Source: an uncultured archaeon
GTDB lineage: Archaea > Asgardarchaeota > Lokiarchaeia > Sigyniarchaeales > SOKP01
Reading direction: 5' to 3'
Assembly (NCBI GenBank): GCA_964486045.1
Contig: CAZALK010000011.1
Location: 96,001-160,000 of the forward strand
DNA: 64,000 bases
Shown: piece by piece, positions 1 through 64,000 of the stretch
How the letters are laid out: every line of letters begins with the position of its first letter
Position numbering within the stretch: position 1 is the first letter of the stretch
Made by a program: the position numbers and the translations under genes
Notes under the pieces: generated by a model
Seen by the model: only the letters and a program-made list of their open reading frames with translations
What the model was told of the DNA's origin: nothing
Databases searched by the model: none

Positions 1-281
1 TTATTCCAATCTCTTACGTTCCAATAATGAAAAAATTAGAAAAATTAGGAGGAACTCCCGTGCTTCGGATGGCAAAAGCAAAAGCAGGGCCTTTAGTATC
101 TGACAACGGTAATTTCATTATTGATGCTAACTTTGGCGTAATAAAAGATCCGGGAGAATTAAACTTAAACATTTTAACTATTCCTGGAGTAGTTGACACA
201 GGATTGTTTGTTGGTATGACTTCTAAAGCATATATTGGATTAGAAGATGGAAAAGTAACTACACTGGTAAAAAAAAATTAA
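1..281 (+). CDS. rpiA: Ribose-5-phosphate isomerase A, C-terminal part (gene starts before the window)
   Basis: Frame open from nt 3: [48 protein letters not shown], the RpiA C-terminal signatures. Confidence 0.9.
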   Translation, partial: [92 protein letters not shown]

Positions 282-307
282 GATTTAGATAATAAAGATA
301 AATCATT

Positions 308-3300
308 TTATTCTTCCTGATTAAATGTAAGAGATTCTCCACAACTAGAGCAGAATTTCTTTGGTTTTTTTACAAGAAATCCACAGAAGGGACAATAAAT
401 TGACTGACCTGATGGATCTAATGGCTCAGGTGTTAGATATTCTTCTTCTCTTTCATATATAGCCCTATAATCATAATCTTGATATTCTGGTTGAGTGAAA
501 GTAATTCTAGGAGCTCTTTTCCTTCTTTTAGAATAAATTAACGCACTAACAATTCCAATTACTGCTACAATCCCTAATATTACAAAGAAAAAAGAAGATA
601 AATCAACGGGATTCCCAGCTATATTCAAAACAATTATAAAATCCTCCCAACCTCCTTCACTATCATAAACTGTAATGAGTAATACACCCAGATATCCTTG
701 ATTAGTGACAAAATCAAAGCCTGCAGCGGTTGATACTGTCTTTACACCTTCTAGTGTAGAATATTCAAATGAATTTGGTATACTCAAAAAACCCTCGTAC
801 ATTTCTGAAAAACTCTGATAACTTAATTCAGTGACCCCAATTGTGCTTGGAAATATGAAAATAAGAAATCCACCATCTATCACTGAAGCCATGAACATGT
901 TGATAAACACCCTCATATTAGATTTTTCATCCTCATAATTAACTGAATCTTCTACATCAATAAAAAAATTAAATCTTGAACCTTGTTTTGCCGAATATAC
1001 TAAAGAACCATCATCTGATTCAGTTTCCTCAAAGGTAACATCCATGCTACCAACGGAATTAAAAAAAGAACTCGCTTCTAATATTATAGGGGGATTATTT
1101 TTTATTTGAAATGAGTCTCTTGGTGAATTTGGATTCGTATAATTTTCATTTGATGGTATAATATAATATATCGCATAACCAGAGGGGTCGCTAATTTGAG
1201 GAATAAAAGTGGTGTTGTAGTTATTTGAGTTCAAATAACTAAATGATATCGTTTTATTTACAGATTTTTTAGAATTGAAGAAAGAATTAGAATATATAGT
1301 AAGAAAAGCATCTATACTTCCATTTGTTGAGTTATCGACAGTAGCAGTTAAATTCACTTTTTCGCTGTTCTCTCTCGTTATTGATGTTTTATTTGATGAT
1401 AAATTAACTATTGTTGGAACTTTAGAATTATCATAATAGAGCAATTTTGTGGACTTATTATAGGATACCGAACCTATTGTTAAATTTATTGTGAAAGTAT
1501 ATGGAATATAACTTGCAGCTGGTAAATTATAACTATAGTTAAAATAAATTCCATCACTTGCGAGAGTATCATTAATAATAATTTCTTGAGTATAATTTTC
1601 CTTCTCTACTGTTAATTCTAAAGTGTCATAATCTATACTTGCTAGTGGGGTTTCAGAAACTTGATCCTTCATAAATATTGAGAGATTTATTTGGGAATTT
1701 GAAGTACGTTCAGAGCCCAGTTCTAGATTAATTGATACATTTTCTTCTGGTAAGAGAAAATTAACAATATTTTTTAACAAATTATAGTGATCTTGAGAAT
1801 AACTCAGGGTTGTATATCTGTTATAAGCCCAGTGAAAATCACCAAATGCTAAAAAATTCCCTTTTCCTTGTTGAGTCCCATTATATAGTGCGACTACAGA
1901 TTTACCACCTACAGATGCAATTGACTCCGCGTCATTTGAAACTTCGAAGCTATTTCCATAAAGCCATTGAAATTGACTTACATTAGCAAAGATTGATAAG
2001 TTATTAAGATCTATGATACTTTGATAGTTGATCCTTGTATTTATTCCTAACCAGTTATCATCCATTATATTTTCTTCATTTATTTGGATATCAATCCCTA
2101 GTTGCATAAATAGATAATTTACATTGTCGAGTGCCATATCTTGATATCGAGTACCAAAAAACAACAGATTTCCTCCATTATCATAGTAGTTTTTTAAATT
2201 TATTATTTCTAGAGGGCTATAAGGCAAAATAGGAGTTTGTAATAAGATTAGATCATATTGTGCCAATCTTTCTTCCGTTAGTATTGAATTATCTGTATCT
2301 TTATTATAATCGGGTGTCCAATATTCCATCCCGTAATCAATTGATATATTTAGATCATAAATGTCACTCATAACATCATAAAAACCTATTTGATTAAATG
2401 AGACTTCAGGAAACCAATCATTTAAACCATGAAAGGATTCCATTAGCATACGGTATTCTGGTAATTTAATATCTAAATGGATATCAACTGTGTCATATAT
2501 TTTCCCTCCTATTGTTAAGTTAAGTTGAATATCTCTAATACCAGGAATAGCATCTTTATTAACCTCTATATCTATTTCTATAAATCCAATCCCAGAATCA
2601 GAAAAGATTATTGATGTTTTATCTAGATTAAGAGATATTCCTTGAGTATTATTTGATACTTCTATATCATACGTATTTACGATACCAGAAATTACTGTTA
2701 AGTTAAATTTTTGGCGATCTCCCGGAAATCTTATTAAATCGTAGGGTTTTACAGGTAAATTATCAGGAAAAACCTTGGCGGTATCATTATAATCTGGTGT
2801 AATATTACTTAGATAATTCAAAGAGGCAGTTATATTTATTAACCCTGCTCCAGACTTGAGAACGTCATCCTCAGCTTCGTTGAAAAGTTTTCTGGAACCT
2901 TCCAGAAGAGCTATTCTAGCTGTTTCAGGCGTTATGTTAGGATAAGCCTCTTTTAGAATTGCCAATGCTCCTGAAACAACAGGGGCAGCCATGCTTGTTC
3001 CACTTAAAGGGATATAATCGGCATCACCAGAGAAATCAAAAAAATTTCCCATCAATCTCTCTTCCTTCGAAATAGCTGAATCTCTTGCTTCTGCTGAAAT
3101 TATATTTACTCCGGGTGCAACTACATCCGGATATCCTAAATATCCAAAAGTAGGCCCCCAACTGCTAAATGAAGCCAATTTATCATTACTATCACTTGCT
3201 CCTACAGATATCACATCAACCCCCGAAGCGGGTGAAGAGCCTGTAAAATAATCTGGTCCAGAATTTCCAGCTGAGGCAACAAAAATAACTCCATATGCAT

Positions 3301-4306
3301 CCTGGGCGTTTGATATCGCATCAGTTAGTATATCACTTATGTAGGGATAGACTCCACCAAAACTCATTGAAATGATATCGGCTCCAGCACCTCCCAGGCC
3401 AATTGGTTTAGAACTCCAATCAATAGCACTTATAATGTCGAAATCTTCCAAACCACTAGCGTTTCCTGCCCTTGCATTGATTAATGACACTCCCGGAGCA
3501 ATACCTCGATATTTTCCATCAGAACCAGTCCCATCCCCTCCAATAATTCCTGCAACGTGAGTTCCATGTCCTACGTTATCATCAAAATCCGTTTCATTTT
3601 CATCTGTAACGAAATTTTGATTTTCGACAACGTTTAATCCTGGGTGGTTGTAAATCCCTGTGTCTATTACTGCAACTTTTACTCCTGATCCATCATATGT
3701 CAAATTTTCTGCTCCAACTGCTGTTAACCACCAATTAGAATAAGAATTTTTGTTTAAAGCGTTTAGTTGGAGTGAATCATCAATAATATATGGGTTTTCA
3801 AACGTTTCTGATTTATAAATTTTTTTTATTTCTTTTATCCCATTCAAATTCTCTTGCTTTATTAATAGTTCTGAGGGAGATACTTTAATATAAGTTCCGG
3901 GAATAATATCATAATTGTTGATAATTTCGTAATCTTCAAATATTGAGTCGATAATCATAATTCTTTTCGCTTTATTTACATTTTCTTTAAAAAGTAGGAT
4001 TATTTTCAAATAATTTTGATTACTAGGTGAAGATCTGGTCAAATTAAGAAGAGAACTTTGAAGTTTATCATCAAAAACAGATTTAAAGTGTTCTGACATA
4101 GAATCTGATTCAGCTTGGCTTAAATCTGCGTTAATAGGAAAATTAAAGTTTGACATTTCAACTTTGTTAATATATGATTGATTTGTGAGAAAATAATTAG
4201 TATTTTTATCCCCCAATCCCAAAAGTGGAAAAATTTGAAAAGATATCAAAACAAAAATAATAATTAGAAATAAGGTACTTTTTCTAGATTTTCTCATAGC
4301 TAACAC
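308..4306 (-). CDS. Membrane-anchored S8 subtilisin-like serine protease (Site-1 protease-like architecture) with C-terminal TM helix and cytoplasmic double zinc ribbon
   Basis: Signal peptide; triad motifs IDTG, GHGTHVAG, GTSMAAP; oxyanion AGNSG; TM FFFVILGIVAVIGIVSALIY followed by KRRKR; CPFC..CSSC tail. Confidence 0.9.
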   Translation of the reverse strand: MLAMRKSRKSTLFLIIIFVLISFQIFPLLGLGDKNTNYFLTNQSYINKVEMSNFNFPINADLSQAESDSMSEHFKSVFDDKLQSSLLNLTRSSPSNQNYLKIILLFKENVNKAKRIMIIDSIFEDYEIINNYDIIPGTYIKVSPSELLIKQENLNGIKEIKKIYKSETFENPYIIDDSLQLNALNKNSYSNWWLTAVGAENLTYDGSGVKVAVIDTGIYNHPGLNVVENQNFVTDENETDFDDNVGHGTHVAGIIGGDGTGSDGKYRGIAPGVSLINARAGNASGLEDFDIISAIDWSSKPIGLGGAGADIISMSFGGVYPYISDILTDAISNAQDAYGVIFVASAGNSGPDYFTGSSPASGVDVISVGASDSNDKLASFSSWGPTFGYLGYPDVVAPGVNIISAEARDSAISKEERLMGNFFDFSGDADYIPLSGTSMAAPVVSGALAILKEAYPNITPETARIALLEGSRKLFNEAEDDVLKSGAGLINITASLNYLSNITPDYNDTAKVFPDNLPVKPYDLIRFPGDRQKFNLTVISGIVNTYDIEVSNNTQGISLNLDKTSIIFSDSGIGFIEIDIEVNKDAIPGIRDIQLNLTIGGKIYDTVDIHLDIKLPEYRMLMESFHGLNDWFPEVSFNQIGFYDVMSDIYDLNISIDYGMEYWTPDYNKDTDNSILTEERLAQYDLILLQTPILPYSPLEIINLKNYYDNGGNLLFFGTRYQDMALDNVNYLFMQLGIDIQINEENIMDDNWLGINTRINYQSIIDLNNLSIFANVSQFQWLYGNSFEVSNDAESIASVGGKSVVALYNGTQQGKGNFLAFGDFHWAYNRYTTLSYSQDHYNLLKNIVNFLLPEENVSINLELGSERTSNSQINLSIFMKDQVSETPLASIDYDTLELTVEKENYTQEIIINDTLASDGIYFNYSYNLPAASYIPYTFTINLTIGSVSYNKSTKLLYYDNSKVPTIVNLSSNKTSITRENSEKVNLTATVDNSTNGSIDAFLTIYSNSFFNSKKSVNKTISFSYLNSNNYNTTFIPQISDPSGYAIYYIIPSNENYTNPNSPRDSFQIKNNPPIILEASSFFNSVGSMDVTFEETESDDGSLVYSAKQGSRFNFFIDVEDSVNYEDEKSNMRVFINMFMASVIDGGFLIFIFPSTIGVTELSYQSFSEMYEGFLSIPNSFEYSTLEGVKTVSTAAGFDFVTNQGYLGVLLITVYDSEGGWEDFIIVLNIAGNPVDLSSFFFVILGIVAVIGIVSALIYSKRRKRAPRITFTQPEYQDYDYRAIYEREEEYLTPEPLDPSGQSIYCPFCGFLVKKPKKFCSSCGESLTFNQEE

Positions 4307-4419
4307 AAGATAAAGTAGGTATTTAATGTTTCTTTTAATAACTAAAAAACTATTATTTTAAAAAATTATAGATTCGACAAATCTAGAATTATTAGGAAGA
4401 AGCAAGAAACCATAATCCC

Positions 4420-5676
4420 CTATTTTTCTGAAAGGATTTTTTTAGAAATAGAAAGAGCACAATGTTTCCCACACATAGTACATACTCCATGCTCTACTAT
4501 GTCTCTTTTCTTTGGTTCTTCGGGATCAATGCAATGTTCAAACTGTTTATTCCAGTCTTTCTGAAATCGATATTTTGAAAGCTCTAAATCGTCACGAAAT
4601 AGATGATTTAATCCGAACTTTAGAGAGTCTCCTACATGGGACGCAATTTTGCACGCAATCAAACCGTTTTTAATATCTTCTATTGTAGGTAGGCAGAGAT
4701 GTTCTGCAGGTGTAATCGCACATAGATAATCTGCTCCAAATCCAGATGCAAAAGCACCTCCAATAGCGGCAGCAATATGATCATACCCTACAGCATTATC
4801 AATAGGTATTGGTCCTGAAACAAAAAGTGGACGGTTATTTGTCAGTTTTTTATGAATTTTTACCCATTCTATTAAATCACCCACATTAACATGGCCACCT
4901 AGGCTCTCTAAAATCACTTGAATTCCATATTCATTTGCCTTTTTAGCAAGTTTACTATTCATGAGGATTTCTTCAAGTTGTAACTCGTCAACCTTATCAT
5001 GGATACATCCACTTCTCATGGCGTTACCTAAATTTAATACGGGATCATAATCTTTAAGCATCTCTAAAATATACTCAAAATTACTAAAAAAAGGATTTTC
5101 AACATGGTTTTCACTCATGATGGAAGCTGTAAAGCTACCCCCCTTTGAAACCATTCCCATTATTCTTTTTCCTTTCATTTTTTCAAGCATCTTTAGGTTA
5201 AAACCCGCGTGAATTACAATCGAACTAATCCCATCCTTTAATTGTTTCTCAATTACGTTCCATAATAAATCTTCAGAAATATTGGTTAGAGAGTCTGCTT
5301 CAATAACCGTCTGGTAAATAGGAACTGTGGTTATGGGAAGATTTGAAGAATTCAAAATCCTTTTTCTAATGCTATCAATATCACCACCCATTGAGAGATC
5401 GGATAAGGTGTCTGCACCATATTTTTGAGCAATTTTCACTTTTTCCATTTCATTTTCAGTATTAATCGTGGATGAGGAGGTTCCCAAATTAACGTTAATC
5501 TTAGTTCGTAAAGGAAATCCTATACCCAAGGGGTTATTACTGTCTCGTTTCATAATTACAATCTCCCCCTTTGAGATTCCTCTCATGATTTTATTCACTT
5601 TAATTTTCTCCATCTCAGCGACACGTTTAACCTCTTCCGTAATATTTCCGTTTAAAATTTCCTTAAGAATCGTCAT
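4420..5676 (-). CDS. thiC: Phosphomethylpyrimidine synthase ThiC family radical-SAM enzyme (divergent)
   Basis: TKINVNLGTS, GADTLSDLS, TVPIYQ, GYDHIAAAIG, TPAEHL, C-terminal CTMCGKHC cluster motif. Confidence 0.8.
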   Translation of the reverse strand: MTILKEILNGNITEEVKRVAEMEKIKVNKIMRGISKGEIVIMKRDSNNPLGIGFPLRTKINVNLGTSSSTINTENEMEKVKIAQKYGADTLSDLSMGGDIDSIRKRILNSSNLPITTVPIYQTVIEADSLTNISEDLLWNVIEKQLKDGISSIVIHAGFNLKMLEKMKGKRIMGMVSKGGSFTASIMSENHVENPFFSNFEYILEMLKDYDPVLNLGNAMRSGCIHDKVDELQLEEILMNSKLAKKANEYGIQVILESLGGHVNVGDLIEWVKIHKKLTNNRPLFVSGPIPIDNAVGYDHIAAAIGGAFASGFGADYLCAITPAEHLCLPTIEDIKNGLIACKIASHVGDSLKFGLNHLFRDDLELSKYRFQKDWNKQFEHCIDPEEPKKRDIVEHGVCTMCGKHCALSISKKILSEK

Positions 5677-5869
5677 ATCTAAATAATTTGTTAATAATTT
5701 TCATCAAAATAATAAAAAACTTTATGATAAAAATTAAAAATATTGAATTCTATTGAATTTTTCCACAATAATTATACAGTCTGATTTCTCTTTCTCGCCA
5801 TTCTTGTAAAAGAGCCTATTAATGCTCAAAATTTTTATAGAACTATAATTTAACTAAATTTGATTAAAA

Positions 5870-7039
5870 ATGACAGTACGTGATGAAGAAAATCCGGATC
5901 AAAAATTTGTTAGAGCAGCTGAAATTTTGACTGGAGCAAAAATTGGTACTAAAATGCCGGATGAATTAGTTGGAATTTTAAAAATTGCTGTTGGGGAAGA
6001 CAATGCTGATTTTTTAGAGGCATTTGCTGAGAAAACCTCATTCACTATGGAAGAATTAAAGGAAAGCCTAAAAAATAAAGGTATTGAATTAACTGAAGAC
6101 GAAATCTTAGCTAAGGTTGATTTCCTCGCAAATAATGGTGTAATGATGGATCAGCCTACAAGTCAAGGTGTAAAAATTTACCGTACACTCGGTATAGCTA
6201 GAATATTTGATTATATTTTTATGAGAGATGTTGATGCAGAGGATGAAGATATTAAGAAGCTAGCTAAATTACAGCATGATTGGATGGAGAGAAGAAGAAA
6301 AAATGTTCAAAATAAATACGATATCTTTGAATCTACAATTAATAAAGTCATGCCAATCGACAGAACAATAATCAGTAGCTACGAGAATCAGAATACTGGT
6401 GATGAGATTGAGATAAAAATTGATAAGACAATAGAGACACCCCAAGAGATGATTTTACCGAGTCAAACAGTCCAAGAAATTATTGATAAATACGATGACA
6501 TCGCTGTAGGTTATTGTTACTGTCGGAACCATGCAAAAGTTCTTGGAGAGCCATGTGAACAAACACACATCAAGGAAAGCTGCTTTACCTTTGGAAAGAG
6601 TGCACTACATACAGCTAAATATGGTTTTTCGAGACTTATATCCAAAGAAGAAGCATTGGACATTTTTGCGAAAATTCGTGATGATGGGTTAGTACATAAA
6701 GTTATGCATTTACGAGCTAATCCAGAGCTCCGTGAGGACGCTATATGTAATTGCTGTACTGATTGTTGCCCTCAAAGTAGAGGATTTATGCTAGCACCAA
6801 CAGCTAATTATACCAATTACTTAGCAGAGATTAATCCAGAATTATGTACCGGTTGTGGTATATGTGTAGAAAAATGTCATCAATTGATAATAGAACTTAA
6901 TGATGATGATATCGCTGAAAGGGATGAAGAAAGTTGCATAGGTTGTGGTGTTTGTGCATATTTTTGCCCTGAAAATGCCATTTCTATGGTTAAAACTCCA
7001 TTAAGAATTGTTCGAATGATGCCTCCTCTTCGAAAATAA
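5870..7039 (+). CDS. 4Fe-4S dicluster protein with N-terminal helical/wHTH-like region
   Basis: CYCR..C..C, ICNCCTDCC and two CxxCxxCxxxC ferredoxin motifs at the C-terminus. Confidence 0.85.
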   Translation: MTVRDEENPDQKFVRAAEILTGAKIGTKMPDELVGILKIAVGEDNADFLEAFAEKTSFTMEELKESLKNKGIELTEDEILAKVDFLANNGVMMDQPTSQGVKIYRTLGIARIFDYIFMRDVDAEDEDIKKLAKLQHDWMERRRKNVQNKYDIFESTINKVMPIDRTIISSYENQNTGDEIEIKIDKTIETPQEMILPSQTVQEIIDKYDDIAVGYCYCRNHAKVLGEPCEQTHIKESCFTFGKSALHTAKYGFSRLISKEEALDIFAKIRDDGLVHKVMHLRANPELREDAICNCCTDCCPQSRGFMLAPTANYTNYLAEINPELCTGCGICVEKCHQLIIELNDDDIAERDEESCIGCGVCAYFCPENAISMVKTPLRIVRMMPPLRK

Positions 7040-7087
7040 GTGATATCCCCCCCATAAATTATAAAACAACATATCATAAAGGTAAAA

Positions 7088-8128
7088 ATGATGTCTGACG
7101 AATCTTATGTAGAATTAAGAGAGTATATAAATAAAAACTCAATTGGATTTCCTGACACCCCCTCTGGTGTTGGAGTAAAAATATTGAAAAGACTTTTTTC
7201 GGTAAAAGAAGCAGAAATCGTTTTAAAATTGAAACCTTCTCGAAAAAGGGAAACTGCAGATCAAATAACAAAACGAACCGGCTTAGATAAAAATGAGGTC
7301 GAAAAAGAATTGGAATCCTTATCTAAGAAAGGACTACTTTTCCGAATCCGACGAGGTAATACAACCATCTATAATTTAGCACCTTTCATGATTGGACTAT
7401 ATGAATATTCAGTGCAAAACGTAGATGAGGAACTAGCTCAATTATATCGAGAATATTTTGATACAACATATATTTTTGAACTGGGCAAATTTAATGTACC
7501 GGGCTTTAAGGTTATCCCGATCGAAGAAACAATTGAAACTGATACAGTTCTTTTACCTTACCAAAACCTTAAACAGAGTATAAAAAATGCTAGAATAATC
7601 TCTGTTGCTGAGTGCATTTGCAGAAAAGAAGGTAAGCTCGTTCAAAGTGACCATAATGAGGATCACCCTATGGAAACTTGTCTAAGTTTTGGTGCTGCTG
7701 CGGAGTATTATATTGAAAACGATATAGGACGAGAAATAACTGCTGATGAAGCGATAAAAATTATCGATGAAGCCGACGAAGCGGGATTAGTTCACGCGGG
7801 AGCTAATAAAACACATTTATCCAATATTTGCAATTGCTGTCCGTGTTGTTGTGGTTTGATGAGAGGTATAACCCAATTTGGTCTTGATAAACATAAGTTC
7901 ATGAATGCATTATTCGAATCGATTATTGAAAAAGATCTATGTATTGGTTGTAATGCTTGCGTTGAAAGGTGTCCTGTTGGTGCAATTTCTTTAGAAGAAG
8001 ATTTTGCTGTAGTTGATCGGAACAGGTGTCTTGGTTGTGGTTTATGTCATAGAACTTGCCCTGAAGAAGCAATAATTTTACAATTAAGAGAAGATAGGGT
8101 GGAACCCTTCGCAAGTTTAAAAATCTAA
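7088..8128 (+). CDS. 4Fe-4S dicluster protein, paralog of the upstream gene
   Basis: CICR, ICNCCPCCC, CIGCNACVERCP and CLGCGLCHRTCP. Confidence 0.85.
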   Translation: MMSDESYVELREYINKNSIGFPDTPSGVGVKILKRLFSVKEAEIVLKLKPSRKRETADQITKRTGLDKNEVEKELESLSKKGLLFRIRRGNTTIYNLAPFMIGLYEYSVQNVDEELAQLYREYFDTTYIFELGKFNVPGFKVIPIEETIETDTVLLPYQNLKQSIKNARIISVAECICRKEGKLVQSDHNEDHPMETCLSFGAAAEYYIENDIGREITADEAIKIIDEADEAGLVHAGANKTHLSNICNCCPCCCGLMRGITQFGLDKHKFMNALFESIIEKDLCIGCNACVERCPVGAISLEEDFAVVDRNRCLGCGLCHRTCPEEAIILQLREDRVEPFASLKI

Positions 8129-8259
8129 ATTTATTTACAATTCTTTTAATTTGTTATCGAAAAAATCAGAGAAAAAAATTATTTATTCACATGATCCAGA
8201 AATGCTTTAACTACCATTTTGAATTTTGGATCACAAACTACAGTTATATTGTCTTTTCA

Positions 8260-8304
8260 GAATGGAAAGGTAAATTCAGAGTCCTATTTCAATGAAAATT
8301 TAGT
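8260..8304 (+). repeat. Dispersed intergenic palindromic repeat, copy 1
   Basis: gaatggaaaggtaaattcagagtcctatttcaatgaaaatttagt, near-identical to 10789-10834. Confidence 0.85.
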
Positions 8305-8603
8305 GAAAATTACATAATAACTGGCGATTTTTTAATAATAGAAGAAAATATAAGACCGATAGTATGTATTTAATTTGAAGAGAAGGTAATGAATAATCGT
8401 GAAAATATACTTAGAAACTTCGGTTATTATTCATAATAAGAAGATGACCAAGTAAGAATTTGACATTCTTGATGTCCCATTAATAAAACAACTTCCAATT
8501 AAATAAAACTTGTTTTTCTAGCATTTTATTAATTAAAAATTGAGGACTTTACTATATTTAAAGGATATTATCAATTAAATTGATGGAAACAGAGAATGGG
8601 CAA

Positions 8604-8675
8604 TGGACCCAGCGGGAATTGAACCCGCGGCCTTTTCCATGCCAAGGAAACGATCTTCCACTAATCCATGGGCCC
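8604..8675 (-). tRNA. tRNA-Ala(GGC)
   Basis: Reverse strand GGGCCCA..TTTCC-TTGGCAT-GGAAA..GCGGG-TTCAATT-CCCGC-TGGGTCCA; cloverleaf, G3:U70 alanine identity pair, no intron, no encoded CCA. Confidence 0.97.
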
Positions 8676-8796
8676 TATACTGTAAATTAAAAAACGTTCC
8701 CAAATAATTAAATTTTTTTGTTTTGGGGTTTTGAAACTAGCAATTTCCAAAAAAAAGGAAAAAAAATGAGATTATTAAAAAGTAAAAAAGATTTTT

Positions 8797-9720
8797 TTAT
8801 TGATCTTTATAAACTGGTGAACCGGCTTTCATATACCTATTCATATGGCGCATTGACGCAACTAATTTCCCTGTTTCCTTTTCTTCTAAGCTGGAATCGA
8901 GCCAATAATACTCAGTTTTACGGGAAACACCCGCACAAGCGATCTTACCCTTTGCAATATAAGGCACATCAACAAGTATTGGTCCATTTATATATCGTAC
9001 TTCGGTAGCACCAAAAAAAGGAACACCTTTATCCCATGTCTTATTATATGCTGTTAAACCCATTGTCATTACACCAAACGACGCAGTTGGAGATAGAATA
9101 GAATTCCCCCATGGAGATCCTCCCTTGTAATATTCAAGTCTATCGGTGATACCTGGTAATCCCTTAATAGCAGCATCCTGAGTGACTAAAACCTCTTTTG
9201 GACCAAATTCATCCCCTACATTATAACCCTCTAAAATACGCAATTCTTCTGGTTTACTGTTTTTTAGCTCAATTGATTGTAAATACGAAGGTTCTTTTGG
9301 ATTCCCTATAGATACCGTTCCTGTCATGATTTGTTGACCGCTTTTTAGTTCCCCCCAGGCTTTAAATTGAACATTATCTGCTGTAATGGGTAAGGAATCT
9401 TCTGTGGTACCTTCGGGTAATTCAAAAATTGCTCTAACCTCCTCCTTATCGATAGTTGCATAAGTATAATACATACTCACAGCCCCTTTCTCAAACCATC
9501 TATCACCAAATATTTTCTGCGCTATCGGTGCAAATAAACTTAAATGTATCGTACCAGGGATTGTTCCACCTCGCATTCCAACTTTTTTTGCCACCGAATC
9601 ATCATGAATCGAGGTTGCTAAACCCCTATATAGGTTTTCGGGTGCTCTCCAGCCCCCATAAATTTTTCCATCTTTTATTTCAATATCATCCATTATAATA
9701 CACATCTCCTTTTTTTTCAA
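8797..9720 (-). CDS. Double hot-dog fold (MaoC-like) protein; true start probably the later ATG (MDDIEIK)
   Basis: SIHDDSVAKKVGMRGGTIPG resembles the MaoC H-x-D..A..G..G-x-I-x-H/P-G segment; co-oriented with a MaoC hydratase; AGGAG precedes the later ATG. Confidence 0.55.
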   Translation of the reverse strand: MKKKEMCIIMDDIEIKDGKIYGGWRAPENLYRGLATSIHDDSVAKKVGMRGGTIPGTIHLSLFAPIAQKIFGDRWFEKGAVSMYYTYATIDKEEVRAIFELPEGTTEDSLPITADNVQFKAWGELKSGQQIMTGTVSIGNPKEPSYLQSIELKNSKPEELRILEGYNVGDEFGPKEVLVTQDAAIKGLPGITDRLEYYKGGSPWGNSILSPTASFGVMTMGLTAYNKTWDKGVPFFGATEVRYINGPILVDVPYIAKGKIACAGVSRKTEYYWLDSSLEEKETGKLVASMRHMNRYMKAGSPVYKDQ

Positions 9721-9800
9721 AAATTTTAGAAATTCATTCAGTTCTTAATTAATTGCATTTCAATATTAATCTTATATCCATAAAAAAAGTATCTGATAAA

Positions 9801-10634
9801 TTATTCCACAATTGCATAACCATTGCTTATTACAACACTTTTCTCTGTGTGTGCTTGAATGATAAACCTTCCGTTATCTTTCCAACCTTCTGTAGTAATT
9901 GTGTCACCAGGATAAACAGGTAAAGAAAATCTTGCACTAAATTCTTTAAACCGATTCACATCACCTTCACAAGCTCCATACAATACTGCTCGAGCAGCAA
10001 AGCCATATGTACATAACCCATGAAGAATAGGATCATTAAATCTACCACTCAATTTAGCATAACTTGGATCTAAGTGTAAAGGATTGAGATCTCCATTTAA
10101 TCTATATATAGCTGCTTGATTCTCTGTAGTTTTATAAGATATGCTAAAATCAGGCTTAACACCCTCTGGAGGATTCAAAGATTGGGCTTTTGGTCCAGAT
10201 TCTCCACCAAATCCTCCACCATCTAATAAAACATGTACCCATTTTGCATCAAATATGTGTTCTCCTTTCTCATTAAACCCTTGCCTTATTGAATGAATTA
10301 CTGCATTTCTTCCTTTATCATAAATATTAGTTATTGTTCCTTTTCTCCTGATTTTTCCTTGCGGTGGAAAGGGACGATAAAGCTTTATACATTGCTCTCC
10401 ATGAATAAATTTCGCCCATTCAACGTTTCCAAGCTTTTCAAAGGGCGCAGCACCATCACCAGCAATAACTGCATAGCTTGGAAATACCTTTACTCCTCCT
10501 TGTGTTCTTTCATAAAGAAATGGTAATTCATTAGTTTGAGCGCCAATTCCTAATGCATAGAGCACTACATCTTTCCACTTATATTCAAATATGCTTTCCC
10601 GTGTTTGACCTACTGCGTTTATATCTATTGTCAT
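9801..10634 (-). CDS. (R)-specific enoyl-CoA hydratase 2 / MaoC dehydratase (MFE-2 hydratase-like)
   Basis: Hydratase-2 motif YRLNGDLNPLHLDP, PILHGLCTYG, LYALGIGA, HGEQ, GGGFGG. Confidence 0.9.
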   Translation of the reverse strand: MTIDINAVGQTRESIFEYKWKDVVLYALGIGAQTNELPFLYERTQGGVKVFPSYAVIAGDGAAPFEKLGNVEWAKFIHGEQCIKLYRPFPPQGKIRRKGTITNIYDKGRNAVIHSIRQGFNEKGEHIFDAKWVHVLLDGGGFGGESGPKAQSLNPPEGVKPDFSISYKTTENQAAIYRLNGDLNPLHLDPSYAKLSGRFNDPILHGLCTYGFAARAVLYGACEGDVNRFKEFSARFSLPVYPGDTITTEGWKDNGRFIIQAHTEKSVVISNGYAIVE

Positions 10635-10788
10635 AATTTATCTTTCTTATAAAATAATGTAATAAAAAATGTAATATATTTAAAAAATCTTTTTTATGTG
10701 AAAGTTACCAAAAACTTCCAAATGACAAAAAAAAAAAAGTTATTACTTAAAGGATTAATTAAATACTTAAAAATATTGTTTTAGTTTG

Positions 10789-10834
10789 GAATGGAAAGGC
10801 TAAATTCAGAGTCTGATTTCAAAGAAAATTTAGT
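10789..10834 (+). repeat. Dispersed intergenic palindromic repeat, copy 2
   Basis: gaatggaaaggctaaattcagagtctgatttcaaagaaaatttagt. Confidence 0.85.
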
Positions 10835-10906
10835 TTTATAAATCTCATAATAAAAAAATATATGACACCTTATTATCCTATTTATAAATACCGAATGAAT
10901 TGGTGA

Positions 10907-11473
10907 ATGATTATTATTTTAAATCGGTTGAAAGTGAGTGGTAGATTCAGAACTAATTGTTATCTTTTTGGGGATGAAATTACAAAAGAAATTGGAATTA
11001 TTGATCCCGGGATTGATTCAAACTATGTTGAAAGCATTATTACTAGAGAAGGCTATAAGCCGGTTTATTTAATAGGTACACATGCACACCATGACCATAT
11101 TCAATGCGCTATTGATATCATGGATTACTATAATATTCCATTCTTGATCAAGAATTTTGGGAGAGGAAAAGTTGAATATTTAAACTATATTAATGAAGAT
11201 GACGTAATAGAAATAGGAGCAGAGCGTCTTCATGTAATTGAGACGCCAGGTCACACCAGAAACGACGTGATGCTGATAGATTATAAAAATAGGCTTATCT
11301 TTACCGGAGATACTCTACTGCGGGGCAGAATCCCAAGGCAGCTTACAAATTATACTAATTTGATGACTAGTATTAGAAAAATATTATATTATCCGAAAAT
11401 TTCGGAAGAGTTCAAAATCTATCCAGGTCATGGGAGTCATTCTACAATAGGTGAAGAAAGGTTGAACTACTAA
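10907..11473 (+). CDS. MBL-fold metallo-hydrolase (glyoxalase II-like)
   Basis: IIDPG, THAHHDH, TPGHT, FTGDTL, YPGHG. Confidence 0.9.
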   Translation: MIIILNRLKVSGRFRTNCYLFGDEITKEIGIIDPGIDSNYVESIITREGYKPVYLIGTHAHHDHIQCAIDIMDYYNIPFLIKNFGRGKVEYLNYINEDDVIEIGAERLHVIETPGHTRNDVMLIDYKNRLIFTGDTLLRGRIPRQLTNYTNLMTSIRKILYYPKISEEFKIYPGHGSHSTIGEERLNY

Positions 11474-11636
11474 GATATTGATATGTTCAAGAAGAAATTA
11501 TATAAAAAAAATCGAATAGAATAATCTTCTAGGTTGAAATATACCAAGTTATCAAACCTATAGGAATCCGAGAGGGAAACAAGATTTGATTTTTAAAACT
11601 TCAAAAACTAATGTTAAATGTTAAAAAACACACGAT

Positions 11637-12389
11637 ATGAAATTATTTATGGTAAAATATAATCATTGTGAGAAGTGTAAAAAGATATATAATACAGAAG
11701 TATGGATAGGTGAGGTACATATATATGACGGGTTTTGTTCTTCATGTATGCCAGTAGAAAAAGAAGAAAACCAAATGAAGCAAGAAAGTGCTAAAGATCA
11801 TATCGTGGCTAAACATGATAGGGAACATATCGAGAGAATAGAGGATTATCATGAAATTGCTCAATCTTCACCTATAGAAATTGAAAGAAATCTACTTCTA
11901 TGTTTGGAACAGAAAGTTAATGACGTTTTATCTAGTAATGGTTCAATAAATGTTCTAATTAAGGAAATCAAAGACGATCTTGTAGATAAAGCAAAGGAAA
12001 GGATTGAAGAAACATTTCAGAGTTTTGACGTGAATAAAATTGATGCTCAAAAAGTTGTTGATTATGCTGATAATATTTTGGCTTATTTAAGTGAATATAA
12101 AGATTATATGGATAACGTAAATATAAAAATTCAGGCTAAGCCTAAAATGAAGGTAAAAACTGCAATAGATAAAGTCTTCAAAGAATCAATGGCAAATTTA
12201 CCGAGACATGTTACAAAGGATATCCTCATTAATGAGAAAGAAATGTTGAAAATTGTTTCCGAAAGAGCATCAAATTTTTATAAAATTTACTCAGGTATGA
12301 AGGAGCCATTTGAAATCACCAAAAAAATGGTTTTACACCCATTTACCGAAATCCAAAAGAATCTCAGAACTCTTCCCTTCTACGACTAA
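11637..12389 (+). CDS. Hypothetical protein with N-terminal CxxC..CxxC zinc ribbon and helical body
   Basis: 250-aa ORF; CEKC and CSSC. Confidence 0.6.
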   Translation: MKLFMVKYNHCEKCKKIYNTEVWIGEVHIYDGFCSSCMPVEKEENQMKQESAKDHIVAKHDREHIERIEDYHEIAQSSPIEIERNLLLCLEQKVNDVLSSNGSINVLIKEIKDDLVDKAKERIEETFQSFDVNKIDAQKVVDYADNILAYLSEYKDYMDNVNIKIQAKPKMKVKTAIDKVFKESMANLPRHVTKDILINEKEMLKIVSERASNFYKIYSGMKEPFEITKKMVLHPFTEIQKNLRTLPFYD

Positions 12390-12439
12390 AGAAACTTTAG
12401 ATAAAAGGTTTTAATTTTAAAATCGAATTTCCTGAACCT

Positions 12440-12471
12440 GAAAGGTAAATTCAGAGTCTGATTTCAATGAA
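12440..12471 (+). repeat. Dispersed intergenic palindromic repeat, copy 3
   Basis: gaaaggtaaattcagagtctgatttcaatgaa, between convergent genes. Confidence 0.85.
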
Positions 12472-12530
12472 GTTTCATCTTTATGGTTTATCGAAAAAAT
12501 AGATATACAAAGATAAGCTTAAGGATTTAT

Positions 12531-13589
12531 TTAATTTAGTGAGATCATGGTAAATGGATTATGAAGAGGACTTCCCTTAGTAATATGCATTACTTTCTGG
12601 TTCAAGTCCATCAAAATTGTGCATACTGTGCCAACTTTTTCCTTTACTCTACCAGGGATATATTTTCTACATATTGGTAATTCAGAATCAGTATCATCCA
12701 ATAATATACTTTTCATAAGTTCTAATGACTGTGGGTGGGAATTTTTTGCCAAATTGCTTGCAAGTTTGTACCTATTAAATGAGCTAAGCAATAATTCTGG
12801 TTTTGAATTTAGTTTTTCATTCTTCAAAAAATGGTTAGTATGAATAAAATGATTATTTTCAACCTCTAAAAGATAGACTTCACTACCTCCAAATTCAATA
12901 TCCTGGTATTTTCCGTTTTTATCACCCAATAATATATTCCCAGATCGCCCTTTACCCACACTCTTAGCTAAGATTTTAGCTTCTTCAATAGATTTACTAT
13001 CTAGCATGGCACGAAGAATAATATGAATTGGTAACCCGTTTAATTCTTCGTTTACACTAAGGAAATTTAAACAAACTCCCAAACCGGAATTATTAAAACC
13101 AATTTTACCAATCATCCCTGGTTCAGTTACTTGAATTATTTTGTGACCATCTGGTTTGGTCAATCTCATAATAAAGGCTAATTCTTCAAAATCTGCAGCC
13201 CAATCCCAATTTTGACCCAGAACACGTGGATTTTTGAAGTATAATGCAGTACACTCAGTACTCCCATTTTCCATATTCGACATAATTTCACTTCTTGAAT
13301 TAATTGCATAAATCCATAGAGGATCTACATCTGATGCTTCAGCAATAGATTCAATTTCAATTGAATAATCTGAATTATAGGCATGAATTATCTTTTTAAA
13401 ATTTCTAGCTGAATTTAAAATATATTTTCTATTACTCTCCCGACCATCTTCATCTAAATTCTTGGTTACATCACTATAAAATTCAATTACACGGTTTATT
13501 CTTGTTTTCAATAATTTTCCATGCTGTGTCCCTATTTCTTCAGGACTCCCAGTTACATCTATTAGTGGAAATTTTTCTTCCTTATCCAT
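12531..13589 (-). CDS. Peptidase C45 / acyl-CoA:6-APA acyltransferase-like Ntn hydrolase
   Basis: E-CTALYF autocleavage Cys, GQNWDW, GFNNSGLGV, HTNHF; start moved to the MDKEEK ATG at 13589. Confidence 0.85.
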   Translation of the reverse strand: MDKEEKFPLIDVTGSPEEIGTQHGKLLKTRINRVIEFYSDVTKNLDEDGRESNRKYILNSARNFKKIIHAYNSDYSIEIESIAEASDVDPLWIYAINSRSEIMSNMENGSTECTALYFKNPRVLGQNWDWAADFEELAFIMRLTKPDGHKIIQVTEPGMIGKIGFNNSGLGVCLNFLSVNEELNGLPIHIILRAMLDSKSIEEAKILAKSVGKGRSGNILLGDKNGKYQDIEFGGSEVYLLEVENNHFIHTNHFLKNEKLNSKPELLLSSFNRYKLASNLAKNSHPQSLELMKSILLDDTDSELPICRKYIPGRVKEKVGTVCTILMDLNQKVMHITKGSPLHNPFTMISLN

Positions 13590-13759
13590 TGTATTGATTG
13601 ATAAATTCTTTCTTACCATCTTTGAATAGTGCATTTTATTTAAGAATTTAAGAATTATATCGAAAAAAAGCTGAAAATAAGAAGGAGGAGAGAATGGTAC
13701 AAAATCTCGAAGATAAAATAATATTTGTTCCAATTTTCTGTGAAAATGGATTGGTTAGG

Positions 13760-13780
13760 GAAATTCAGAGTCTGAATTTC
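13760..13780. repeat. Dispersed intergenic repeat, copy 4 (perfect 21-bp palindrome)
   Basis: GAAATTCAGA-G-TCTGAATTTC, with outer AATGGA/TCCATT inverted flanks. Confidence 0.85.
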
Positions 13781-13865
13781 ATGAGAATTCCATTGAAAAA
13801 CTAAGGAAAATTAGAAGATTTATTTATATCTTGAATGATAAAATAATTATTTAGTTTTAAAATAA

Positions 13866-16640
13866 ATGATTAAAATGAAAGGGACTAAAAATAATTATCT
13901 CGTTGGTTTAGGTGAGGATACTTCAACAGATCTTGATGTGGTGGGGGGAAAAGGGGCTAGTTTGGGCCGGTTGTTTAAGGCTAATTTCCCTGTCCCGTCT
14001 GGATTTGTTGTTACTACGCGCGCCTATATTGCGTGCCTTCGTGAAAATAATGTTGAGGCACAGATCGAAAAAATGCTAAAGCGGCTTGATTACGGGAATC
14101 TTGATGAGTTAGAAAAGGACACGGCAAAGATAAGGGAGATTATCCTCGATTGTACCTTCTCCGACGGCTTAGCTAATGAGATCGTGGAGGCTTATGGAAA
14201 GCTGGGCGATAAATCCTACGTCGCTGTTCGTTCTTCAAGTATAGCCGAGGATCTAGAGGGTTCTTCCTTCGCTGGACAATACGATACATATCTTGACGTT
14301 AAGGGTAGTAGTGCACTGTTGGATGCAGTGCAACGATGTTGGGCGTCCATGTGGACTGCACGAGTGACGGCATATCGTCAGAACAAGGGCTTCGACTATA
14401 ATGATCTTAGCATCGCCGTTGTAGTCCAATTAATGGTCGAACCAGATGTTGCTGGTGTAATGTTCGTTGGAAACCCCATTAATGCCAGGGCCGATGAGAT
14501 CGTTATCAACGCGAGTTGGGGACTAGGCGAGGTGGTGGTATCGGGCAGCGTCACACCAGATGAGTTTATCGTTGCCCGAGAAACACTTCAGATTAAGCGT
14601 CGCACTCTCGGTTCGAAGGAGTTTCAGGTGATACGGAATAAGGAGACCGGGATTGGTACGGCTGAGGAACCTATACCCGGCAATCTTCAAGATGTGTATA
14701 GTCTTTCGGATGATCAGATACGTAAAATAACAGAGCTGGGCCTAAAGGTCACGAATTATTACGATGGATTACCCCAGGACATTGAGTGGGCGTTGGTGGA
14801 TAGTTCCTTCTTCTTGCTCCAGTCCCGACCCGTGACTGGTGTGGAATTCACCTGGGAAGAAGAACTTGACCTGTGGCCGTCAATCCCGGAAGATAACAAC
14901 ATCATTTGGACCCGATCATGGGCAGACGAAGTGTGGACTGGTGCTATCACACCTTTAATGTGGTCAGTCCGAGGTCGTTGGATGCGTGATGGGGGTTCCG
15001 CTAACTACCGGCACTTCGGTATGGGCAATCTCGCTGAGCTACGAGCGTATAAGTATCATCATGGCACCGTCTATTACAACACAAGAGCGGATGAACTAAT
15101 GGCCGAATATTGTCTTCCCCCTAACCTTAGAGCACACTTTCTCAGTCGTCTTCACCCGTCTCAGCTAGAAAAAGCTATAAATGCACCCTTCGATCTTTGG
15201 CGAACCTTGAAGATGTTCGTTAGGATCGAGGAAACGCAACCTGGGATGGGTATCGGAAATTTTTCTATAGGGAATAAAGTGTTCACACAAAAACCTAAGA
15301 GCGGGAAAAAATACGAATTAAGACGTGCGACGGTAAATGCAGCATTTCCTGATCTTGACCAAATCAAACAGGAGATCCAAGCCCTGAAAGACGAGGAATT
15401 GAGACCACGCGTAATGCAATATAACAATATCTTTGCGAATGGCGTCGCGAGAGGTGCTTGGGGTATCATTCACATCTATGCACCAGTTATTCGTGCCCTT
15501 CTCGATGGTGTATTACGATATTGGTATAATGGTGACAATCCAGACGCCTTTATAGAAATATTAAGTGGAATTCCTGAGCAAACTCAACAGTTTAATGACG
15601 ACTATTCTTTTTGGGAACTTGCAGAAATGATCAGACATTCCAAGAAGCTACGCACGCTGTTCGAGGAATTCAAAGGAGCAGTATTCTTCGAGGAACTCAA
15701 GAATCACGAAGAAGGACGTGCCTTCCTTGCCAAATATGAGGAATTTTTGGAGGTAGCCTTTTACCGGGGTCACGCTGATCGAGATATATACTTTGACCGA
15801 CGTATCGAGGATCCATCTCTCGACTACGAAGCTTTGCGGGTGCTCTTAAAATCGGAAGAGATAGTCTCACCGGATGAAAGGGAGGAAAAATTGAACCAGC
15901 GACGAGAAATCGCAACTGCTGAGGTAATCGAGAATCTCGTCAAGCAACAAATGGGAGATTTAAAAGTAGCCATCTTTAAGTTCTTAGTGAACTATAGTTT
16001 GAAATTCTTCACGGGACGTGATGACTCGCGCCCGATGTCCGATATTGTAACCTTCCAAAAGAAGCTTGTGCTCTGCGAGTATGGTAGCAGAACTGTCTCT
16101 CGAGGTCTGTTAAAGGGAGAGGATGATTTTTATTTCCTTTCGCTGGATGAACTTGACGGATTACTTAAGGGGAACGAGCCACAAGCACTTACCAGGGCAA
16201 AAGTTGCTGCCCGTAGGAAAGCTTTTGACCTTTTCCTTACACATGAAAAGGATCCACCCCTCTTTCTCAAGAATAATATACCTTTGGACGAAGGTGAGGC
16301 AATAGGTGGTGATAATGATGGTATATTGAAAGGTGTTGGGATGAGTCGCGGGTTAGCTACTGGACGAGCCCGAGTTATTCCTACTCTGAAGGACATTGGT
16401 CGTTTGGAGAAAGGTGATATCCTTATCTGTCACGGCACAGATCCGGGATGGACTTCGGCGTTTAGTATTGTTGCTGGTGTAGTTGCGCAAACCGGGGGTA
16501 TGCTCGCTCATTTTTCCTGCCTTTCTCGGGAATATGGTTTACCGGCGGTATCACTTCCAAACGCCTTAAAACTCATCAATGATGGATCTATTATTTCTCT
16601 TGACGGCAACAGTGGTGAAATTCGGTTAATTTCCGAGTAG
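13866..16640 (+). CDS. PEP-synthase-like phosphotransferase with rifampicin phosphotransferase (RPH)/PigC-type domain order
   Basis: N-terminal ATP-grasp (VGGKGASL, VAVRSS..EDL..SFAGQY, PQDIEW..LLQSRP), large central domain, C-terminal phospho-His domain (TDPGWT, GGMLAH..SREYG). Confidence 0.85.
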   Translation: MIKMKGTKNNYLVGLGEDTSTDLDVVGGKGASLGRLFKANFPVPSGFVVTTRAYIACLRENNVEAQIEKMLKRLDYGNLDELEKDTAKIREIILDCTFSDGLANEIVEAYGKLGDKSYVAVRSSSIAEDLEGSSFAGQYDTYLDVKGSSALLDAVQRCWASMWTARVTAYRQNKGFDYNDLSIAVVVQLMVEPDVAGVMFVGNPINARADEIVINASWGLGEVVVSGSVTPDEFIVARETLQIKRRTLGSKEFQVIRNKETGIGTAEEPIPGNLQDVYSLSDDQIRKITELGLKVTNYYDGLPQDIEWALVDSSFFLLQSRPVTGVEFTWEEELDLWPSIPEDNNIIWTRSWADEVWTGAITPLMWSVRGRWMRDGGSANYRHFGMGNLAELRAYKYHHGTVYYNTRADELMAEYCLPPNLRAHFLSRLHPSQLEKAINAPFDLWRTLKMFVRIEETQPGMGIGNFSIGNKVFTQKPKSGKKYELRRATVNAAFPDLDQIKQEIQALKDEELRPRVMQYNNIFANGVARGAWGIIHIYAPVIRALLDGVLRYWYNGDNPDAFIEILSGIPEQTQQFNDDYSFWELAEMIRHSKKLRTLFEEFKGAVFFEELKNHEEGRAFLAKYEEFLEVAFYRGHADRDIYFDRRIEDPSLDYEALRVLLKSEEIVSPDEREEKLNQRREIATAEVIENLVKQQMGDLKVAIFKFLVNYSLKFFTGRDDSRPMSDIVTFQKKLVLCEYGSRTVSRGLLKGEDDFYFLSLDELDGLLKGNEPQALTRAKVAARRKAFDLFLTHEKDPPLFLKNNIPLDEGEAIGGDNDGILKGVGMSRGLATGRARVIPTLKDIGRLEKGDILICHGTDPGWTSAFSIVAGVVAQTGGMLAHFSCLSREYGLPAVSLPNALKLINDGSIISLDGNSGEIRLISE

Positions 16641-16840
16641 GTGATGAATTTGGAAAAATTAATTTAATAAAAGAGAAAATAAATGTGTATTGAATATGGG
16701 TTTAGAGTGCCATTATGAATATTAGCAGGTAGAAATGTATTTATTACAAACGATGGAGGAAAAGAAACTTGACAATTCTTTTGAAATAAATTAATTACAG
16801 ACCAATCAACGACCCATATGCTCATGAATATTGTCAGTTG

Positions 16841-17179
16841 CTAGAATCTCCACCCAGAACAGAACATACATTTCTCTTGCTCTGCGATCCAAGCTTCAAT
16901 TCCGAGTTCTTTCATCCTTTTCATATTTTCTACAGTTTGTTCGTGGTGATCATAGCCATCGGAAGCAAAATCCTCCAGCTTCCGACAAAGAAACTCATCA
17001 CAGTCGATACAATATCGATGACCCTTTTCTCGTGCACAAGGCAATATTACACAATCAATGCTCTCGTGAACCTCAAGCGGACGACTTCCACACTCGATTT
17101 CACATTTCTTGGTGTGATAATCAGGACATTTCGCACAGTTTAATCCACAAATAGATATATCCCATTCTTCAGTTCCCAT
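16841..17179 (-). CDS. DUF3795-type Cys-rich protein
   Basis: ICGLNCAKCP..C..C..CVILPCAREKG..YCIDCDEFLC. Confidence 0.8.
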   Translation of the reverse strand: MGTEEWDISICGLNCAKCPDYHTKKCEIECGSRPLEVHESIDCVILPCAREKGHRYCIDCDEFLCRKLEDFASDGYDHHEQTVENMKRMKELGIEAWIAEQEKCMFCSGWRF

Positions 17180-17269
17180 GAATCCAATTCATTTCGTTTT
17201 GTATTTTTGTATGATTTTAATGATTTTATTAGTTTTCTACTATAATATGATTTTCGATATTAACACCTA

Positions 17270-18079
17270 TTACTCTAAACCTACGACATCTAAAGGTGCG
17301 CGAGGAGGAGTGCGATAATATTTGACTGCAGGGTAACCAATTGTCATTACTCCATTAAGTTGCCCCTCTAATCCGATAACTTTCATCATTTCTTTATTCA
17401 TTCCTAAACCATGAGCATTTCCTATCCAACATGTTGCTAAACCGAGTGTGTGTGCGGCAAGCTGACCATATGTGAGCACAATTCCTGCATCATGTGGGGG
17501 CATCGAAGCCCACTTACTCGTAGCATGAAATATTACTGTTGGAGCACCAAGAAAAATGGGATCACTATCAACTGAACTAAAATATTTCAATGCCGCTTCT
17601 GCAGAAGGCCATCCTAAATAACGATACATTATTTTAATTGATTCCTGACTTAATGTTTTTATTGTTGAAGGGTCAGAAATTACTGAAAATTTCCATGCTC
17701 TCCGATTATCCGCACTTGAAGCATAACGCATAGCTTCAAAAACTTTTTTAAGTAACTCTTGGGGAACATTTTTAATTTTATATTGGCGTATAGATCTCTT
17801 AGCTCTTAATAATTGCATTAATTTTTCATAAGATACATTATATTCGTAGTTTTCTACACCCGGATAAGATTCCACATCATCTTCCCAGTTTCCTTCCCAC
17901 AATATAGCATTCTCTTTACAAATCGCGACACATTTTCCACAAAAATTACATCGCTTCATTTCATCAGCAAGACGAATTATTTTCCCAGAAGAATCTTCCT
18001 TAAAAAGACCTCTAGTGCAATCAGATACGCATCTTTTACAAACAGAGCATTTTTCATAATTTATTCCAACTATAGACAT
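17270..18079 (-). CDS. Nitroreductase with N-terminal 2x[4Fe-4S] ferredoxin domain
   Basis: CSVCKRCVSDC, CNFCGKCVAIC, KRSIRQY, GLATCWIG, IGYP. Confidence 0.9.
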   Translation of the reverse strand: MSIVGINYEKCSVCKRCVSDCTRGLFKEDSSGKIIRLADEMKRCNFCGKCVAICKENAILWEGNWEDDVESYPGVENYEYNVSYEKLMQLLRAKRSIRQYKIKNVPQELLKKVFEAMRYASSADNRRAWKFSVISDPSTIKTLSQESIKIMYRYLGWPSAEAALKYFSSVDSDPIFLGAPTVIFHATSKWASMPPHDAGIVLTYGQLAAHTLGLATCWIGNAHGLGMNKEMMKVIGLEGQLNGVMTIGYPAVKYYRTPPRAPLDVVGLE

Positions 18080-18384
18080 AAGAATTAAGTCGGTTTTAAA
18101 TGATTTAAACTTTTTCTTAAAGTTTTATGACATATTTCGATGGGGAACCTGTAATTTTTTATTGAAACTATTAAAGAATTTAAGCTTTGAAAAAGTGGAT
18201 TTAATTGATTTTAAAATTGAGTCTAGATTAAACTTTTTATTTCCTAAAAGCTATTTATTTTAGGAATTTGAATTAAGGTGTAGAAATTATAATTTATTAA
18301 AGGTAAAAATAAGTATTTAGTATTTTTCGCATATAATAATTTATTTCAAAATCAATTAAATTTTGAGTAAAGAGGCTAAAAATT

Positions 18385-19572
18385 ATGAAAAGTAATAGTA
18401 GATGGCAACTGAAATGCATTTTAGCCCTAATTCTTTTTATTAACTTCACATTCTATTTTTCAAATATATATCTGTATAAAAACGGTGTAGTTTCAGTTAA
18501 ATACCCTAAATCCCAAAATATTTTAGATAATCGCATATTTTCTGAAAGCAGTCCATTTAATATTAAAATTCCTGAAAATGTAGCAATAGATTCTTTTTCA
18601 GAGAGTTATGTGAATGCTATTACTGATTCTTTTACTGATATGCTTGTAGTAGCTTTAGGAAATTGGTCAGTTCCTATATTTTTCGCAGATTCTTCTACAA
18701 CTTCTTATGATGTAAACATAACGGATCCCAATTGGGGGTTTATAATGGATGGTGTGCCAATTCCAGATAATGCAGCTCCAGATCCTGAGGAAGACGGACA
18801 TATGTGTATCATTGATAACTCATCAGGGATCGAATATGACTTTTGGCAAGCGGAAAAACAAGGGAATACGTGGAGTGCCTCTTGGGGAAATAATATCTCT
18901 ATTTATAGTACTGGAACATATCCATGGGGTGCTGGAGCTAGAGCTTCAGGTTTTGCTTTAACTGCTGGTTTAATTCTTCCTAAAGAATTTGAGCAAGGAA
19001 TTATTGACCATGCCTTAGTGTTTTCACTTGATCCATCTCTTGTAAAACAAGGTGGTCCTATACTACCTGCAACCGATAGTGATGGATATTCATCTGATCC
19101 TTTTGCTCTCCCCGAAGGAGCTCGTTTGCAGCTTGATCCTTCAATTAATTTAGATTATCGTAATTTAACGTCCAGTGAAAAAATAATCGCTAAAGTATTG
19201 CAGGAATATGGCATGATCCTTGGAGACATCGGGGGTGGAAGTCCAGAAATCTATGCTGCTAATCCGATCGGGGATACAGGAGGTTGGGAAAATTTCCTAA
19301 GCGTTGATTCAGATGGACTTGTATATTTATTTGAAGATAAAATCTCTATCGCCGAATTTAGAGTTCTAAAAATGAGTCAACAATATCCAAATCCACCAGA
19401 TGATCCCTGGGAAGATGAACCACTCCCTCCTTATGAAATTTATATAACATCACCAGAGTCAATTCCAGGATACAATACATCATTATTTTTTTTATTTCTT
19501 TTACTAGGTATGATAGTTAAAATAAAAAACCCCCGCAATAGAAAAAGTGTGGTTCTTGACGAAATAACTTAG
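18385..19572 (+). CDS. Secreted/surface protein with Loki-CTERM-type C-terminal anchor
   Basis: N-terminal signal helix; acidic Pro-rich linker, then IPGYN + hydrophobic helix + basic tail. Confidence 0.7.
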   Translation: MKSNSRWQLKCILALILFINFTFYFSNIYLYKNGVVSVKYPKSQNILDNRIFSESSPFNIKIPENVAIDSFSESYVNAITDSFTDMLVVALGNWSVPIFFADSSTTSYDVNITDPNWGFIMDGVPIPDNAAPDPEEDGHMCIIDNSSGIEYDFWQAEKQGNTWSASWGNNISIYSTGTYPWGAGARASGFALTAGLILPKEFEQGIIDHALVFSLDPSLVKQGGPILPATDSDGYSSDPFALPEGARLQLDPSINLDYRNLTSSEKIIAKVLQEYGMILGDIGGGSPEIYAANPIGDTGGWENFLSVDSDGLVYLFEDKISIAEFRVLKMSQQYPNPPDDPWEDEPLPPYEIYITSPESIPGYNTSLFFLFLLLGMIVKIKNPRNRKSVVLDEIT

Positions 19573-19621
19573 TTTATACTATTTATGAGGTCAAATAAGA
19601 ATTAAAGAAAAGAAGTTAGAA

Positions 19622-20131
19622 TTGATGGTAGTAAAGGAAGTATTAATGCTGGGTAACCCTAAATTAAGAGAAATATCATCTGATATTAATAAATTCAACG
19701 ATGAATATAGAAAAAATCTTCAAGATCTGCGGGAGACACTTATATATCTCCAAGATACAAAAAAATTAGGGAGGGCTATCGCAGCACCGCAAATTGGTGT
19801 TATGAAGAATTTAATATATTTTCAATTAGCAGAAAGAAAATTTTATATGTTAAATCCTAGAATTACATGGAGAAGTGAGGAATTGATTAATGTATGGGAC
19901 AGTTGTTATAGTTTTGATATCAGGTTCTTCGTAGAAATTACAAGGAATAAAAGTATAAGAGTTGAATATCAAGATGAAAATGGTAATTCTATTAGTAAGG
20001 ATTTTTCAGATGATCTTTCTGAATTAGTTCAGCATGAAATAGATCATCTTCATGGGATACTAGCAACGGATCATTTAAAAGATGTAAAAGGAATAATAAT
20101 GAGAAGTGAATGGGAAAAGAGGTTTAAGTAA
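19622..20131 (+). CDS. def: Peptide deformylase family protein
   Basis: GRAIAAPQIG, DSCYS (for EGCLS), QHEIDHLHG. Confidence 0.85.
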   Translation: MMVVKEVLMLGNPKLREISSDINKFNDEYRKNLQDLRETLIYLQDTKKLGRAIAAPQIGVMKNLIYFQLAERKFYMLNPRITWRSEELINVWDSCYSFDIRFFVEITRNKSIRVEYQDENGNSISKDFSDDLSELVQHEIDHLHGILATDHLKDVKGIIMRSEWEKRFK

Positions 20132-20132
20132 T

Positions 20133-20819
20133 GTGAAAAGAATAGGAATTTTAGGTGGTATGTCTTATGAATCTACCATAAAATATTATAAATTAATACT
20201 CCAAAAACATTATGAAAAATTCAGTGACTATAATTATCCTGAAATTATTATTTTTAGTCTAAACTTTCAACAAGTTATTGATTATGAACTGAGTGATGAT
20301 AAAATTGCTTACATAGAGTATCTGATCAGTGCTATTAAATCATTGGAAAATGCTGGTGCTAACTTCGTAATAATGGCCGCAAATTCACCACACGCTGTGT
20401 ATGAGGAATTAGAGGGATTTGCTAAAGTCCCGATTCTAAGCATAGTTAAAACTACAATAAAAAAAGCACTAGCTGAAAATATGAAGACTCTACTCTTATT
20501 GGGTACAAAATTTACAATGCAATCTACATTTTATCAAGAGTATTCAAGAAGGTTAGGTATCAATGTTATTACACCGTCACTTCAAGAGCAGGGTGAAATA
20601 GATAAAATTATATTTAGTGAATTAGTAATAGGTATTAATAAACTCGAATCTAAGAAGAAAATACTTGAAATAATTGACTCCTATAATATAGATGGAGTGA
20701 TTTTAGGATGCACTGAATTACCTTTAATTTTAAGTCAAAAAGACACAAAAATCAAGCTGTTAGACACTCTAGAGCTTCACGTGGAAGCTGCTTTTACCTA
20801 CTATTTATTTATCCCATAG
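20133..20819 (+). CDS. Aspartate/glutamate racemase family (RacX/YgeA-like)
   Basis: IGILGGMSYEST, ANSPH, LLGTKFTM, ILGCTELP; GTG start just after the def stop. Confidence 0.88.
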   Translation: MKRIGILGGMSYESTIKYYKLILQKHYEKFSDYNYPEIIIFSLNFQQVIDYELSDDKIAYIEYLISAIKSLENAGANFVIMAANSPHAVYEELEGFAKVPILSIVKTTIKKALAENMKTLLLLGTKFTMQSTFYQEYSRRLGINVITPSLQEQGEIDKIIFSELVIGINKLESKKKILEIIDSYNIDGVILGCTELPLILSQKDTKIKLLDTLELHVEAAFTYYLFIP

Positions 20820-20945
20820 TTGTTTATAAGTTTTTTTAACTTCCAAATCTTATCTATTATACTCAAATATTATTGGTAATCTATTATCAAACGATCTAAA
20901 CTTACTGCTGTAAAATTCAAGGATCTAGCACCTATTATAATAGTA

Positions 20946-23153
20946 ATGCTATTGCTTTTTATTTCAACCTCAGTTTCTAGTATGTTGATTCCTAGTTATG
21001 CTACAATTCGAATTGAATTTAATATTCCAGAAGCATTAATAGCAATCCCAGATGCATTTTTTGTATTAATAAGTGCATTTTTTGCTCTATTTTGGGGATA
21101 TTGGGCCGATAAAATTGATAGAAAGAAAGTAGTAATCGCAGGAGCGTTTTCTTGGACAGTTGGGATGATAATAACGGCATTTTCCCCAAATTTTTTAGTG
21201 CTTGTAATTTCTAGAATGTCAAGTGGAGCAGGACTGGGTTGCGTATTGCCTGTTGGATATTCAATTATTTCAGATGCAATTCCTGCAGAAGAAAGATCAG
21301 GTTGGTTTGGTACACTTGCGATATTAAGCTCCATATCAAACGGTGCTGGTCAGGGTTTATCAGCTTTTTTAGGCCCTATTTTATCCTGGAGATTTCCATT
21401 TCTTTTACTTGCAATAATTAGCGTAATTATTATCATTATTCTCTTCTTTGTAAAAATACCTCAACGTGGGGCAAGTGAAGGTGAACTATTAGATTTAATG
21501 GAATTAAATTTAGAATATAGTTATCGAATTTCAAAGGAAGACATAGGAGTTATCATAAGAAAGAAGACAAATCTCTATTTAATAATGCAAGGATTTTTTT
21601 CTGTGATCCCCGGAACCGTGCTTGTTTATTTTACAACCTCAATGTTAATTACTGATTTTTTTAATAATATACCTAATCAAATTCAACTACAAACGGCTAC
21701 AATCTTTGCTGGTATGATCGGTGTAGGTTATCTTCTTGGTAACGCTGTTTTTGCTCGTTTAGGGGATAGTTTATTCCGTAGAAATAAAAAAAATAGGGCT
21801 AGATTGGCAACATTTTGTCTCATTTTTTCTATTCCTTTTGCAATTATATTACTGATTTCTTTACGTCCAATCAATGTTGGTAACTTAAATATTAATTATC
21901 CCATTCCTATTCCCCCAGATCAAGTAGGAGCCTTCATTCTTCAGACTATTGGGGCGATATTCGTGGCTTATCCCTCATATATTATTTTTTTCATATTTGC
22001 TATAATGGCTTCGATGTTGGGGGCAGGACCAGTTGCTAATAGAAATGCAGTGATGATAGATGTTAATATGCCTGAACATAAGGGGTCCGCAGCTTCTTTT
22101 TTCAAACTTTCAGAACAAATAAGTAAGGGTATAACCCTTCTAATATCCTATACTCTCATTTCGATACTCGGTAGTATTTTTAATATGATGTTTATAACAA
22201 TCTTCTTTTGGCTTCCCGCAGCTTTATTGTGGTTTCTTGCAAGCAAAAACGTGGAAAAAGATATGACTTATAAATCAAGAATTTTATCAGAAAGAAAACA
22301 GGTAAGTTTAATAGATTACATTTTTGAATTAGAAATCCAGATGGATAGAGCTATTCAAAAAGTACAAGATTCAAAATATTATATTCGAACAAACCAAGAT
22401 AAATTTAATAAATTACTCGATGATGCATTAATAATCTTTAAATTTTGCGAACGTGAAGGTGTATTAAGAAGTATCACAAATATAGAGAAGAAAGCACACA
22501 TAATGCACTTGAGAGTTCTACTAATTAAACATGAGACCAATATTATATATAAAAACCTTAAGAATCCAAATTTAACTGTCAATGAAATAGACAATTTGAT
22601 AAAAGAACTAAGTCAAAAATATACTAAGATTAGTGAATGGGAAAAAAGTACATTTGGAGAAATCCAAACCTATTATGAGGATGCGAGCTTAAAAATCATT
22701 GAAGCGAGATTAAATCGGAAAAAACATTTACTTGTAGGTTTGAGGAAAATATCCGAAGCAATTAAAATCTATGAGCGAGTGAAGTATTTGCTTAATGAAC
22801 GACTCGAAATTGTTGAGGAAAAACCTGAATTATCTGAGGATGAAGCGATAATAAAAGATAAGGAACAAGAACTTCTTAATAACTGTGTTCAATACTTGAA
22901 TGCAACAACAAAACTAAAGGAAGAAATAGAATTTACTTTTAAACAATTAGAACAAAAAGGCATTGAGGTTGAAGATTTAAGAAAAATTTCTGATCTTACT
23001 CAAGAGTATAATGTAGATCTTTATGATATCATTTTGGATACATTCAAGCAAGATCCTCTAACAAAATATGCTCTCCTCGATACATTAGAAACAATAGATG
23101 ATATATTTAAGCAGTATGATAACTGGAAGGAACTAGATCAAACTGTATTTTAA
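20946..23153 (+). CDS. MFS transporter fused to a long C-terminal helical/coiled-coil domain (frame open back to ATT at 20883)
   Basis: MFS motif A WGYWADKIDRK, about 12 hydrophobic helices, then about 295 aa soluble charged helical tail. Confidence 0.8.
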   Translation: MLLLFISTSVSSMLIPSYATIRIEFNIPEALIAIPDAFFVLISAFFALFWGYWADKIDRKKVVIAGAFSWTVGMIITAFSPNFLVLVISRMSSGAGLGCVLPVGYSIISDAIPAEERSGWFGTLAILSSISNGAGQGLSAFLGPILSWRFPFLLLAIISVIIIIILFFVKIPQRGASEGELLDLMELNLEYSYRISKEDIGVIIRKKTNLYLIMQGFFSVIPGTVLVYFTTSMLITDFFNNIPNQIQLQTATIFAGMIGVGYLLGNAVFARLGDSLFRRNKKNRARLATFCLIFSIPFAIILLISLRPINVGNLNINYPIPIPPDQVGAFILQTIGAIFVAYPSYIIFFIFAIMASMLGAGPVANRNAVMIDVNMPEHKGSAASFFKLSEQISKGITLLISYTLISILGSIFNMMFITIFFWLPAALLWFLASKNVEKDMTYKSRILSERKQVSLIDYIFELEIQMDRAIQKVQDSKYYIRTNQDKFNKLLDDALIIFKFCEREGVLRSITNIEKKAHIMHLRVLLIKHETNIIYKNLKNPNLTVNEIDNLIKELSQKYTKISEWEKSTFGEIQTYYEDASLKIIEARLNRKKHLLVGLRKISEAIKIYERVKYLLNERLEIVEEKPELSEDEAIIKDKEQELLNNCVQYLNATTKLKEEIEFTFKQLEQKGIEVEDLRKISDLTQEYNVDLYDIILDTFKQDPLTKYALLDTLETIDDIFKQYDNWKELDQTVF

Positions 23154-23158
23154 ATGAT

Positions 23159-23425
23159 CTAGTTGTTGCACTCCCCTCTTAATAATTCAAACATCTGAAA
23201 TCTTTCATTTTCTGTTAGCTCCTTAGGTTTTTTTCCCCTTTTATCTAAATAATCACCGTACCCTTCATTAAAACTTAAGTTAACTAGAAATAACAAACAA
23301 TTTCTGACTCTCAAAGCGTTTGATAATTCATCTTCGAGATCTTTCATTAGCTCTATGATAACCTTATATTTCGTTACCCAACCGTTGCTATTTGCCTCTA
23401 AGATTTTATCGAAACAATCTCCCAT
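23159..23425 (-). CDS. Hypothetical protein
   Basis: 88-aa ORF filling the gap, plausible composition. Confidence 0.55.
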   Translation of the reverse strand: MGDCFDKILEANSNGWVTKYKVIIELMKDLEDELSNALRVRNCLLFLVNLSFNEGYGDYLDKRGKKPKELTENERFQMFELLRGECNN

Positions 23426-23592
23426 TTTTACGATGTAATTTTAAATTATTTTCCTAAAACTATACCATCTAAAGATCCTAAGCAATCACATAAAGATTCG
23501 TGAATTTAAAAGTATCTGTTGTCGTTTTAGTCAAATTACAAAGTGAAAAAAAAAATAGTTTGCAAAAATAGGTCATAAAATATTTATCGCAA

Positions 23593-24144
23593 TTAAAATG
23601 CTTCAATATCTTGAACAAAAGTTTCTATTTTTTGCTCTAAATCAACAATATCATCAACATCCTTAATTTCTGATGAGGCGAGTTTGTTTAAAAACTCTTT
23701 CAATAATTTTTCTTTCCCCTTATCTGTTGGAAACAAAAGGCTACTTTTATAATGCTCCCAATCTAAGATATTAGTAAAAATTAAAAATAAAACTTCGATG
23801 TGGCTAAAATCTAATAGTCTTTGGAGCTTATCTTTAGTTATTAATAATTTTGTGTGATCCGTATAAAAATCTGACAAATCATCATAATAATTAGTAATCC
23901 TGGCAATATTATCTAACTGAGAACGCAGTGCTGCTTGGTTAATGGGGCTTTCCTCATCCTTATACAAGATATCAAAGTAATTCATAATAAACTCTTTTAA
24001 TCTTTGTAGTTTGGTTTGGAAAACTCTAGTTTTTACAATACGCTCAAACATTGGTGATTCACGATCAGAATAGAATTTTAACTCGAACTTTACTATATCT
24101 AAAATGTCAAAAAACAATTCTCTTATGTCAATCTCTTCACTCAT
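23593..24144 (-). CDS. Hypothetical helical protein
   Basis: 183-aa ORF, GTGA SD-like element upstream. Confidence 0.65.
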   Translation of the reverse strand: MSEEIDIRELFFDILDIVKFELKFYSDRESPMFERIVKTRVFQTKLQRLKEFIMNYFDILYKDEESPINQAALRSQLDNIARITNYYDDLSDFYTDHTKLLITKDKLQRLLDFSHIEVLFLIFTNILDWEHYKSSLLFPTDKGKEKLLKEFLNKLASSEIKDVDDIVDLEQKIETFVQDIEAF

Positions 24145-24311
24145 AATCAGTCACTATCAGATTCTAAAACTAGCAGTATTACAATTCTAAATAAATTCAC
24201 AGATATTTATATTTTTATATTTAAGAATTAATTCTCTTTATCATTAAATTCTTAACGGAAAAGTGCGATCAGGAATGATTGGTTCTATTTTCCTAGAGAT
24301 AACATGTGAAC

Positions 24312-25214
24312 TTATTTTTCATTTATTAATTTTTGATAGGCTATAGCTTTCAAGTGAATTTTAACAATTCGAATAGGGCACCGGAGCATAAAGTTCATAT
24401 CATCAATAGGTGCTTTCCTGAAATTTATGAATTTTGAGTAGAACTTTTTTGCTCTTTTTTGAGACCTAGGTTTTTCCAAAGAAATAAACCTTTTGGTAAT
24501 TGTTTTCAGTGGTTTCGTATCTCTATAACAATAAAAGTTAGAAGCTTTCAAAGCCCATTTTATAGCCTCTAACTGATATTTCGTGGGATCAAGCTTTCTA
24601 AACAAAGATATGATGATTGAGAAAAATGAAATCATAAGGTTCATTATCGTACTTTTAATCATTTCAAAAAAAGTAATTTGAATTTTAGACCTGAGTTTCT
24701 CTCTTAGATCCTCTCCGTACAAAGTCGTGCTATTGGAGAGAATAATGCCCAAAACTATATTACGCGGAGCAAAAGCAGCTGAAAATACTTTATTGACTCT
24801 AAAAATTTTATGAAAATTCCCTTCCTCCCAATATTTTTTTTTGGTTAAAAAATGGCTAACAAAAATACCTGTGGTTTGCTGGATTACACCCATAATCTTC
24901 TTGGTCAACTTAGTGTTAAACTCTCGGAATTTATGTTTGATTTCCAGAGCAATAAAATATTTTTCAATCTCTTTTATATGATGATTAGTGACTCGATCCT
25001 TGAATATTATAAGTATATCACAATCAGATACTTCAGTGACTTCACTTTTTGCTCTTTGACTTCCAAAAAGGATCATTGATAATATCTTATTTATTCCAAT
25101 CTCTTTATTAACAAGATTCAGAATATCCTTAATATAATTGCGTGATTGTTCATTTATATCTCTTAAATTCTCTTCAATCTTTTTTGTGCTCTTTATAATG
25201 CTCGTATCTTGCAC
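24312..25214 (-). CDS. Pol-beta superfamily nucleotidyltransferase domain protein
   Basis: ILFGSQ..SDCDILII (GS..DxD) followed by a helical C-terminal domain. Confidence 0.75.
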   Translation of the reverse strand: MQDTSIIKSTKKIEENLRDINEQSRNYIKDILNLVNKEIGINKILSMILFGSQRAKSEVTEVSDCDILIIFKDRVTNHHIKEIEKYFIALEIKHKFREFNTKLTKKIMGVIQQTTGIFVSHFLTKKKYWEEGNFHKIFRVNKVFSAAFAPRNIVLGIILSNSTTLYGEDLREKLRSKIQITFFEMIKSTIMNLMISFFSIIISLFRKLDPTKYQLEAIKWALKASNFYCYRDTKPLKTITKRFISLEKPRSQKRAKKFYSKFINFRKAPIDDMNFMLRCPIRIVKIHLKAIAYQKLINEK

Positions 25215-25316
25215 TTCGAATCAATTATCCATTGTAATTGTACTTGATGAGAATTATTACGTTTATTAATAATAAAAAAATTAATTAAAGATATAATTTG
25301 AATAAATCTTTCCATT

Positions 25317-25715
25317 TTATTTATCAAGATTGTAGGCTGTTTGAAATCCTTCGTGTATCGCATCCATCATTGTACGTTTTTTCTTATCTTTGTCGTTACA
25401 ATCTCCCACTCTATATATCTTATATGATGGATTTGAAGCTTCTGCTTTATCGTATAGATCGGTATTGGGTTTTACTCCAGTCGCTAAAATAAATGTATCA
25501 ATATCATCTAGTGTATTCTTTTCACCTTCAAGTTCATATTCTATGGATTTTCCTTCGAGTTTTGTGATATTTGCTCCCGTAATAGTCTTTATACCCATTT
25601 TCATCGTATGGCCAATCATGAAACCACGGGTGGTCCTACCGAGATTAAGTCCTAATTTAGGAAGTTTTTCAATAATAATTTCCCCTTTTTTCTCAAGAAT
25701 CGTTACATTATGACT
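25317..25715 (-). pseudogene. Inverted, internally deleted remnant of a fadH paralog
   Basis: HNVTILEKK fused directly to IIEKLPKLGLNLGRTTRGFMIGH..AYNLDK, matching two separate parts of 26986-29013. Confidence 0.85.
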
Positions 25716-25970
25716 AGCGGTGGTAAAATGTGCATTTTCTGTATGAAAGGTATAATCACTCAAACTGTTTTTGGTATTTTAGATTTTGTTAATTTATTAT
25801 AAATTTTAGGTAGTGAAACTATATTAGCTTTTCTTTTTGTAGCAAGTCAAACAAGAACGATTATACAATTTCTTTTATCGGACTTCCTTAATTTAAGCTT
25901 CCTCATTATCAAGTTCATAAGTCTTTGAACTTATCTTCTGATAAATTTAAAAGAGAAGGCTAGAAGAATA

Positions 25971-26210
25971 TTGGAATTCGGTTTTGAGGATCTTTATTAT
26001 TACTCTTTTGTGCTTGGTCCTAACCGTTATTATGAAAAACGATTAAGCAAAGCTGAAAAGATTAAAGTTGTAATGTCTAATATGGAATTTAATATTAGAA
26101 TGTATGAGAAATATAAAAAACATAAAAACAATAGATATGATAAAAAAGAATTAAACTATAATCAATGGATTCTAATCTCCCAAATCGAATATATTAAGAA
26201 AAATAATTGA
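25971..26210 (+). CDS. Small hypothetical protein or gene remnant
   Basis: 79-aa ORF with TTG start, no recognisable motif. Confidence 0.3.
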   Translation: MEFGFEDLYYYSFVLGPNRYYEKRLSKAEKIKVVMSNMEFNIRMYEKYKKHKNNRYDKKELNYNQWILISQIEYIKKNN

Positions 26211-26270
26211 AATCACTTTCTTTTTTTTTCCTTTTTCTTCCTGTAATAAGCTATAATTTTTTGAAAGCGT

Positions 26271-26572
26271 TAAACAAAAACAGAATGATAAAATCCCTTT
26301 CTAATACTGTAATAAAGGAAGGACGATGGGAACTAAGATAAAAAATTAATCTTAATTATCTCAACTTTTACGGCTTCAAATCGTGGTTTAGGTAAAGTCT
26401 TGGTTAATATTGGGCTTGGGAGAGAAATATTAACATCTACCCCATGGCGTGGGGATATCATAGAAAAGGAGAAGGTTAAATTGTAAACTATTAATTCCTC
26501 CTGAACTTATATCTTTTTTTTATTCTCGAAGCACAAAACAAACAAAATAGAATGATAAAATCCTTTTTAATA
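26271..26572 (+). repeat. Degenerate direct repeat pair (26271-26306 and about 26538-26572)
   Basis: aaacaaaaacagaatgataaaatccctttctaata versus aaacaaaatagaatgataaaatcctttttaata. Confidence 0.6.
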
Positions 26573-26985
26573 TTTAAAGAAGAACAAAGGGGAATAATAT
26601 GAATTATGTTCCTATCTTTCTTCTTGCATTGATTACTAATTCTAAGCGCATTAGGTAGTGATTTTTATCGATACAAAGCTTGAAAAATTTTAACTATTAA
26701 GTTTATCGGCTAATGAATTTATATGACTCTCTCTTGAAAAATTCTTTGAAGATGACATCAGAAAATATGGCTTAAATAGAGTCTCTGTAGAGAATTTAAA
26801 ATTACTAATATTTATAATATTTAATGGGGTATGTGTAAAATCCTATCAATTTTTGCTTTACATGGGGTATAATTAGGAAAAATAGTAAATGGTGATCGTA
26901 AACACTAAAAATTTTAAAAAATTTAAAACTCATTGAAAATTTAAAGCTAGTAATAATTGAAAATTAAAAAGGAAAAATGTAAATT

Positions 26986-29013
26986 TTGAAGTTTGTTAAA
27001 CTTTTTGAACCTTTAAAATTAAGAAATGTAGAGATTCGCAATAGAATTGTGATGCCTGCTATGGCGCTCAATTTTTCACCCGATAGATCTGTAAATGATA
27101 AAACTATTGATTTTTATGAGGAAAGAGCTAAGGGAGGTGTAGGGTTAATAATCCTTGGAGGGTGTTCCGTAGAAGATAGAGGTGGTGGTCCGACAATGTT
27201 ATCGATCGCTGAGGATAAATTTGTACAAGGTTACACAGCTTTCGCGGAAAAAATGCACAAACATGGAGCCAAAACGATTGTCCAATTATACCATGCGGGG
27301 GCATATTCAGGTATGCCGGGAATGGTTTCATCCTCAGCTGTAATGTCAAATTTAACTAGAAGAGTTCCCGAAGAATTAACGATAGAAGAGATCAAAATTG
27401 TTCAAGAAAGTCATGCCAAAGCGGCGGAGCGGGTAAGAGAAGCGGGCTTCGATGGAGTAGAGTTATTGGGATCGGCAGGCTACTTAATAAATCAATTTCT
27501 TAGTCCGATGACAAACAAACGAACTGATGAATATGGAGGTTCATTAGAAAATCGTCTTAGATACCCTTTAGAATTAATAGAATTAGTCAAGGAAAGAGTA
27601 GGAAGAGATATTTTGGTAGGAATGAGAGTCGCTGGAGATGATTTTGTACCGGGGTCTAACACTTATAAGGAAAGTGCATTGTTTGCTAAACATTATGATG
27701 AGGCAGGTGTAGACTTCATAAATGTGACTGGGGGCTGGCATGAAACTAGGATTCCCCAGCTTCCAATGTTAGTACCGCCAGCAACTTATGTGTATTTAGC
27801 TGCAAACATAAAGGAAAACTTAAATGGACCCGTTTTTTCTGCGAACCGAATTAATGATCCCATACTAGCCGAGAGAATTTTAAGAAATGAATGGGCAGAC
27901 GCAATAGCCATGGGAAGGGGACTTATTGCTGATCCTTACTTACCCAATAAGGCTAAAGAAAACAAATTATGGGACATTAAGAAGTGTTTAGCGTGTAACC
28001 AAGGATGCTTTGATAAAATCTTTACCGGAAAATCGGTAGAATGCTTGCGAAATTATCAGGCTTCACGAGAGGGTAAATTTGACCTCGATCAAAAAACAAA
28101 ATCTCCTAAGAAAGTGGTGATCGTTGGAAGCGGACCTGGAGGATTAGAAGCAGCTCGTGTAGCGACAATACTGGGCCATAAAGTCACGATCTTAGAAAAA
28201 AAAGAGAAGATTGGAGGTCAAGTTAATGCCGCTTTTGTCCCACCTGGACGCGGTGAGATGCAAGAGATTATTAAGTATTACAAATCACAAATAAAACACC
28301 GAAATATTGATGTACGACTTAACACTGAAGCGACATTAGAGAAAATTAATGAACTCGACCCTGAAGTAGTTATATTTGCTACTGGAGTCAAGTTTAGTAT
28401 CCCAGATATTCCAGGCATCGATGGTAGCCTTGGAAGTACAGTATATTTTGCTGATGATGTGCTTACTGGGGATTACCATATTGGAAAAAATGTAGTCGTA
28501 GTAGGAGGATCAGCTACTGGAATGGAAACGGCAATCTGGGTAGCGGACCTTGGGGCCTTAGATTCAGAAATAGCAAGGTTTATAAGTCTTTATGAATTGG
28601 TTCCGCGTGACGAAATCTTTAGCAAGTGGCTTCGGGGTAATAGAGATGTTACCATCATTGAAAAACTTCCTAAAATAGGACTTAATCTTGGGAGAACTAC
28701 TCGTGGATTCATGATTGGTCATTCAATGAAGATGGGTATAAAGACTATAACTAATGCAAACATAACAAAATTCGAAGGAAAAACTGTGGAATATAAAATA
28801 GGAGATGAAAAGAATACATTAGAAAATATTGATACATTTATATTAGCAACGGGTGTAAAACCTAATACAGAACTTTACGACAAAGCCATAGCTTCGGATC
28901 CAATATATAAAGTATATAGAGTCGGAGACTGTGACGACAAGAAACCAGAAAAACGTAATATGCTGGAAGCAATACACCAAGGATATTTGACAGCTTTCAA
29001 CCTAGATAAATAA
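26986..29013 (+). CDS. fadH: 2,4-dienoyl-CoA reductase (OYE/NADH:flavin oxidoreductase with Fe-S and FAD domains)
   Basis: NRIVMPAM, ERAKGGVGLI, GSAGYLINQFLSP..RTDEYGGSLENR, GGWHETRIP, CLACNQGC, GSGPGG. Confidence 0.85.
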   Translation: MKFVKLFEPLKLRNVEIRNRIVMPAMALNFSPDRSVNDKTIDFYEERAKGGVGLIILGGCSVEDRGGGPTMLSIAEDKFVQGYTAFAEKMHKHGAKTIVQLYHAGAYSGMPGMVSSSAVMSNLTRRVPEELTIEEIKIVQESHAKAAERVREAGFDGVELLGSAGYLINQFLSPMTNKRTDEYGGSLENRLRYPLELIELVKERVGRDILVGMRVAGDDFVPGSNTYKESALFAKHYDEAGVDFINVTGGWHETRIPQLPMLVPPATYVYLAANIKENLNGPVFSANRINDPILAERILRNEWADAIAMGRGLIADPYLPNKAKENKLWDIKKCLACNQGCFDKIFTGKSVECLRNYQASREGKFDLDQKTKSPKKVVIVGSGPGGLEAARVATILGHKVTILEKKEKIGGQVNAAFVPPGRGEMQEIIKYYKSQIKHRNIDVRLNTEATLEKINELDPEVVIFATGVKFSIPDIPGIDGSLGSTVYFADDVLTGDYHIGKNVVVVGGSATGMETAIWVADLGALDSEIARFISLYELVPRDEIFSKWLRGNRDVTIIEKLPKIGLNLGRTTRGFMIGHSMKMGIKTITNANITKFEGKTVEYKIGDEKNTLENIDTFILATGVKPNTELYDKAIASDPIYKVYRVGDCDDKKPEKRNMLEAIHQGYLTAFNLDK

Positions 29014-29065
29014 GATGGAGAGCAAAAAAAAGCTTATTATTAAATAAAATTTTTTAACTAAATTT

Positions 29066-29434
29066 TCAATATTCTAATCTCGCTAACCCCCTCATTAAGC
29101 TTGGCCTCCGAGATCGCTTATAACAATCGGTGCAGAACCAAGAATTATGTTTACGTACGTATATCATGTCCTGATCGGTCCTACGACATGATGGGCACAT
29201 GCAAATGGAATTTCTGAGCACCCTATCTATTTCGTAATTCTCTTCTACTAACTTTTTATATCGGCTATCTTCATGAGGCTTCCACCCACTCTTTAAATAT
29301 TTTAATAAATAAGTTTGCTCGTTTTGATTAACACCTCGCCTAACGTTAGCGACGCTGATCCACAACAGCCGGAGATTGTTCCTTACTTTTCGTAAAAAAT
29401 CAGTACGCAGTTCAATTTTTTTTTTGTCCTTCAC
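29066..29434 (-). CDS. Hypothetical protein with C-terminal zinc finger
   Basis: CMCPSC..WFCTDC. Confidence 0.6.
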   Translation of the reverse strand: MKDKKKIELRTDFLRKVRNNLRLLWISVANVRRGVNQNEQTYLLKYLKSGWKPHEDSRYKKLVEENYEIDRVLRNSICMCPSCRRTDQDMIYVRKHNSWFCTDCYKRSRRPSLMRGLARLEY

Positions 29435-29831
29435 AATAATTAAAAAAAAGTTATGATATTTAAATTAATCATTCAAAAAGTCTCGTCTTTATCAAGTTCG
29501 ATCCCTTGGCTGAAATCAAAATACTTAAGGAGGGCAGTTCTATCCGCAAATCCCGGAATTCTTACGAGCATTGAATATACACCATCTCCATCCGTATGTT
29601 GGAAAAACCTCTAGTGAGTAGAATGAGTTTTAAATCTTTTAATAAAATTGAAATTGTTCAAAGAGTAAAATATATCTTATTATAATCAAAAAAGAAGAAG
29701 ATTATAAGGCCCCAGATTAAAAAGAGAACCATCAGTGAAAATAGGAAACTGGATTTTTAAAGAGTTTTAAATTTTTTATAAAAGCAATAGTATTCTGATT
29801 AGAGTTCTCTGGTGTTTAATAAACTTATTAT

Positions 29832-30632
29832 TCAACGAAAGTAAGAATCTGCCCCTTTATCGTCCTGAGGTGGTTTCATAAATTGATCTGTTTGTTTCTT
29901 AAAAGATTCAAAAACATGTTCCATTTCTTTAATTTTCTCATCTAACTTACTAAAATCCATATCTAGGGTAAAATAATCCTTTATTAAAGAAACGAGGGCT
30001 TTTGATGAACGGGGATCTAAAGTCATCATTGGTAAAGGAATTGTCTCAGCTAGTAAACAAACGCCTGGAGCAAAGTTATTAGACCCAGCATAAGCGGGAA
30101 TTATTCCATTTGCTCCTGAAATATATCCACTCTCATACAATTTGGTATTTTCAAACTCTAGGAATGACTTAACAAGATCTTTTTTAGTACCGCATACATA
30201 AACTAAAGGATTATCATGAACTCTATCAGAAATCATAGCACCTGTACTTACATACATTTGGATATTTCCTCCTGTAATCTTTTCCATTTCTTCACAAAAG
30301 ACTTTTGAAAATTCAAAGACCCCCTCGGGAGTTTGAGGTTGATAAGAGGCCGTTAAAATAAATAGGTCATTTTCCTCTTCTATTTTCGCTGGTTTATAAT
30401 ACAATTTTGCGGTTGGAATTTCTAAAGAACCCTTTTCTACAATTGCTTTAGGTGAAAAATCAAAATATTGAATATTTAACAGTTCCTTGGCATCAAGAGA
30501 TTCAATTATAGATGTTATTGCCAATTTTGCTACTAGTGCGATTCCAGGCCACCCAATCAACACAATAGGGTTTTTAATGCTCTTTTTTTCTAAACTAAAT
30601 TTTTTTTCTATATTTATATGCATTTTTCTCAC
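29832..30632 (-). CDS. PAC2 family proteasome assembly chaperone
   Basis: LIGWPGIALVAKLA, QPQTPEG, ISGANG, CLLAET, DPRSSKAL, C-terminal YFR. Confidence 0.88.
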   Translation of the reverse strand: MRKMHINIEKKFSLEKKSIKNPIVLIGWPGIALVAKLAITSIIESLDAKELLNIQYFDFSPKAIVEKGSLEIPTAKLYYKPAKIEEENDLFILTASYQPQTPEGVFEFSKVFCEEMEKITGGNIQMYVSTGAMISDRVHDNPLVYVCGTKKDLVKSFLEFENTKLYESGYISGANGIIPAYAGSNNFAPGVCLLAETIPLPMMTLDPRSSKALVSLIKDYFTLDMDFSKLDEKIKEMEHVFESFKKQTDQFMKPPQDDKGADSYFR

Positions 30633-30643
30633 TTATTTAATAA

Positions 30644-31672
30644 TTATTTATTTAAAGTGGAAAGATTTTCCCCGCAACGAGGACAAAATCTCTTTCTTCT
30701 ATCTATTAAAACACCACAATATGGACAATAAAATCTACCTTCATTTTGCAAAATTAATGTAGGTTCATCTTTTATGGAATAATAACTTCTTTGAAATTTT
30801 ATTTCTAAATCTTTTTTAGTTTTTAATGAAGCAAATAATACTGTTAATAAACATATAAACAAGGGTGCAAGAAGGATATTAACTAGATTTAGTAAAAATT
30901 GATACAGAATAATCATACCATAATTTCTCGTACTTGGTTCTAGCCATATGTTGTAATTATATGATATAACACTAGGATCCACAAAGAAATCGATAATGTA
31001 GTTGAATATAAAACTAAAAATGAAAACTATACTAAAATTGAAAATAAAAACACCGATAATTTTAAGTTTGTTGTTAGTTCCTTTCGCAATTACTCTTGCT
31101 TCCGAAATTGGCTTTTTTATTTCTTCAATATTGTATGTGAATACTAAAAAAATAAACATGGTAAATACAACAATCGCAGGAATATATAATAAAATGGAAC
31201 TGATTGGCAAACATATGCCAACTATAAATATCACAATAAAAATTTTCTTATTAAAAGCTGATTTAAAAGAATTGGAAAAGCTTGTTTTATCATGCATATA
31301 TTTTTTTAAAACATAGTTACTGACAGAACACATCGCTATTGTAATTATAATTGCTCCAATTAGGTTTTGGAGGAAAAGTAAAACAACACTCAATAGCATA
31401 AAAAGAGATATTAAATTCCACTCGCCTGCAGTTAGAGGTGTATCCTCAACGATCTGCGCCATTAAATCAACTACATTAATTCCTATCGAATCGATATATA
31501 CTTTAAGATCGGTGAGTAAAAAAGTATCGAACATAATTAATATTAGCTGAAAAAAGGCAAGTGGAAGAATTATTGCTCTGTAACATTGAAAAAACAATCT
31601 AATCCCCTCCGATAGAACTTCGCTGAATCTTTTATTTACGAGGTTTACCAATCTTTGGGAATTTTTTTCCAT
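30644..31672 (-). CDS. Multi-pass membrane protein with C-terminal double zinc ribbon
   Basis: Several TM helices; YCPYCG..FCPRCG. Confidence 0.7.
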   Translation of the reverse strand: MEKNSQRLVNLVNKRFSEVLSEGIRLFFQCYRAIILPLAFFQLILIMFDTFLLTDLKVYIDSIGINVVDLMAQIVEDTPLTAGEWNLISLFMLLSVVLLFLQNLIGAIIITIAMCSVSNYVLKKYMHDKTSFSNSFKSAFNKKIFIVIFIVGICLPISSILLYIPAIVVFTMFIFLVFTYNIEEIKKPISEARVIAKGTNNKLKIIGVFIFNFSIVFIFSFIFNYIIDFFVDPSVISYNYNIWLEPSTRNYGMIILYQFLLNLVNILLAPLFICLLTVLFASLKTKKDLEIKFQRSYYSIKDEPTLILQNEGRFYCPYCGVLIDRRKRFCPRCGENLSTLNK

Positions 31673-31790
31673 ACTGTCTATAAAAAAGTATTTTATTATA
31701 ATTTTATTATATTTTCATAGATAACGATATGTTAATACGTTTATTCACTATTATTGAAGGTAATTACTCAATTAAGTATTTCTAACAATA

Positions 31791-33698
31791 ATGTCTTTTA
31801 TTGGAGAGTCAAGGTATATAAGGAAACAATCTTCACGTCAAATTCCAGGAATAATTTCATATTTAGAATTGTTTTCTTCAAAAAAATTAGCGTATTCAAT
31901 ATTTTTTGTCATACCTTTACTTTTTGGCTTCATCTCATTAATTATTCATACCTCTTTAATAGGTTATTTAGAAGTTTTCCATTTTTTTAGGTTTGTAATT
32001 CTTTTTTTACTAATCTCAGGATTATCGACATTATTTTCTATTATTTTCTTTTCTAAAAAGGCTCCTATTTTACGATCACCTCCTAATGGATGGTCAGTAC
32101 AGATGAATGTGTATTTTAGTATCGTGATTGAAGTAACTTTCATTTTTGGTCAAATTGTTTCGAGTCTCTTGAATAATATATGGTATCAAGAAGTTTTTTT
32201 GATACTAGGGACAATAATCGCTTACGCTGTAGCTTTTATAATTTATTTCTCATTCACTACAGTAGGTCGGCGTGGTTATTTTTTTTTATCCTTAGCTCAA
32301 CCGGTTACAACTATTTTGCTTTATGCTTTATACACTGGTCAATTTAATACAGATTTCTTTGTAAGAGCAATGATTTTTTTCACAGGGTGTGCCTTATTAT
32401 TTGCAATCCCCTATAGAAGAGGTTTATTTCAAGTCAGTAATGTATATAAAGAAGCAACAGGAATGGGGGGTTACTCCTTTATTAGAGCCTTTATTCTTTC
32501 CATGATGACTGAAGGAAATGATGAACTTATTGAAACATATTTTGACAGAGTTGGTATAAAATCTAAAGTGAAAATTCAATATCTTCTTATCCGTAGCATA
32601 AACACTAAAGAAATAAAAGGCTTGTTTATTATTCCGCATATTCACTTTGGACCATTTAAGACGTGTGGTTCCTCAGATTTACCGGAACATATATATAGAG
32701 CATTTACAGATATTCCGGGAACTACTGTATATCACACAACAAACGATCATTCCAAAAATTTAACAACCCAGGGTTATGTTGAGACAGTAGTAGATAAAAT
32801 TAAACAAGACATTAATGAAATAAGAAATAATAACGAAACTACATGGATTAAAGAAATTAAAGACTTTACAAGAAAAATTTCGAATTCTGCTAAACTCATA
32901 GGAATGGAAGTTGGGAATGTACCATTAGTTTTTATTACTAGACACCCCCTACCTTCTGATGATATAGAAGCAGAAGTAGGAGAACAAATTAGAGAGTTTG
33001 CTATTTCTCAAGGACTTCAAGACATAATTATCATCGATTCTCATAATGCAATAATTGGTGATGAAATATTAATAACCAAAAATACAATCGAATCCCAAGA
33101 TCTCATTAACGTCTCAAAGAAATATATTGAGAGTAAAACCATTCAAGGATCTAAGAAAGTTCAAATGCAATATGGAGTTGCGAAGAGTACATTTAAAAAT
33201 TACTCAGAAAAAGATGGTATTGGTTTTGGGGGAATGGTTGTTCATCTATTTAAAAATTCTGAGAATGACCAAACCACATTATTAATACATTTTGATGGTA
33301 ATAATGCATATGTAGATATTAGGTCCTATATTCTAAATATGCTTCAAAATAGAGGAATCGAGAAAGGAGAAATCTCTACTTCCGATTCTCATACAGTAGC
33401 CAGGCAGCTTTCCGCGAGAGGGTATTCACCCATAGGTGATAAAATAAAAATCGATGATATTCTGGTAAAACTAGATTTATTAATCCAAGAAGCAGAAAAT
33501 AATTTGGAACCCGTTGAATTTTATTATAAAGCTTCAAGTGTAGATAATGTTAAGATCTGGGGAAACCCTAGATACTTTTACGCAATCTTAGACACACTTA
33601 AAGAATGTATTAAAGTATCCCAGAAATTATTAACACTAAGTTTAATCATTCCAACATTTTTTTCACTTATTTTACTCTTATTTCTCTACAATATCTAA
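31791..33698 (+). CDS. DUF2070 family membrane protein
   Basis: N-terminal TM bundle; PHIHFGPF..GSS, DSHN, DGNN, TSDSH. Confidence 0.8.
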   Translation: MSFIGESRYIRKQSSRQIPGIISYLELFSSKKLAYSIFFVIPLLFGFISLIIHTSLIGYLEVFHFFRFVILFLLISGLSTLFSIIFFSKKAPILRSPPNGWSVQMNVYFSIVIEVTFIFGQIVSSLLNNIWYQEVFLILGTIIAYAVAFIIYFSFTTVGRRGYFFLSLAQPVTTILLYALYTGQFNTDFFVRAMIFFTGCALLFAIPYRRGLFQVSNVYKEATGMGGYSFIRAFILSMMTEGNDELIETYFDRVGIKSKVKIQYLLIRSINTKEIKGLFIIPHIHFGPFKTCGSSDLPEHIYRAFTDIPGTTVYHTTNDHSKNLTTQGYVETVVDKIKQDINEIRNNNETTWIKEIKDFTRKISNSAKLIGMEVGNVPLVFITRHPLPSDDIEAEVGEQIREFAISQGLQDIIIIDSHNAIIGDEILITKNTIESQDLINVSKKYIESKTIQGSKKVQMQYGVAKSTFKNYSEKDGIGFGGMVVHLFKNSENDQTTLLIHFDGNNAYVDIRSYILNMLQNRGIEKGEISTSDSHTVARQLSARGYSPIGDKIKIDDILVKLDLLIQEAENNLEPVEFYYKASSVDNVKIWGNPRYFYAILDTLKECIKVSQKLLTLSLIIPTFFSLILLLFLYNI

Positions 33699-33782
33699 CA
33701 AATTTTATTATCTTATAATTCAATATTTAAATAATTCCTCTACCTATTTGTTATTTATACATAAAATGGAAAAAGTGAGTAG

Positions 33783-34508
33783 ATGGTATTAAACCCCTTG
33801 GATATTTTAAATGGAATATTTAGTTTCATATTTGTGGTTATATCTTTATTTGTTGGCTTTCTAATACTATTAAGATATATCAGGTATAAAGAGAAAATAT
33901 ATTTTTTAGTTGGAACTACCTGGATTTTAATATCTGAACCCTGGTGGCCTTCCAGTTTGTCCTTCCTAGTATCCTTAAGTAATGGGGTGGGATTATCACC
34001 AACATTGTACTTCATAATTGGGAATACGTTGGTTCCGTTGGCGATTATCTTGTGGTTATTAGCATTTACAGATTTTTTATTTACTGAAAAACGTAAATTG
34101 ATACTAATAGTATTCATAATTATCGGAATAATCTTTGAAGTTATATTCTATACTTTCTTATTTATAAATCCTGTTCTAATTGGAACCCAAAACTCGCCTG
34201 TCGACGTGAGTTATAGTTTCTTCATAATAATTTTTTTGGTAATTTTTGTTTTAATTGTTGTCATTAGTGGCTTACTATTTGCTCATTTATCGTTAAAATC
34301 TGATGATCCAGAAGTTAAACTCAAAGGAAAATTATTAGTAATTGCTTTTATAGCGTTTTTCCTAGGAGCATTATTAGATTCATCGATACGTTTAAATGAG
34401 CTTGGAGTAATATTCGTAAGGTTAATATTAATAGCGAGTGCCATCTTTTGGTATGGTGGATTCTTACTTCCCTCTTGGATGAAAAAACTTTTTCTAAAAC
34501 AGAACTAG
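33783..34508 (+). CDS. Seven-TM membrane protein of unknown function
   Basis: About 7 hydrophobic segments, EPWW motif, amphipathic C-terminal PSWMKKLF helix. Confidence 0.7.
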   Translation: MVLNPLDILNGIFSFIFVVISLFVGFLILLRYIRYKEKIYFLVGTTWILISEPWWPSSLSFLVSLSNGVGLSPTLYFIIGNTLVPLAIILWLLAFTDFLFTEKRKLILIVFIIIGIIFEVIFYTFLFINPVLIGTQNSPVDVSYSFFIIIFLVIFVLIVVISGLLFAHLSLKSDDPEVKLKGKLLVIAFIAFFLGALLDSSIRLNELGVIFVRLILIASAIFWYGGFLLPSWMKKLFLKQN

Positions 34509-34588
34509 GTATTATTAGGATATTATCTGGATTCATATTTTTTTTAAACTAGATCTCTTTAATAAATCAATTAATATCCTGGACAGTT

Positions 34589-35116
34589 ATGTTAAGCTCT
34601 GAAATTAGTAAAATAATAAAAGTAACCTTTATTGGATCTCCTGCCGTGGGTAAAACAACTATGTTAAAACTTTTAATTCAGGATCCTATTGATAGGTTTT
34701 ACATACCGACCCATGGACTTGACCTTAGAACAGTGAAATTTGATGATTATTATCTTCGTGTATGGGATCTTGCAGGTCAGAGTGGTTATCTGCGAACTTA
34801 CTCAAAAGATTACTTATTAGGCTCAGATATTATTTTTATCGTATCAGACTCAACTCCTCGAAACGTATTAAACACTAGAGAATTGATTAATTATGCATGC
34901 CATTTTGTCGGAAAAGAATGTCCAATAATATGTATAGCGAACAAACAAGATCTAGTAAAAACTGATGGTCGAATGGATGCAAAAAGGGTTGAGGATCTTT
35001 TACATGTGAAAACCTATGGATTAACTGCAATAAATTCATCAGAGAGATTAAAATTATTAAATATAATAAAAAAAGAATTAGAACATATATCAATTAGAAG
35101 GGGGTTAAGAAAATAA
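34589..35116 (+). CDS. Ras-superfamily small GTPase (Arf-like)
   Basis: GSPAVGKT, PTHG, WDLAGQ, IANKQDL, TAI. Confidence 0.9.
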   Translation: MLSSEISKIIKVTFIGSPAVGKTTMLKLLIQDPIDRFYIPTHGLDLRTVKFDDYYLRVWDLAGQSGYLRTYSKDYLLGSDIIFIVSDSTPRNVLNTRELINYACHFVGKECPIICIANKQDLVKTDGRMDAKRVEDLLHVKTYGLTAINSSERLKLLNIIKKELEHISIRRGLRK

Positions 35117-35670
35117 TGAGATTTAGTGAAAATGAGCTGTTTGGCGCAGCTCTAATTGGATTCGACATGATTGATGGTCCATTCCTCAAATGGAAAAAAG
35201 AATTTGAAAAATCCACAAATTTAGTTAATTTAAACGATTTTGCTATGAATTTTTATCTTGCTTTTCGAGGTGGAAACGCTGGTAAAAAACCAAGGGCGAT
35301 TCTATATGATAAATTTTATATCGTAGCTTTTCCTAAAGATTTAGAATTATTATGTCTTTTTATGAAACCTCAGGGAATTGAAAATAATATAAAACAACTA
35401 AATAAAATAGCTACCAAAATAACTCTTGAAATGGAAAGGGAAGAAGAAAATTTATCACCATCGAAGGATTCTAATGAGGAAACTGTAGAAGAAACCAAGA
35501 GACTCATACCGAATTTGTTAAGCGGAGCAAAAATGTCAACTCCAGAATTAAGAAGATACTTTAAATTAAGTAACTCTCAAATTTGGAAGATCATGTCTGA
35601 TTTAGAGAATTCCCAAAAAATCAAACGTGCGGAAAAAAAAGGGAGAGCTCAACTTTGGACAGCAATATAA
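35116..35670 (+). CDS. Longin/uDENN-like domain fused to a winged HTH
   Basis: LIGFDMIDGPFL resembles the F-D-x-x-x-G-P uDENN/longin start; C-terminal MSTPELRRYFKLSNSQIWKIMSDLE wHTH; TAATG overlap with the GTPase. Confidence 0.55.
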   Translation: MRFSENELFGAALIGFDMIDGPFLKWKKEFEKSTNLVNLNDFAMNFYLAFRGGNAGKKPRAILYDKFYIVAFPKDLELLCLFMKPQGIENNIKQLNKIATKITLEMEREEENLSPSKDSNEETVEETKRLIPNLLSGAKMSTPELRRYFKLSNSQIWKIMSDLENSQKIKRAEKKGRAQLWTAI

Positions 35671-35686
35671 ATTCCCCATTTTTATT

Positions 35687-36511
35687 TTATCTTGTCCTGT
35701 GATCCCATTTTCCAATATTTTTTGTATAATATCGTGAGAACATAATATGACAAATGTCTGGTAAGTCTTTATCTAGGTTATTTACAGTAATAAATCGTAG
35801 AATATGGTTTATTAAAAAAATTCCGATAAATTCAGCATGATAACTATCTAAATTTCTTTCTAGGGTTTCCCCTTGAAATTTTATATCTAAACCGTCCTCC
35901 TTATCCCATATTATTTCTGCAAAAATTTTCGGGAAAATTTCCTTTTTAATTCTCCATTTATTTTCAGTTTTCCATACTTCGGCCCCAATAAAAATCGCGA
36001 GTGGTTCAATGTCATTTTCACGTAAATATTTGAAGGGTTCATTTCTTTGCATGAGAACATTTTCCATTAATTCTGATTTTGAGTTGTAATTCTTTTCAAA
36101 CGGTTCCTTTTCCTTCAGTTTTCTTTCAATAAAATCCATGACAATATCAATATAGGTGGCACTATCTTCACCGGGTACCCAAGCTACACGTTTACCTGAA
36201 AAGTAAAAGGTGAATTCTGCCTTAATATCATCACCAAACTCATTCCCAAAATAAGTGTAAGAAATATGTATGGTTACCTCTGGAAACATTTCAATAGTTA
36301 TTGACCAATCTTCACTAAATCCAATATTTTCAATTCTACCTCCTAAATCATTGTTCACAATAGCACCAAGCTTTTCTAAGTCTATATCTATGAAGAGAGC
36401 ATATTTAGCTTTACTAATGTCTTCAAGTTCTTTTTCATGAGGTCCTCTTACACCAGTAGCATCAATTTGGCCTATTTTCATGAATTTTCTATTTTCTTGT
36501 GGCATTAACAA
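35687..36511 (-). CDS. Hypothetical protein with two internal repeats (DUF3786-like)
   Basis: WSITIEMFPEVTIHISY and WRIKKEIFPKIFAEIIW repeated units. Confidence 0.55.
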   Translation of the reverse strand: MLMPQENRKFMKIGQIDATGVRGPHEKELEDISKAKYALFIDIDLEKLGAIVNNDLGGRIENIGFSEDWSITIEMFPEVTIHISYTYFGNEFGDDIKAEFTFYFSGKRVAWVPGEDSATYIDIVMDFIERKLKEKEPFEKNYNSKSELMENVLMQRNEPFKYLRENDIEPLAIFIGAEVWKTENKWRIKKEIFPKIFAEIIWDKEDGLDIKFQGETLERNLDSYHAEFIGIFLINHILRFITVNNLDKDLPDICHIMFSRYYTKNIGKWDHRTR

Positions 36512-36543
36512 ACCATCACATTAATTAATTGAAATAAGAACTG

Positions 36544-37809
36544 TTATATATCTTTTTTTTTGAATTTTCCTATGAAAAAACCCTGAGTATGGTGGATTGA
36601 GGGAAATAACCTACCAGTTCCAGGTAATATCGAATTATTGAGAGTATAACTAGGAGAAAACCAATGAGGTAATTCTAATGGTTCCAAACTATTATTGAAT
36701 TTTGAGATGAGGTATTCACCTTCCTCTGGATATAAACTGCAAGTTGAATATACAAGAATGCCGTCGTGTTTTAATAATTTTAGAGCACTTTCAAATAATT
36801 TTTCTTGTAATAACATACACTGGTGTAAAAACCTCTCGTTTTGTCGCCATTTCAGTTCTGGATTTGCTGATAAAGTTCCATTCCCCGTACACGGAGCATC
36901 CAGCAATATACGATCAAAATAATTTTTGAATCGAACAGGGAATTTTATACTATCAGTATTGATCATCTGTGTGTTTATTACGTATAAATTTTTGAGTAAT
37001 TTCTTCATTGCTTTTATCCTGCTAAACATGAAATCCCCCGCTATGATGCGACCTTTATTTTTCATACTTTGAGCTATTAAACTTGTTTTACTACCCGGAG
37101 CTGCACACATGTCGCATATAATTTCTCCTGGTTGAGGTGATAATACTTGAACCACCGCAGCTGATGCTTTATCTTGGAACATCAGAAATCCTTTTTGATA
37201 CCAATCATTTTGAATAACTCTACTCTTCATATTAATTGGAATATTTAACAAATATGGTATTTGTGGGTCTTCATTAAATCTAATATTCTTTTTTCTTAGC
37301 TCATTTTTAATTTGATAAAATATATTTTTTAGCTGATTTTTTCTCTTTAATGTATTAAATCGAAGATAAGTGTTGCCATCACTTATTGAATTGTCCATAT
37401 ATCTAACATTCTCTTTTAAAAATTTGAGTTCCATCACGGGTAAAAGATGGTTAATCATAAAAGTTGGAACTCCTTCGTATATACTTAACTTCTCTATTTC
37501 AGTTTTACCTGCTAAAGCCTTCCTCCAAGAAAATTGTCTTATCTTTTTCAAGAAATCCCATTCGATATTCTTTAATTCTCTAAAGATAATTTCATTTGAG
37601 GCTTTTTCCCAAAATATTCTATAAACAGCATAGGAAATTTGTGCTAACTTAATTTCGGAATGAAGTTTTGAATCGAGATTAGTTCTAGTAATTATAAAAT
37701 TTATCTTATTCCAAAATCTTACAATTTCATAATAATAATGAATAATCTGGGGATTATTACCGAAATTCTTCAATGAAGAAGGTTCTTTTTTAATAAATCT
37801 CATCAGCAA
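36544..37809 (-). CDS. RsmB/NOP2 family RNA m5C methyltransferase
   Basis: FQDKAS, DMCAAPGSKT, ILLDAPCTG, VYSTCS, TQGFF. Confidence 0.92.
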   Translation of the reverse strand: MLMRFIKKEPSSLKNFGNNPQIIHYYYEIVRFWNKINFIITRTNLDSKLHSEIKLAQISYAVYRIFWEKASNEIIFRELKNIEWDFLKKIRQFSWRKALAGKTEIEKLSIYEGVPTFMINHLLPVMELKFLKENVRYMDNSISDGNTYLRFNTLKRKNQLKNIFYQIKNELRKKNIRFNEDPQIPYLLNIPINMKSRVIQNDWYQKGFLMFQDKASAAVVQVLSPQPGEIICDMCAAPGSKTSLIAQSMKNKGRIIAGDFMFSRIKAMKKLLKNLYVINTQMINTDSIKFPVRFKNYFDRILLDAPCTGNGTLSANPELKWRQNERFLHQCMLLQEKLFESALKLLKHDGILVYSTCSLYPEEGEYLISKFNNSLEPLELPHWFSPSYTLNNSILPGTGRLFPSIHHTQGFFIGKFKKKDI

Positions 37810-37923
37810 ATCAAGTATTTCTGCAATTTCTGTTTTTTTGATAGCGAATAACCTCTCAATTGAAAAAGATAATTGTTCCTATTTATATTAATAAAAATAG
37901 ATTGAATTGAAAGAAAAAATTAA

Positions 37924-40900
37924 TTACTCTAATTTTGCTGGTACGATAAGCCCTTTTTCTCTTAAAGATATAATTGTGCTAATAATTTCATCTCTTGATG
38001 CCTTCCTCGCGGCTAAAGAGAGATTTAATAGGCTTGAAATGAAGATTGTTTTCCTTTCTTTTTGAATTTCTGCGGCCATTTCCACAAGATCCTTTTCTAA
38101 GCCCTTAAGTTTAATAACTCCGTAATGTCGGCCCAATTTTAGAGGGTATAATAATGAAATGTTGAAGTGTTTTTCAATTAAATCATCAGATTGTCTGAAT
38201 GGTGTAATATCACCAGTAAATCCTTTTAGTACTCCTGCAAATCTTTTCTCAAAGTGATCAGTAAATAACCATTGATTTTCTTTTAATTTTACACTAGGTT
38301 TCCCTTCTAATACTAAAGCTACTCTTACATATGATCCATCAGTTATAACAATTTTAAAATCAATATAGTCCATTTCAAATCCAGTTCTTTCAACTGTGGT
38401 AATTGTGCTCTTTTTAATTTCACTTTTAAAGGCGGAAATTGCTTGTAAGAACCCCGAAATGAGATCAGAATCTATGTCTTCAAATGAAATCTGTTTATGA
38501 TATATGGAAACGCCTACTTCTTTAGAAATGATCATTATGTAAGATATTTTAACCAAATCATCTAAGACAGTAGCGTCATCAGCCCAAATTCTTCTTTTTC
38601 TGGATTTCATGATATATCTTACTGTGATGAATGTACTTATAACAGCGATGCCTAAGATTATAAATGGCAGATATTGGGTGAATGCTTCCATAAACTGGGT
38701 AAATTCATTTATTACTCTTAAACTCTCTGAAGATATTTCAGCACTAGCATAAATTCCTTTTTGGGCAAAAGATACTTGGATCGTGAAACCTGTTCCTAAA
38801 TTTTGTAGAATCAAGGATGCAGAAGCAATTCCTTCTTCATTCGACCTTGAAGCAACCTCGTAAATTACGTTATTCTGGGTACCTAAAAGCTTGAATATAA
38901 GCTCAACTGATTCCAAAGGATTGCCTAGCCCATCAGTCACTTTCACTGAAAAGTAATACACTCCTGTTAGATATTGAATATTGGGTGTTTCTACAAATTG
39001 TATATTAACACCTAATCTTTCTTCAATGTCAAGGGAAAACTCCTCGCTATAACCATCTATCCTATAATTTCCCTCAAATTCAATTGTTATATTTAAGTTT
39101 CCACTAAAACTGTCTGGAACGGTATAGTTTAGCGATGTTTCATAATTAGTGTCAATATATCTTGTAAAAGGTTGTGTTAACGTCTCATATTTTATTGAGA
39201 ATTTAACTGGAAAACCTTCAAATGATATCGAACTATTTTCACAAGAAAAATCTAAATCAAGGAAAATTTCTTGACCAAATCGAATAGTTCCTGGCAAGGG
39301 GTCATAAGTAAAATTTGATCTCCACTTGGAAACATTTATTTGTGCTACATCTATGGAAAGAAATGCATGCGTTTGATTAGATTTCACCCAATATGTTTTT
39401 AAATAATATTTTTCAATGTTTAAAGTAGTATCAAGGACATTCCATTTAAAAGATGTTGAATTCTCTAATGCTGTTTCATTTAAGATATCGTAATCACTAA
39501 AAATCATAGATGAACTTTCGCTATAAACTTCAAAATTTACTTCACCTCCATAATATAACGGGATGGAAGCATTAGCAACCATAACTTGATCAATTTTGAT
39601 CTCTCCTGTTACACTATAATTCATATTCAGAATCGACATTGAAGAATTCATTCCAATTTTCCAAAGGCCATCTGAAATATTTAATAAAGTTATAGTTTTA
39701 AAGACATTATCAGATTGATTCGTCCAATACCATCCACCGTTAACAATAGGGGGAGAACTTGAAAAATTATAAACGTCTAAAATTAACCATTCTGAGGGGA
39801 TATTAAATTGTAAACCCCTACTTTCATCTATATTAGCATAATAAGAATAATAATTAATATCAGCACTTACATTCCATAATATTTTAGGATTATTTTGAGT
39901 TAATAAATATTCCCAATCGCAATTTTGAGAATTTTCTATAGTATAAATTCCACTAACATCGAATTGAACTTCTGGCCAAAGAGATGTAATATTAAAATAA
40001 TAAAATCCTTGAGTCGGGAAACCATCATATATATCCATTTCCCATAATCCATTATCTGAAACTCCGATACCAAAATTTTTTAATTGTATTTGGGGGGCTT
40101 TAAGTGTGCTGCTATTTATACCAAAACCTATTTTAGAAGCTATGTCTGAAGAAAAAGCATTTTGTATATGAAAATTAAGAGTAAATTCGTCAATTGAGAC
40201 ATTTATTCCCTTAAATGTACCATTTCCTATAAATCGAAGTCTAACTCTTAAAGAATTATCCTCACTTTCATTTAATAGATGCATTACATACCAAGAGTAG
40301 TAGGAATCAAAGGGTAAGATTTTTGTATCTTCCCCTATATCTGCAAAAGTTTTATTATCACTAAATTGAGGCCATTCAATTCCATAAAATGGAGTAAAGT
40401 TACCCCCATTATAAATTTCTAACATTGCGTGTGTAAGATTTGTAGTGTCTGAAATGCTAACATTAGAACTAATCCGGAAGTCAATTTGGTAGATTCTAGG
40501 GTTCGGTAAACGAAATATCCAATCTAAAGGATCGTCAACATCCCATAATGAGCTGTCTAAATTTTGTAATATATTAAATCTAAAATCAATAGATGTGGTG
40601 TTTGAAGTTGAATTACCAATAACTTCAAGAAACAAGTTATCATTTTCTTTAAGTGAATCAACTATTTCATCATTATCAGTATTAATGGTGCCATTTAACA
40701 CAGTTACGTTACTCGCATAATGTAATTCCTTTACTATTGGATCGTACTTTTGAATAGTTGTAATGGGTTTTATCTCTCCTACTTCGATATTAAATAAATT
40801 TACTGAAATATTATGAAAATCATTATTTCCAAGAGCAATATATTCAAACATAAATCTTAGTGAATTGTTCCCACCTGCAGAGGTATTCATCATCTGTATG

Positions 40901-42237
40901 AAGAATAGTTTTTCATCAGGGTCTATAGCTGTGTAGAACTGTAAAAATTCATCCTGTTGTGTAAGATTAATTATGGATTGAGATATTCTATAAAATTCAT
41001 CCTTAACAGGATTATTTATATACAGCCAAGAATTTTCTATTAAGGTAGAATCACTCACATTTAGAGCATATGAAAAATTCATACTAAAAACAATGCTATT
41101 CAATAAATTTTTCCATTCAAAAGGGCTCGTGAATTTTATAGTCTTTAAATCATCCCAAGTATAATCTGAGTTTGTTAAGTTGTCAATATCAACTTTAACT
41201 TCTAATTTTATCCTCTGCCTTCCACTACTGCTTATACTTTTAACACGAAATCTATTTTCATCAAAATTTCTAAACGAAGAAATATTTCCTGTTACGTATT
41301 CTCCAATTTTGGTTTGGTTTTTTACCACATCTTCATTAAAATAACCCAAATCAATAAATTGTGGAGATTGAGCAAAAGTTTCCCCCTCACCTATATCATT
41401 TGGATCACTCCCATCTGGATTTAAATAGAGGAATTTTGGACCTCCTCCAGTTCGCCAATCATTTGGGGGCATTTTTATTTTAAATGCATACCAGTATTTT
41501 GTTATTCCGTCAATGAGTGTCCAATTTGTTTTCGATGTATTGAGAAAAATGGGACCTATTCCTGAGTTTTTAAAATCAAACACTTCCCAGTGGGCCACAA
41601 TATCATTGGGGTGAGGTTTTCTTAGCATTCCTAATGTGTCATTTGAGTTAGGCGTGCCAAGGAGGTCATTTGAACAATTCACAATAGATACTTCCCACGA
41701 GTTCTCGTCTGTATAGGAAACGGAATCGATTATGTCTTGAATGAATATGCTTACATTATTCACATATTGATCCGTCTCCACCGCAAATTTCTGATATACA
41801 TATATAGGTTCTGTCTCGGAATAACTCATAATAAATTCTGTTGGTTCGGTTTCAATATTTCTTGTATAATTAATTGCTGTCAAATTTTCAAAAACCATCC
41901 TTGCATGTGTGATATTCCAATTTTGTAAAAACAAATATGGTTGACTGTCTAATCCTGGTTGGTATCTATTAATATAAGAATCACTACTTAAAACCGTTAC
42001 ATTAGTAAAAATTTTTCCATTCCTATCAGAAATTATTCCATCTATTTCATTTTGAGGATTTATAGCCCCAACATTTAAATTCGTAGGCTCTCGCCTCTCA
42101 AAAACATCATTTTTCTCTACAGCTGAAGATTTGTGATAATTAAAAAGAAAAGATATGATTATTATATTAAAAAACATCATAAAAATAACGATAAAAGTTT
42201 TAAAGTTCTTAGTTTTATTCATATTAAAGATCCCCAT
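37924..42237 (-). CDS. Large single-pass surface protein with beta-rich/Ig-like ectodomain and cytoplasmic longin-like domain
   Basis: Signal helix, N/S/T-rich ectodomain with many N-x-S/T sites, TM near aa 1195, then GVSIY..DSDLISGFLQAISAFKSEI. Confidence 0.75.
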   Translation of the reverse strand: MGIFNMNKTKNFKTFIVIFMMFFNIIIISFLFNYHKSSAVEKNDVFERREPTNLNVGAINPQNEIDGIISDRNGKIFTNVTVLSSDSYINRYQPGLDSQPYLFLQNWNITHARMVFENLTAINYTRNIETEPTEFIMSYSETEPIYVYQKFAVETDQYVNNVSIFIQDIIDSVSYTDENSWEVSIVNCSNDLLGTPNSNDTLGMLRKPHPNDIVAHWEVFDFKNSGIGPIFLNTSKTNWTLIDGITKYWYAFKIKMPPNDWRTGGGPKFLYLNPDGSDPNDIGEGETFAQSPQFIDLGYFNEDVVKNQTKIGEYVTGNISSFRNFDENRFRVKSISSSGRQRIKLEVKVDIDNLTNSDYTWDDLKTIKFTSPFEWKNLLNSIVFSMNFSYALNVSDSTLIENSWLYINNPVKDEFYRISQSIINLTQQDEFLQFYTAIDPDEKLFFIQMMNTSAGGNNSLRFMFEYIALGNNDFHNISVNLFNIEVGEIKPITTIQKYDPIVKELHYASNVTVLNGTINTDNDEIVDSLKENDNLFLEVIGNSTSNTTSIDFRFNILQNLDSSLWDVDDPLDWIFRLPNPRIYQIDFRISSNVSISDTTNLTHAMLEIYNGGNFTPFYGIEWPQFSDNKTFADIGEDTKILPFDSYYSWYVMHLLNESEDNSLRVRLRFIGNGTFKGINVSIDEFTLNFHIQNAFSSDIASKIGFGINSSTLKAPQIQLKNFGIGVSDNGLWEMDIYDGFPTQGFYYFNITSLWPEVQFDVSGIYTIENSQNCDWEYLLTQNNPKILWNVSADINYYSYYANIDESRGLQFNIPSEWLILDVYNFSSSPPIVNGGWYWTNQSDNVFKTITLLNISDGLWKIGMNSSMSILNMNYSVTGEIKIDQVMVANASIPLYYGGEVNFEVYSESSSMIFSDYDILNETALENSTSFKWNVLDTTLNIEKYYLKTYWVKSNQTHAFLSIDVAQINVSKWRSNFTYDPLPGTIRFGQEIFLDLDFSCENSSISFEGFPVKFSIKYETLTQPFTRYIDTNYETSLNYTVPDSFSGNLNITIEFEGNYRIDGYSEEFSLDIEERLGVNIQFVETPNIQYLTGVYYFSVKVTDGLGNPLESVELIFKLLGTQNNVIYEVASRSNEEGIASASLILQNLGTGFTIQVSFAQKGIYASAEISSESLRVINEFTQFMEAFTQYLPFIILGIAVISTFITVRYIMKSRKRRIWADDATVLDDLVKISYIMIISKEVGVSIYHKQISFEDIDSDLISGFLQAISAFKSEIKKSTITTVERTGFEMDYIDFKIVITDGSYVRVALVLEGKPSVKLKENQWLFTDHFEKRFAGVLKGFTGDITPFRQSDDLIEKHFNISLLYPLKLGRHYGVIKLKGLEKDLVEMAAEIQKERKTIFISSLLNLSLAARKASRDEIISTIISLREKGLIVPAKLE

Positions 42238-42371
42238 AAATAATAAACATAATTTTCTGAATATTATTTAAACATTATATGATTGATTATCCTTTTAAGA
42301 GTAAGTTTTCTATTATAATAGAAATTGTAAAATAGGACATATTTGAAACAATTCAGTGGACATTTTAATGG

Positions 42372-43610
42372 TTATTCTAATACATCCTTGATAAGCAAAT
42401 CCAATTCTTCTTCTGAGAGAAAATTTTTCTGAGTTATGATTTCTTGTATTTTTTCTATGATCTTTTTTATGGATTGTTCAAAATTTTGATAACCTAACTG
42501 TTTACATTTCGTTTTGATTGCATCTCCATGTAAAGTAGTAGGGCCAAATATTACGTGTTCTTCTTGTCCGACAACTTCAGGCCGGTAGGGAGTAAAACAC
42601 ATCCAAAATTTATCTTTCTCTAACGCACTCATCACATGAAGTTCACTCTCGTGTAAAAAAGTATTTCTACCAACAACTGGTTTGTTATAGGGCAATGGAA
42701 CCCCAGATAATTTCTCGATAAATTTACTTAGATTATATAGTTTAGAAAGGTCAATACCAGTATCTATTCCGTAAAGCATTTCTAAGGCAACAACAACTTC
42801 CTCTAATGACGAATTACCTGCTCTGTCTCCAAGTTTATTCACAACAAGATCCATAAAAGTTGCACCTTGTTCAACAGCTGCTATTGTTGAAGCTATTCCT
42901 AAACTAAAATCATCATGGACATGAATACCTACAGGAATGTCCTTGATAACAGGTTTGAGTTGGTGATACAGATAAGAAATTGCTGAAATGTTACACGCAC
43001 CAACGGTATCATACAACATCACCATTTTAACCCCATTTTCTATTCCTTGCTCTATAGCTTTTATTAAGGTTGAAAGATTAGATCTCGTAGCGTCAACACA
43101 ATCTAATATAGCATTAGCACCTAATTTCTTGATCCTTTTTAAAATAGAGGGTATAATCGAAATCATAACATCTGGAGTAATCTTATTATCGTGAGTAAAT
43201 AATTGAAGTTGCCAATCTGTCAAGACAACCCCAAATCCTATATAATCAATTTTTGCTTCCAACGATTTTTCAATCTCTGTAATCCATCTTGAAGGATTTG
43301 AGCTTAAATGCGAATAAGTTTGTAATTTTATTCCCAATTCTTTAATTTGGTTAGCCAAATCCCATTGATCTTTGACTTGTCCAATATAGCTACAGTCTAT
43401 ATGCCCTACTCCTATATCTTCTAATTTTTCTACAATTTTTATCTTCTGATCTAACGTGTAGTAGATACCTGGAGTCTCTTCTCCTTCTCTTATTGTAGAA
43501 TCTCTTACGTAAACCTTTTCTGGAAGATTAAAGGATTTTAATACTTTTTCGCTGTAATTAAAAGGTGAAACCCACCATCTCTTGTTAAACCATTTACTTT
43601 CTTTTGTCAT
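42372..43610 (-). CDS. Homocitrate/isopropylmalate synthase family (DRE-TIM) enzyme lacking the LeuA regulatory domain
   Basis: DSTIREGEETPG, YDTVG, HVHDDFSLG, GDRAGN, KPVVG..FLHES. Confidence 0.85.
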   Translation of the reverse strand: MTKESKWFNKRWWVSPFNYSEKVLKSFNLPEKVYVRDSTIREGEETPGIYYTLDQKIKIVEKLEDIGVGHIDCSYIGQVKDQWDLANQIKELGIKLQTYSHLSSNPSRWITEIEKSLEAKIDYIGFGVVLTDWQLQLFTHDNKITPDVMISIIPSILKRIKKLGANAILDCVDATRSNLSTLIKAIEQGIENGVKMVMLYDTVGACNISAISYLYHQLKPVIKDIPVGIHVHDDFSLGIASTIAAVEQGATFMDLVVNKLGDRAGNSSLEEVVVALEMLYGIDTGIDLSKLYNLSKFIEKLSGVPLPYNKPVVGRNTFLHESELHVMSALEKDKFWMCFTPYRPEVVGQEEHVIFGPTTLHGDAIKTKCKQLGYQNFEQSIKKIIEKIQEIITQKNFLSEEELDLLIKDVLE

Positions 43611-43724
43611 TAAATTCCCTTTTTACATTTAAATCTAATATTAAATAAAAAAATATTAATATTTTTCCATTACTCACTATTATGTAATAAATTTACCTAA
43701 TAAGTACCAAAGAAGTGGATTATT

Positions 43725-44498
43725 ATGTGGTTAATACTACTAGTCTGGCTTGTTGTAATTTTCGTTTCAACAATATTTATTAGCCAATATATCAAAACCC
43801 AAAAGAGAGAAGACGTTGCAATAGCATTTTATGTTTTATTTTTAGCTATGTCTCAGATACTTGCAGCTAAGATTGGAGATTTTAGCATTGGTAGTTTCAC
43901 GATAACAGCGCCCGTTGCTGTTCTTATATTTCCCTTCACATTTCAAATTACAGACATGGTAAATGAAAACTTTGGGCAAAGAGCCACACATAGAATGATA
44001 TTCATCGCTTTCATCACTCAAATATTTATGGCTATTTTTATTTGGTTTAGTGTTGAAATGAATGCTGCTAATTTTTGGGGTTTTGATTGGGGCAGTAATC
44101 CTGTTGAAGCTCAGCAATTTTGGAGTAACTTTCTCGGTTCAACCATACGAATTATTGCAGCTTCTTGGATCTCTTTCTTAATAACTGAAAATTTAGATGC
44201 TTTTTTGTTTGCGAAGATTAAAAAATTAACAAACTCCAAAAATTTATGGATAAGGAATGTGTTTAGTGATATCCCAACTCTAGCTTTAGACAGTCTAATT
44301 TTTGTTAGCATTGCTTTTGGGGGCCTCTTTCCATTAGAAATGTTTTATTCTATAATTTGGGGGCAGATACTAACGAAATGGTTCTTTGGTGTAATTGACA
44401 CTCCTTTTATGTATCTCTCTCGTAGCATTATAGATGGAAAGATTGATTTTTTTGGTAAAATTGCTAGTTTAATCCCTGCTAAAAAAATTTCAGACTAA
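43725..44498 (+). CDS. YhhQ/VUT family 7-deazaguanine (preQ0/queuosine precursor) transporter
   Basis: ILAAK, FPFTFQITDMVNENFG, RIIAASW, LWIRN..S, DSLIF..IAF, DTPF. Confidence 0.88.
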   Translation: MWLILLVWLVVIFVSTIFISQYIKTQKREDVAIAFYVLFLAMSQILAAKIGDFSIGSFTITAPVAVLIFPFTFQITDMVNENFGQRATHRMIFIAFITQIFMAIFIWFSVEMNAANFWGFDWGSNPVEAQQFWSNFLGSTIRIIAASWISFLITENLDAFLFAKIKKLTNSKNLWIRNVFSDIPTLALDSLIFVSIAFGGLFPLEMFYSIIWGQILTKWFFGVIDTPFMYLSRSIIDGKIDFFGKIASLIPAKKISD

Positions 44499-44527
44499 AA
44501 ATTCAAAAAATAAAAATAAAATTTAAT

Positions 44528-45730
44528 TTATATTTGTACTAAGTCATATTCTAATGATCCTAATTTATTTCTAGCTGCAGCATTGAGTGTTATAGTTGGA
44601 TCTACCATTGGGTTCATAGCTTTGAATTTTTCGATTCCTGGTGAAATTGGAATACTCCATGTACCATCAGATTTTAATACAGGAAGACCTGGGGCGTTTG
44701 TTTCAGCATCTACACAAGCCTTATCAATCGCTAGAGGATCAGATGATCCAAAAATTCCCAGATCAGGGACAACCGGCATGCTAGGATTCGCAGCACAATC
44801 ACACATTAATGGAATGTCAAAAGCAAAATTAATATATCTAATATTTTCAGGGCCAAAAGTAATCACGCCAGTAGCCATATCAATAAATCGCTCAACAAAT
44901 TTAGCACCAAGATTCACTGAGGATCTTTTTATAACTCTTTCAACAGGACATGTAGATATACAATTCAAACATCCATAGCAAATGGAATCATCAATTACTG
45001 CTTTTTCACTCTCGATTGTAATTGCATCAACTGGGCAAGATTTAACACAATCTTGTTTACATAATGCAAGATCACATCTTTTATTATTTACTTTTGGTAT
45101 ACTATCAACATGAGCTAGGTATTTACCGTGCTTAGAGACACAACCTATTCCAAGTTGCTTAAATGCTCCTCCAAAACCCGCTAATGGATGCCCCTTAAAA
45201 TGAGAGATAACAACAAGCTTGTTAAACTCAAAAAGACCTGCAGCTACGGGAATTTCATTGAAATGAATTCCATTAATTTCTACGATTTTTCTATCTGTAC
45301 CCTCTTTTCCATCAATAAAATGCAATGGAGCACCCGTTATTGATTCAGTGTATCCATGTAGATGAGCAATCTTTAGATGGTCTTCAGAATTTCTACGATG
45401 CGCTAGAGAAATTGTATATTCCTCATTAATTCCGACATGACTAATATTATTTCCTAATCCTTGAGTTTCAATGAGTGTTGAACTACCTCCTTTAGATTTA
45501 ATAGCTTTAACTACTTCCCGCACATAATCTGGACGTAAATATCTTGTATTATGTGACTCGCCTACATGAACTTTTACTCCCACTTTATCTCCTGAGTTGA
45601 TGTTATCTAAAATTTTATCTAAAACTAAACGAGTTTTCACTAAATTATTTGTTACCATATTTTTAGCATCATTAGGCATAGCCGCCACCTCTATAGGAGA
45701 TGCCCAATATACTTTAGATTTGCTTCCCAT
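44528..45730 (-). CDS. DUF362 domain protein with 4Fe-4S ferredoxin insert
   Basis: KVHVGE, SHFKGH..GFGGAFKQLGIGC, CVKSCP, CYGCLNCISTCP, DPLAIDKA. Confidence 0.88.
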   Translation of the reverse strand: MGSKSKVYWASPIEVAAMPNDAKNMVTNNLVKTRLVLDKILDNINSGDKVGVKVHVGESHNTRYLRPDYVREVVKAIKSKGGSSTLIETQGLGNNISHVGINEEYTISLAHRRNSEDHLKIAHLHGYTESITGAPLHFIDGKEGTDRKIVEINGIHFNEIPVAAGLFEFNKLVVISHFKGHPLAGFGGAFKQLGIGCVSKHGKYLAHVDSIPKVNNKRCDLALCKQDCVKSCPVDAITIESEKAVIDDSICYGCLNCISTCPVERVIKRSSVNLGAKFVERFIDMATGVITFGPENIRYINFAFDIPLMCDCAANPSMPVVPDLGIFGSSDPLAIDKACVDAETNAPGLPVLKSDGTWSIPISPGIEKFKAMNPMVDPTITLNAAARNKLGSLEYDLVQI

Positions 45731-45849
45731 AATTATTTTACACCTTACTATTATTTGTAAATCTTATTAATTAGGAAAAAAGAGTGAATATTAATAAAAG
45801 TCTTTTATAATGATAGCGAAACTAACTTTATTGGTTAATTCAAATTCAG

Positions 45850-46728
45850 CTACATTGTTGTATTGAATTCTTCCTTTGAGAAGCCAAATGATTTTAAGGT
45901 GTTCTCAGCATTAATAATGATATCGTTAATTAAATCTTTAATAGAAACTATTCCAGTTTGAAATCCGATTGCGGGTGAAGGAACACCAGTGCCTCCCAAT
46001 CTCGAATGATAGAGCCTTTTATGATAGTCTTCGGTGAAAATGTCCGTATTTACCCAATTTTCCTTTTTTCCCTCCGAAAACGGACTTTCCTTTGTAGTTA
46101 AAATTGCTGTTCCTAGACAAACAGCATCAGCACCCATTGTTAACGCACCAAGGAAACCACGACCATCCCCTATTCCGCCAGCAGCGATTAATGGGACCTT
46201 CAGTAATCTTCTCCCCATCGTTAAATTAACTAAAGTTGAGTGTTGAAACGGATTCTTATCTCCCGAAGATTCCATGCCCATAAGCGTTATTGCATCTGCT
46301 CCTGCTCTTTCTACAGATAATGCATGCCTTATTAATGGAACCTTGGGAAACCAATAACAACCTGCTTCATGGACTCGTTCGCCAATATATGGAGCTGGAT
46401 AAGATGAGGTAGTAAATATCTTCACCCCAGCATCTATGGCAATCTCAATATATTTTAAATATTCCTCTTTATTTGCTTCGGCCTCCGCACTCCCTCGAGG
46501 ACGACCAACTGTTAAGTTCACACCGAAAGGTTTATCAGTTAATTCTCTCATTTTTTGTAATTCTTTTTTAAATTCATTTGTTTCATAATTAAGAGCTGTA
46601 ACAGTTCCGAAACCTCCTGCGTTTGAAAATGAGGCAGCAAATTCAGTTATTCCATGTCTCCAAAATGCAGCCATTATCAGAGGGTATTTAGTTTTAGTTA
46701 ATTTTGTAATCCTTGTATTCCAAATCAT
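45850..46728 (-). CDS. Nitronate monooxygenase / FabK-like FMN oxidoreductase
   Basis: SNAGGFG, TDKPFGVNL, PLIAAGGIGDGRG, MGADAV. Confidence 0.85.
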   Translation of the reverse strand: MIWNTRITKLTKTKYPLIMAAFWRHGITEFAASFSNAGGFGTVTALNYETNEFKKELQKMRELTDKPFGVNLTVGRPRGSAEAEANKEEYLKYIEIAIDAGVKIFTTSSYPAPYIGERVHEAGCYWFPKVPLIRHALSVERAGADAITLMGMESSGDKNPFQHSTLVNLTMGRRLLKVPLIAAGGIGDGRGFLGALTMGADAVCLGTAILTTKESPFSEGKKENWVNTDIFTEDYHKRLYHSRLGGTGVPSPAIGFQTGIVSIKDLINDIIINAENTLKSFGFSKEEFNTTM

Positions 46729-46829
46729 TAAATTTTTTCACTTTAAGGTATTTTAATATTTCAAAAAGTTGAAATTCTAAAAAACTTAATTATTGAAATT
46801 CATACTCTCTTTTTCTATTAGAATCAACA

Positions 46830-47813
46830 TTAAGCGGTTGAATTTCTTAGGGTAATTATTATTTGCTCCAATTCCCTGTATTGACTTGGATAGAATCGTT
46901 TAAAAATTTTAAGCCAGTCTATACCGATTATTGCTCCTGCGCAAAAACTAAGAAGATAGCCTAAATTTACTATAAATTCATGGGTTAAAATTTCTTTCGG
47001 TAGGAAATCATTACCATAAATAACCATGAGGAATGAAATACTAGTAATAAATAATCCAAATGGAAAAATATTTAATTTACGGAGCCTAAAAAAGTGAAGA
47101 TCATCCTTAGTAATAGAATTGAATGCTGAAGCATCAGAATTTTGCTTAATATTTGACTTTTTGACTTTTTGGAGAAATTTCAACCTAACCAGATCATGGA
47201 AATCTCGAAATGCAAAAAAACTTCCAAAAAAAAGAAAGAAGTATAAAAACAGCATAATTATGGCCAAAAAAACTTTATATTCCTTCCAAAAAATTTCTAA
47301 TAGTATCATGTTAAATCGAATGACATAAAAAAATGAAGCTAATATTAGTAAAATGAGACCTAACAAGCTCTCATGTAAGTGGTACTTTCCAATAAAGTTT
47401 CCCTCAAATTTTTTGGTAATTTTTTTAATATAATGAACGATAAAAAGGATGATGCCTGGGGGAACAATAGCAGTTGATATGAAAAAAATGATTTCTTGAA
47501 AGTTTATTAAATAAGCGGAACCTAACTCAACTTCAAGAGTATTTTGTAAATGAATTACATTCCAGGCAATAATTCCAAAAACTACAAAGAAAAGAAATAC
47601 CTTTCTATAAATGTTGATATTTATCATAAAATTCAGAATTAGCAACAAGAAACTTAGCAAACTAAGTGTAATCCCTCTGCTTATGGTTAATTCCAAAGAA
47701 TTTGGATAATAAATCTTCTTAAACTGAAAATAATTTAAAAAGGAAAAATAAATTAACAGAAAAAAACTAAAAATAACAACTGATTTTACTATTAATTTAA
47801 TGCTTCTTCTCAT
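46830..47813 (-). CDS. Hypothetical multi-pass membrane protein
   Basis: About 8 hydrophobic helices; YHLHES motif. Confidence 0.65.
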   Translation of the reverse strand: MRRSIKLIVKSVVIFSFFLLIYFSFLNYFQFKKIYYPNSLELTISRGITLSLLSFLLLILNFMININIYRKVFLFFVVFGIIAWNVIHLQNTLEVELGSAYLINFQEIIFFISTAIVPPGIILFIVHYIKKITKKFEGNFIGKYHLHESLLGLILLILASFFYVIRFNMILLEIFWKEYKVFLAIIMLFLYFFLFFGSFFAFRDFHDLVRLKFLQKVKKSNIKQNSDASAFNSITKDDLHFFRLRKLNIFPFGLFITSISFLMVIYGNDFLPKEILTHEFIVNLGYLLSFCAGAIIGIDWLKIFKRFYPSQYRELEQIIITLRNSTA

Positions 47814-47973
47814 TAAAATTTATAAAATTAAATACTATTTATAGTGAATTAATTTTAATTTCGAATCTTCAAACTGTACTAATTAAAAAAAAATGTTTAT
47901 AAATTTCTTCTTTATATTAGATATAAATTTGAAAAATTTTGATTTAAATGTAAAAACTACTGAGGTGGATTGA

Positions 47974-48945
47974 ATGTTAATTTTATTTCCTATAATTTTT
48001 GGTCTAATAAGCATTGTAATCTTTGTTTTTATCATAAGGTATATAATAATTACCGTCAGATGTTCTAGATGGCCTGTAGTTATAGGCGAAGTAATCTCTG
48101 CAGAAATGAAGGCAAAGTACAAGAAATTGGCAGAATTCATGGAAGCTGCTCATACTGTAACTTCACTCTACCAACCAGATATAACCTATGAATATCAGAT
48201 TAATGGAGAGAAATTTACTAATAATCGAGTGAGACCAGTTGGCAGGAATGTCTGGAAGAAAACTCCTGTAGTACAACGGGTTTTAAATCTTTATCCTAAG
48301 GGCTCAAATGTACAAATTTTTTATAATCCGGCAAATCCAAGTGATTCAGTATTAGATCCTTATATCCGGTTTTCCCCACTAGCTATCACTATACCAACAG
48401 CCATAATTTTCCTTGGATTGGGATTTTCCTTAAGTGGCAATAATATGCTGTTCGGGTGGGGCACAAATCTCATATCTTATGCATTATATACAGCATCTGT
48501 ACTTATCTTCGTACAAAATATTAGGTATTTAGTAAAAGTGTTGAAGAGTAAGAAATGGCCTTATGTGGAAGGAGAAATAGAAGGGGTGCAGATTTATAGA
48601 AAAGCTTCTAGAAAAGGATCTACTAGAAAAGCATCTTATAATGTTGATATAACCTATACATATTATATTGAAGAACAGAAATACATGAATCATCAAATAA
48701 AACTTGATATCGTCCACGGCGCTCGCACTTTTGTTCCCAAACTCTTTGCGATGATGAAGATGGAGCGTTATGAGGAGGGCAAAAAAGTTAATGTCTACTA
48801 TAATCCGCTGAAACCTTATGAATCCATTTTGAAGCACGGATTAAGGATATTTACATTTATAATTATGATTATTACAGCTGTAGGATTGTTCATTCTTGGA
48901 TTTTTTGCTATTCCAGCCATGATTAATGCTATTACTACAAGCTAA
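47974..48945 (+). CDS. Tandem DUF3592 membrane protein
   Basis: Two repeats of W-P-x-V-x-G..Y-x-Y..G-x-x-V-x-(I/V)-x-Y-N-P-x-x-P-x-x-S-x-L. Confidence 0.85.
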   Translation: MLILFPIIFGLISIVIFVFIIRYIIITVRCSRWPVVIGEVISAEMKAKYKKLAEFMEAAHTVTSLYQPDITYEYQINGEKFTNNRVRPVGRNVWKKTPVVQRVLNLYPKGSNVQIFYNPANPSDSVLDPYIRFSPLAITIPTAIIFLGLGFSLSGNNMLFGWGTNLISYALYTASVLIFVQNIRYLVKVLKSKKWPYVEGEIEGVQIYRKASRKGSTRKASYNVDITYTYYIEEQKYMNHQIKLDIVHGARTFVPKLFAMMKMERYEEGKKVNVYYNPLKPYESILKHGLRIFTFIIMIITAVGLFILGFFAIPAMINAITTS

Positions 48946-49023
48946 ACCGGTATTAATCCAGATGGATCTTGAAAGATTAAAATAATTGCTGATACAAGCT
49001 CAACAGCTAGTTGAAGTTAACTC

Positions 49024-50355
49024 CTATAAAAAATTATCTAGAGTTTTTTGAGTTTTAATATAATTAATTAACTTACTACTCTTTTTCCAGTGTTTAAACT
49101 CTACAATAAAGCCCTCAGTTAATTTATTAATGGCATCATCAAAATTATCTAAAATAGTAGGAGTACTTGTCCACATTGCGTTGTTAACAGTTTCTCTTAT
49201 AACCCAGACACCTAATGGAACAACATAGCCACCGGAAACTTCACGGAATATAAGAACTCTTGCCTGTTTTTTTATCTTATACAAGTATTCACATACCGAT
49301 TTTCTTGCTGCATAGTATGCGCCAGTTATATTACTTGCATAATTCTTTCTCCCACCGTAAAATTCAAAGTCAGTCATTATTTGAGGTTTTAAATTTCGGT
49401 TATTACCATCAAGAGAAACATTCCATAATGTATTTGGGGCCCATACTTCATTCATTTCATAAATAAATTTCCCGGGAAATAACAAAATCTTGAGATGGTT
49501 ATCAAGATAAGTGGCTTCAAAAATCTGATAATCATCAATTTCTGGGAACTTTTTGATTTCTTTAATCAGACCTTTTGAAATTATATCATCAACAGCTGTT
49601 ATCGTCCAACGAGTAGGCACAATTCTACGCTTCTTTTCCTCGCCAAGTAATCCTGCTGAAAATATTCTTTTTATTGTGGATTCAGGTACATGTCCCTTAA
49701 AATAGAGATGTTCTGACACTGCTTCAGCTGCTGTTAAATCTATGTCTGATACACAATAATCAACCTGAGGATGAACTTTTGTATTCTCTGTTATCGTGAT
49801 TTTCTCTGTAATACCAGAAGGTCCTACGGGACTTGCGTGGTTGTCTACCAATATTCTTAAGTTTAATCGATCTAACTTAGCCTCAACATCAACTGGCTGA
49901 GAGGCCATAGATAATTCTTGAGATGACTCTAGTAATCTCTGCGTTTTTATCGAGGGGGTAATCTTTCTTGATTTTTGGCCAATATTGACATTGAGTTTGA
50001 AATTACTCCTCACTAGGCAACTCCTATATTTAATTATATCAACCATAGGTTTACCAAACCACAATTCAGGAGAATCGAGAATATGATAATCTGAAATATT
50101 AAGTCCTGTTTCAAATTCTTGAAAAGGAATTAAGGGTCCTAAATATACATTTGGATAATGAAAGTGTCCTACAAAAAATCCGGGAGGGCTGGCTCCAAAA
50201 ATCTTAACATTTCTTCTCGTCTTATCTAAATCGAAAGTAACCATAGATTTCAAAACTGATTTCTTTAATAAAATAGGACAAGTTTTTTTTCCACATAACA
50301 ACCTCCCTCCTTTACAACGAAGACAAACATTCTTTTCTGTTTGAGGTCTGACCAA
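49024..50355 (-). CDS. nreA: Archaeal DNA repair protein NreA
   Basis: CLRCKGGRLLCGKKTCP, SPPGFFVG, RRIVPTRWTITAVD, PLGVWVIRE, C-terminal PIP box QKTLDNF. Confidence 0.92.
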   Translation of the reverse strand: MVRPQTEKNVCLRCKGGRLLCGKKTCPILLKKSVLKSMVTFDLDKTRRNVKIFGASPPGFFVGHFHYPNVYLGPLIPFQEFETGLNISDYHILDSPELWFGKPMVDIIKYRSCLVRSNFKLNVNIGQKSRKITPSIKTQRLLESSQELSMASQPVDVEAKLDRLNLRILVDNHASPVGPSGITEKITITENTKVHPQVDYCVSDIDLTAAEAVSEHLYFKGHVPESTIKRIFSAGLLGEEKKRRIVPTRWTITAVDDIISKGLIKEIKKFPEIDDYQIFEATYLDNHLKILLFPGKFIYEMNEVWAPNTLWNVSLDGNNRNLKPQIMTDFEFYGGRKNYASNITGAYYAARKSVCEYLYKIKKQARVLIFREVSGGYVVPLGVWVIRETVNNAMWTSTPTILDNFDDAINKLTEGFIVEFKHWKKSSKLINYIKTQKTLDNFL

Positions 50356-50521
50356 TTAACTCTCTCTTGATTCTATTTGTATTGCTCAAAAATAATAAAT
50401 ATCTCCTATTATAAAAAGAAAAGAAGAGTATAAATTTTTAATATTTATATTAAAAGACAAACAATTTCTATTCATGATATAATAATCCTCTAAATTAAAT
50501 TTTAAGGTTGAAAACGACCAA

Positions 50522-50812
50522 ATGCTATTTATAATGTATAAAGCATTAAATGTACTATTTCAGACTATAGAGGCTGGTTCTATATATTTTGTGTACCTTC
50601 GAAAAAATGGGAATCTTGAACGTTCAATGGCAAGGATCGAAATATGGGGTAATCCAAGCCCAACCAATTATTATGCAAAATCTTCACTTTACGTTAACAG
50701 CAATGGGACTGATTACTTCGAAATAAATTGTAAAAATTATGCTGATGGCTTTTTATTTTCAGTTATGGGGTCAAATCTGTATAATCAATTATCGATCGAA
50801 TATGTTTTGTAA
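50522..50812 (+). CDS. Hypothetical protein or remnant
   Basis: 96-aa ORF without a motif, lying between nreA and its remnant. Confidence 0.35.
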   Translation: MLFIMYKALNVLFQTIEAGSIYFVYLRKNGNLERSMARIEIWGNPSPTNYYAKSSLYVNSNGTDYFEINCKNYADGFLFSVMGSNLYNQLSIEYVL

Positions 50813-50871
50813 TAATTGATTTCTTGAAAATAAAAAATATTTTTTATTTTATCTTTAAGAAAAGTTATTTG

Positions 50872-51136
50872 TTAAAATAAAGATGTTCTGACACTGCTTC
50901 AGCTGCGGTTAAATCTATGTCTGATACACAATAATCAACCTGAGGATGAACTTTTGTATTCTCTGTTATAGTGATCCAAAAATCTCAACATTCCTCTTTA
51001 TTTTATCTAACTTAAATGGAACCATCGATTTTAAGACAGATTTCTTTATTAAAATTGGGCAAGTCTTTTTTCCGCAGAGGAGTCTCCCAGACTTGCACTT
51101 CAAACATATATTGGGCTCTGTGGAAGGTCGTACCAA
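50872..51136 (-). pseudogene. Remnant of a second nreA copy (N-terminus plus internal piece)
   Basis: MVRPSTEPNICLKCKSGRLLCGKKTCPIL..IFG joined to a 104-bp copy of nreA 49697-49800 (3 mismatches). Confidence 0.9.
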
Positions 51137-51341
51137 TCTTTTTTTACTCGAAAATTAATTAAATTCAAAAGTAACTATTATTCTCTATTATATAAATGGT
51201 AAAAGAGTTTAAATTTTTAATATTTTTAAAAAAAGAATTAATAATTCTAAATTATGAAATCAAATAAATCGATATTTTTAAGATTATTAGTAGGAATTGA
51301 TTGTATGAAAAAGTATAAATTAATAGTAATACTATCATTTA

Positions 51342-51590
51342 GTGATAATTATGATAATAAAACGAAAAGTGGGGCCAAAAGGTCAAGTTGTTATACCTAA
51401 AGATGTACGAGAAGCCCTTAATATTAAACCTGGAAGTGAAGTTTTAATAGAAATCATTGAAAATGAAATCAGAATAAGACTTCCTTCAAACAAGAAAGAA
51501 TTTTTAGAAGACTTTTTAAAAACTCCTGAAAAATTAACAGAGAAAGTAGATTTTAAAAAATTTTACTATAAACAATACACAAAGGATTAA
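51342..51590 (+). CDS. vapB: AbrB/MazE/SpoVT antitoxin
   Basis: KVGPKGQVVIPKDVREALNIKPGSEV. Confidence 0.9.
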   Translation: MIIMIIKRKVGPKGQVVIPKDVREALNIKPGSEVLIEIIENEIRIRLPSNKKEFLEDFLKTPEKLTEKVDFKKFYYKQYTKD

Positions 51591-51593
51591 ATT

Positions 51594-52007
51594 ATGGAAA
51601 AGGTCTACATTGACACAAATATATTTCTCAACCCCATTTTATATGATACAAAAACAAATCAGGAAGCTAGCAAATCTAAAAGCTTTTTAGAAAAGATTAT
51701 CGTTAATGAAATAATTGGATTTACATCTGTTTTAACTTGGGATGAATTTGTTTGGATTATAAGAAAAACTTTAGGCATACAAGTAGCTATAGAGAAGGGG
51801 AGAAAGTTTCTTATTATTCCAAATCTAAGAATTGTAAAAGTATCACTAATAACTATAAATCGGGCGCAGGATTTAATATCTAATTATAGTATTCAACCTC
51901 GAGATGCCATTCATGTAGCATGTGCATTAGAAAATAAAATAAATCAAATTATCAGCTTTGATGAAGAATTCGACATTATTAAGGAAATAGAAAGAACTGA
52001 ACCATAA
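51594..52007 (+). CDS. vapC: VapC PIN-domain toxin
   Basis: YIDTNIF, TWDEF, PRDAIHVACA, ISFDEEFD. Confidence 0.92.
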   Translation: MEKVYIDTNIFLNPILYDTKTNQEASKSKSFLEKIIVNEIIGFTSVLTWDEFVWIIRKTLGIQVAIEKGRKFLIIPNLRIVKVSLITINRAQDLISNYSIQPRDAIHVACALENKINQIISFDEEFDIIKEIERTEP

Positions 52008-52056
52008 ATATCAAATATATAATTTAGAGACTTACGCCCATCAAAAAATTAAATAA

Positions 52057-52419
52057 TTATTTATCATTTTGTAAAGATTTATTATGAGCCCATTTCATTA
52101 AAGGTATCATAGCATCTCTAACTTCGATTCCATCCTGAGTTAGCGAGTATTCCACTTTTGGAGGTATTTCGGGAAAGAGCTCTCTCTTTATTAAGCCTGC
52201 TTCATTCAACTTTTTTAATCTATCTGAAAGGGCTTTTGGGCTTATACCTTTAATATCTTTTAAAAGTTCATTAAACCTTAACTTATCATAATTACTGATT
52301 GTGCCAATAATCACTAATGCCCATTTTTTACTAATGACATTAATAATTCCTTCTACCGGGCAAAAACAAAAGCCCTCTTCTCCCGTATTTTTACAACGAA
52401 TCCCAGTAACCTTTTTAAT
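52057..52419 (-). CDS. HxlR/DUF24 winged-HTH regulator with CFCP thiol motif (N-terminus extends beyond the ORF-track call; probable ATT start)
   Basis: Open frame IKKVTGIRCKNTGEEGFCFCPVEGIINVISKKWALVII..RFNEL..ISPKALSDRL..PPKVEYSLT; GGTGAG SD upstream of ATT at 52419. Confidence 0.85.
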   Translation of the reverse strand: MKKVTGIRCKNTGEEGFCFCPVEGIINVISKKWALVIIGTISNYDKLRFNELLKDIKGISPKALSDRLKKLNEAGLIKRELFPEIPPKVEYSLTQDGIEVRDAMIPLMKWAHNKSLQNDK

Positions 52420-52525
52420 ACTATCTCACCATTTTACTACTTACTATACAATTTAATACTGGACAATTTAAATACTTTATTATCTATATCTACTATAAAA
52501 ACTAAAGTATTGAAGGTGATAAAAA

Positions 52526-52675
52526 ATGCTCGAGGAATCTCATCTCATAAAGAAAGTCGAAATTCAACCAGAACAAAATGCTTGTTCTTGTGGTTGTACG
52601 GGTCAAGAAAATGAAAATTTTGAAGAAACTAAACAAAAACTAGTTAGTCAGTCCCAAAATGAATCAAAGAAATAA
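52526..52675 (+). CDS. 49-aa peptide with CSCGC motif, putative metal-binding (not in ORF track)
   Basis: AGGTGA SD then ATG; MLEESHLIKKVEIQPEQNACSCGCTGQENENFEETKQKLVSQSQNESKK*; divergent from HxlR. Confidence 0.7.
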   Translation: MLEESHLIKKVEIQPEQNACSCGCTGQENENFEETKQKLVSQSQNESKK

Positions 52676-52686
52676 GTTGTAATTAT

Positions 52687-52953
52687 ATGTTAATTTTAAA
52701 ACATGTCGAATATGAAATACCTGATCTTAATCAATTGAATCTACTATTAGAACATATAAATCAAATATCTTCTAAAATTGAAGGGATTTCATTTACTGAC
52801 ATTTTTTTTTCTAAAAATGGGAAGGAATTTGTTCTTCTGTTAGAATCTGAAAGTGAAGAAGTTTATCTTAATTGGAGAAAAATATGTCCTCCTCCATCTG
52901 GTACTAGAGATTGGTATGACGTATATTTGTCTAAAAAAGAAAGTTTCTCTTAA
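52687..52953 (+). CDS. Small hypothetical protein in the metal locus
   Basis: 88-aa ORF 11 nt after the CSCGC peptide; WRKICPPP. Confidence 0.65.
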   Translation: MLILKHVEYEIPDLNQLNLLLEHINQISSKIEGISFTDIFFSKNGKEFVLLLESESEEVYLNWRKICPPPSGTRDWYDVYLSKKESFS

Positions 52954-53117
52954 ACCTTGCAACCTTATTGGAAAGAACCTATACAAGAACTTGTCATAAA
53001 ATCTGAAATCAACACTCTTCAACATTTAGAAACCTAAGTCATATTGAAACTTAAGTTCACGAGCTATCTTATTAAATTAACTCCTAATTATATGAATTAT
53101 TATAAAATTATAACTGG

Positions 53118-53169
53118 AAGTTATTTAAATAACTTAATCCTAAGATTAATGTAAATCTGTTAAAGATTT
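53118..53169 (+). promoter_or_regulatory. TATA-centred perfect 18-bp palindrome plus two short inverted repeats upstream of the UGA-containing gene
   Basis: AAGTTATTTAAATAACTT (53118-53135), TTAATC-ctaa-GATTAA, AAATCT-gttaa-AGATTT. Confidence 0.5.
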
Positions 53170-53183
53170 TTTCGTTGATTATT

Positions 53184-53393
53184 ATGTTATATAATTGTAC
53201 CGTACATTGCCCATTTTGTGGACATTTAAATAAAGTTGAAATTCCGGAAAATAAATGACTTCTGAGCCTTGAATGTCAAGGTTGTAAGGATATCATTTCA
53301 GGGAAGGAAAATCCCCATGGTTGAAATTGAGTATTATGCGCTTATGGTGACACTCCTTGAGTACAAATTCAAGCAAAAGAAAAAATCAAGTAA
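53184..53393 (+). CDS. Putative GDCCVxC-family selenoprotein with four in-frame UGA (Sec) codons
   Basis: MLYNCTVHCPFCGHLNKVEIPENK-U-LLSLECQGCKDIISGKENPHG-U-N-U-VLCAYGDTP-U-VQIQAKEKIK*; TGA at 53256, 53322, 53328, 53358; ends in TAA. Confidence 0.75.
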
Positions 53394-53400
53394 AAAAAAA

Positions 53401-53448
53401 TCAATGATGCCAATGAATAAATGTTAGTCATTGGTTAAGACGAGATTG
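53401..53448 (+). promoter_or_regulatory. SECIS-like stem-loop candidate
   Basis: ATGA (53404) + 11 nt + AAA; helix GCCAATGA/TCATTGGT; 3' core reads TAAG rather than canonical NGAN. Confidence 0.45.
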
Positions 53449-53589
53449 CGCTCTCGAAAATTAAAAATAATATCTATAATCTCCTTTTTTTTATATATTA
53501 TTATAATAAGATTGAAAAAAGTTTTGATTGTAGATCTAAATAGAATAATAAATTAATAACTAATTTCTTTATTTAGAAGATGAAACAAA

Positions 53590-54993
53590 ATGGAAAACTA
53601 TGAATTAATTATAATAGGCGGCGGAGCAGCAGGATTTGCTGCTGCAATGAAAGCTAATGATTTAAAAATTAAAGCCCTAATGGTAAATAATGATGCGATA
53701 GGATTAGGTGGAACATGTGTTAATGTAGGCTGCGTTCCAACAAAATATTTGCTAAATATCGGAGATTTAATTAACAAATCGAGAAATCAACGATTTGAAG
53801 GTATCAAATCATCGATTTCTGTTAATTTTCAAAAAGTCATCGAGGGAAAAAATAATCTTATCAAGCAATTGCAACAGGATAAATATGAAAATGTTTTGAA
53901 AAAATTACCAAACGTTGATCTTGTTGAAGGTAATGCCAAATTCGTTTCAAACTCAGAAATTCAAGTGGATAATCAAAAAACATTTAAAACAAATAAATTT
54001 ATTGTTGCTACTGGCTCCTCATCTTTTATTCCACCAATAAAGGGTATTGAGCAAGTTGATTACACCACTAATATTGAAGCACTTCAATTAGAAAAGCTAC
54101 CAGAGACTATGATTGTTTTAGGTGGGGGTGCATTAGGAGTTGAATTTGCTCAATTATTTTCTCGATTTGGGACAAAAGTTTATCTTTTTGAAATGCTAGA
54201 TAGTATAGTACCAAATGAAGAACCTGAAATATCTCTTTATCTAAAAGAATATCTTCAAGATGAAGGAATCGAGATTTATACAAATGCTAAAATAATTGAA
54301 ATCGAAAATGGAGATAGTGAGAAAGTAATAAAAGTACTTCATAATAACAATGAGTCAACATTTAAAGCAGAACACATTTTAATCGCAGCAGGAAGGAAGC
54401 CTAACACTAACAATCTAGGACTAGAAGAAATTGGAATAAATTTAGGAAAGAAGGGACAGATTATCGTTGATGAATTTATGAAGGCAAGAGAAAACATATG
54501 GGCTGCCGGGGATGTAATCGGTGAACCAATGTTAGAAACTATTGCTGCTAGAGAAGGAATGATTGCTACGACGAATGCTTTATCAGATGAAAAAATTAAA
54601 ATGGATTACAGAGTGGTTCCCCATGCAATTTTTACCAGTCCTCAAGTTGGGAGTGTTGGTTTAACTGATCTCCAAGCAAATCAAATGGGTTTTGATTGCA
54701 GATGTAATACAATCCCAATTGGGTTTGTAGCTAAATCAAAAATCATTAATGAAGATAAAGGAGTATTAAAAATCGTAATCAATAGAAAAACAGAAGAAAT
54801 TTTAGGCATTCACATTTTATCTACTAATGCTGCTGATCTAATTCATGAAGGTGTTATGATTATTAAGAATCATATGACACTCGATGATGTAATTAGTACA
54901 ATCCATGTTTTTCCTACATTATCAGAAGCTATAAAACTTACAGCCCAATCATTCAAACGAGATATTTCTGTTATTAGTTGTTGTATTGAATAA
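53590..54993 (+). CDS. merA: Mercuric reductase (no N-terminal NmerA domain)
   Basis: GGGAAG FAD motif, GGTCVNVGCVPTK active site, HVFPTLSEAIKL, C-terminal vicinal SCCIE. Confidence 0.93.
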   Translation: MENYELIIIGGGAAGFAAAMKANDLKIKALMVNNDAIGLGGTCVNVGCVPTKYLLNIGDLINKSRNQRFEGIKSSISVNFQKVIEGKNNLIKQLQQDKYENVLKKLPNVDLVEGNAKFVSNSEIQVDNQKTFKTNKFIVATGSSSFIPPIKGIEQVDYTTNIEALQLEKLPETMIVLGGGALGVEFAQLFSRFGTKVYLFEMLDSIVPNEEPEISLYLKEYLQDEGIEIYTNAKIIEIENGDSEKVIKVLHNNNESTFKAEHILIAAGRKPNTNNLGLEEIGINLGKKGQIIVDEFMKARENIWAAGDVIGEPMLETIAAREGMIATTNALSDEKIKMDYRVVPHAIFTSPQVGSVGLTDLQANQMGFDCRCNTIPIGFVAKSKIINEDKGVLKIVINRKTEEILGIHILSTNAADLIHEGVMIIKNHMTLDDVISTIHVFPTLSEAIKLTAQSFKRDISVISCCIE

Positions 54994-55075
54994 CTTTATC
55001 TATTTTACATCAGATAAGATATAGATAAAGTGTATAATGAGAATTTTACCAAATTTAAAATCAAGGTAGTTTAAA

Positions 55076-55303
55076 ATTAAACCAAGAAAAATAAAATTCA
55101 CCGCGAAAAATAAGGCAATTCATTGTAAATCTTGCAAAGCGCGTATTGAGACAGTATTAAAAAATGAACCAGGTATAATAAGTATCAAAGCGGATTATAA
55201 AACTCAGAATGTAGATTTGCTTTTTGATGAGGAAATAATCACAATACAAGTTATAAAAACAATAATAGAAGATTTGGGATTTCCTATCAAAAAATTGGGT
55301 TAA
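55076..55303 (+). CDS. Stand-alone HMA metallochaperone (CopZ/MerP-like), missing from ORF track; probable ATT start
   Basis: ..AIHCKSCKARIETVLKNEPGIISIKADYKTQNVDLLFDEEIITIQVIKTIIEDLGF; in-frame TAG at 55067 separates it from the ATG at 55037. Confidence 0.75.
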   Translation: MKPRKIKFTAKNKAIHCKSCKARIETVLKNEPGIISIKADYKTQNVDLLFDEEIITIQVIKTIIEDLGFPIKKLG

Positions 55304-55330
55304 AAATTTTAGGATGATAATCGAGGCTTC

Positions 55331-57538
55331 ATGCTAATGAACAATTCACTCGAGAAAATTCTATTAAAAATTGGAGGTATGCAATGTTCCTTTTGCACTC
55401 ATTCGATTAAACAAGCTCTTAATCGCCTAAATGGTGTTCATAAGGTTGGAGTAAGTTTAGCACATGAAGAAGCTCTAATTCAATATGAGCCTTATTTAAC
55501 CAGCCCTCTTGAAATAAAAGATACACTTAGGGATTTAGGTTTTAAAATTAGAGATCCCAATAAACTCTATAGTTTTGATGAGGAAGAACAAGAATTACGC
55601 AAGGAAAGGAATCGTTTGTTCATAGCGACCACTGCGACATTAATCTCATTGGTGTTCATGGTTTTTATGTGGTTGGGGTTAAGAAATCTGTTAGTGCCTT
55701 GGATAATGTTTTTATTAGCAATTTTTACAATGTTTATCCCCGGTTGGTATATTAAACTAATGGCATGGGCATCTTTAAAAAGATTTATACTAAACCAACA
55801 TGTCTTATTAGAATTTGCAGCATTTGGAGGTTTAATAGGGGGAATTTATGGGATTTTTGTTAGGAATTGGCCAATAGCAGATTTTTTTGCTGTTTGTGTG
55901 TTTGTAACTAGTTATCATATTCTTTCTGGGTACGTTTCTTTGTTTGTAAGAACAAGATCTTCCCAGGCTATTAAAAAGTTAATGGAGTTACAACCTGAAA
56001 CAGCTCGAATTATAAAAAGAGATGATACTGAAGAAGAAATTTTAGTTGAATTGGTTAAAAAGGGAGATAAAGTAAGAATTCGCTCAGGAGAAAGAATTCC
56101 TGTGGACGGTATTGTAATTAGTGGTATGTCCTCAGTGGATCAAAGCCTTGTGACGGGAGAATCTTTCCCAGTCGAGAAAATAAAAGGAGATACTGTAATA
56201 GGGGGATCGTTAAATCTTCAAGGGTTGTTGTTAATTGAAGTAACTAAAGTCGGGAAAGATTCTTTCCTTCAACAAATCTCTCAACACATTCAGGAAGCAC
56301 GAGCTCTCAAACCAGGAATCGCGATTATAATTGATTACGTACTAAAATATTTCGTTAAAATCGTACTTTTCGCGGCAATTCTCGCTTTTTTTATTTGGAC
56401 AGTTGGGTTTTGGTTATTTACAGGAGAATTTAATTTCGAAAAAGCAATATTTGCAACATTATCAGTTCTAGTAATGGGTTACCCTTGCGCTTTAGGAATG
56501 GCTACTCCTTTAGCAATTATCCGAGGCGGTGGTATTGCGGCTCAAAAAGGTATTCTAATGCGTTCTGGAGAAGCTTTTCAGGTGTTTAAAGATATTAGTA
56601 AAATCATTTTTGATAAAACAGGCACCTTGACTATAGGAAGACCTCAAATCGTTAAAATTATACCAGTTAAACCTTATAGTAAAGAAGAACTTATTTCTGT
56701 AACAGCAAGTATTGAAGCTGGATCAAACCATCCTTTAGCAAAAGCTATTGTTGAATACGCTAACTCTAATGATATCCCTTTTCAAGAAGTCCTTGATTTT
56801 CAAGAAATTACAGGTCTAGGAGTTAAAGGGACTATAGATAATAAAAATATACTTGTGGGAAACACGCGTTTTATTGAAGGTAAAGGGATAATAAATGAAA
56901 AATTCGAGAAACAGCGGATTGAATTAGAGAACCAAGGTTTTACAATAATTAATATAGTAGAAAAAGAAAAAATTATTGGGGTTATTGCTATCGGAGATAC
57001 ATTAAAAGAGGATGCTAAAAAAACTATAGGTTTACTCAAACAACTTGAGATTGAGCCAACAATTATTACTGGTGATAATTGGCGTGTAGCGAAAGTTATT
57101 GCAAAAGAATTAGGTATTAACAACATATTAGCAGAGGTATTACCTCAAGAAAAAGCAAAAAAAATAAGAGATCTTCAATCTCAAGGAGATAGAGTGGCAA
57201 TGGTCGGGGATGGAACTAATGATGCTCCAGCACTAATGCAAGCTGATATTGGGATTGCCATTGGTGCAGGTACAGATATTGCTATAGAATCTGCTGATAT
57301 TATTTTAATTAATAATCAATTAAAAGGAATCATAGATGCTTACCATATAGGAAAATCTAGTTATTCAAAAACTGTTCAAAATATTATCATGGCTTTTTCA
57401 TTTAATGCAATTGGGGTACTTACTGGTATTCTTGGGTTAGTTCACCCGATATGGGCTATGATAGCCATGGCATTGAGTGTTACAACCGTCTTGTTAAACT
57501 CTTTTGCGGGAAAATTTTTTTTTAAAAAAAACAATTGA
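55331..57538 (+). CDS. P1B-type heavy-metal-translocating ATPase (CopA-like)
   Basis: GMQCSFC HMA, TGES, CPC, DKTGT, HP, TGD, GDGTNDAP, FN (for YN) and MALS. Confidence 0.92.
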   Translation: MLMNNSLEKILLKIGGMQCSFCTHSIKQALNRLNGVHKVGVSLAHEEALIQYEPYLTSPLEIKDTLRDLGFKIRDPNKLYSFDEEEQELRKERNRLFIATTATLISLVFMVFMWLGLRNLLVPWIMFLLAIFTMFIPGWYIKLMAWASLKRFILNQHVLLEFAAFGGLIGGIYGIFVRNWPIADFFAVCVFVTSYHILSGYVSLFVRTRSSQAIKKLMELQPETARIIKRDDTEEEILVELVKKGDKVRIRSGERIPVDGIVISGMSSVDQSLVTGESFPVEKIKGDTVIGGSLNLQGLLLIEVTKVGKDSFLQQISQHIQEARALKPGIAIIIDYVLKYFVKIVLFAAILAFFIWTVGFWLFTGEFNFEKAIFATLSVLVMGYPCALGMATPLAIIRGGGIAAQKGILMRSGEAFQVFKDISKIIFDKTGTLTIGRPQIVKIIPVKPYSKEELISVTASIEAGSNHPLAKAIVEYANSNDIPFQEVLDFQEITGLGVKGTIDNKNILVGNTRFIEGKGIINEKFEKQRIELENQGFTIINIVEKEKIIGVIAIGDTLKEDAKKTIGLLKQLEIEPTIITGDNWRVAKVIAKELGINNILAEVLPQEKAKKIRDLQSQGDRVAMVGDGTNDAPALMQADIGIAIGAGTDIAIESADIILINNQLKGIIDAYHIGKSSYSKTVQNIIMAFSFNAIGVLTGILGLVHPIWAMIAMALSVTTVLLNSFAGKFFFKKNN

Positions 57539-57695
57539 AAGAGGATAGAGAAATAAATAAGAAACTAATAATAATCTAATTAATGAGAATATCTTAAGAT
57601 ATAGTAGCAAAATACAAGGAAATTCAACTGAAATCTAAAAATCTAATGTTATCGATCATTACATTAATAATAAGAAAAACCCAAAACGATAAATA

Positions 57696-58349
57696 ATGAA
57701 GAATAAGGATAAATTAAATGTTGATTGGATTGATTTAGTGTCAAATTTTTCTGATGACGATAGATACATCAAAGATACTTTTGATAGACTTGTTCAATTT
57801 TATAATTCCTTAGGTAGATATTATCATAATTTAAATCACGTCGGAGATATGCTGACTGAAGCTGAAGAATTAAAAACATTGGTTGATGATTATGATTCAT
57901 TTTTATTTGCAATTTGGTTTCATGATATAGTATATGATGCAAAAAGGAGTGATAACGAAGAGAAAAGTTCTGAAATGGCCAAAAAATTTCTCAATATTAT
58001 ATATTACGATAAAAAGAAAATAGAAAAAGTAAAATATTTAATTTTAAAGACAAAAAATCATTCAAAAATTGACTCTAATGAAGATCTTAGCACTAGACTT
58101 TTTCTAGATTTAGATTTATTAATCCTTGGAGCAAATGATGAAATATATCGAATATATGCTGAAAATATCAGAAAAGAATATTCCTTTGTGCCAGAAAAGA
58201 TTTATATCTTAGAGAGAATTAAAATTTTAGAGAATTTTCTTAATCAAGAATATCTATTTAAAACAGAAAGGTTTCGAAAACAATTTGAAAAGATAGCTCG
58301 AAAGAACATAAAATCTGAAATCAGTTCTCTTCAACTTTTAGATATCTAA
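57696..58349 (+). CDS. HD-superfamily metal-dependent phosphohydrolase
   Basis: RYYHNLNH, AIWFHDIVYD..DNEEKS, DLDLLILG, IRKEY. Confidence 0.85.
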   Translation: MKNKDKLNVDWIDLVSNFSDDDRYIKDTFDRLVQFYNSLGRYYHNLNHVGDMLTEAEELKTLVDDYDSFLFAIWFHDIVYDAKRSDNEEKSSEMAKKFLNIIYYDKKKIEKVKYLILKTKNHSKIDSNEDLSTRLFLDLDLLILGANDEIYRIYAENIRKEYSFVPEKIYILERIKILENFLNQEYLFKTERFRKQFEKIARKNIKSEISSLQLLDI

Positions 58350-58605
58350 GTCCACGACTGTTGAGTTAATATTCAACCACATACGAGGTTCTGTTTCGAA
58401 TTAAAATAAGTTTGCTAAATTCTTTTTATTAGATTAATTCGTAATATTTATAGTAAATAAGCAAGGATAAGAATATATTTACGTAATCTATAATATTATA
58501 AGACTAAAAATATTGATCCTACTATTATTAAAAACCATTCTCAACCCAAAAAAATAGAAATCAATTATCAAATAAGCATGAAATATATCAATAGAACATA
58601 AGATT

Positions 58606-59268
58606 ATGAATCGCGTAGAAGTCTATGTTATAGTTAAAGATGCTGGTGTTTTACTGAATAAATACGCTATTTTAGATTTTGGGCAAACTGATAAAGATCA
58701 ATTAATGTCTGGGTTTTTATCTGCTCTCAACAATTTTGTCAAAGAGTTAGACTTTCCAGCTGGAGTGTCATTAATTCGATCAGGGCACTTAGAAGCCCGA
58801 TTTAGTCCTGGAGAGTTTGTTTTTTCAGTGTTAATAATAGATTATCAAATTCCTCTTGGTTCATCTACAGAACATATTCTAAGCTCTCTCGCTGAGGAAA
58901 TTAATCAAAGATTTGAAGAAAAATATAGAAAATCATTACAGAGCCAAGTTAAATCTCATAAATTTGAACCCACCGTTTTTGAGGACTTTTGGAAAGATAT
59001 TGATGGATTAATTGATCAATTTGGTGAAGAATCATATGAGTTATATCAAAAGTTGGTTTTAATTGAGGCTATGTATGCTAAAGTTCCACAAAAATGGTGC
59101 CTTCCAATGATTGAATTAGTCGGGGCAGGAAAGCGAGTTGATATTATGAAAGGGATCCCGGAAATGTATCACCGTCCCCTAAAGAGAGCAATTCAAAAAG
59201 TGAATCATAATAACAGACCAGTGTGGGAAATTTTTGCTGTATCAATGCTTGATCCTAATTCTCCTTAG
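58606..59268 (+). CDS. Longin-like domain protein
   Basis: VYVIVKDAGVLL..DQLMSGFLSALNNFVKEL..EINQRFEEKY, a pattern typical of Asgard longins. Confidence 0.65.
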   Translation: MNRVEVYVIVKDAGVLLNKYAILDFGQTDKDQLMSGFLSALNNFVKELDFPAGVSLIRSGHLEARFSPGEFVFSVLIIDYQIPLGSSTEHILSSLAEEINQRFEEKYRKSLQSQVKSHKFEPTVFEDFWKDIDGLIDQFGEESYELYQKLVLIEAMYAKVPQKWCLPMIELVGAGKRVDIMKGIPEMYHRPLKRAIQKVNHNNRPVWEIFAVSMLDPNSP

Positions 59269-59424
59269 TTTTTTAGCTCTAACGAGATCATCTTATTATT
59301 CAATTTATGATTAAAAACAAAAATTTTTAAAAGAAAAATAAAAGGATAATATTGAGAATCATGATGCAAAATCCTAAAAGAACTAGTATTATTAGAGAAA
59401 TTATTAAATTAACTTTAGTTAGTA

Positions 59425-60015
59425 TTAAGGAAATCTATCATATTCTAAGTTATTAGACTTCATTATTCTCTTTGTAATTTCTTTAAAACTAGAGAGAATG
59501 TTCTCATTTTCTTTTGAAGAAGTCTTAATAAACTGTTTTTGATTATGGTTCTGAAGAAACTGTTCAATAATATATTTGTTAACTTTAAATTTTGCATCAA
59601 CATTCTGTGCTAAATCATGTTTCGTTCCTACTAATATTTTTGGGCAGTTCTTAAGGTTATACTGAATCAGATTTTCATACCACCAATCTAATTTGAATAG
59701 AGATTCCATGCTTAATAGATCAAATACTAGGAAAATTCCATTCGTTCCGTTTATATAATAACTAAATAGCTTTTTGAATTGTTCTTGGCCCCCAAAATCC
59801 CATATCGAAAGCCGGGCAAAAACCTCATCACCTTTAACAATAATTGGGATCTCATACGTATAGAAGTCTGTTCCTACAGTTAATTGAGTTTTAGCAGTAA
59901 AAGTATTTAAGCATAATCGTCTAGCTAGACATGTTTTTCCGACACCACCGCTGCCAATTAAACAAATTTTAAATACGTAACGAATGGGTTTGCCTTCCAT
60001 CATCCTCCTCATCAA
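59425..60015 (-). CDS. Rab-like small GTPase
   Basis: FKICLIGSGGVGKT, TVGTDF, IWDFGGQEQF, YYING, VGTKHD, TSSK; no C-terminal prenylation Cys. Confidence 0.9.
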   Translation of the reverse strand: MMRRMMEGKPIRYVFKICLIGSGGVGKTCLARRLCLNTFTAKTQLTVGTDFYTYEIPIIVKGDEVFARLSIWDFGGQEQFKKLFSYYINGTNGIFLVFDLLSMESLFKLDWWYENLIQYNLKNCPKILVGTKHDLAQNVDAKFKVNKYIIEQFLQNHNQKQFIKTSSKENENILSSFKEITKRIMKSNNLEYDRFP

Positions 60016-60146
60016 CAGTAATCTACATGAGATTTTTTCAGTTTTTTTGCTCTAATCCAAGCATTTTTCTTTATAAATCAATAGAAATAAATCAACTATT
60101 TATATGTATTATTAATATTTTTCAACTCGATTTAGATCCTATTCTT

Positions 60147-60746
60147 TCAATTGTTCTTATACTTTCTACACAACAATTCTCCCTTACCAATTGGGATTAT
60201 TAGTGCATCTACACGATGATCTACTAAAGCTCTATCTAACATCGGTTTTAAAGTTCCATAATGATTAATTGCATTATCAGCTATTAGAAGTCCCCCATTT
60301 ACCATATTCGGAATTAATAGATCATAACACTCACCATATATCTCTTTTTCTGCATCCAAAAAACAAAACGCAATATTTTTATAATTTTTTATATAATCTC
60401 GTGCGTCACCTAATATTAATTCGATATAATGTTCCATATTTGCTTTTTTAAAGGTTTCTTCAGCTAATTTTGCTTTTTGTTTCAAGATTTCAAAAGTAGT
60501 TATAGTCGATCCCAATAATTTGCAAGCGAGTGAAATCCATAAAGTCGAGTAACCTGCACTAGTCCCAATTTCAATGAATTTACCTTTAGGGGCAGAAGCT
60601 GCTAAGATTGAAAGAAATTTTCCTGTTTCGCGGGGAATTTGACGCAACCTTTCTAAACGTGGAGTTCCATCAATTCTGTCTTTTGAATCAATTTCTTCTA
60701 GGAATTTCATTCTTTTTATGATTTTGTCAGTTAAATTATAGAACAT
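60147..60746 (-). CDS. Class I SAM-dependent O-methyltransferase
   Basis: [26 protein letters not shown]. Confidence 0.88.
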
Positions 60747-60867
60747 TTAAAATCCTCTCTTAAATATAATAATTCTTAAGTAAAAATCTTTAATTAATAG
60801 TAAACATGAAGAAATGATGTGTAATCTTGTTATTAAGGAGTTTCCTAAACATAAACCTAGAGATCCT

Positions 60868-61920
60868 TTAAGATTGGGTTAATAAATCGATTAAAGCTCT
60901 TGGAATTTCCTTATAATCGTTTACGGCATAGAATTTTCCTCTCCCTGCAACTGCTATCTCTCGACATGTGTTAATCCCTTGAGCTGCATCATTTTCGGCG
61001 GGCATACCTATAACATGTAATTTAGGGTATTGTTTCGCAATTTCAATCGGATTTTTTCCTCGATTAAATACCCCATCTGAGATTAATATTCCAAACCGGC
61101 TTTTCCTCACTTCCCTAGTTTTATTCAATTCTTTTAATCCCTTTTCAAGACCTAATTGAATATTAGTAAATCCCATAGCTTCTGAATCTAAGATATCATC
61201 TATAATTTTGAGGCTTGGTTTTTGTTGGTTAATTTTTTTTAACGTCATTGCAGTAGAATTGAACAAAACTATGGCATAATCTTCCTTTTCCATATTATAT
61301 GCTAAAACTGAAGTTGTAAGGGCAGCGTTCAACAAAAGACGACCATACATACTCCCGCTAGTGTCTAATATCAGTACAACTTTTCTTTTTTGCCGTTTCC
61401 TTACGATTCCATAGATATCTTTATAATTTATACTTTTCTCGTAAATTTTTAACGGATTATGTTGGATTGTCTCATCCAAACTAAATTCAGGCATTCCAAT
61501 TTGGTAGTATGGAACTGATCTTTTAAATTTCCCTCTAATTCCCTTACTCGTTATCTTTAATGATAACTTTATGATGCTTTGACGGGCGAGGCGTCTAAAA
61601 ATCGACTTATATTTTGCAGATATAGGACGCCTAATAAAAAAGTAAATTTCTGGCATAAAATCCCCTGATTCTTTAGCTTTTTCAGCAAAAAACCTTACAC
61701 CATCTTCAGTGTCCAACATATCTGTTGCGGCATAAACGTTCGCTTTAAGTAAACCCATTATAGCTTCAAGATTTTTATGCTGTATTGCCAAATATGTTAA
61801 ATCCCTTATTTCCTTGTATGCTAACGAGTTGGCGAGGTGCTTGTAATAATCGGGTTTTTTCTTTTTTTTCCTTGCTATCTCATACTCTAAAACTTCTTTG
61901 TCTGGTCGACTCTCAGTCAT
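60868..61920 (-). CDS. vWA domain protein (MoxR partner)
   Basis: MIDAS DTSGS, TNI..GL, ISDG. Confidence 0.88.
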   Translation of the reverse strand: MTESRPDKEVLEYEIARKKKKKPDYYKHLANSLAYKEIRDLTYLAIQHKNLEAIMGLLKANVYAATDMLDTEDGVRFFAEKAKESGDFMPEIYFFIRRPISAKYKSIFRRLARQSIIKLSLKITSKGIRGKFKRSVPYYQIGMPEFSLDETIQHNPLKIYEKSINYKDIYGIVRKRQKRKVVLILDTSGSMYGRLLLNAALTTSVLAYNMEKEDYAIVLFNSTAMTLKKINQQKPSLKIIDDILDSEAMGFTNIQLGLEKGLKELNKTREVRKSRFGILISDGVFNRGKNPIEIAKQYPKLHVIGMPAENDAAQGINTCREIAVAGRGKFYAVNDYKEIPRALIDLLTQS

Positions 61921-61976
61921 TCTAACATGCAGCCTTTTCTCAATCTCCTCAGATTCCTCCTCGGAGAAATCATCGA

Positions 61977-62849
61977 TTATTGAAAATCCGATTTATTTAA
62001 AACAGCTAAAACAATACTAGATATTATCTCTTTTTTAGATTGAGAGAGCCCATCTTCTAATTCGACTTTATTATATAATGCCATTACGGCAGCTTCAACC
62101 CAGTTGCTTGTACTATCACTATTATCATATTGATTTATTAATGTAGCTAAATCAATAGCACCTCTAATCGAACTCCCTCTTCGGATTGAAATAGCTCCTC
62201 TAGTAGCTTGGATAACATTTTGAGATATCGTTGTTATTTTTTTAGAGTTGATGTTACCTTCTTTTTCGATGATTTGAATTTCCTCATCTGGATTTTGATA
62301 ATCTAAATTAATCCATATGAACCTATCCTTTAATGCCTCCCCAAGAACTGTTACGCCAACGTGCGCGGCGGGGTTCTGGGTGGCGATGACGAAGAAATCT
62401 TTATGAGCCTTAATTGTTGTTAATTTAGGAATTTCGAGGATTCCTTCATCTAGGGCGGTCAATAATGAATTTTGTGTGTTTTCTGGCATCCTATTAATTT
62501 CGTTTATAAATAAACATCCCCCGTTAAGCATTGCTAAAGCTAAAGGTCCATTTTTATAAGAATCTTCATTATAACCCTTCGCAATTACTAGAGGAGGTTC
62601 ATAATAACCAACTAGATTATGGGGGAGTAATTCTTCGCTACAGTCAACTCGATAAAAATTTGAATCATTGGAGCCATAATGTTCAGCGATAGCCTTAGCT
62701 AGCGTAGTTTTTCCGACACCCACATTGCCTTCTAATAAAATATTCTTACCTACTGAATGAGCTAATATAATCTGTTTTAGTTCTTCTGTTCTACCTATGA
62801 TCTTAAATTTTGCTTGTATTTCTGACACAATACTGGTCCTATCAACCAT
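61977..62849 (-). CDS. MoxR family AAA+ ATPase
   Basis: Walker A GNVGVGKT, Walker B variant FINEINR, ATQNP, EALKDRF. Confidence 0.9.
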   Translation of the reverse strand: MVDRTSIVSEIQAKFKIIGRTEELKQIILAHSVGKNILLEGNVGVGKTTLAKAIAEHYGSNDSNFYRVDCSEELLPHNLVGYYEPPLVIAKGYNEDSYKNGPLALAMLNGGCLFINEINRMPENTQNSLLTALDEGILEIPKLTTIKAHKDFFVIATQNPAAHVGVTVLGEALKDRFIWINLDYQNPDEEIQIIEKEGNINSKKITTISQNVIQATRGAISIRRGSSIRGAIDLATLINQYDNSDSTSNWVEAAVMALYNKVELEDGLSQSKKEIISSIVLAVLNKSDFQ

Positions 62850-62961
62850 AAATTTAAGAATTAACCATTTCTAAAATAAGTTTAGTTTATGTAATAACAC
62901 ACTTATGACATAAATACAAAAATATCTTATACATTAAATAGGGAGCTTCTTTTTATTAATA

Positions 62962-63978
62962 ATGGAAGAAAAATCTTATAAGTTAATCTATATCATTGGG
63001 TTAATTTTCACTTCAATAGTTATGCTTTGGGTTCTTATTTTTGGAATCCTAACGGTTAACATCACTTTCCTTATCTTCTTTTGGGTTATAAAGTTTCTTT
63101 CTGGTTTTGGATTAATCTTAAGCATTGCAAATGGATTTTTGCTTCTAATGGATAAATTTAGCGGTCAACTCAAGAAAAAAGGTACAAAATCTATAATTGT
63201 TATTGAAATTATAATCCCTACAATTTTAATTGGCTATGCAATCTATAAAATCTTTTCAAGCTATTTTCAAGCCTCAGCGGTGACTCAAGAAGGGATATGG
63301 TTTTGGATTGATAATATTCTCTATATCTATGGAATTGTTTCTTTACTTTTGACTCTTTATATTCTACCCTTAGCTAGTGAACAATTTCAAAAAGCTGTGG
63401 AGTTGGGGAAATTGACTTTTTGGAAAAAGAAAGCAAAAAAAGTAGCAAGAGAAATTAAAAAGAAGTATTTTTCTTTGAGAAAAGAATTTGCTAGAGCTCA
63501 AGTACAGGATCAAATGACAGTAAAGGAAGTACTAGATATATGGCGTAATAAATTTGCTATAAATGTTTTGGTGGTTTTAGCAGTAGGATCTTTGATATTC
63601 ACTCCTATTTCTTTTATCTTTGTTATGTATTGGTTGCATCTCTATGTATTTTTTAGAATTCAAACTAGAACTTGGGAGAAACTGATTCTATTACTAGGTA
63701 TGATATGGATTGGATTTATAGCTGTAGTTTCTCCATTTTTATCATTGATAAACTTACAGATTTATACAACTATTGATCCCTATTTCTGGACTGTTAATGT
63801 ATTTTATTTAATTGGAATTTTGGTAGCAACTTATATTTTTATCAAAAAATTGGTTAATCTCCAAGGTATTACTGTAACAGCATTAAGAATGAAAAGTAAG
63901 GATAAGAAAATTCAAAAGCTTAAAGAAGAAAAAGACGAGTTAGAAAGAAAGCTACAAGAAAAGAATACTAGGCTTTAA
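62962..63978 (+). CDS. Hypothetical multi-pass membrane protein with C-terminal coiled coil
   Basis: About 7-8 hydrophobic helices, basic internal loop, coiled-coil tail. Confidence 0.65.
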   Translation: MEEKSYKLIYIIGLIFTSIVMLWVLIFGILTVNITFLIFFWVIKFLSGFGLILSIANGFLLLMDKFSGQLKKKGTKSIIVIEIIIPTILIGYAIYKIFSSYFQASAVTQEGIWFWIDNILYIYGIVSLLLTLYILPLASEQFQKAVELGKLTFWKKKAKKVAREIKKKYFSLRKEFARAQVQDQMTVKEVLDIWRNKFAINVLVVLAVGSLIFTPISFIFVMYWLHLYVFFRIQTRTWEKLILLLGMIWIGFIAVVSPFLSLINLQIYTTIDPYFWTVNVFYLIGILVATYIFIKKLVNLQGITVTALRMKSKDKKIQKLKEEKDELERKLQEKNTRL

Positions 63979-64000
63979 ACTATTCAATTAGCTCCTATAC

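Follow-up and report, generated by a model that had tools for sequence, protein, structure and literature searches.

A short reading frame interrupted by four UGA codons, located directly upstream of merA in a Lokiarchaeia genome, very probably encodes a 69-residue selenoprotein of the GDCCVxC/GOS_B family, with all four UGAs decoded as selenocysteine (Sec) under the direction of a single lokiSECIS element. The gene lies in a stretch of 64,000 nucleotides, the whole of which was analyzed and is referred to here as the window; coordinates given without a contig or locus name are positions in it. On the sequence evidence presented below, 53184-53393 is a real selenoprotein gene and not a pseudogene. 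The four Sec residues, together with a fifth, ordinary Cys, may form a site for soft metal(loid)s, and we regard the whole explanation, Sec decoding plus the proposed metal(loid) function, as moderately probable.

A reading frame with four in-frame UGA codons

The initial annotation of this DNA described a 69-codon frame that runs from ATG to TAA and is broken only by TGA codons at positions 25, 47, 49 and 59. Upon translation of the window, we recovered the same codons, with no TAA, TAG or frameshift inside the frame, and the motifs of the read-through product (CPFCG, KU, ECQGC, GUNUVLCAYG, PU and IQ) were identical in the retranslation. With U read as C, the product matched NF041374, the model named 'GDCCVxC domain-containing (seleno)protein', at 48 bits (E 1.1e-12, profile positions 2-57 of 58), compared with a curated cut-off of 40 bits, which bears out the proposed family membership. 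The coding sequence and its four UGA codons are as follows:

53184-53393, plus strand: coding sequence of a predicted GDCCVxC-family selenoprotein, 69 residues with 5 Cys and 4 Sec (frame, NF041374, 26 orthologous loci, dN/dS)
53256-53258, plus strand: UGA codon 25, predicted Sec; invariant Cys column, corresponding to the single-Sec column of bacterial GOS_B; TGA in 25/25
53322-53324, plus strand: UGA codon 47, predicted Sec; Asp column of GDCC and first U of UxU; TGA in 25/25
53328-53330, plus strand: UGA codon 49, predicted Sec; second Cys column of GDCC; TGA in 25/25
53358-53360, plus strand: UGA codon 59, predicted Sec; invariant Cys column in the C-terminal P-C..Q motif; TGA in 25/25

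The annotation also stated that three of the UGAs fall on Cys columns while the fourth creates a UxU motif, and alignment with the Cys forms agrees: U25, U49 and U59 fall on invariant Cys columns of all-Cys homologues, U25 aligning with the Cys/Sec column after the (M/I)P-x-x-x position of the NF041374 family, and U47 falls on the Asp of GDCC. The CPxCG...CxxC knuckles are present, with C9, C12, C31 and C34 invariant among 36 aligned Sec and Cys forms. Rather than the literal GDCCVxC motif, all 26 Sec-form loci have G-U-x-U-V-x-C, in which the Asp is changed to Sec and the first Cys to N, T, P or A, with three residues inserted just before. We read this as a variant of the motif and not as loss of the site.

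As the annotation anticipated, the gene is invisible to ordinary gene callers. There is no ORF over 53184-53393 with translation table 11, public gene calls on contigs identical in the region place nothing between an 88-aa ORF and merA, and the only database proteins close to the 4-Sec gene are four unnamed translations from short contigs in which TGA was read as W.

Conservation of the four UGA columns

The initial annotation suggested two checks, a search with U read as C for columns that are either Cys or UGA, and dN/dS past each UGA. For the former, 400 genomes of the phylum were scanned with the family model, with stops read through. This gave 26 Sec-form loci in 25 genomes, all belonging to the window's own order (25 of its 149 sampled genomes, in families f1 and f3) and each with four in-frame TGAs; a further three families of the phylum yielded all-Cys, stop-free forms. 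Each of the 26 loci shares one set of four TGA columns, and the 16/22/10-codon spacing (CxxC, U1, U2/U3, U4) is invariant. The columns are strictly partitioned across these loci, with the five Cys columns never TGA and the four Sec columns never TGT or TGC, while the codons for the conserved Pro, Gly and Cys residues flanking the UGAs differ synonymously among orthologues. For the latter, pooled pairwise dN/dS was 0.27 before U25, 0.24 from U25 to U47, 0.16 from U49 to U59 and 0.26 after U59 (0.16-0.27 in every segment), figures that are approximate, as dS approaches saturation and the pairs lack independence. In a quick tree of 62 columns, itself weak, 25 Sec forms were found on one side of a branch with an SH-aLRT of 93, and a split inside the Sec clade matched families f3 and f1. 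This suggests that the Sec form had a single origin and was inherited vertically.

Four stops in frame under the standard code could also denote a decayed pseudogene, an untranslated remnant or a 24-residue peptide ending at the first UGA, and this genome does contain the truncated remains of a second copy. We consider these readings very improbable, given that the same four TGA columns are found in 26/26 loci from two families of the order, that purifying selection extends past each UGA, that the SECIS element described below covaries and that Sec is paired with Cys in homologues. The relic (G000:C16:46316-46390, minus strand, plus about 60 nt upstream; L071) has a full-scoring SECIS of 70 bits, and all that precedes it of a GDCCVxC homologue is the final ~17 codons (..LICSHSDTPULKIQQ, then the stop), the remainder of the gene being gone.

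We noted irregular copies at a few loci. The match in G068 with two TGAs was considered as an intermediate Sec form and rejected; this damaged-looking sequence (L069, 2507-2662) is a Cys form with a degenerate, scrambled N-terminus, and its TGAs are off the Cys columns. The three TGAs initially counted for G162 were an artefact of an alignment cut-off, as the full frame has four. In another damaged-looking member, at L068 (G141, 364-645), the four Sec columns are kept, the first ribbon Cys is lost and there are extra TGAs upstream.

A eukaryote-like SECIS element and a second hairpin follow the stop codon

Two RNA structures are predicted immediately downstream of the gene:

53404-53440, plus strand: lokiSECIS element, eukaryote-like, 10 nt past the stop (layout and covariation)
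53441-53456, plus strand: conserved second hairpin, 5-bp stem and 6-nt loop, directly 3´ of the SECIS core (5/5 pairs covary, 81% of cells paired)

The SECIS begins with AUGA (53404-07), continues with 9-nt stem arms (53408-16 and 53428-36) in which 8/9 positions pair around an A-rich 11-nt loop ending in AG (53417-27, sequence AUAAAUGUUAG), and has AA-GA at 53437-40. It is located 44-148 nt downstream of the four UGAs. An element with AUGA, a 9-bp stem, an 11-nt loop and GA/AA was detected 0-30 nt past the stop in 24/26 loci; in two loci the element starts a few nt before the first in-frame UGA, which is possibly the real stop there. The distance from the SECIS to the first UGA is about 143-158 nt in every locus with the element.

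Among 21 aligned sequences, 13/14 pairs were changed on both sides (8/9 in the SECIS stem and 5/5 in the second hairpin), and 85% of the cells were paired, compared to 64% in shuffles and 43-52% with the partner slid; these covariation figures are also rough, as the genomes are related. The stem sequences vary by lineage with complementarity retained. A basal helix I enclosing the SECIS was also considered and is unsupported, with 46% of cells paired in a fixed register. The second hairpin is either a side hairpin of the SECIS or a structure of the transcript 3´ end. We saw hairpins resembling 53441-53456 at other places in the window's genome that match R1, a covariance model built from the SECIS elements of the orthologues.

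In the window's own genome, R1 also matched at six other positions, two of them directly behind VhuD-like genes with an in-frame UGA, and had 0/30 matches at all-Cys family loci elsewhere in the phylum. R1 gave no match at the orthologues in G135 and G137; inspection of G137 by eye revealed AUGA followed by a stem of 8 bp, a loop that itself contains a mini-stem, and GA, an arrangement that is type-II-like. No SECIS family of Rfam was detected at E<=10 over the region. Standard SECIS models are also reported to miss Loki elements (PMC4989117). Two R1 matches in the genome (G000:C3:142929-143002 and G000:C35:3773-3850, both on the plus strand) are preceded by short frames carrying in-frame UGAs, one or two per frame, with ..GSGNUSC.. 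in one and, in the other, which is hydrophobic, ..SLAUGTRRP..; these are candidates for unannotated selenoproteins.

The genome has Sec machinery and uses UGA as a stop

The initial annotation had named Sec machinery as a further point to check, and the assembly of the window's genome (5.18 Mb, 45 contigs) contains tRNA-Sec (63.5 bits), SepSecS (494 bits), a PSTK-like gene that is full length but, at 141 bits, falls short of the curated cut-off, two SelD genes and, ~4 kb from tRNA-Sec, a SelB/EFSec-like gene (231 bits, just under the cut-off). Both SelD genes have in-frame TGA (Sec-containing); about 2 kb separates these paralogues (G000:C1:756646-757446 and 758869-759741), the first of which has one in-frame TGA and the second two.

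TGA ends 316 of the 1839 ORFs of at least 300 codons, and frames close past the stop after a median of 11 codons for TGA, 13 for TAA and 11 for TAG. TGA is thus a normal stop that has not been reassigned across the genome, and the four UGAs need local recoding. That the UGAs are read as Trp, Cys or Gly, whether by near-cognate read-through or by a change of code, local or genome-wide, is extremely improbable: automatic pipelines did translate four close relatives with TGA=W, but TGA is an ordinary stop in this genome, the UGA columns align with Cys and not with Trp, and both a SECIS and Sec machinery are present.

Predicted protein architecture

An AlphaFold2 model generated with the 36-sequence alignment (pLDDT 95) consists of four short strands and, after them, two short helices. 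As in zinc ribbons, strands flank the CPxC and CxxC knuckles. The loop that joins strands 2 and 3 contains U25, while U47, U49 and C52 fall where helix 1 begins and U59 immediately precedes helix 2. PDB sequence profile searches gave zinc-ribbon matches only, all weak (E>=0.014), Foldseek detected nothing at E<=0.001 (E>0.7) and the best VIA-align hit, at Z 3.8, was a weak zinc-ribbon-type match; no informative fold relative was found in these PDB sequence and fold searches. There was no match to HMA (PF00403) at E<=1, with GMTCxxC absent, and none to Fer4 or any other Fe-S family.

We propose that the four ordinary cysteines C9, C12, C31 and C34 would hold a zinc-ribbon scaffold, while U25, U47, U49, C52 and U59 would form a second site. 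The assignment of these five residues to one site is suggested by the strict Cys/Sec partition. The second site could instead bind an Fe-S cluster, with Sec among the cluster ligands as proposed for Lokiarchaeal HdrA, or a different intrinsic metal cofactor, making the protein a small electron-transfer or sensor module, though we think this quite improbable. The nine conserved Cys/Sec residues of the family would suffice for a zinc site plus a cluster, a 4Fe-4S ferredoxin gene is present in the arsenic-type clusters described below, and Loki HdrA has up to four Sec, some of them on [4Fe-4S] ligand columns (PMC4989117). Against this, the protein lacks an Fe-S family match and its Cys/Sec spacing is unlike that of known cluster motifs.

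Gene neighborhoods point to soft metal(loid)s

In the window, the following genes surround the 4-Sec gene:

52057-52314, minus strand: HxlR-family winged-helix regulator, upstream of the 4-Sec gene (context only)
53590-54993, plus strand: merA, mercury(II) reductase core without NmerA (TIGR02053, 534 bits, model positions 1-464 of 465)
55331-57538, plus strand: heavy-metal P-type ATPase with N-terminal HMA (E1-E2_ATPase, Hydrolase, HMA)

The MerA score of 534 bits compares with an equivalog cut-off of 454 for TIGR02053. The protein has kept the active-site CVNVGC (CxxxxC) and the C-terminal CC, in SCCIE, and has no N-terminal HMA domain, in agreement with the missing NmerA of the initial annotation. 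Just upstream of this metal island is a MazE-PIN toxin-antitoxin pair (50946-52007). Elsewhere in the window are two typical Asgard/archaeal markers, a Ras/Roc-family small GTPase (59425-60015, minus strand) and an archaeal Nre protein (49024-50355, minus strand), both in keeping with an assignment to the Lokiarchaeia.

We surveyed the genes within 2.5 kb of the 26 Sec-form loci. merA was found downstream in 7/26, directly in G000 (the window's genome), G229, G264, G236 and G162 and after a MerB-like gene in G216 and G183b. In three loci, a small thioredoxin-like gene precedes a MerB/SaoL-like lyase that also has an HTH domain. Arsenic contexts consist of ACR3-ArsM or ArsM in two loci, with related arsenic-type clusters in 2-3 more, and P-type ATPases are present in four loci. 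No recognizable metal gene was detected within 2.5 kb in ~11/26 loci, including G138. The mercury-specific context implied by the initial annotation is not borne out, as merA is adjacent in only 7/26 Sec-form loci and others have arsenic clusters or P-type ATPases. The combination of Hg, As and ATPase contexts rather suggests soft-metal(loid) resistance in general, not mercury alone, and the patchy presence in 25/149 genomes fits an accessory resistance gene. Given this gene context, a metal-handling role is plausible.

The lyase genes (L062:699-1559, L058:1083-1943 and L065:1418-2278) encode a 287-aa fusion of HTH and MerB-like domains and lie between the 4-Sec gene and merA, with the thioredoxin-like gene preceding. 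The match of the fusion to the SaoL organometallic-lyase model is weak (74 bits vs a cut-off of 140). The merA of G216 (L062:1662-3065) has a premature TAA/TAG at codon 95 and is a pseudogene or reflects an assembly error.

In the arsenic-type loci, a gene of a second Sec-rich family, which we denote UU, is found directly upstream of the 4-Sec gene (4U below). UU proteins are ~150 aa, have vicinal Sec-Sec (GCUU / HADUU / AUGUU) followed by RLDxGxFK...EYFAHYF and have no Pfam or NCBIfam match. G174 carries an ACR3-ArsM-UU-4U operon and G165 an ArsM-UU-4U arrangement, while the related arsenic-type clusters of G155 and G175 contain two UU genes, a ferredoxin and a homologue of the extension found at the C terminus of ArsM in G165. 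UU genes are at L045:1693-2163, L046:1265-1786 and 1888-2358, L061:1900-2355 and L053 (two copies), and a copy in the window's own genome (G000:C25:38547-39041; L072:1008-1502) is downstream of ArsR-like and ACR3-like genes. Each UU copy has its own lokiSECIS detected by R1, except in G165, where 12 nt separate UU from the 4-Sec gene and one SECIS was found; the element may therefore be shared.

The all-Cys family is widespread in bacteria; at least 600 loci were matched when genome contigs of bacteria and archaea were scanned. A set of 150 immediate bacterial neighbors included HMA (7), MerT (3), MerR (2), ArsP (2), ACR3-type (2), ArsM-type methyltransferase (2) and Thioredoxin_3 (2) genes, and is only mildly enriched in metal genes. 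A close association of the family with bacterial mer genes was also considered and rejected, as merA was within 3 kb in 1/80 bacterial all-Cys members. The statement in the initial annotation that the family is found near mer genes thus stands in a loose sense (HMA 7, MerT 3, MerR 2 of 150), but not as a tight association (merA 1/80).

A proposed role in metal(loid) capture, and a redox alternative

In MerA, MerT and HgcB, Hg(II) is bound by vicinal Cys pairs, and selenolates hold Hg and As tighter than thiolates do. We suggest that the second site, rich in selenolates, would bind thiophilic soft metal(loid)s, namely Hg(II) and As(III), and that the protein would act as a cytosolic scavenger or metallochaperone beside detoxification genes, with MerA and the P-type ATPase as its partners here and MerB-like or ACR3/ArsM proteins in relatives. 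That the second site binds soft metal(loid)s and that the protein is such a scavenger or metallochaperone is, in our estimation, somewhat probable.

A more specific and more tentative possibility is a Lokiarchaeal selenium-based toolkit for soft metal(loid)s. Four selenolates and one thiolate would provide an ultra-high-affinity Hg(II)/As(III) site for cytosolic capture, with hand-over to the NmerA-less MerA at mer-type loci or to ArsM/ACR3 at ars-type loci, and the protein would work together with the undescribed vicinal Sec-Sec family. If this were true, the protein would be the first dedicated selenoprotein metallochaperone and the densest use of Sec with one SECIS in a prokaryote.

The same gene could encode a genuine 4-Sec protein with a redox-catalytic role, as a selenol/thiol oxidoreductase or reductant relay that, for example, reduces arsenate or organometal adducts or re-reduces partners. 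Thioredoxin-like genes (Thioredoxin_3, with a weak MTH895/ArsE-family match) are directly upstream in three loci, the bacterial neighbors include Thioredoxin_3 and pyridine-nucleotide disulfide oxidoreductases, and most known selenoproteins employ Sec in redox catalysis (PMC4989117). We nevertheless consider the redox reading unlikely. Neither a thioredoxin fold nor a UxxC/CxxU redox box is present in the protein, a redox couple would not require as many as four Sec and a Cys at a single site, and the change of CC to UxU and the Hg/As neighborhoods suit ligand chemistry. The neighborhoods suggest that selenium serves as a metal(loid) ligand here and not as a redox catalyst, and the metal(loid)-binding role is the reading that we favor.

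Comparison with known systems

The family itself is already known. NF041374 corresponds to 'Hypothetical protein GOS_B', listed with one Sec (PMC13188914), and in the original paper 11 Sec and 125 Cys members were reported from ocean metagenomes with no functional clue (PMC2398784; Zhang & Gladyshev, 2008). In the supplementary sequences, the single Sec is at the U25 column, followed by L, then the CxxC knuckle and GDCCVFCSYG (PMC2398784). GOS_B and the Loki form share the CPxCG...CxxC zinc-ribbon half, the Cys/Sec column at position 25, the V-x-C-S/A/T-Y-G...P-C/U...Q tail and the character of a small stand-alone protein. Known Sec members of GOS_B are bacterial (marine metagenome reads), with one Sec and an in-frame bacterial SECIS, whereas the Loki form has four Sec, UxU in place of D-C-C, a 3-residue insertion (E-N-P/H) before UxU and a eukaryote-like SECIS in the 3´ UTR, and is confined to one clade in one order of Lokiarchaeia. 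The four-Sec, UxU form served by a lokiSECIS in Asgard archaea was not found in the literature searched: full-text searches for GDCCVxC, or for Asgard selenoproteins with mercuric reductase, gave nothing further, and the family goes unmentioned in the SAO selenoprotein preprint. The split between five always-Cys and four always-Sec columns marks what is likely the functional site of a widespread family (at least 600 loci).

A survey of more than 400 Asgard genomes catalogued seven selenoprotein families, SelD, FrhA/VhuU, HdrA, FrhD/VhuD, Prx-like, AhpF-N-like and DsbA-like (PMC11227280; Huang et al., 2024), and the GDCCVxC family is not among them. The gene described here would thus represent a further Asgard selenoprotein family, one that escapes both single-Sec homology queries and ordinary gene callers.

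The published lokiSECIS (PMC4989117) comprises AUGA, a 9-bp stem, an 11-nt A-rich loop with an end G usually after A, and GA (AA in VhuU). Our element has the same AUGA-stem-loop layout near the stop as this lokiSECIS and as the eSECIS-like type I of Asgard (PMC11227280), with AA as in VhuU. It differs in that it serves a family absent from the seven Asgard selenoprotein families (PMC11227280), in that one element would serve four UGAs over 34 codons of a 69-codon gene, and in the covarying second hairpin after the core, of which the part of PMC4989117 consulted has no description.

The NmerA/HMA modules (MerP, CopZ-like; PF00403) offer a possible analogy only, as small soft-metal modules encoded with MerA, and the suggestion of the initial annotation that the 4-Sec protein could stand in for NmerA is speculative. 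They have a ferredoxin-like beta-alpha-beta-beta-alpha-beta fold with GMxCxxC, whereas the 4-Sec protein is predicted to have four strands and two short helices and is not a member.

Also comparable are multi-Sec proteins of Lokiarchaeia, HdrA with up to four Sec, VhuD, and PrxL.1 with UxxU (PMC4989117; Mariotti et al., 2016). As in the gene described here, several Sec per chain are served by one 3´ SECIS and Sec takes the place of conserved Cys. These proteins are large redox enzymes or have a thioredoxin fold, whereas here 4 of 69 residues would be Sec, in a predicted zinc-ribbon mini-protein encoded in metal(loid)-resistance contexts.

Follow-up and report, generated by a model that had tools for sequence, protein, structure and literature searches.

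A probable type I lokiSECIS element 3' of a four-UGA GDCCVxC gene, upstream of merA, in a Lokiarchaeial genome

The locus and its genes

The window analyzed here, a stretch of 64,000 nucleotides, comes from the genome of an uncultured Lokiarchaeial archaeon (5.18 Mb, 31% G+C). Toward its end the forward strand carries a 69-codon gene with four in-frame UGA codons, a hairpin element shortly after the stop codon of that gene, and a gene for mercury(II) reductase. The features of the locus are:

53184..53393, + strand: 69-codon GDCCVxC / GOS_B (seleno)protein gene, from ATG to TAA, with a match to NF041374
53256-58, 53322-24, 53328-30 and 53358-60, + strand: in-frame UGAs of the GDCCVxC gene (codons 25, 47, 49 and 59)
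53391-93, + strand: stop codon TAA of the GDCCVxC gene, from the translation
53396..53456, + strand: whole putative SECIS element (5' flank, core, helix II, apical loop, 3' core and 3' mini-hairpin)
53485..53492, + strand: T8 tract, read from the sequence as a possible terminator of the archaeal kind or, alternatively, as the 3' half of a distal helix I with the A-run 53393-53400
53590..54993, + strand: merA, mercury(II) reductase (TIGR02053, 534 bits against a cut-off of 454; Pfam Pyr_redox_2 and Pyr_redox_dim)

The encoded MerA is the core enzyme without the N-terminal metal-binding domain, and its C-terminal end is a CC pair. The closest named relatives returned by a MerA search are MAGs labeled 'Promethearchaeota archaeon', including Loki_b32; Promethearchaeota is the current name of Lokiarchaeota. 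A P1B-type ATPase gene follows merA, and a gene for an HxlR regulator lies upstream of the GDCCVxC-merA pair. The putative SECIS element is located 147 nt upstream of merA, and the same order of SECIS and merA is seen again in relatives.

With Cys substituted for U, the product of the small gene matches the NCBIfam model NF041374, 'GDCCVxC domain-containing (seleno)protein', at 48 bits, over the curated cut-off of 40. The match covers the whole domain, spanning residues 6-64 of the protein and positions 2-57 of the 58 in the profile. In the protein alignment, U25, U49 and U59 fall at Cys positions of the Cys-form homologues. The eponymous CC pair of the Cys forms is replaced by U47-x-U49, and there is a 3-residue insertion. 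All four TGAs are kept in 27 other genomes. When the GDCCVxC protein was searched against a collection of genome contigs, no relative was confirmed.

GOS_B is described in a 2026 review as a bacterial metagenomic (marine) selenoprotein with one Sec (PMC13188914). Huang et al. list seven selenoprotein families in Asgard archaea, and GDCCVxC is not among them (PMC11227280); our literature search found no paper that names it as an Asgard selenoprotein. We infer that GDCCVxC/GOS_B with four selenocysteines is a previously unreported archaeal selenoprotein, in which the UGAs would be sites of Sec insertion. The product is probably a small, Sec- and Cys-rich, metal-binding protein, which would hand Hg(II) to the adjacent MerA.

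The host genome contains the Sec machinery. Its tRNA-Sec gene (C15:137829) scores 63.5 bits, over the cut-off, and is adjoined by SepSecS, likewise over the cut-off at 493.6 bits. An EFsec-like gene, encoded on the opposite strand at a distance of about 4 kb from tRNA-Sec, scores 231 bits, just below the cut-off of 242, and a PSTK-like gene scores about 140 bits, below the cut-off of 290. With SelD, which itself contains Sec (U), each of the components tRNA-Sec, EFsec, PSTK, SepSecS and SelD is represented, EFsec and PSTK by genes below the family cut-offs. The placement of the EFsec-like gene is close to the reported Loki layout, in which EFsec sits some 6 kb upstream, likewise on the opposite strand. 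The domain model PF21208 (euk_SelB_III) gave no match in the host's own genome, but the control was also without a match.

Anatomy of the element

The element is matched by two covariance models, R1 and R2, both built from other elements of the same genome (see below). Its parts are:

53404..53407, + strand: 5' core AUGA (5' side of a kink-turn-like quartet), invariant in 11/11 other genome elements and 20/20 same-family orthologs
53408..53416, + strand: helix II 5' strand UGCCAAUGA, with U53408 unpaired and G53409 in a G-U pair
53417..53427, + strand: apical loop AUAAAUGUUAG, 11 nt, with an A-rich start and an AG end
53428..53436, + strand: helix II 3' strand UCAUUGGUU, from covariation and the R1 alignment
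53437..53438, + strand: 3' core, with AA in the place of GA; treated as the core in the R1 alignment
53439-40, + strand: alternative 3' core GA, two nt further 3'; R2 aligns GA and inserts AA
53441..53456, + strand: 3' mini-hairpin CGAGA-UUGCGC-UCUCG, pair probabilities 0.88-0.98

In the lokiSECIS register, the element runs from AUGA through UGCCAAUGA, the loop AUAAAUGUUAG and UCAUUGGUU to AA. Helix II (53408-16/53428-36) has nine positions in this register, comprising seven Watson-Crick pairs, one G-U pair and one U-U mismatch. The mismatch is formed by U53408, which faces U53436 and is unpaired; the same position is unpaired in 4 of the 11 other genome elements and in 11 of 19 orthologs. As far as the aligned sequences indicate, a U-U at the closing position of the helix is typical among orthologs. 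In the apical loop, A occupies four of the first five nucleotides and the last two are AG. The AAA and the final G of the loop are invariant both in the alignment of the genome elements and in that of the orthologs.

The original prediction had described a eukaryote-style SECIS-like hairpin at this site, with AUGA at 53404-07 (10 nt past the stop codon), AAA at 53419-21, GA at 53439-40, an 8-bp helix GCCAAUGA/UCAUUGGU and a second hairpin CGAGA-N6-UCUCG. All of these are in the sequence, the helix at 53409-16/53428-35 and the second hairpin at 53441-56 as CGAGA-UUGCGC-UCUCG. It had added the caveat that the 3' core reads UAAG in the helix register, which would make the element a variant at best. 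The reading UAAG is correct for the 8-bp register; 'variant at best' does not hold, because the lokiSECIS register has nine positions with U53408 and U53436 unpaired, and its AA is the published AUGA_AA form of a described lokiSECIS class.

Among the orthologs, the 3' core is GA in 17 and AA in 3 (the studied element, G230 and G244). The nearest ortholog has GA where the studied element has AA, and an AA core is also found in the SelD and C25 elements of the same genome. The exact register of the 3' core is left ambiguous by R2, which selects the GA at 53439-40; in the sequence alignment, orthology favors AA at the GA position.

The four UGAs lie 44-146 nt upstream of the SECIS core, the last of them 44 nt away. 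Folding of a 96-nt segment gave z = -2.48, and thermodynamics by itself is modest evidence for the element.

Match to other elements of the same genome

A strict pattern scan of the genome returned 18 sites, 11 of which carry almost the same loop, A[A/G/U]AAA..[U/G]AG. Apart from the studied element, the genes just 5' of such sites are SelD, three PrxL, three HdrA-VhuD (FlpD) pairs and further UGA-containing ORFs. The SelD, PrxL and HdrA-VhuD identities were confirmed with Pfam: SelD has AIRS domains and a U in its N-terminus, and the three PrxL genes are AhpC/TSA peroxiredoxin-like, with UxxC or UxxU. A relaxed regular-expression scan (stems of 8-10, loops of 10-12, two mismatches) gave 218 mostly spurious matches, and covariance models were used instead.

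Model R1 is based on an alignment of 11 genome elements that left out the studied element. Helix II of this alignment carries compensatory changes at 9 of 9 pairs, with 93.9% of cells paired. None of 500 shuffles reached its covariation score, and slid registers were 36-48% paired. On the studied element (53396-53443), R1 gave 47 bits (E 5e-9, filters off); the runner-up in the 64 kb scored 15.8 bits, and the R1 search of the window found no second element in or near the GDCCVxC gene. A stricter model, R2, was built from seven elements only (SelD, three PrxL and three HdrA-VhuD), because two of the R1 training elements could be relatives of the studied element. R2 scored the studied element at 34.2 bits (E 1.6e-5 in the window). 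Scored in this way against lokiarchaeal selenoprotein 3' elements, the hairpin belongs to the same RNA family as the SelD, PrxL and HdrA-VhuD elements of the genome; a comparison with the hairpins after selD, hdrA and vhu genes had been suggested in the original prediction.

In whole-genome searches, in which the best 150 first-look candidates were scored, R1 and R2 gave the identical 13 sites in 5.18 Mb. For R1 these are the 11 training sites, the studied element and one type II-like site, and within these 150 candidates the studied element outranks two of the training sites. Its 47 bits compare with 43-57 bits for the SelD, PrxL and HdrA-VhuD elements of the genome. Of the 13 sites drawn from the best 150 candidates, eleven come after ORFs that have a UGA in frame, and another comes after what is left of a gene of this kind. 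No ORF was found upstream of the type II site (C11:51224-51281). By the measure of these sequence models, the match to the other selenoprotein 3' elements of the genome is far beyond chance.

Orthologs with and without in-frame UGAs

The protein was searched against 400 genomes of the phylum. The same family (f1) and a sister family (f3) have copies in which four TGAs are in frame, and one copy has five; three of the f3 carriers, G135, G138 and G143, are closed genomes. All-Cys GDCCVxC copies occur in families f13, f16 and f18. Apparent forms with a single TGA proved to be simply Cys forms whose stop codon is TGA.

An R1 match lies directly 3' of the stop codon in 20/20 Sec-form loci of f1, with scores of 29.5-50.4 bits. 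Helix II shows compensatory double changes among orthologs at 7 of 9 pairs, and 91.8% of cells are paired. Scores with R1 are lower for the seven f3 orthologs (14-20 bits or under the threshold). By inspection, these orthologs have AUGA (AAGA once), an 8-9-bp stem and a GA core, are of type I or type II, and carry loops of the G/A-UAAAC type or a type II apex. Their hairpin comes directly after the stop codon in six of the seven and about 110 nt downstream in G135. A pseudogene copy from the same genus, with three TAA stops, has a degraded element that scores 20 bits.

Among the Cys-form loci, all from other Asgard families, 0/36 have an adjacent downstream R1 match of at least 15 bits. The best adjacent score is 14.2 bits, at a distance of 150 nt and with an E value of 0.39. 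The hairpin is thus kept with covariation in every UGA-containing ortholog examined and absent after 36/36 Cys-only loci, an association exclusive to the UGA form of the gene. Loss of the hairpin from UGA-containing orthologs and its equal presence after Cys-only orthologs would each have spoken against the original prediction; since neither was observed, its interpretation as a eukaryote-style, 3'-located SECIS of the four-UGA gene stands supported by the covariance models, by the orthologs and by the contrast with the Cys forms. The occurrence of the Sec form in two families of one order and of the Cys form elsewhere provides a clean natural contrast between genes with and without a SECIS.

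The second hairpin, the alternative register and competing explanations

A mini-hairpin begins 1-5 nt past the 3' core in 12/12 type I elements of the genome and in 20/20 f1 orthologs. Its stems vary (CGAGA/UCUCG, GGGAU/AUCUC, AGGA/UCCU and GGAGAA/UUCUCC), and its loops mostly contain (U/A)GC(A). The tails of the elements have a median folding energy of -3.9 kcal/mol, compared with -1.4 kcal/mol for random genomic 32-mers (Mann-Whitney p 1.3e-5). In a column-wise count over the orthologs, in which four sequences are misaligned by one column, the mini-hairpin pairs are 87% paired. Most of the remaining genome elements have a helix I between the 5' flank and sequence past the mini-hairpin, so that a three-way arrangement results. 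Inspection of the flanks of the studied element revealed no convincing adjoining helix I; distal pairing between the A-run and the T8 tract is the sole option. Being conserved in this way, the second hairpin belongs to the SECIS element and is not a separate feature. No description of it was found in the text of PMC4989117 and PMC11227280.

It could be argued that the functional unit is not hairpin 1 alone, and that the mini-hairpin at 53441-56 is the true Sec determinant, in the euryarchaeal style, or that an obligatory three-way junction is built from both hairpins and a distal helix. The regular presence of the (U/A)GC(A)-loop mini-hairpin after the 3' core and its enclosure by helix I in most other genome elements fit such a view. 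Huang et al. also observed that euryarchaeal-like structures are mostly found downstream of eukaryote-like ones; however, they judged such structures to be probably non-functional (PMC11227280). The mini-hairpin has neither the GAA_A bulge nor a G-C-only upper stem. It is flanked by GA (5') and AAAA (3') and has A-U pairs in its stem, and it was rejected as a euryarchaeal GAA_A SECIS. Moreover, its sequence varies far more than the AUGA, loop and core motifs do. We regard this explanation as improbable: hairpin 2 is unlikely to be the sole determinant, and as an accessory part it is compatible with the lokiSECIS reading that we favor.

A further complication is that a duplicated CAAUGA in this copy permits an alternative 10-bp pairing with the first copy, which buries the AUGA. 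In the nearest-neighbor model, this alternative register is the minimum free energy structure (-15.1 kcal/mol vs -13.4 kcal/mol for the SECIS register), and it takes up 57% of the ensemble, with 43% in the SECIS register. The second CAAUGA arose by a compensatory A-U to G-C change, for which G229 shows an A-C intermediate. The alternative register is possible in close relatives and impossible in distant orthologs (e.g., G241 and G174). For this reason, and because covariation follows the SECIS register, it was rejected as the conserved structure.

The two near-isoenergetic registers, together with the recurrent position of the element upstream of merA, could be taken to indicate a kink-turn or other structural RNA with a different job, such as L7Ae binding or a register switch for mRNA stability or merA, with recoding depending on something else. 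This is very improbable in our view, as covariation is seen for the SECIS register whereas the alternative one is not kept beyond close relatives, the motif also occurs after SelD, PrxL and HdrA-VhuD genes without a merA downstream, and it is absent after Cys-form orthologs. Hardly any credence is due to the idea that an ordinary intrinsic 3' hairpin or a terminator of transcription resembles a SECIS by chance, despite the position directly after the stop codon, the T8 tract at 53485-92 and a fold z-score of merely -2.48: the sites number only 13 in 5.18 Mb (best 150 candidates), 11 after UGA ORFs and one after a remnant, the unpaired AUGA, AAA, AG and [G/A]A are invariant although a terminator needs none of them, and archaeal transcription termination relies on oligo-T rather than hairpins.

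Class assignment and proposed mechanism

According to Mariotti et al. 2016, a lokiSECIS has AUGA immediately before a 9-bp stem, an 11-nt loop that favors A in its first five positions and ends in an ultraconserved G, mostly after A, and a 3' core of GA, or AA in VhuU (PMC4989117). Type I elements as described by Huang et al. 2024 combine the core GA_[G/A]A with a stem of 7-15 bp, in which up to two mismatches are allowed, and a loop of 8-20 nt, and AUGA_AA variants were confirmed in Lokiarchaeia in the same study (PMC11227280). The studied element has this core, a stem of nine positions and a loop of 11 nt. It is positioned 3' of a UGA gene with Cys-equivalent UGAs, is matched significantly by an independent model, and is kept in Sec-form orthologs and absent from Cys-form orthologs. 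We are confident that the 69-codon GDCCVxC gene has its SECIS at 53396-53456 and that this is a type I lokiSECIS, of the eukaryote-like class known from Asgard archaea.

We propose that the AUGA/AA core and helix II would form a kink-turn-like platform, with the A-rich apical loop displayed above it. This platform may recruit the archaeal Sec-specific elongation factor with Sec-tRNA(Sec), either directly or via an adaptor, so that all four UGAs upstream would be read as selenocysteine instead of stop. To our knowledge, there is no experimental demonstration of Sec insertion directed by any lokiSECIS. The idea, already part of the original prediction, that one 3' element would serve four UGAs agrees with the result that no second element was found in or near the gene, and recoding of all four by a single element appears to be the only reading consistent with the data. 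The accompanying comparison with SelP holds as an analogy only; Loki HdrA-VhuD is the closer precedent (PMC4989117).

Significance

The lokiSECIS RNA class is already known; the GDCCVxC family that it serves here would be a new selenoprotein family for Asgard archaea, because it lies outside the seven listed families and no paper was found that names it. The near-perfect specificity of the signal for selenoprotein genes across the genome (13 sites, best 150 candidates) is an independent confirmation of lokiSECIS. The AA core, the U-U closing position, the mini-hairpin and the short UGA-SECIS distance bear on how a Sec system of this archaeal-to-eukaryotic kind functions in the absence of SBP2. 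The SECIS model is also a practical tool, as it recovers selenoprotein genes that are cut at UGA by gene callers.

With the help of the SECIS model, a widespread Sec-Sec family came to light as well, along with small membrane selenoproteins. The Sec-Sec family, named for two adjacent Sec residues, is class-wide and was found in 136 of the 400 genomes searched.

A broader interpretation can be offered tentatively, at somewhat less than even chances. Lokiarchaeia may possess a selenium-based metal/metalloid detoxification set, consisting of GDCCVxC, the Sec-Sec family and the small membrane selenoproteins, that operates with a compact three-part SECIS and processive insertion. Under this interpretation, the GDCCVxC protein with its four to five Sec would feed Hg(II) to MerA, and the set would have stayed unannotated because every one of its genes is cut at UGA. 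The three parts of the SECIS would be helix II, the conserved 3' GC-loop mini-hairpin and, usually, helix I, and up to four or five Sec would be inserted processively within 35 codons, at as little as 44 nt from the core. If this is true, the seven families of the published Asgard selenoproteome fall substantially short of the full set, and lokiSECIS carries an undescribed conserved module.

Comparison with known systems

The studied element shares with published lokiSECIS the AUGA, the 9-position stem, the 11-nt loop, the [G/A]A core, the location a few nucleotides past the stop codon and the presence of several UGAs per element. It differs in serving a family outside the seven Asgard families of PMC4989117 and PMC11227280, in its U-U closing position and in showing no evident adjacent lower stem. 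In addition, the AA core is reported mainly for VhuU/FrhA and some HdrA/FrhD genes, and no mention of the conserved mini-hairpin was found in the text of the two papers. An Rfam cmscan of 52000-55000 (E <= 10) returned no SECIS or other credible family, a result to be expected because published tools miss lokiSECIS too.

Like the eukaryotic SECIS_1 (RF00031), the element is a 3' UTR structure with a non-Watson-Crick core of the AUGA...GA type and unpaired adenines in the apical loop, and it would serve several UGAs at a distance. It falls outside that family, having no Rfam match and a helix II of nine positions, compared with about 12-15 in eukaryotes, and its last UGA lies only 44 nt away from the core. 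Lokiarchaeota are not known to have an SBP2 (PMC4989117).

With the euryarchaeal SECIS of the GAA_A type (Methanococcales, Methanopyrus), the element has in common its 3' UTR site and the archaeal EFsec/PSTK/SepSecS pathway. In contrast to that type, neither hairpin 1 nor hairpin 2 has the GAA_A bulge or a G-C-only upper stem. Bacterial SECIS elements are hairpins in the coding region after each UGA; the Rfam search found no such arrangement here, and the bacterial families SECIS_2 to SECIS_5 had no match across the GDCCVxC gene at E <= 10.

At the protein level, the Loki product resembles GOS_B/NF041374 in its small zinc-ribbon-like N-terminus and Cys-rich C-terminus. The published family has one Sec and comes from marine bacterial metagenomes (PMC13188914), whereas the Lokiarchaeial form has four Sec, UxU in place of CC, the 3-residue insertion and an Asgard-type instead of a bacterial SECIS.

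The use of one element for several UGAs has a counterpart in Loki HdrA-VhuD, where several UGAs are decoded with one 3' element, as proposed here, and a single element accompanies up to 5+2 Sec (PMC4989117). Animal SelP has two SECIS elements and additional coding-region structures (PMC5727441), whereas the gene described here has one element. In contrast to both systems, the GDCCVxC protein would have four Sec in 69 residues over a 35-codon span, and five Sec in one ortholog.

Architecture of the SECIS elements and the stop codon

The type I SECIS elements of this genome share a feature beyond the AUGA and GA or AA cores. In all 12 of them a mini-hairpin, usually with (U/A)GC(A) in its loop, is located 1-5 nt past the 3' core, and the same conserved hairpin is present in 20 GDCCVxC orthologs (loci L025-L042 and L050). 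Helix I usually encloses this mini-hairpin, giving a three-way-junction architecture. No description of this was found in the text of the two Asgard SECIS papers (PMC4989117, PMC11227280). Examples of type I elements with the mini-hairpin, by contig (C) of the genome, are:

C1:759918
C2:206184
C3:142939

In VhuD (L016, on C3), in locus L023 (C35) and in other SECIS-bearing genes, the extended reading frame reaches the UGA of the AUGA core. Such genes may therefore use the UGA within the core as their stop codon, with stop and SECIS overlapping.

SECIS sites without a full gene, and variants of the GDCCVxC gene

At two SECIS sites no complete gene was recognised upstream:

C16:46341-46388, minus strand: lokiSECIS with a very short ORF upstream, 44.6 bits with R1, the covariance model built from 11 SECIS elements of the genome other than the one after the four-UGA GDCCVxC gene
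C11:51224-51281, minus strand: type II-like SECIS, 35-38 bits

The 3' mini-hairpin of the C16 element closely resembles that of the element after the four-UGA GDCCVxC gene. Only a 17-codon ORF (23 codons from stop to stop) precedes it, within ~60 nt upstream. Since this ORF ends in ..CSHSDTPULKIQQ, a sequence similar to the GDCCVxC protein's C-terminus, the site looks like the remnant of a GDCCVxC paralog in which the SECIS was retained. The C11 site lies outside the window, ~45 kb upstream on the same contig, and comprises AUGA, a 9-bp stem, an apex with a ministem, GA and then a GC-loop hairpin. No recognisable ORF was found upstream of it; a Roadblock/GTPase-like gene is followed there by ~1 kb of sequence that appears to be non-coding.

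The GDCCVxC gene itself varies among genomes. In the G139 ortholog (L057), a fifth UGA stands in place of the second cysteine in the zinc-ribbon CxxC. In G194 (L056), a genome of the same genus as this one, three TAA codons interrupt the gene, making it a pseudogene, and the degraded SECIS after it scores 20 bits.

Two small ORFs of the metal locus, and candidate new selenoproteins

At the metal locus in the window, two small ORFs without a Pfam or NCBIfam match share the orientation of the four-UGA gene:

Window 52526-52675, plus strand: 49-aa peptide ORF containing CSCGC
Window 52687-52953, plus strand: 88-aa ORF

Elsewhere in the genome, two small, apparently membrane-spanning ORFs each contain one in-frame UGA:

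C3:142680-142928 (L015:2741-2989), plus strand: motif GSGNUSC
C35:3571-3795 (L023:2789-3013), plus strand: motif SLAUGTRRP

Neither has a family match. Directly 3' of each lies a high-scoring lokiSECIS, to which R1 gives 53 bits at the C3 site and 51 bits at the C35 site. Both ORFs are candidate new small selenoproteins.

A further ORF has two adjacent in-frame TGAs, in the motif HADUUAD:

C25:38547-39038 (L021:2498-2989), plus strand: candidate Sec-Sec ORF, ~160 aa
C25:39042-39089: its lokiSECIS, with an AUGA..AA core, 8 nt past the stop
L041:436-792 and L041:1002-1364, also in L040: paralogs, with motifs GCUU and AUGUU

The C25 ORF, which adjoins an ACR3-like transporter gene, has no match in Pfam or NCBIfam. 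In G155 and G175, tandem copies, each with its own SECIS, are located directly upstream of the GDCCVxC gene. The ORF was present in 136 of the 400 genomes searched, including 116 of 134 from the same family as this genome and genomes from families f2-f7 of the class; all among the matches listed contain 2-3 in-frame TGAs. We propose the Sec-Sec ORFs as a candidate widespread selenoprotein family, one that stands outside the seven Asgard selenoprotein families given in PMC11227280.
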